Shown one piece after another: positions 1-14,534 of a stretch of 14,534 bases of DNA. Source of the DNA: Verrucomicrobiota bacterium (GTDB lineage: Bacteria > Verrucomicrobiota > Verrucomicrobiia > Limisphaerales > CANJSG01). Under the pieces are notes generated by a model. The model saw nothing but the letters and a program-made list of their open reading frames with translations, did no database searches and had not been told where the DNA came from. Both the position numbers and the translations under genes were made by a program. The stretch is from contig JBBQXJ010000101.1 of assembly GCA_038209745.1 (NCBI GenBank), forward strand, positions 1 to 14,534. The letters are read 5' to 3'. The first letter of the stretch is position 1. The number at the start of each line of letters is the position of its first letter.

Positions 1-123
1 GAAGGCCTCAACAGCGTCTTCTCCGCCGTCAAGCGCAAGGCCCGCGGCTTCCGCTCCACCAAGAACCTCATCACCATGCTCTACTTCACCGCCGGCCGCC
101 TCGACCTACCCTCTACCCACTGA
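1..123 (+). CDS. ISL3-family transposase, C-terminal 40 aa (partial)
   Basis: Frame 1 reads EGLNSVFSAVKRKARGFRSTKNLITMLYFTAGRLDLPSTH*, matching the ISL3 EGxN...KRxAxGFR motif. It is missing from the ORF track because it has no start codon in the window. Confidence 0.85.
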   Translation, partial: EGLNSVFSAVKRKARGFRSTKNLITMLYFTAGRLDLPSTH

Positions 124-138
124 AAACAGCGAGGAACC
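1..138 (+). mobile_element. Right end of an ISL3-family insertion sequence (partial)
   Basis: Transposase C-terminus at 1-123, then ...CACTGAAAACAGCGAGGAACC ending at 138 (reverse complement GGTTCC..., a typical ISL3 terminus). The AT-rich AGAAATGT (139-146) may be the target duplication. The left end is outside the window. Confidence 0.8.
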
Positions 139-276
139 AGAAATGTTCCGATCCGTGCCACGACTGATTCGAAGGTCCAAGTCGGACCAACCGGCTCCAG
201 TGTTCCTTCTTCGCTGATGCCGGTCCCTTCGATCCGATAGAAACGGCTTTCCCAAGCACGTCCCATAAAAGCGCTG

Positions 277-294
277 GATTACCTCTCTGTAATC
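277..294. promoter_or_regulatory. Palindromic operator-like site upstream of htrA
   Basis: GATTAC-CTCTCT-GTAATC, a perfect 6-6-6 inverted repeat about 80 nt before the htrA start. Its architecture matches ATTAC-N6-GTAAT boxes of CusR/HprR-type response regulators. Confidence 0.4.
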
Positions 295-325
295 TTCACG
301 AAAGCCGCCTGAAATGAACCCCGTG

Positions 326-371
326 TCTGTTCCTCCATAGCTGAAAACCAGCCACGAACAAGAGGAACAGA
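326..371 (+). promoter_or_regulatory. Stem-loop sequestering the htrA Shine-Dalgarno sequence
   Basis: TCTGTTCCTC (326-335) is the exact reverse complement of GAGGAACAGA (362-371), which contains the SD. ATG is at 375. There is an inner hairpin GCTG-AAAAC-CAGC. Confidence 0.5.
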
Positions 372-374
372 AAC

Positions 375-1856
375 ATGAACAGGACCTATCAGAGATTTCT
401 CAGTGCGTTTGCAGTCACGACATTGGCCGGAACGCTGGTCGCTGGAGGCATCGCGGCCTCCTCCACGTCCACCACCCGCGAAACGCAGAAAGCGGAGCTT
501 CAACGGATCGATCCCCAGCCCATCCAGTCGTTCGCCCCGCTGGTTAAACGGGTGGCGCCTTCCGTGGTCCAAGTCGCCGTCATGGTCAAAGCCAAGAACA
601 CCCGCATGGAAGGCATCGACAAGGACAACCCCATGTTCCGCTGGTTCTACGGGGAGAATCCCGACCTGCCGGGGCGGCGCCCATCCCGGACCCCGGCCCA
701 GCATGGAGCTGGATCCGCCGTGATCGTCAGCCCGGATGGCTATCTCCTGACCAACAACCACGTGGTCGACGGGGCGGACGAATTGAAGGTGCGCTTGCAG
801 GACGGCCGTGAATTCGAAGCCAAGGTCGTCGGCACCGATCCCCAGACCGACGTCGCCGTGATCAAGGTCGATGCCAAGGACCTTCCCGCGATAGACTTGG
901 CTGACAGCGACGCCACAGAAGTCGGCGATATCGTCCTCGCGATTGGAAATCCCTTCAATCTCGGCCAGACCGTCACCAGCGGGATCATCAGCGCCAAAGG
1001 ACGCGCCACGATGGGACTCGACTACGAAGACTTCCTCCAGACCGATGCCGCGATCAATCCTGGCAACTCCGGCGGTGCCTTGGTCGATTCCCGCGGGCGC
1101 CTGATCGGAATCAATACGGCCATCATCAGCGACAGCGGCGGCAACCAGGGCATTGGCTTCGCGATTCCCGTGAATCTCGCCCGCTCCGTCATGGACGGGT
1201 TGATCAAGAACGGCCGCGTCACGCGCAGCTACATCGGCGTGAGAATCCAGAACGTGACCCCGGCGCTGGCCACCCAGTTCAAGATGAAGGACTCCAAAGG
1301 CGCTCTCGTGGGCGAAGTGAAATCCGGTGGGCCCGCCGCCAAGGCCGGCCTCGAGTCGGGTGATATCATCGTCGAGTTCGCCGGCAAGCCGGTGGAAGAC
1401 AGCCGCCACTTGAAGTTCAGCGTCGCGTCCGCCAAGCCCGGTTCGACCGTCCCGGTGGTGATCGTCCGCGACGGCCATACCAAGACCCTCAAGCTCAAGC
1501 TCCAGGAAATGGACTCCACCTTGAACCTTTCCAGCGCCGGCTCCGAAGCCGCCAAGGAAGAAGGCACGCTCAATGGCGTCACCGTGGGCAATCTCACCCC
1601 CGAGACCCGCAGCCAGTTCAACATCCCCGCCGACGTCGAAGGCGCTCTCGTGATGGAGGTGGATCCCAGCAGTCCCGCCTTCGAGAGCAACCTGCGTCAA
1701 GGCGATGTGATCATGGCGATCAACCGCAAGTCCGTGGGCGGCGCGGAAGATGCCGTCAAGCTGACCGAGAAGGCCGAAGACCACACCAGCCTGCTCCGCG
1801 TCTGGAGCAAGGGCGGCAGCCGCTACGTCGTCGTCGACGAATCAAAAGCCAATTGA
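375..1856 (+). CDS. htrA: HtrA/DegP-DegQ family periplasmic serine endoprotease with two PDZ domains
   Basis: Signal peptide; catalytic motifs LTNNHVV, TDVAVIK, QTDAAINPGNSGG; GIGFAIP; two PDZ domains; SD AGAGGA upstream. Confidence 0.96.
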   Translation: MNRTYQRFLSAFAVTTLAGTLVAGGIAASSTSTTRETQKAELQRIDPQPIQSFAPLVKRVAPSVVQVAVMVKAKNTRMEGIDKDNPMFRWFYGENPDLPGRRPSRTPAQHGAGSAVIVSPDGYLLTNNHVVDGADELKVRLQDGREFEAKVVGTDPQTDVAVIKVDAKDLPAIDLADSDATEVGDIVLAIGNPFNLGQTVTSGIISAKGRATMGLDYEDFLQTDAAINPGNSGGALVDSRGRLIGINTAIISDSGGNQGIGFAIPVNLARSVMDGLIKNGRVTRSYIGVRIQNVTPALATQFKMKDSKGALVGEVKSGGPAAKAGLESGDIIVEFAGKPVEDSRHLKFSVASAKPGSTVPVVIVRDGHTKTLKLKLQEMDSTLNLSSAGSEAAKEEGTLNGVTVGNLTPETRSQFNIPADVEGALVMEVDPSSPAFESNLRQGDVIMAINRKSVGGAEDAVKLTEKAEDHTSLLRVWSKGGSRYVVVDESKAN

Positions 1857-1871
1857 TCCTGGCTGAAACAC

Positions 1872-1907
1872 GCTCCCGTCCGCCGCAAGGCTGGCGGGAG
1901 CTTTTTT
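1872..1907 (+). terminator. Rho-independent terminator of htrA
   Basis: GCTCCCGTC-C-GCC-GCAA-GGC-T-GGCGGGAGC stem with a GNRA loop, followed by TTTTTT. Confidence 0.88.
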
Positions 1908-1965
1908 GTGTCCGGATCTCGAATCCCGCTTTTTACCGGCGTCCCGCTCGGGCATTACCAGCGGT

Positions 1966-2811
1966 GTGCATGTCTTTCTGAACGGCCAGATCCTCCCCGA
2001 AGAGCGCGCCACCGTGCCCGTGACCGACCGTGGTTTCCTCTATGGCGACGGGTTGTTCGAAACCGTCCTCGTCGCCAATGGCAAACCCTTCCGCTGGCCG
2101 CAGCATCTCCAGCGCTTGCGCAAAGGCGCGGCCTTCCTCGGCATTGGCCTCAAGGCCTCCGATGCGGAACTGTCCGCCGCCCTGGCCGAACTCCTGCGCC
2201 TCGACGCCTTCACCGAAGCCATTGCGCGCATCACCCTGACGCGCGGCCCGGGACCACGCGGCTATTCGCCGAAAGGCGCCGATCACCCCACTCTTGTCAT
2301 TGCCTGCCATCCCCTGCCCGGCGTCTCTGCGGCCGGCGCCCTGCCCCGATGGAAACTCATCACCGCCTCGTTCCGCGTCGCTGCCGGCGATCCGTTGTCG
2401 AACCTCAAGACCTCGAACAAGCTCCTCAATGTCCTCGCCCGCGCCGAAGCCGAAGCACGCGGCGCGGATGAAGCCCTGCTGCTCAACACCGACGGCCACA
2501 TCGTCGAAGCGGCCTCGGCCAATGTCTTCTGGATCGACCACGGCACCGTCTGCACCCCGCCCCTCGATGAAGGCGCGCTTGAGGGCGTGACCCGTGGGCT
2601 GGTGCTCGAAATCTGTCGCGGACTCGGACTGCCCACGGACTTTCGGCGCGTGCCCCCCGCCGCCTTGAATGCTGCCGACGCCGTCTTCCTGACTCTCAGC
2701 ACGCTGGGTTTGATCGAGATTGTGGAACTGGACGGCCAATCCGTCAGCCGCTCCGACCTGGTCCGCCGATTGGCCGAATCGTTCCGCCTGCAAATCCTCG
2801 TCGAATGCTGA
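1966..2811 (+). CDS. PLP-dependent aminotransferase class IV (aminodeoxychorismate lyase / branched-chain or D-amino acid aminotransferase family)
   Basis: Motifs VFLNG, DRGFLYGDGLFET, HLQRL, PLP lysine in LKTSN, EAASANVF, LEGVTR. GTG at 1966 is the likely start because the TTG at 1906 lies in the terminator T-tract. Confidence 0.92.
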   Translation: MHVFLNGQILPEERATVPVTDRGFLYGDGLFETVLVANGKPFRWPQHLQRLRKGAAFLGIGLKASDAELSAALAELLRLDAFTEAIARITLTRGPGPRGYSPKGADHPTLVIACHPLPGVSAAGALPRWKLITASFRVAAGDPLSNLKTSNKLLNVLARAEAEARGADEALLLNTDGHIVEAASANVFWIDHGTVCTPPLDEGALEGVTRGLVLEICRGLGLPTDFRRVPPAALNAADAVFLTLSTLGLIEIVELDGQSVSRSDLVRRLAESFRLQILVEC

Positions 2812-2923
2812 GATCGACCACCGCCGGGTCTGCAAGCCTTCGAGCCTGTCTGACAAAGCAGGAAGGGTGAGGGAGTCGGCGAATTTTACGTCTGGTCTGC
2901 GAAGTTGCCGCAGGGCGGGTGTC

Positions 2924-3020
2924 CCAATCCGACTGATTGGAAGCGATTAGCGGGGAGTTGAGCGGAGCAACACCCCCGGACAGCGGCCCCGCCTGGAGCG
3001 CGCCCTGAAAGGGTGCCAGC
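2924..3020. repeat. Three-hairpin extragenic palindromic element (REP-like)
   Basis: CCAATC/GATTGG (2924-2940); CGGGGAGTTG-AGCGGAG-CAACACCCCCG (2951-2978); GCGCCCT-GAA-AGGGTGC (3000-3016). From memory it resembles palindromic repeats found near IS200/RAYT-type tyrosine transposases. Single copy in this window. Confidence 0.45.
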
Positions 3021-3372
3021 AGGGCAACGGCGCATAGAACGGCGATGCAGCGACGATTGCACGACTTAGGAAGTTTCTCTCAGAGTGCGCTGAGGAGTTG
3101 CGAGGCAAGAAACCATTTCATCGACACTTCCGAGACTTCGGACGAGGCTCAAATGCGAGTTTGGTTGATGTTGTTGTCGAGCGCGCAGTTTCCAAACCCA
3201 CGAAGCGGCCTCCTGAGTAACAGGATTACGAGGCCGTCAGGCGGGAACGAGTTTCAGGTTTAAGGCGAGGGCTTAGTTTTTAGAGGTTCTTTAGGCGGTG
3301 GGCGTTTCCGGCAGTTTTCGCTGAGCCTGTGTCCTTATCCTTCATCCAGAACCGCGACCATCCCCGAACACC

Positions 3373-4605
3373 ATGAACCGACGCAGCTTCCTCAAATTGG
3401 CCGTCATCGAAACGATCTGCCTGCCTCCCGTCGCCCGTTTGCTTGCGGCCGATCTGCCAACGGCCAAGGGCGCTGCGAAGGGCGTTTCTTTCAAAGACAC
3501 GCCGACTGGCCGGGATTGGCTCGCCCGCTGGGAAAAGAGCATCCTCGGCGACGCCCGCAGCCGCTCTTGCGACAAGGAGATGGGCGAAGAGCTCGGCTGG
3601 TTGGTCAGCCCTTTCCTCAATGGTTTCTACTACGGCCACCTCGCCACCGGCGATCCGAAGTGGATCGATCTGCTGATCGACTGGACCGACTCGTGCATCC
3701 GTCGCGGCGTCAAAGAGCCCGATGGTTTCCTCGGTTGGCCCAAGGGGAGTCGCGGGGGCGGTGAGTCGCAGGAGTATTCGGCCGACAGCCTGTTGGGCGA
3801 AGCGATGATTCTTCGGCCCGTGGTGTTGATGGCAGCCCGAATCCTCGGCGATCCAGCCCTGGACGCGAAATACGGGGTCAAGGCCCGGAGCCATCTCGAC
3901 CTTGCCGAAAGGACCTTCGAAAAATGGGACTCCCGCGGTTGCTGGCGCGACGTGAAGGAGGGCGGCGTGTGGATCGTGCCCGATTTCGGCATTGATCTGA
4001 AAACCGGTTCCTGGTCCGCCGGCTACGCCGAGCGTAAGACCAACGGTTTCACCAATCCCGCCAACAAGGAGAACCACATCGCCCGCTGGATGCTGGCCCT
4101 GCACGACGCCACCAAGAAGCCCGTCTATCGCGACCGGGCCGAGCAATGGTTTCGGGTGATGCGCTCTCGTATCAGGACGCGCGAGGAGGGGAAATACAGC
4201 GTTTGGAACTATTGGGACCCGGCCGGTCCCTGGGACTACCAGCCCAACGGCGCACCGAAACACTGGGTCGGTGTCCATCCCAACGGCGGCTATTACCAGA
4301 TCGACGTCGAAGGCATCGTCGGCGCCTACCAGCACGGTCTCGTCTTCACCAAGGCCGACATCGACCGACTGATCGCCACCAACCGCGACTTCATGTGGAA
4401 CCAGAAGATCGACGGGGCGAAGTTTCAGCGCATCGACGGCGGCGAGGTCGACGCGCGGTGGAAGAATTCACCGGGCGCGCTGTGGCCCTCTCTCGTGCCG
4501 TATGATGAAACCCTGCGCGCCGTCTTCATCGCCAATCACGACCCGTCCGGCTGGGGAGGCATCGGCGGCACACCTTGGTTTCTCGCGGAAGGCGATCGCC
4601 GCTGA
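3373..4605 (+). CDS. Tat-exported hypothetical protein, probable alpha/alpha-toroid (six-hairpin glycosidase/epimerase-like) fold
   Basis: Twin-arginine signal MNRRSFLK...LLAA; host-like codon usage; Trp-rich; helix-turn motifs LATGDPKW and DATKKPVYRDRAE. The fold is an inference. Confidence 0.8.
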   Translation: MNRRSFLKLAVIETICLPPVARLLAADLPTAKGAAKGVSFKDTPTGRDWLARWEKSILGDARSRSCDKEMGEELGWLVSPFLNGFYYGHLATGDPKWIDLLIDWTDSCIRRGVKEPDGFLGWPKGSRGGGESQEYSADSLLGEAMILRPVVLMAARILGDPALDAKYGVKARSHLDLAERTFEKWDSRGCWRDVKEGGVWIVPDFGIDLKTGSWSAGYAERKTNGFTNPANKENHIARWMLALHDATKKPVYRDRAEQWFRVMRSRIRTREEGKYSVWNYWDPAGPWDYQPNGAPKHWVGVHPNGGYYQIDVEGIVGAYQHGLVFTKADIDRLIATNRDFMWNQKIDGAKFQRIDGGEVDARWKNSPGALWPSLVPYDETLRAVFIANHDPSGWGGIGGTPWFLAEGDRR

Positions 4606-4611
4606 CGCGAA

Positions 4612-4645
4612 AAAACCGTCGCCAAGAAGACTTGCCGACGGTTTT
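4612..4645. terminator. Bidirectional terminator between convergent genes
   Basis: AAAACCGTCG-C-CAAG-AAGA-CTTG-C-CGACGGTTTT hairpin with A/T tracts on both sides. Confidence 0.8.
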
Positions 4646-4665
4646 CAAAAAGAGACCGGCGAGCC

Positions 4666-5439
4666 TCAGCGGAAGATCTCCGCGAAGAACGCCTTCATCT
4701 GCTCCCACGAACGCCGGTCGGCGGCCGCGTTGTATTTGGCGCCCGCCATCGAGCCGTCGGCGGTCCATTGGGTGAAGCTGTGGACCGCGCCGCTATAGGC
4801 CACGAACTGGTAGTCCACCTTGTTCACCCGCAACTCCGTCAGGAACGCCGCCATGTCCTTGGGCGCCACGAACGGATCCTCCGCGCCGTGGCAGATCAGC
4901 ATCTTGGCCCGGATGTTCGCCCCGTCCAGAGGTGCGGGGGAATCCAGCCCACCGTGGAAGGTCACCACTCCGGCGACGTCGGCGCCCGCTCTGGCCAGCT
5001 CGATCGCGGCGGTGCCGCCGAAGCAGTAGCCGATCACGGCGACGTGTCTCGCGTCGGTGTTCACGTCCGAGCGCAGCACGTCCAGTCCCGCCAGCGCCCT
5101 CGCCCGGAGCAGATTGCGGTCACCCTTGAACTTGCCGGCTTCCGCGCCCGCTTCCTGCGGATTCTTCGGCCGCACGCCCTTGCCGTAGATGTCGAGGGCG
5201 AAGACGTTGTAGCCGAGCTGGGCCAACATTTCAGACCGCTTCATTTCATAGTCCGTCAGCCCCATCCACTGATGGATCACCAGGACCGAAGGCCTCCGGC
5301 CTTTGACCGCGTCGTTCCACGTCATCACTCCTTCGAGCACGGTGTCGCCCTGTTTGTATTCGACGACTCTCGTTTGGATCGCCGCGGAAGCCGCCGCTGT
5401 GAAGAGGGATAAAAGGAGGCCCGTGAAAAGCAGTTTCAT
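4666..5439 (-). CDS. Dienelactone hydrolase family protein (secreted)
   Basis: Signal peptide MKLLFTG...ASA; nucleophile motif GYCFGG; FHG; HGAEDP; AVHSF, giving a Cys-Asp-His triad. ATG at 5439 is preferred over the ORF-track start. Confidence 0.93.
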   Translation of the reverse strand: MKLLFTGLLLSLFTAAASAAIQTRVVEYKQGDTVLEGVMTWNDAVKGRRPSVLVIHQWMGLTDYEMKRSEMLAQLGYNVFALDIYGKGVRPKNPQEAGAEAGKFKGDRNLLRARALAGLDVLRSDVNTDARHVAVIGYCFGGTAAIELARAGADVAGVVTFHGGLDSPAPLDGANIRAKMLICHGAEDPFVAPKDMAAFLTELRVNKVDYQFVAYSGAVHSFTQWTADGSMAGAKYNAAADRRSWEQMKAFFAEIFR

Positions 5440-5527
5440 ATTTCCCCGACGAAAGCGTGCCAACCCCGCCGCGTCAAGGAGCGCGGTCCCGGCAAAGCGG
5501 TCCAAGCTCCCTCGCGAAGGATTCGGT

Positions 5528-6430
5528 TCAGCCTTCCGGCCATTTGGGAAGCGACTCCAGAAACTCGGACCCGGCCCCCTTCAACCAAACGTGGGTTTTG
5601 TCGGCCTTCTTTGCAGTCACCAGATTGCGCCGCAGGACGCCCGCAATTGCACCAACGGCGACCGCCACACATCCGATCAGAAAGAGCCAGCCCTGCTCTC
5701 CGCTCACGATACCGAGAAGCAGCGCCAAACAGCCGCCGATCGCCAACCCGGCGATGGCCGCTCCCGAGACGAAACGCTTCCGGGCATGCTCCGCGCAGAC
5801 CCCGATCCCCACATGGACGCCTTGGCCGCGCGCTGAAGAGATGCCCCCGTTGATCAGAGCTGCGACGACAATGGCGAAAGGAACCAGCCACGGAATTTCT
5901 TCTCGGGAGGAGAACTCCACCAAGGATGCGATTACGAGTCCGCCCAACATGACAAAACCGCCGGTTGGCGATGCCAAAAACACCCGGTAAGACTGCGGCT
6001 TTTCCATGGCCTGGCGATTGCACTTCACGCAGCGCGGCGGCAAAACCCCGTTCCGGCCCACCACGATCAGACGGCCGGACCGGCACGCGTCATCCGTGTC
6101 GGTCGCGAGCAGACCTTCCCGCAGCTTCTGCAGCACCACCGGCTTGCAGCTTCCGCACGTTCTCCGTCCTGCGATCTGCACCAGATCCTCGTCAGCAAAC
6201 CGGTCCCCACATTCTGCGCAGGCGTGTTGCGTCTCTTTTGCCGGCGCGTTGAACGCGGGTTCGCCTCCGATCCTCGCCGACCGCACGACCCTGAGCGGTG
6301 CCCACTCGTCCATCCCCCGACACCAGACAAACGCATTCAGATCGATCTCCCCCATTCCGAACCGCTGCTCCAGCGACGACTCCGAGAGGGGCCCGAACCG
6401 CTGCCCGTCTTTGGCGTAGAACCATTCCAC
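5528..6430 (-). CDS. GYF_2/DUF4339 domain membrane protein with Cys-rich zinc-ribbon-like motifs
   Basis: N-terminal EWFYAKDGQRFGP...VWCRGMDEWAPL; CAEC...CGSCKP; LPPRCVKCN...GVCAEH; about four hydrophobic helices. GTG start at 6430. Confidence 0.85.
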   Translation of the reverse strand: MEWFYAKDGQRFGPLSESSLEQRFGMGEIDLNAFVWCRGMDEWAPLRVVRSARIGGEPAFNAPAKETQHACAECGDRFADEDLVQIAGRRTCGSCKPVVLQKLREGLLATDTDDACRSGRLIVVGRNGVLPPRCVKCNRQAMEKPQSYRVFLASPTGGFVMLGGLVIASLVEFSSREEIPWLVPFAIVVAALINGGISSARGQGVHVGIGVCAEHARKRFVSGAAIAGLAIGGCLALLLGIVSGEQGWLFLIGCVAVAVGAIAGVLRRNLVTAKKADKTHVWLKGAGSEFLESLPKWPEG

Positions 6431-6496
6431 GGACGGAAGGTCTTCGAGAGTTGATCGGCTCCGCAAGCCCGACCGCTTCTTTGCCGCCGGCGTGAC

Positions 6497-7082
6497 AAGG
6501 GTTCTTTTTTCTTACGGCCGATGACGCTGAGCCGCAAAGCGGGGAGGTTTGGCTGAACTTGAACGCACTTTTTTGGTTCGGCGGAGTGGGATGAAAGCAT
6601 GGGACGCGGTTCCAACGACGACCCGGATGGCGAGCAACGTGCGGGTTTCGGGCCGGGAGGGGACCGGGTGGTTCGACCCGCAACGGGCAACGCACCATTC
6701 TCCGGGTGCGGGCCACCCGGTCGGTGATTGCCTCCGTCAGGTCGTCGGGTTCGACGGGCGGGTCGTGGCGCTGTGGGCCTGGGGACCGGGCTGCTACGCG
6801 CTCAAGGACCGCGACCACTGGATCGGGTGGAACGCCTCAAGCGGATCGTCCAGAATCGGTGGTTCCTGGTCCTCGCGGCCACCGGGGCGGCGTGGAGAAT
6901 CGCAACCACTGGCGCCGCGCCGCGCTCATGGGCGAGGACCGCTCCCGCAGTCGCAAGCCCAACCTCCTGCCCGACCCCTTCCCCAATGACGCGCTTCCCG
7001 AGATCCGCAAACACTTCCGCTCCAGACCCGCCCGATCCCTCGACCTCATCTCCCTTTGAGCCCTTCAAAACAAAAGGCCCTG
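6497..7082 (+). mobile_element. Internally deleted ISAs1-family element with a DUF4338 (DruA-like) N-terminal region
   Basis: Right end AAAACAAAAGGCCCTG (7067-7082); degenerate left end AAGGGTTCTTTTTTCTT (~6497-6513). The interior holds DUF4338 and ISAs1 transposase fragments in three frames. Confidence 0.7.
6591..7059 (+). pseudogene. DUF4338-ISAs1 transposase pseudogene (frameshifted, large deletions)
   Basis: Fragments HHSPGAGHPVGDCLRQVV...VALWAWGPGCYALKDRDHWIGW and RVERLKRIVQNRWFLVL (DUF4338-like), then RGHRGGVENRNHWRRAALMGEDRSRSR (ISAs1 RxHWxIENxxHWxxD...ED motif, with W>R and D>A changes). Confidence 0.75.
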
Positions 7083-7135
7083 CGGGTTTACTGAGAAAGC
7101 GGGCCGGAAGAGGGGGCCGGAAGGCTCGGGGCGGA

Positions 7136-7810
7136 TCAGGGTTTTGATCCGGAAACCACGGCCGCGATCGATCGATCATGGGTTTTGGCCATTGACGCCA
7201 TGGCCGCCATGGCGCCGCACAAGGCGAGGAACATGTCCCACTGCGTGTCCCATGGATCGCCCTGGGTGCCGAGGAAGTCGGTGGCTCCGGAACCGCTGAG
7301 CAAGGCCGTCCACCATTCGATGAACTCGTAGAAGGCGCTGAAGGCGAGACAGACGCTGACGGTGAGGACGGGGAGCCATTTGCCGCGCCCGAGCGAACTG
7401 GTCCGGACCAGCAATTCCCGCACGAAGATCGCCGGGATGAAGCCCTGGGCGAAGTGGCCGATGCGGTCGTAGTGGTTCCGCTCGAAGCCGAACCAGTCCT
7501 TCATCCAGTCGCCCAGCGGCACCTTGGCGTAGGTGTAGTGCCCGCCGACGGCGAGGATGACGGCGTGGATCGCGAACAATGTGAGGCACAGTCGCGAGAG
7601 CGGAAATCGCCGATGGGTGCAGGCCAGGAGCACCAGACCGATCCAGACGGGGAAGTTTTCCAGCACCCACGTCATCCGGTCGGCGCTGGGCGACCAGCCG
7701 AGGGCGAGCTGGGTCAAAAGGACGACGGTGATGAGGAGGCTGTTGAACAAAACGGGCTCAGTTGTGCTGCGTCCTTGACGTTTTTGCGAAAGCGAAACGG
7801 CCAACGTCAA
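7136..7810 (-). CDS. DUF2238 / YjdF-family inner membrane protein
   Basis: Motifs DRMTWVLE, GGHYTYAKVPLG, RNHYDRIGHFAQGF, AFYEFIEWW, FLGTQGDPWDTQWDM. Start is uncertain: TTG 7810 or TTG 7750. Confidence 0.92.
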   Translation of the reverse strand: MTLAVSLSQKRQGRSTTEPVLFNSLLITVVLLTQLALGWSPSADRMTWVLENFPVWIGLVLLACTHRRFPLSRLCLTLFAIHAVILAVGGHYTYAKVPLGDWMKDWFGFERNHYDRIGHFAQGFIPAIFVRELLVRTSSLGRGKWLPVLTVSVCLAFSAFYEFIEWWTALLSGSGATDFLGTQGDPWDTQWDMFLALCGAMAAMASMAKTHDRSIAAVVSGSKP

Positions 7811-8278
7811 TCATGGCCGCTTCTTCAAAATCACAGCATGACCGCTGTCAGGATCTCCAAGCGTGAAAATCAAACCGTAGGGCGGTTTGTCGCCAGTGAA
7901 ATTGGCTGGATGAATCCGATTGTCGGTAGTGCGCAAATAGACGCCCCACATAGGCTTGTTGCCCGGGTCGAGCGTGCCAAGCGAGCCCTTCTCCCACTTG
8001 CCCGACCCACTGAGCAACGAAGCGAAGAAATTTGTCCCGGGCGAACTCAACTGCCAAGGCGGGACATTGCTGGCGAGAAACGTTCCATCCGCGTGAAGCT
8101 CAACTAGAACTTCTGGCCGCGTGCTGCCAACTTCAGGCGGCAAATGAAAAGTATCGGCGACGTATGTCCCGACAACATCCTCGGCCATTGGCTCGGTCGT
8201 GGTGTAGAGGTTGGCGTGCGGGTCATACTGGCATCCGGCCAAAGCCAACGACGCGAGAATGCGAAAGGGGGTGCGCAT
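7811..8278 (-). CDS. Hypothetical lipoprotein
   Basis: MRTPFRILASLALAG-C lipobox; 155 aa. GC is lower than neighbours: 30/60 and 32/60 G+C in the lines starting 7861 and 8101, against 43/60 in the argD line starting 8641. Confidence 0.8.
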   Translation of the reverse strand: MRTPFRILASLALAGCQYDPHANLYTTTEPMAEDVVGTYVADTFHLPPEVGSTRPEVLVELHADGTFLASNVPPWQLSSPGTNFFASLLSGSGKWEKGSLGTLDPGNKPMWGVYLRTTDNRIHPANFTGDKPPYGLIFTLGDPDSGHAVILKKRP

Positions 8279-8295
8279 AGCGGGCTAACTTGAAG

Positions 8296-9648
8296 CTAAG
8301 CGACGGCCTTCACCACCCGCTCGATGATGGCGATGCCTTCTTGGGCTTGTGCACTAGTGAGGTTCAAGGCCGGCAACAGGCGCACGACCTGCGTGCCGCT
8401 GGGAATGGTCAGCAGGCCTTCTTCGTGGAGCCGGTCGATCATCTGGAGAGACGCGGCCCGGTCCGAGCCGGCGAAGCCCTTGATCTGGTCGGCGAGTCGC
8501 AGCTCGAAGCCGATCATCAGGCCCACGCCCCGGGAATTCATGACCACGCCGGGGTAGGTATCGGCCAGGCGCTGGAGTTCGTGCCGCAGCCAGTCGCCGA
8601 TCTTGCGGGCGTTGTCCGCCAGCTTTTCGCGTTCGATCACCTCGAAGATCTTCAGCGCGACGGCGCAGCCCAGCGGCGTGCCGCCGTAGGTGGTGCCGTG
8701 GGTGCCGGGGCCGAGCAGTTCGCCGAGCTTCACCCCGTGGTGCTGTTCCCGGATCCAGAAGGCGCCGATGGGGAAGCCGCCGCCGAGCGACTTGGCCATG
8801 GAGATGCCGTCGGGCAGGAACGTAGACCGGGCATCCTGCGCGGTCAGTTGAGCGTCCTCCGGAGACGGGCTGGAAGCCCGTCCTACGTTTTCAAGAATCC
8901 GCTGGAAGCTTTGGAAGCGGCCGGAGCGGAAATGGCCGCATTGCACGCCGTCGATCAGCAGCAGGAGCCTCTTCTCGTCGCAGAGTTGCCGCAGACCGAG
9001 GAGGTATTCCGACGTGGCGGGCGTGATGCCGCCTTCGCCCTGGATGCCTTCGATCAGGATGGCGGCCGTGGCCGGCGACACGGCGTCGCGCATGGCCTGG
9101 AGATCGTTGAACAGCACATGGCGGAAGCCCGGCACCATGGGCTCGAAGCCCTTCTTCACCTTCTCCTGACCGGTAGCGGAAACGCCGGCGAGCGTCCGGC
9201 CGTGGAAGGAATTCTGCGCGGTCAGGATCTCGAAGCGGCCTTCGTCGTGGCCGAACTTCCGGGCCAGCTTGTAGAGGCCTTCATTGGCCTCGGCGCCGGA
9301 GTTGCAGAAGAAGACGCGGCCGGGTGCGAGATGCTGGACGATCTTCTCCGCCAACCGGCCCTGCGGCTCGGTGTAGTAGAGATTGGAGACGTGCATCAGC
9401 CGCTTGGCCTGTTCGGCCAACGTAGCGGCGACTTCCGGATGGCAATGGCCGAGCGAGCAGACGGCGATGCCGCCGCCCAGATCGAGATACCGACGGCCGC
9501 GGATATCGTGGAGGTAGCTGCCCGCGCCGTGGGTAAAGGCGAGGTCGAAGCGCCCGTAGCTGGGCACGACGTAGCGGTTGAACAGCTCCTTCACCTCGGC
9601 GAACTGGTTCTGCACGATGGGCGGCGGAGGCGGCACGATGTCTTTCAC
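8296..9648 (-). CDS. argD: Acetylornithine/succinylornithine aminotransferase (class III PLP)
   Basis: Motifs YLDLGGGIAVCSLGHCHP, HVSNLY, FFCNSGAEANE, SFHGRT, EGIQGEGG, IDGVQCG, MAKSLGGGFPIG, HGTTYGG, RLLPAL. Carries a REP-derived 23-aa segment. Confidence 0.93.
   Translation of the reverse strand: MKDIVPPPPPIVQNQFAEVKELFNRYVVPSYGRFDLAFTHGAGSYLHDIRGRRYLDLGGGIAVCSLGHCHPEVAATLAEQAKRLMHVSNLYYTEPQGRLAEKIVQHLAPGRVFFCNSGAEANEGLYKLARKFGHDEGRFEILTAQNSFHGRTLAGVSATGQEKVKKGFEPMVPGFRHVLFNDLQAMRDAVSPATAAILIEGIQGEGGITPATSEYLLGLRQLCDEKRLLLLIDGVQCGHFRSGRFQSFQRILENVGRASSPSPEDAQLTAQDARSTFLPDGISMAKSLGGGFPIGAFWIREQHHGVKLGELLGPGTHGTTYGGTPLGCAVALKIFEVIEREKLADNARKIGDWLRHELQRLADTYPGVVMNSRGVGLMIGFELRLADQIKGFAGSDRAASLQMIDRLHEEGLLTIPSGTQVVRLLPALNLTSAQAQEGIAIIERVVKAVA
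8819..8889. repeat. Inverted GTAG-REP doublet (REPIN-like) inside argD
   Basis: Unit A on +: GTAGACCGGGCA-TCC-TGCGCGGTC (8822-8845). Unit B on -: GTAG-GACGGGCT-TCC-AGCCCGTC (8886-8864, perfect 8-bp stem). 18-nt spacer; outer inverted repeat AACGTAG/CTACGTT. Confidence 0.85.
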
Positions 9649-9761
9649 TGCGGAAACGTCTAGCGGTCGTCAGGCAAAATGAAATGCGGATTTCACCCGA
9701 TCCCCGTCCCAGTGCCGTAATTGTGGGACGCTATGAACCTCGGCGGGATTGCAGTCGCAGA

Positions 9762-9913
9762 TGGAGCGGCTTAATACCAGCGGACCCTGTGGCATCCCGA
9801 ACGACTCATCGGCTGGCACTGTCCTTGGGCGGGATGTTGGGTCTCGTCCATTCCCTAATGGGAGAGCCGCCGGCGGACTTGATGCCGAAGGGCCGTCCAC
9901 ACCGGCGCCTCCA
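9762..9913 (+). ncRNA. Candidate structured non-coding RNA/leader upstream of the IS1380 transposase relic
   Basis: Nested complementarities 9762-9766/9909-9913, 9781-9788/9889-9895, 9791-9796/9881-9886, 9810-9814/9865-9869, plus hairpin 9842-9852/9857-9865. No credible coding frame. Confidence 0.45.
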
Positions 9914-9999
9914 CAGCTTTTCGGCGTCGCGAGTGGAGCCGTTCATCAAAGCGGAACGATGGGTTGAAGTGAAGCGACCGATCGGGAGGTGGTTGGTGT

Positions 10000-10449
10000 T
10001 TGATGAAAACAGAACGATCCAAGGGCGAGAGCCCGCTTCACCAAACGGTGACCGGCGGATTGAAGTTCAAAAGCGGCCGAAAATCGATCGCGGCGAAGCT
10101 CACCGGGCAGCAGCTCAATGGGCACGCCGGGACGGCGACGTTCTGGGCATGGCTGCACGGCAAGGGTTGGCGCGAACGGCTAGCGGCCGCGCGGCCGCAC
10201 CGGTTGCCAACATCCAACAACAGTCTGACGCCGCAGGAGAAGGCGCCGGCCTTCGTCCATGGGCTGCTCAGCGAGGCCCGTACGCGCACCCTTGTCGCCT
10301 GTTTCCGACGGGATCCGCTGGTGCCGGAGCTGTTGGGCATCCGCCGCGTGGCCCGCGAGTCCACGTGGTCGCGATTCCTTGCCGGCTTTGGCACGGCGGT
10401 GCTGCTGGCGTTGTAAGAAGAGTTGCGCCTGCCGTTCATCGTGGTGGCG
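10000..10449 (+). pseudogene. IS1380-family (DDE_Tnp_1_4) transposase relic
   Basis: SD GGGAGGT (9984-9990); LTGQQLNGHAG...PTSNN...RRDPLVPELLGIRRVARESTWSRF matches the IS1380 N-terminal pattern. It continues LLAL*EELRLPFIVVA through a TAA at 10414, resembling the segment after RADSGF and implying an internal deletion. Confidence 0.7.
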
Positions 10450-10517
10450 AATCCAGCCGATCCAGCTTTCAAACTTGCGTTTTGCCCCCCTGCCCGATTG
10501 ATTTCCCATTCAAAATT

Positions 10518-11255
10518 ATGGACGAAGCACCACAGATCGAGTCCTCCAAACTCTATGACTTGCTCGATTGGGCGCATACGAACCGCCGAATGATCATCGG
10601 CGCCGTGGGTGTCGCCGCCGGCATCGGCATTGCCGTCGCCGTCGTGACCTGGCGCAAGGGCGAGAACGAGATCGCCGCCAACAAGGCCCTCTTCTCCGTT
10701 CCGGGTGCCGTGGTCGCCGCCGCTTCCACCCAGCCTGCATCGGCGGATTCCCTCCTGAAGGTCGCCACCGACTATGCCGGCACGCCCGCCGGCAACCGGG
10801 CCGATATCCTGGGTGCCACCCGCCTTTACTCCGAAGGCCGATACTCCGATGCATTGGCCGCCTTCCAGCGTCTAGCCGGCTCAGACAACAATACGTCCCT
10901 CCAAGCCATTGCCGCCTACGGAGTGGCATCCAGCTTCGACGCCCTGGGCAAACGCTCCGAAGCTTCCGCCAAGTATTCCGAGGTCATCAGCCAGTTCCCC
11001 GCCGAACCTGTGGCTCCTCAGGCGAAGCTCGCCCTCGGTCGGATCGAAGTCGCCGAAGGCCGGCAAGAGGCGGCCTTCCGTCTCTATCAGGAACTGTCCA
11101 ACGCCGGTCCCTACGATCCGTGGTCCGCCGAGGCGAACGAACGCCGCCAAGAGCTGCTCACGCAGTTCCCCGATCTCGCCAAGAGCATTCCCACCGCCGC
11201 TCCGCTCGCCCTCCCCGGGCTCAGCCCCGAGCCGGCTTCGGCTCCCAAGCTCTGA
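10518..11255 (+). CDS. Membrane-anchored tetratricopeptide-repeat protein (YfgM-like)
   Basis: ATG at 10518; W..NRR followed by one TM helix; TPR-like helices (LYSEGRYSDALAAF, AYGVASSFDALGK, AKLALGRI); Pro/Ala-rich tail. Confidence 0.85.
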   Translation: MDEAPQIESSKLYDLLDWAHTNRRMIIGAVGVAAGIGIAVAVVTWRKGENEIAANKALFSVPGAVVAAASTQPASADSLLKVATDYAGTPAGNRADILGATRLYSEGRYSDALAAFQRLAGSDNNTSLQAIAAYGVASSFDALGKRSEASAKYSEVISQFPAEPVAPQAKLALGRIEVAEGRQEAAFRLYQELSNAGPYDPWSAEANERRQELLTQFPDLAKSIPTAAPLALPGLSPEPASAPKL

Positions 11256-11390
11256 TTCCACCGGCCGAATTCCCCAAATGGGGACGAGCCTTGCGGGGCT
11301 GCTGCGCAATTTCACAAATCGTCGCATCAAAAACTCAAAGGCGGTCGCACTTGATCCGATAGACCGCAGAAAACAAAAATCAGCAACAAC

Positions 11391-12683
11391 ATGAAATTGA
11401 CCATCATTGGAACCGGCTACGTGGGCTTGGTCACGGGCGCCTGCTTCGCCGAAGTCGGCCACACCGTCATCTGCGTCGACAACAACGAGGCCAAAGTAAA
11501 GATGCTGCAAGCCGGAGGCATCCCGATCTATGAGCCGGGCCTCGAAGAAATGGTGAAAAAGAACGTGGCCGCCGGCCGGCTCCACTTCACCAGCAGCACC
11601 CAGGAAGGCGTTGAAAAGTCCGACGTCGTCTTCATCGCCGTGCCCACCCCGCCACAGGTCGATGGTTCCGTCGATCTCAGCTACATCGAAGCGGTCGCCC
11701 GCGACATCGCCGGCGCGATGACCAGCTATAAGATCGTCGTCGACAAGAGCACCGTCCCCGTCAAGACCGGCGAAAAGGTGACCGAGACCATCAAGCGCTA
11801 CTGCAAGGCCAAGGTAGAATTCGACGTCGTCAGCAATCCGGAATTCCTCCGCGAAGGCTTCGCCGTCGGCGATCTAATGAAGCCCGACCGTGTCGTGGTC
11901 GGCACCGGCAGCCCTCGCCCGGTGCAGGCCATGAAGGACGTCTACACCCCCTTCAACGCCCCGATCATCATCACCGACATCAACTCCGCAGAGTTGATCA
12001 AGCACGCCGCAAACTCCTTCCTCGCCCTCAAAATATCCTACATCAACGCCGTCGCGAACATCTGCGAAGCCTCCGGCGCCAACGTCGAACAGGTCGCCAT
12101 CGGCATGGGCATGGACGAGCGCATCGGCCGCCGCTTCCTCAATGCCGGCATCGGCTTTGGCGGCTCCTGCTTCCCGAAGGATCTCAGCGCCTTCATCAAG
12201 ATCTCCGAGACCCTCGGCTACGACTTCGCCCTCTTGAAGGAGGTCCAGCGCATCAACGCCAACCAGATGGACCGCTTCGTCAAGAAGATCACCGACACCC
12301 TCTGGGTCGTGAAGGACAAGACCATCGGCGTCCTCGGTCTCGCCTTCAAACAGAACACGGACGACTGCCGCATGTCCCCCGCGATCGAGCTCTGCCAGAA
12401 GCTCATCAAGGACGGAGCCAAACTCCGTGTCTTCGATCCCAAGGGCATGGAAAAAGCCAAGGACATCCTCGGCGACACCGTCACCTACGTGGACGACATG
12501 GACTCGGTGGCCGATGGCTGCGACGCCCTCGTCATCGCCACCGAGTGGCCGGAATTCAAGAAGCTCGACCTAGCCCGCGTCCGCAAAGCCCTCAGCCACC
12601 CCATCCTGTTCGACGGCCGAAATCTCTTCGACCCGAAGGAAATGGAAACCCTCGGCTTCATCTACAAGAGCGTGGGGCGGTAG
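11391..12683 (+). CDS. ugd: UDP-glucose 6-dehydrogenase
   Basis: Motifs IGTGYVG, PIYEPGL, FIAVPTP, KSTVPV, SNPEFLREG, catalytic GFGGSCFPKD, GLAFK, DGRN. Confidence 0.96.
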   Translation: MKLTIIGTGYVGLVTGACFAEVGHTVICVDNNEAKVKMLQAGGIPIYEPGLEEMVKKNVAAGRLHFTSSTQEGVEKSDVVFIAVPTPPQVDGSVDLSYIEAVARDIAGAMTSYKIVVDKSTVPVKTGEKVTETIKRYCKAKVEFDVVSNPEFLREGFAVGDLMKPDRVVVGTGSPRPVQAMKDVYTPFNAPIIITDINSAELIKHAANSFLALKISYINAVANICEASGANVEQVAIGMGMDERIGRRFLNAGIGFGGSCFPKDLSAFIKISETLGYDFALLKEVQRINANQMDRFVKKITDTLWVVKDKTIGVLGLAFKQNTDDCRMSPAIELCQKLIKDGAKLRVFDPKGMEKAKDILGDTVTYVDDMDSVADGCDALVIATEWPEFKKLDLARVRKALSHPILFDGRNLFDPKEMETLGFIYKSVGR

Positions 12684-12726
12684 AGTCTGATCGCGGATGC
12701 CGGATCCGCCATCCGCCATCCCTCCC

Positions 12727-13134
12727 ATGAAGCGCATCGAAGTTTCAGCCGGCCTCGTGTTTCACGGCGGCCGGCTTCTCATTGCCCAGCGCAAGCCCGA
12801 CGCCCACCTCGGCGGATTCTGGGAATTTCCAGGCGGCAAACGCGAACCGGACGAGACCTTCGAGGCGTGCCTTGTCCGCGAACTCCGGGAGGAACTCGAC
12901 ATCGAAGTCTCCGTCGATGAACTCGTCGAAGAGATCTCACACGACTATCCGGACAAACAGGTGCTTCTGCGTTTCTTCCGCTGCCGCCTCGTCTCCGGCG
13001 AACCGCGTCCCATCGGTTGCCACGCCATCGCTTGGATCATCCGCGAAATGTTGACCGAATATCCCTTCCCCGCAGCCGACGCCCGGCTCATTGCCCGCCT
13101 CGCGACCGGCGAGATCCCGTTCGCCTCCGCGTAG
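12727..13134 (+). CDS. mutT: 8-oxo-dGTP diphosphatase MutT / NudG-type Nudix hydrolase
   Basis: HLGGFWEFPGGK; Nudix box GGKREPDETFEACLVRELREEL; FPAAD. ATG at 12727 is preferred. Confidence 0.88.
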   Translation: MKRIEVSAGLVFHGGRLLIAQRKPDAHLGGFWEFPGGKREPDETFEACLVRELREELDIEVSVDELVEEISHDYPDKQVLLRFFRCRLVSGEPRPIGCHAIAWIIREMLTEYPFPAADARLIARLATGEIPFASA

Positions 13135-13205
13135 CTGGCAACGCATGTCGGCCAGCCTCCGTTCACAACTGTTTCCGCAGACAACCGACCGAAAGCCGGC
13201 GCTAC
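13131..13205. repeat. Degenerate inverted GTAG-REP doublet between convergent genes
   Basis: On +: GTAGCTGGC...GCCAGC (13131-13156). On -: GTAGCGCCGGCTTTCGGTCGGT starting at 13205. The ends GTAGC/GCTAC are inverted. Confidence 0.55.
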
Positions 13206-13846
13206 TTCCGCCGACTCCAGTCGTCATAAAGCTCGCGGAAACATTCGCGAAGATTGCCGCAATGGCGGGTCCAAAGCGCCCGGCATTCCTCCGAGGCCGG
13301 ATCCGGAAACCCGTCGTTCGAAGTGGCGACCAGTTCCGCCACCAGTCCCATCAGAAGCTCGGGCGAAGTTCGCGTTTCTTGGAGCAGGGGCAGGCGTCCA
13401 GGCAAATGCGTGGTGACGACAAATCCGTCCGCGTGCCGCGTGCGGGACAGAGCCCAACGCCAGTCGAGGAACCCGAGCTGTTCCGCGCCGTCGAGGAACC
13501 AGACCACCTTGTCACCGTGATCGACGTCGGAACGAAACGCGTCGGATTGATTCTTGGCAAAAACGCCTTCCTCCGAGCCTGCGCGGCTGAAGTGGTCGGC
13601 CAGCGTCGCACCGCTGCGGCACCACTCCGGGTCGAGTCGAACCACGGGAGCCTTCCAGTCCAGTTCGCGCAGCCGGGCCGCGATTTCCACCACGAGCGTG
13701 GTCTTGCCGGAACCCTTTGGGCCGACAAGCGCGCCTCTCCCTCGAAACTCCTGCAGGCGGCGAAGCAGTTCGTCCACTGGAGGACCGTGGCGGAAACGCA
13801 GCGCCTCGAGGCGGGCGGCGTGGAAGGGATTCTCAGCGGCCGACAA
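13202..13846 (-). CDS. Small P-loop NTPase (AAA+-like), function unknown
   Basis: N-terminal NPF; Walker A GPKGSGKTT; Walker B WFLDGAEQL; VVTTH; C-terminal GNLRECFRELYD. The start overlaps the end of the upstream gene. Confidence 0.82.
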   Translation of the reverse strand: MSAAENPFHAARLEALRFRHGPPVDELLRRLQEFRGRGALVGPKGSGKTTLVVEIAARLRELDWKAPVVRLDPEWCRSGATLADHFSRAGSEEGVFAKNQSDAFRSDVDHGDKVVWFLDGAEQLGFLDWRWALSRTRHADGFVVTTHLPGRLPLLQETRTSPELLMGLVAELVATSNDGFPDPASEECRALWTRHCGNLRECFRELYDDWSRRK

Positions 13847-14393
13847 TGCCCCAGCCTCCCTTCGTCTCGCGACGTTCGTCCGGCACCTCCTCGATCCGGA
13901 ATGCTTGGCCGGTGGGCGAGATCACAAAGTCCAGCCGCAGCAAAGTTTCTTTAGGCGCTAGGACGACGAGGTCGAGCGCCCAGCGCACCGACACCAAACG
14001 GCCATCGAGCGAGAACGGCTCATAGGGCAGATCGAAGCGGAACGGGTTGACCGCCTGCGCTTCGGGCGATTCAAAGACCTCCGTCTGCACCACTCCGAGG
14101 TCCGAAGTCCCCTTCCCTTCGGTATACCAGAAGAGCCGCAGCTCGGCCTTCTTGGGCGCGGACTCCAAAGCCCAGGCCGCGACACCTTCGAGCGACTCTC
14201 CCGGCAGATAACTCGTCCGGCCGCCCTTCAGTCCGAGTCGCAGTCCATTGCCTTCGATCAATTCGGGCCCTCCTTGGTCAAGTGGCGGAGTGGTGTGGTC
14301 CCGCATGGCGGCGACCATCTGGACAGGAAATTCGTCGTCCACACCGGGCCCGCGGACGATCTCGCCCCGCACGCGGACGAGCCATTCGATCTT
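13833..14393 (-). pseudogene. 3' part of a gene interrupted by IS5: two beta-sandwich (arrestin/SpoOM-like) segments; the distal one may be translated independently from TTG 14261
   Basis: The frame is open from the IS junction: KIEWLVRVRGEI...DDEFPV - linker - LRLGLKGGRTSYLPGESLEG...LRLFWYTEGKGT...PFSLDGRLVSVRWAL. AAGGAG lies shortly upstream of TTG 14261. Confidence 0.7.
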
Positions 14394-14394
14394 G

Positions 14395-14534
14395 GGAACC
14401 GCTGATTTAATCGCGCTCCCACGGAAAGCGAGCTGACGCGGGAGGAGCGTTGGGGGAGGATGGTGGGCATGGAAGCACAGAGGAGTTTCGCGGAGGCGGA
14501 GTTCATGGCGAAGAAGAAGACCACGCGGCGGGAG
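14395..14534 (+). mobile_element. Left end of an IS5-family insertion sequence (partial)
   Basis: Terminus GGAACCGCTGATTTAATC at 14395, preceded by CTTG (possible 4-bp target, cf. YTAR) and followed by an SD and the transposase N-terminus. Confidence 0.85.
14469..14534 (+). CDS. IS5-family transposase, N-terminal 22 aa (partial)
   Basis: GGAGGA SD at 14455-14460; MEAQRSFAEAEFMAKKKTTRRE matches the IS5 QxSFAxAE...KxTRRE N-terminus. Not in the ORF track. Confidence 0.88.
   Translation, partial: MEAQRSFAEAEFMAKKKTTRRE

What the first reader, a model, noticed from the sequence alone, without database searches (positions are those of the whole stretch)
8819..8889. REP doublet inserted in frame in argD and translated as a 23-residue loop near the PLP lysine
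Seen: two inverted GTAG-plus-hairpin units, both with TCC loops and bounded by AACGTAG/CTACGTT, lie inside argD. They encode NVGRASSPSPEDAQLTAQDARST (69 nt, 8889-8821). The GTAG is read as GTA-G, so the TAG stop is avoided. The segment sits between the DxxQ motif and the catalytic Lys, 10 residues before it. Known: GTAG REPs/REPINs are mobilised by RAYT tyrosine transposases and are normally extragenic; coding palindromic insertions are documented mainly for the Rickettsia palindromic elements. Inference: this lineage has a REP family that colonises permissive loops of housekeeping enzymes and creates new peptide sequence. The two units have diverged while each largely keeps its own stem, suggesting that both structure and frame are retained.
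Basis: partly seen in the sequence, partly recalled or inferred. Interest (0 to 1): 0.82.

Follow-up and report, generated by a model that had tools for sequence, protein, structure and literature searches.

The report
REP repeat pair translated inside argD
A pair of small palindromic "REP" DNA repeats has landed in frame in the arginine-pathway gene argD of an uncultured verrucomicrobium and adds a floppy 23-residue loop; such insertions are already known in this phylum, but here one repeat family lives mostly inside genes and the same loop has been hit again and again in related bacteria.

Summary
argD (window 8296-9648, minus strand, 450 aa) carries a 65-nt GTAG...CTAC segment (8822-8886). 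It is made of two inverted GTAG-hairpin units and is read in frame as NVGRASSPSPEDAQLTAQDARST, ending 10 residues before the PLP lysine K286.

The insert is young. All 24 normal-loop orthologues of 29 sampled, and the six closest database proteins (86-88% identical), have a 5-7-residue loop (E-G-VPGAEG-FLPD).

Both units belong to GTAG-REP families dispersed in this genome. 31 of 42 copies of these families lie in frame inside 20 Pfam-supported genes (MutS, UvrA, PolA, NadE, MetH and others), and all five stop-free frames are used. Four other REP families are extragenic (1 of 44 copies intragenic).

The same ArgD loop holds unrelated palindromic inserts in many relatives. Each one checked is a copy of a high-copy family of its own genome (23-211 copies; controls 0).

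No Y1 transposase gene flanked by these REPs was found, so the mobilising enzyme is not identified.

Intragenic GTAG REP dimers, most numerous in the verrucomicrobium Opitutus terrae, were published by Di Nocera et al. in 2013. This scan has also reported the pattern before on other DNA (hemL and others). Verdict: a new member of a known kind, of moderate interest.

The parts
8296..9648 (-). argD, acetylornithine aminotransferase gene (450 aa), intact. It is the only strong ArgD match in the genome.
   Evidence: Pfam Aminotran_3, 8.2e-96. NCBIfam NF002325, 403 bits against a cut-off of 372. One match in G000. The AF2 model matches solved ArgD structures with TM 0.86-0.90, target-normalised.
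8822..8886 (-). REP doublet (REPIN-like), 65 nt from GTAG to CTAC. With one flanking base it makes 66 nt, or 22 codons.
8864..8886 (-). Unit 1: GTAG + GACGGGCT-TCC-AGCCCGTC, a perfect 8-bp stem (D-type family).
   Evidence: pair I3; (21/21 identity to C1)
8844..8863 (-). Spacer between the two units. Its start, TCCGGAGG, is shared with other D-type copies (C63, C8).
8822..8843 (+). Unit 2: GTAG-A-CCGGGCA-TCC-TGCGCGG, a decayed B-type unit with one stem mismatch and a loop one base shorter than the consensus.
8821..8889 (-). The 23 codons N254-T276. They replace the 7-residue native loop (net +16 residues).
8791..8793 (-). Codon of the PLP-binding lysine K286.
8941..8952 (-). D233-x-V-Q236 motif.

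Best explanation
The segment is a heterodimer of two GTAG-tagged REP units (REPIN-like). They come from repeat families that are dispersed in this verrucomicrobial genome.

It entered argD recently, after the split from relatives that are 86-89% identical in protein. It landed in a clade-specific surface-type loop between the helix after DxVQ and the strand that carries the PLP lysine.

It survives for three reasons: the inserted DNA (65 + 1 nt) is a multiple of three; the GTAG tag is read GTA-G; and the loop tolerates extra, probably disordered, residues. The peptide has no role of its own. It is selfish or neutral DNA read through by the ribosome.

The native residues (V)PGAEx were lost with or after the insertion.

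Shown: the anatomy, family membership, absence from relatives, the in-frame state, the many parallel cases in the genome, and recurrence at the same loop in relatives.

Inferred: translation of the loop, neutrality, and the way the element moves (a Y1/RAYT-type or other single-strand mechanism; no enzyme identified).
For: (1) Family membership. Unit 1 is 21/21, 22/23 and 21/22 identical to other copies. The B consensus has 30 copies and the D group 12, at <=2 mismatches. Inverted doublets of the same build lie at C63, C39, C95 and C26.

(2) Presence and absence. 24 of 29 orthologues from related genomes have a 5-7-residue loop, including the closest (G002, 89%). In the protein database, 92 of 113 classifiable relatives have exactly 7 residues, including the six closest. 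An RNA-library contig about 92% identical carries the native loop LEGVPGAEA in place of the insert.

(3) The DNA, not the peptide, is the repeated unit. The same unit is read in all five stop-free frames (VGRASLPG, RRPGIPARQ, AGLGCPAY, CRAGMAGLR, PGRDARPT) in different genes.

(4) 31 of 42 B/D units lie inside 20 long ORFs, and all 20 have Pfam domains.

(5) In-frame filter. All 4 strict intragenic doublets have GTAG-to-CTAC lengths equal to 2 mod 3 and flanks C...G. Counting looser pairs from the coordinates, by hand, the figure is 7 of 9.

(6) Loop character. pLDDT is below 50 for residues 258-271. T. maritima ArgD (2ORD) has 3 residues where this protein has 27. The rest of the phylum has the short turn.

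(7) The gene is intact. The catalytic D, Q and K are invariant, and the NCBIfam cut-off is passed.
Against: - No second full-length copy of this particular 65-nt doublet exists in the assembly.
- The overall palindrome is not stronger than shuffles.
- No Y1 transposase gene flanked by B/D units was found, so mobility is inferred only from presence and absence.
- A simple insertion does not explain why six native codons are missing. No lineage with an insert keeps PGAE beside it.
- Translation and enzyme activity of the inserted protein are untested. The only RNA-library contigs found came from relatives, not from this allele.
- Surface exposure was not computed; only model confidence was available.
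Confidence: 0.85

Rival explanations
1. Targeted 'nest' or cassette replacement. The loop DNA, or an older REP remnant in it, is a specific landing site. Incoming REPINs replace the resident sequence, so the recurrence reflects site choice and not only survival of random hits in a permissive loop.
For: - In every inserted lineage examined, the element begins 1-4 nt after the Glu codon and ends 1-5 nt before the Phe codon, and the native PGAE is gone.
- This is the only sizeable indel hot spot in 48 correctly framed ArgD sequences. The one other gap block seen was a 5-residue lineage indel.
- Within one genus, the PolA loop holds a perfect B REPIN, a decayed copy, a collapsed copy and two other elements, again replacing the native VPRDAV. 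The NadE linker behaves likewise.
- An RNA-library contig 96.5% identical to the window departs at 8822 into GTGGGGCAGGCTTG, a different REP head. This rests on only 14 letters at depth 2.
- The f15 element head GTGCCCCCGG resembles the native GTG CCC GGN codons.
Against: - Flanks of REPINs elsewhere in the genome share no target motif beyond C...G.
- B/D copies sit in 20 unrelated genes.
- The 7-residue loop is conserved as protein (VPGAEG), as expected of a native loop rather than a relic.
- Selection for short loops followed by in-frame deletion could give the same picture.
- The PolA 'native' sequence is the universal Pol I sequence, a point that rests on recall.
Confidence: 0.2
2. The insert is kept because it is useful, either as a selected protein loop or as an RNA/DNA structure. 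Possible roles include mRNA stability, translational pausing before the active-site strand, or an antisense terminator.
For: - The same loop is long in 17 of 113 database relatives.
- The insert is identical in contigs from two studies.
- On the antisense strand, the unit-1 hairpin is followed by CTACGTTTTC, which is terminator-like.
Against: - The inserts in different lineages share no peptide.
- The same DNA is read in five frames elsewhere.
- Most relatives, including the nearest, do without it.
- Decayed and collapsed copies exist (L029, L039, L045 and L054; PolA of G003).
- There is no Rfam match.
- The region held 2 terminator-like sites against 1.0 expected.
Confidence: 0.07
3. The palindrome arose in place, by local duplication-inversion or template switching of argD sequence, and is not a copy of a dispersed element.
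For: There is no identical full-length copy elsewhere. The spacer is unique apart from its first 8 nt.
Against: - Unit 1 is identical over 21 nt to a copy on another contig, and both units fit multi-copy families with the GTAG tag.
- Relatives' inserts at this loop are exact copies of families with 23-211 copies in their own genomes, against 0 for reversed-pattern controls.
Confidence: 0.03
4. The segment is not translated. Either argD is a pseudogene, or the hairpin is removed or bypassed at the RNA level.
For: There is no direct evidence of the protein. The RNA-library contigs found did not cover this allele.
Against: - The frame is open with no stop, and the length is a multiple of three.
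- The catalytic residues are intact.
- This is the only ArgD in the genome.
- If the units were removed from the RNA there would be no reason for intragenic doublets to be 2 mod 3 (4 of 4) or for the TAG frame to be avoided.
Confidence: 0.03

Closest known systems
Intragenic GTAG-tagged REPs and REP dimers (Di Nocera, De Gregorio & Rocco 2013, BMC Genomics 14:522, PMC3733652), especially Opitutus terrae families GTAG-17 to -20
   Same: - A GTAG tag beside a 6-9-bp stem-loop.
- Inverted dimers with 20-100-bp spacers that encode 20-30 residues.
- The same phylum.
- The same kinds of host genes (UvrA, HrpA, ABC ATPases, HI0933, helicases, DNA polymerase).
- GTAG sometimes supplies a gene's TAG stop (seen here at C7).

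I read the abstract, passages and Additional file 3 part 1.
   Different: - The unit sequences differ: O. terrae peptides are GTGVPPV, HGRDARAT and VAGVADPG, against VGRASLPG and PGRDARPT here.
- No aminotransferase appears in their list (0 hits).
- They state that most REPs are intergenic, whereas here 31 of 42 B/D copies are intragenic.
- They report same-site occupancy only for Xanthomonas recB. Here it is seen across many families of an order.
REPINs mobilised by RAYTs (Bertels & Rainey; Nunvar et al.) - recalled, apart from what Di Nocera et al. say of them
   Same: Two inverted REPs forming one unit, present as a family with sequence variants in one genome.
   Different: No RAYT flanked by these REPs was found. 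The location is mainly coding rather than extragenic.
Rickettsia palindromic elements (RPE; Ogata et al.) - as summarised in PMC3733652, otherwise recalled
   Same: Palindromic repeats inserted in frame in genes that stay functional, adding loop residues; selfish DNA that creates peptide sequence.
   Different: According to Di Nocera et al., RPEs carry a CGTC tag, not GTAG. The phylum, lifestyle and unit sequence all differ. No sequence comparison was made here.
Earlier reports of this scan (hemL in another Verrucomicrobiota genome, e1-5036851; PUFA synthase genes, e1-4867923)
   Same: In-frame REP-type palindromes in Verrucomicrobiota genes. The hemL loop was also said to be occupied by many different repeats in relatives. 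HemL is also a class-III aminotransferase.
   Different: The gene and genome differ. I did not check whether the hemL loop is the structural equivalent of this ArgD loop.

Membership tests
GTAG-tagged REP / REPIN | Short stem-loop (6-9 bp stem) with a terminal GTAG tag | tested here: met
   Unit 1 has a perfect 8-bp stem. Unit 2 has a 7-bp stem with one mismatch. Both have GTAG at the outer end.
GTAG-tagged REP / REPIN | Multi-copy family dispersed in the same genome | tested here: met
   At <=2 mismatches, the B consensus has 30 copies and the D group 12. BLAST of the element gave 21/21, 22/23 and 21/22 matches on other contigs.
GTAG-tagged REP / REPIN | Units paired in inverted orientation with a short spacer | tested here: met
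   Six strict GTAG...CTAC pairs of 65-170 nt were found, including this one. More pairs have degenerate tags.
GTAG-tagged REP / REPIN | A cognate Y1 (RAYT) transposase gene flanked by the same REPs (REPtron) | tested here: not met
   G000 has 4 Y1_Tnp matches, and none is flanked by B/D units. The C137 copy is flanked by other hairpins and the C12 copy by unrelated inverted repeats. Of the 26 matches in G116, G228, G035 and G102, 19 loci were examined and none is adjacent to its genome's argD-type REP. The assemblies are fragmented (G000 is 92% complete in 140 contigs), so absence is not proven.
GTAG-tagged REP / REPIN | Predominantly extragenic location | tested here: not met
   31 of 42 B/D units are inside coding ORFs. 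Families A, C, E and F behave classically, with 1 of 44 inside.
GTAG-tagged REP / REPIN | Mobility (new insertions) | tested here: inconclusive
   Only indirect evidence is available: presence and absence between close relatives at argD, PolA and NadE. No transposition assay is possible with these tools.
Rickettsia palindromic elements (RPE) | CGTC terminal tag and sequence relation to RPE families | tested here: not met
   The tag here is GTAG. The RPE tag is as stated in PMC3733652. RPE sequences themselves were not compared.
Rickettsia palindromic elements (RPE) | In-frame insertion in genes that remain functional | tested here: inconclusive
   The element is in frame, the gene is intact and the catalytic residues are kept. 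Function and translation were not tested.
MITE (IS-derived, TIR plus target-site duplication) | Direct target-site duplication flanking terminal inverted repeats | tested here: not met
   The flanks AAC/GTT are inverted, not direct, and no duplication was seen.
ArgD, acetylornithine aminotransferase (class-III PLP enzyme) | Family model above its curated cut-off, with PLP lysine and D-x-x-Q present | tested here: met
   NF002325 scored 403.4 against 372. TIGR00707 scored 401.6, just below its cut-off of 410. D233, Q236 and K286 are invariant. The fold matches solved ArgD structures.
ArgD, acetylornithine aminotransferase (class-III PLP enzyme) | Enzyme activity with the insert | not testable with these tools
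   Needs expression or complementation.

The most novel reading that the evidence does not exclude
Some REPIN families of Verrucomicrobiota (here B/D: 31 of 42 copies intragenic) may be adapted to live inside coding DNA. On this reading, particular protein loops and linkers (ArgD, PolA, NadE, perhaps HemL and HI0933) act as 'nests'. Successive, unrelated REPINs land at the same junctions and replace both the native residues and each other. This would imply site-directed insertion coupled to target deletion, and a steady source of loop diversity in essential enzymes.
Probability: 0.2. Interest if true: 0.65.

Novelty: new member of a known kind. Interest (0 to 1): 0.36.

Why it matters
As a single case it is ordinary. 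In-frame GTAG REP dimers in a verrucomicrobium have been in print since 2013, and this scan has met them repeatedly.

Three things go a little further:
- One genome holds REP families with opposite habits: B/D mostly inside genes, and A, C, E and F outside.
- One short loop, 10 residues from an active-site lysine, has been refilled by unrelated repeat families in many lineages. Fresh, decayed and collapsed stages are all visible.
- The native residues are always displaced.

If site choice rather than mere tolerance explains this, these loops would be a natural system for studying how REPs pick targets, which is still unknown. They would also show how selfish DNA creates and erases protein segments in essential enzymes.

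On the practical side, annotators and structure predictors should expect such low-confidence loops in Verrucomicrobiota proteins.

Tried and rejected
- **Generic motif scan.** A 'GTAG + N0-2 + hairpin' scan gave 275 hits against 438 in the reversed genome, so it is useless as evidence. Only the sequence families count.
- **Whole-insert palindrome statistics.** These were not significant for G000.
- **A chance match.** C54:3431-3446, a 16/16 match to unit 2, is coding sequence of an HI0933-like protein and not a REP.
- **RAYT hunt.** G000 and four relatives were searched. No Y1 gene was found next to the relevant REPs.
- **Rfam.** No match in 8600-9100 at E <= 1.
- **Sense-strand terminator or promoter.** None was found. 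There is one antisense terminator-like site.
- **Suspected gene disruption by an in-frame TAG at C7.** The prolyl oligopeptidase gene is complete, and the REP simply supplies its stop codon.
- **RNA evidence.** The RNA runs X15 and X16 held only small shares, and their contigs come from relatives (about 96.5% and 92% identical). They do not show expression of this allele. Parts without cover say nothing.
- **Parsing problems.** L043 could not be parsed. L042 and L045 were read in the wrong frame, so their extra gap blocks there are artefacts. Their loops were read correctly.
- **Not run.** Complex prediction was not used.
Full report
**The observation**

The window's ORF at 8296-9648 (minus strand, 450 aa) is a class-III aminotransferase (Pfam Aminotran_3, 8.2e-96). 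It passes NCBI's acetylornithine transaminase model NF002325 (403 bits against a cut-off of 372). It is the only strong ArgD match in its genome.

On the coding strand the stretch reads GAA AAC GTAG-GACGGGCT-TCC-AGCCCGTC-[22-nt spacer]-GCGCA-GGA-TGCCCGG-T-CTAC GTT. Unit 1 has a perfect 8-bp stem. Unit 2 has a 7-bp stem with one mismatch. The 69 nt at 8889-8821 encode NVGRASSPSPEDAQLTAQDARST (residues 254-276), with GTAG read as GTA-G. D233, Q236 and K286 flank the segment and are invariant in 27 orthologues.

**Is it more than chance?**

The palindrome alone is not convincing. The fold z-score is -1.9, with 9 of 200 shuffles as good. My inverted-repeat score was 8, against a maximum of 10 in 30 shuffles. 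A generic GTAG-plus-hairpin scan found fewer hits (275) than in the reversed genome (438).

What is convincing is family membership. Unit 1 is 21/21 identical to a copy on contig C1, 22/23 to one on C27 and 21/22 to one on C23. Unit 2 is three changes away from GTAGGCCGGGCATCCCTGCCCGGC, a consensus with 30 copies at <=2 mismatches. The genome also holds inverted doublets of the same build (C63, C39, C95, C26). The first bases of the spacer (TCCGGAGG) recur beside other D-type units.

DNA contigs from two runs of different studies bridge the insert without any difference inside 8819-8889. It is therefore not an assembly artefact, although one of the runs may be the window's own source.

**It is an insertion, and a young one**

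39 of 41 related genomes have a match, and I read 29 orthologues. Of these, 24 have a 5-7-residue loop (typically E-G-VPGAEG-FLPD), including the closest (G002, 89% identity).

Among the 119 best relatives in the protein database, 113 could be classified. 92 have exactly 7 residues, 4 have 6-8 and 17 have 11-32. The six closest (86-88% identical) all have 7. An RNA-library contig from a relative about 92% identical carries 27 nt encoding LEGVPGAEA where the window has 75 nt.

Outside the order, Verrucomicrobiota ArgD has the ordinary short turn (FAWQSFGVEPD), with a D-to-K spacing of 26 against 34 in the order. T. maritima ArgD (2ORD) has 3 residues where this protein has 27. The landing loop is thus already a clade-specific expansion.

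The AF2 model (mean pLDDT 75) keeps the ArgD fold, with TM 0.86-0.90 to solved ArgD structures. It gives pLDDT below 50 for residues 258-271.

**The genome-wide picture**

At <=2 mismatches, 24 of 30 B units and 7 of 12 D-type units lie inside long ORFs with coding composition. For families A, C, E and F the figure is 1 of 44.

The 31 units lie in 20 genes, all with Pfam domains. They are MutS, UvrA, PolA, HrpA, SNF2 (four units), NadE, MetH, two ABC exporters, FtsX, a FolC-like ligase, a second aminotransferase and others. HrpB carries a slightly more divergent unit.

The same DNA unit is read in all five stop-free frames, so the DNA, not a peptide, is what repeats. The B copies outside genes sit at gene 3' ends. 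At C7 the GTAG supplies the TAG stop of a complete prolyl oligopeptidase gene.

All four strict intragenic doublets measure 2 mod 3 from GTAG to CTAC, with flanks C...G. Adding looser pairs from the coordinates, by hand, gives 7 of 9. This fits in-frame survival of insertions of L+1 nt, which is 66 nt in argD.

**Recurrence at the same loop**

The order-wide search found ArgD in 379 of 401 genomes. This tally includes the unpublished genome G310, and no other claim rests on it.

From that search I fetched 20 genes: 12 chosen because they were long and 8 of ordinary length.
- Of the 12 long genes, 11 could be read, and all have loops of 15-35 residues.
- Of the 8 ordinary genes, 6 have 7 residues, one has 9 and one has 14.

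Across the 49 parsed sequences, 19 have loops longer than 8 residues. Ten of those have an inverted repeat stronger than any of 30 shuffles, with perfect arms of up to 24-27 nt (G030, G116, G102, G228, G262). The 30 short loops score 1-5.

The inserts checked are copies of high-copy families of their own genomes: 100 copies in G116, 32 in G035, 23 in G196, 76 in G102, 211 in G228 and 60 in G155. Reversed-pattern controls gave 0, and the f15 family has 0 copies in G000. These are therefore independent events by different families.

In each case the element starts 1-4 nt after the Glu codon and ends 1-5 nt before the Phe codon, and the native PGAE is gone. This loop is the only sizeable indel hot spot in ArgD.

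Two other genes of G000 behave the same way within the genus.
- The PolA loop before the SADYSQIELR motif is native (VPRDAV) in G002. It holds a perfect B REPIN in G004, a decayed copy in G000, a collapsed 8-residue remnant in G003, and other elements in G005, G006 and G001.
- The NadE interdomain linker shows a comparable series.

**Mechanism**

The best-supported reading is a selfish REP doublet that is tolerated and read through. Its survival is filtered by frame, by absence of stops and by loop permissiveness.

The enzyme that moves it is not identified. The genome has 4 Y1_Tnp matches. Two are small IS200/RAYT-like genes, and one of those passes NF033573. They are flanked by other hairpins or by unrelated inverted repeats. 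Of the 26 matches in four relatives, 19 loci were examined, and none adjoins the REP family found in that genome's argD.

The constant loss of the native residues, and the reuse of the same junctions, are not explained by simple insertion plus filtering. I keep targeted replacement as a rival at about 0.2.

An adaptive role is unlikely. The lineages share no peptide, the nearest relatives lack the insert, and decay stages are visible. There is no Rfam match. The only terminator-like feature is on the antisense strand.

**Comparison with what is known**

Di Nocera, De Gregorio and Rocco (2013, PMC3733652) describe GTAG-tagged REPs and their dimers inside genes. I read the abstract, passages and Additional file 3 part 1. 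They report the highest number in Opitutus terrae (Verrucomicrobia), about 70 rows. Their dimers encode 20-30 residues, in UvrA, HrpA, ABC ATPases, an HI0933 protein, helicases and DnaE2. They also note GTAG supplying stop codons, and one case of same-site occupancy (Xanthomonas recB).

No aminotransferase is in their list. They state that most REPs are intergenic. Two further literature searches (listings only) turned up no paper on REP families that are mainly intragenic, or on recurrent refilling of one loop across an order. That is the limit of my claim that this is not in print.

This scan has reported the same phenomenon before on other DNA, including a hemL loop in another Verrucomicrobiota genome said to be occupied by many different repeats. 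I used these reports as leads only.

**Verdict**

The kind of event is known, so this is a new member of a known kind. Two features add modest interest: the mainly intragenic habit of the B/D family, and the turnover at fixed loops.

Noticed in passing
G000:C48:20883-23873 (L095/L114) and relatives L115-L126: The DNA polymerase I loop just before the SADYSQIELR motif shows a full REP life cycle within one genus. It is native VPRDAV in G002, a perfect B-type REPIN in G004, a decayed copy in G000, a collapsed 8-residue remnant (VGRDARPT) in G003, and other elements in G005, G006 and G001.
   Followed up: partly
G000:C51:28336-30159 (L064/L100) and relatives L101-L113: The NadE interdomain linker carries a B REPIN in G000, a larger REPIN in G004 and G006, a single GTGG-tagged unit in G002, and a CATCCGG tandem repeat in G001, G003 and G005.
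   Followed up: partly
G000:C7:70944-71042 (L072:945-1043): An extragenic B-type REPIN lies between a prolyl oligopeptidase gene and a small phosphatase-like ORF. The GTAG of one unit supplies the oligopeptidase's TAG stop codon.
   Followed up: yes
G000:C137:850-2100 (L001): An IS200/RAYT-like Y1 transposase frame has no ATG, GTG or TTG start before its domain. It sits in an array of three direct copies of a two-hairpin module (GGTTCGACCCTTTCAGGGTCGTG ... CCGCAGGTTGCACCTGCGGCTAGT), with two more inverted copies downstream. A family-E GTAG unit lies about 190 nt after the gene.
   Followed up: partly
window 8864-8892, + strand: Antisense to argD, the unit-1 hairpin followed by CTACGTTTTC scores as an intrinsic-terminator-like site. 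The region had 2 such sites against 1.0 expected.
   Followed up: no
window 8822 (run X15, RNA-library contig): A contig 96.5% identical to argD over 8592-8822 leaves the window sequence exactly at the insert's edge. It continues GTGGGGCAGGCTTG, a different REP head. This rests on only 14 letters at depth 2.
   Followed up: no
L007, L035, L051 (ArgD loop of G008, G118, G250); proteins P0027, P0077, P0082: Some lineages fill the same ArgD loop with a short tandem CCGAACTC-type repeat (peptides ...EPRTPNSKP...) instead of a palindrome. A similar run occurs in the spacer of the REPIN at G000:C39:21665-21777.
   Followed up: no
G000:C54:2600-3967 (L065): The HI0933-like flavoprotein carries a B unit about 159 codons into the frame. 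Di Nocera's table lists a REP at residues 162-168 of the O. terrae HI0933 protein. This may be the same loop hit in another order.
   Followed up: no
G000:C27:6898-8352 (L062): A second class-III aminotransferase of the genome also carries a B-type unit (RRPGIPVRR...), but at a different loop, upstream of the ...AILVEPI... strand.
   Followed up: no
window 3373-4605 (+), 7811-8278 (-), 13091-13954 (+): Three long ORFs of the window have no Pfam match at 1e-5. argD stands alone, with no other arginine-pathway gene beside it.
   Followed up: no
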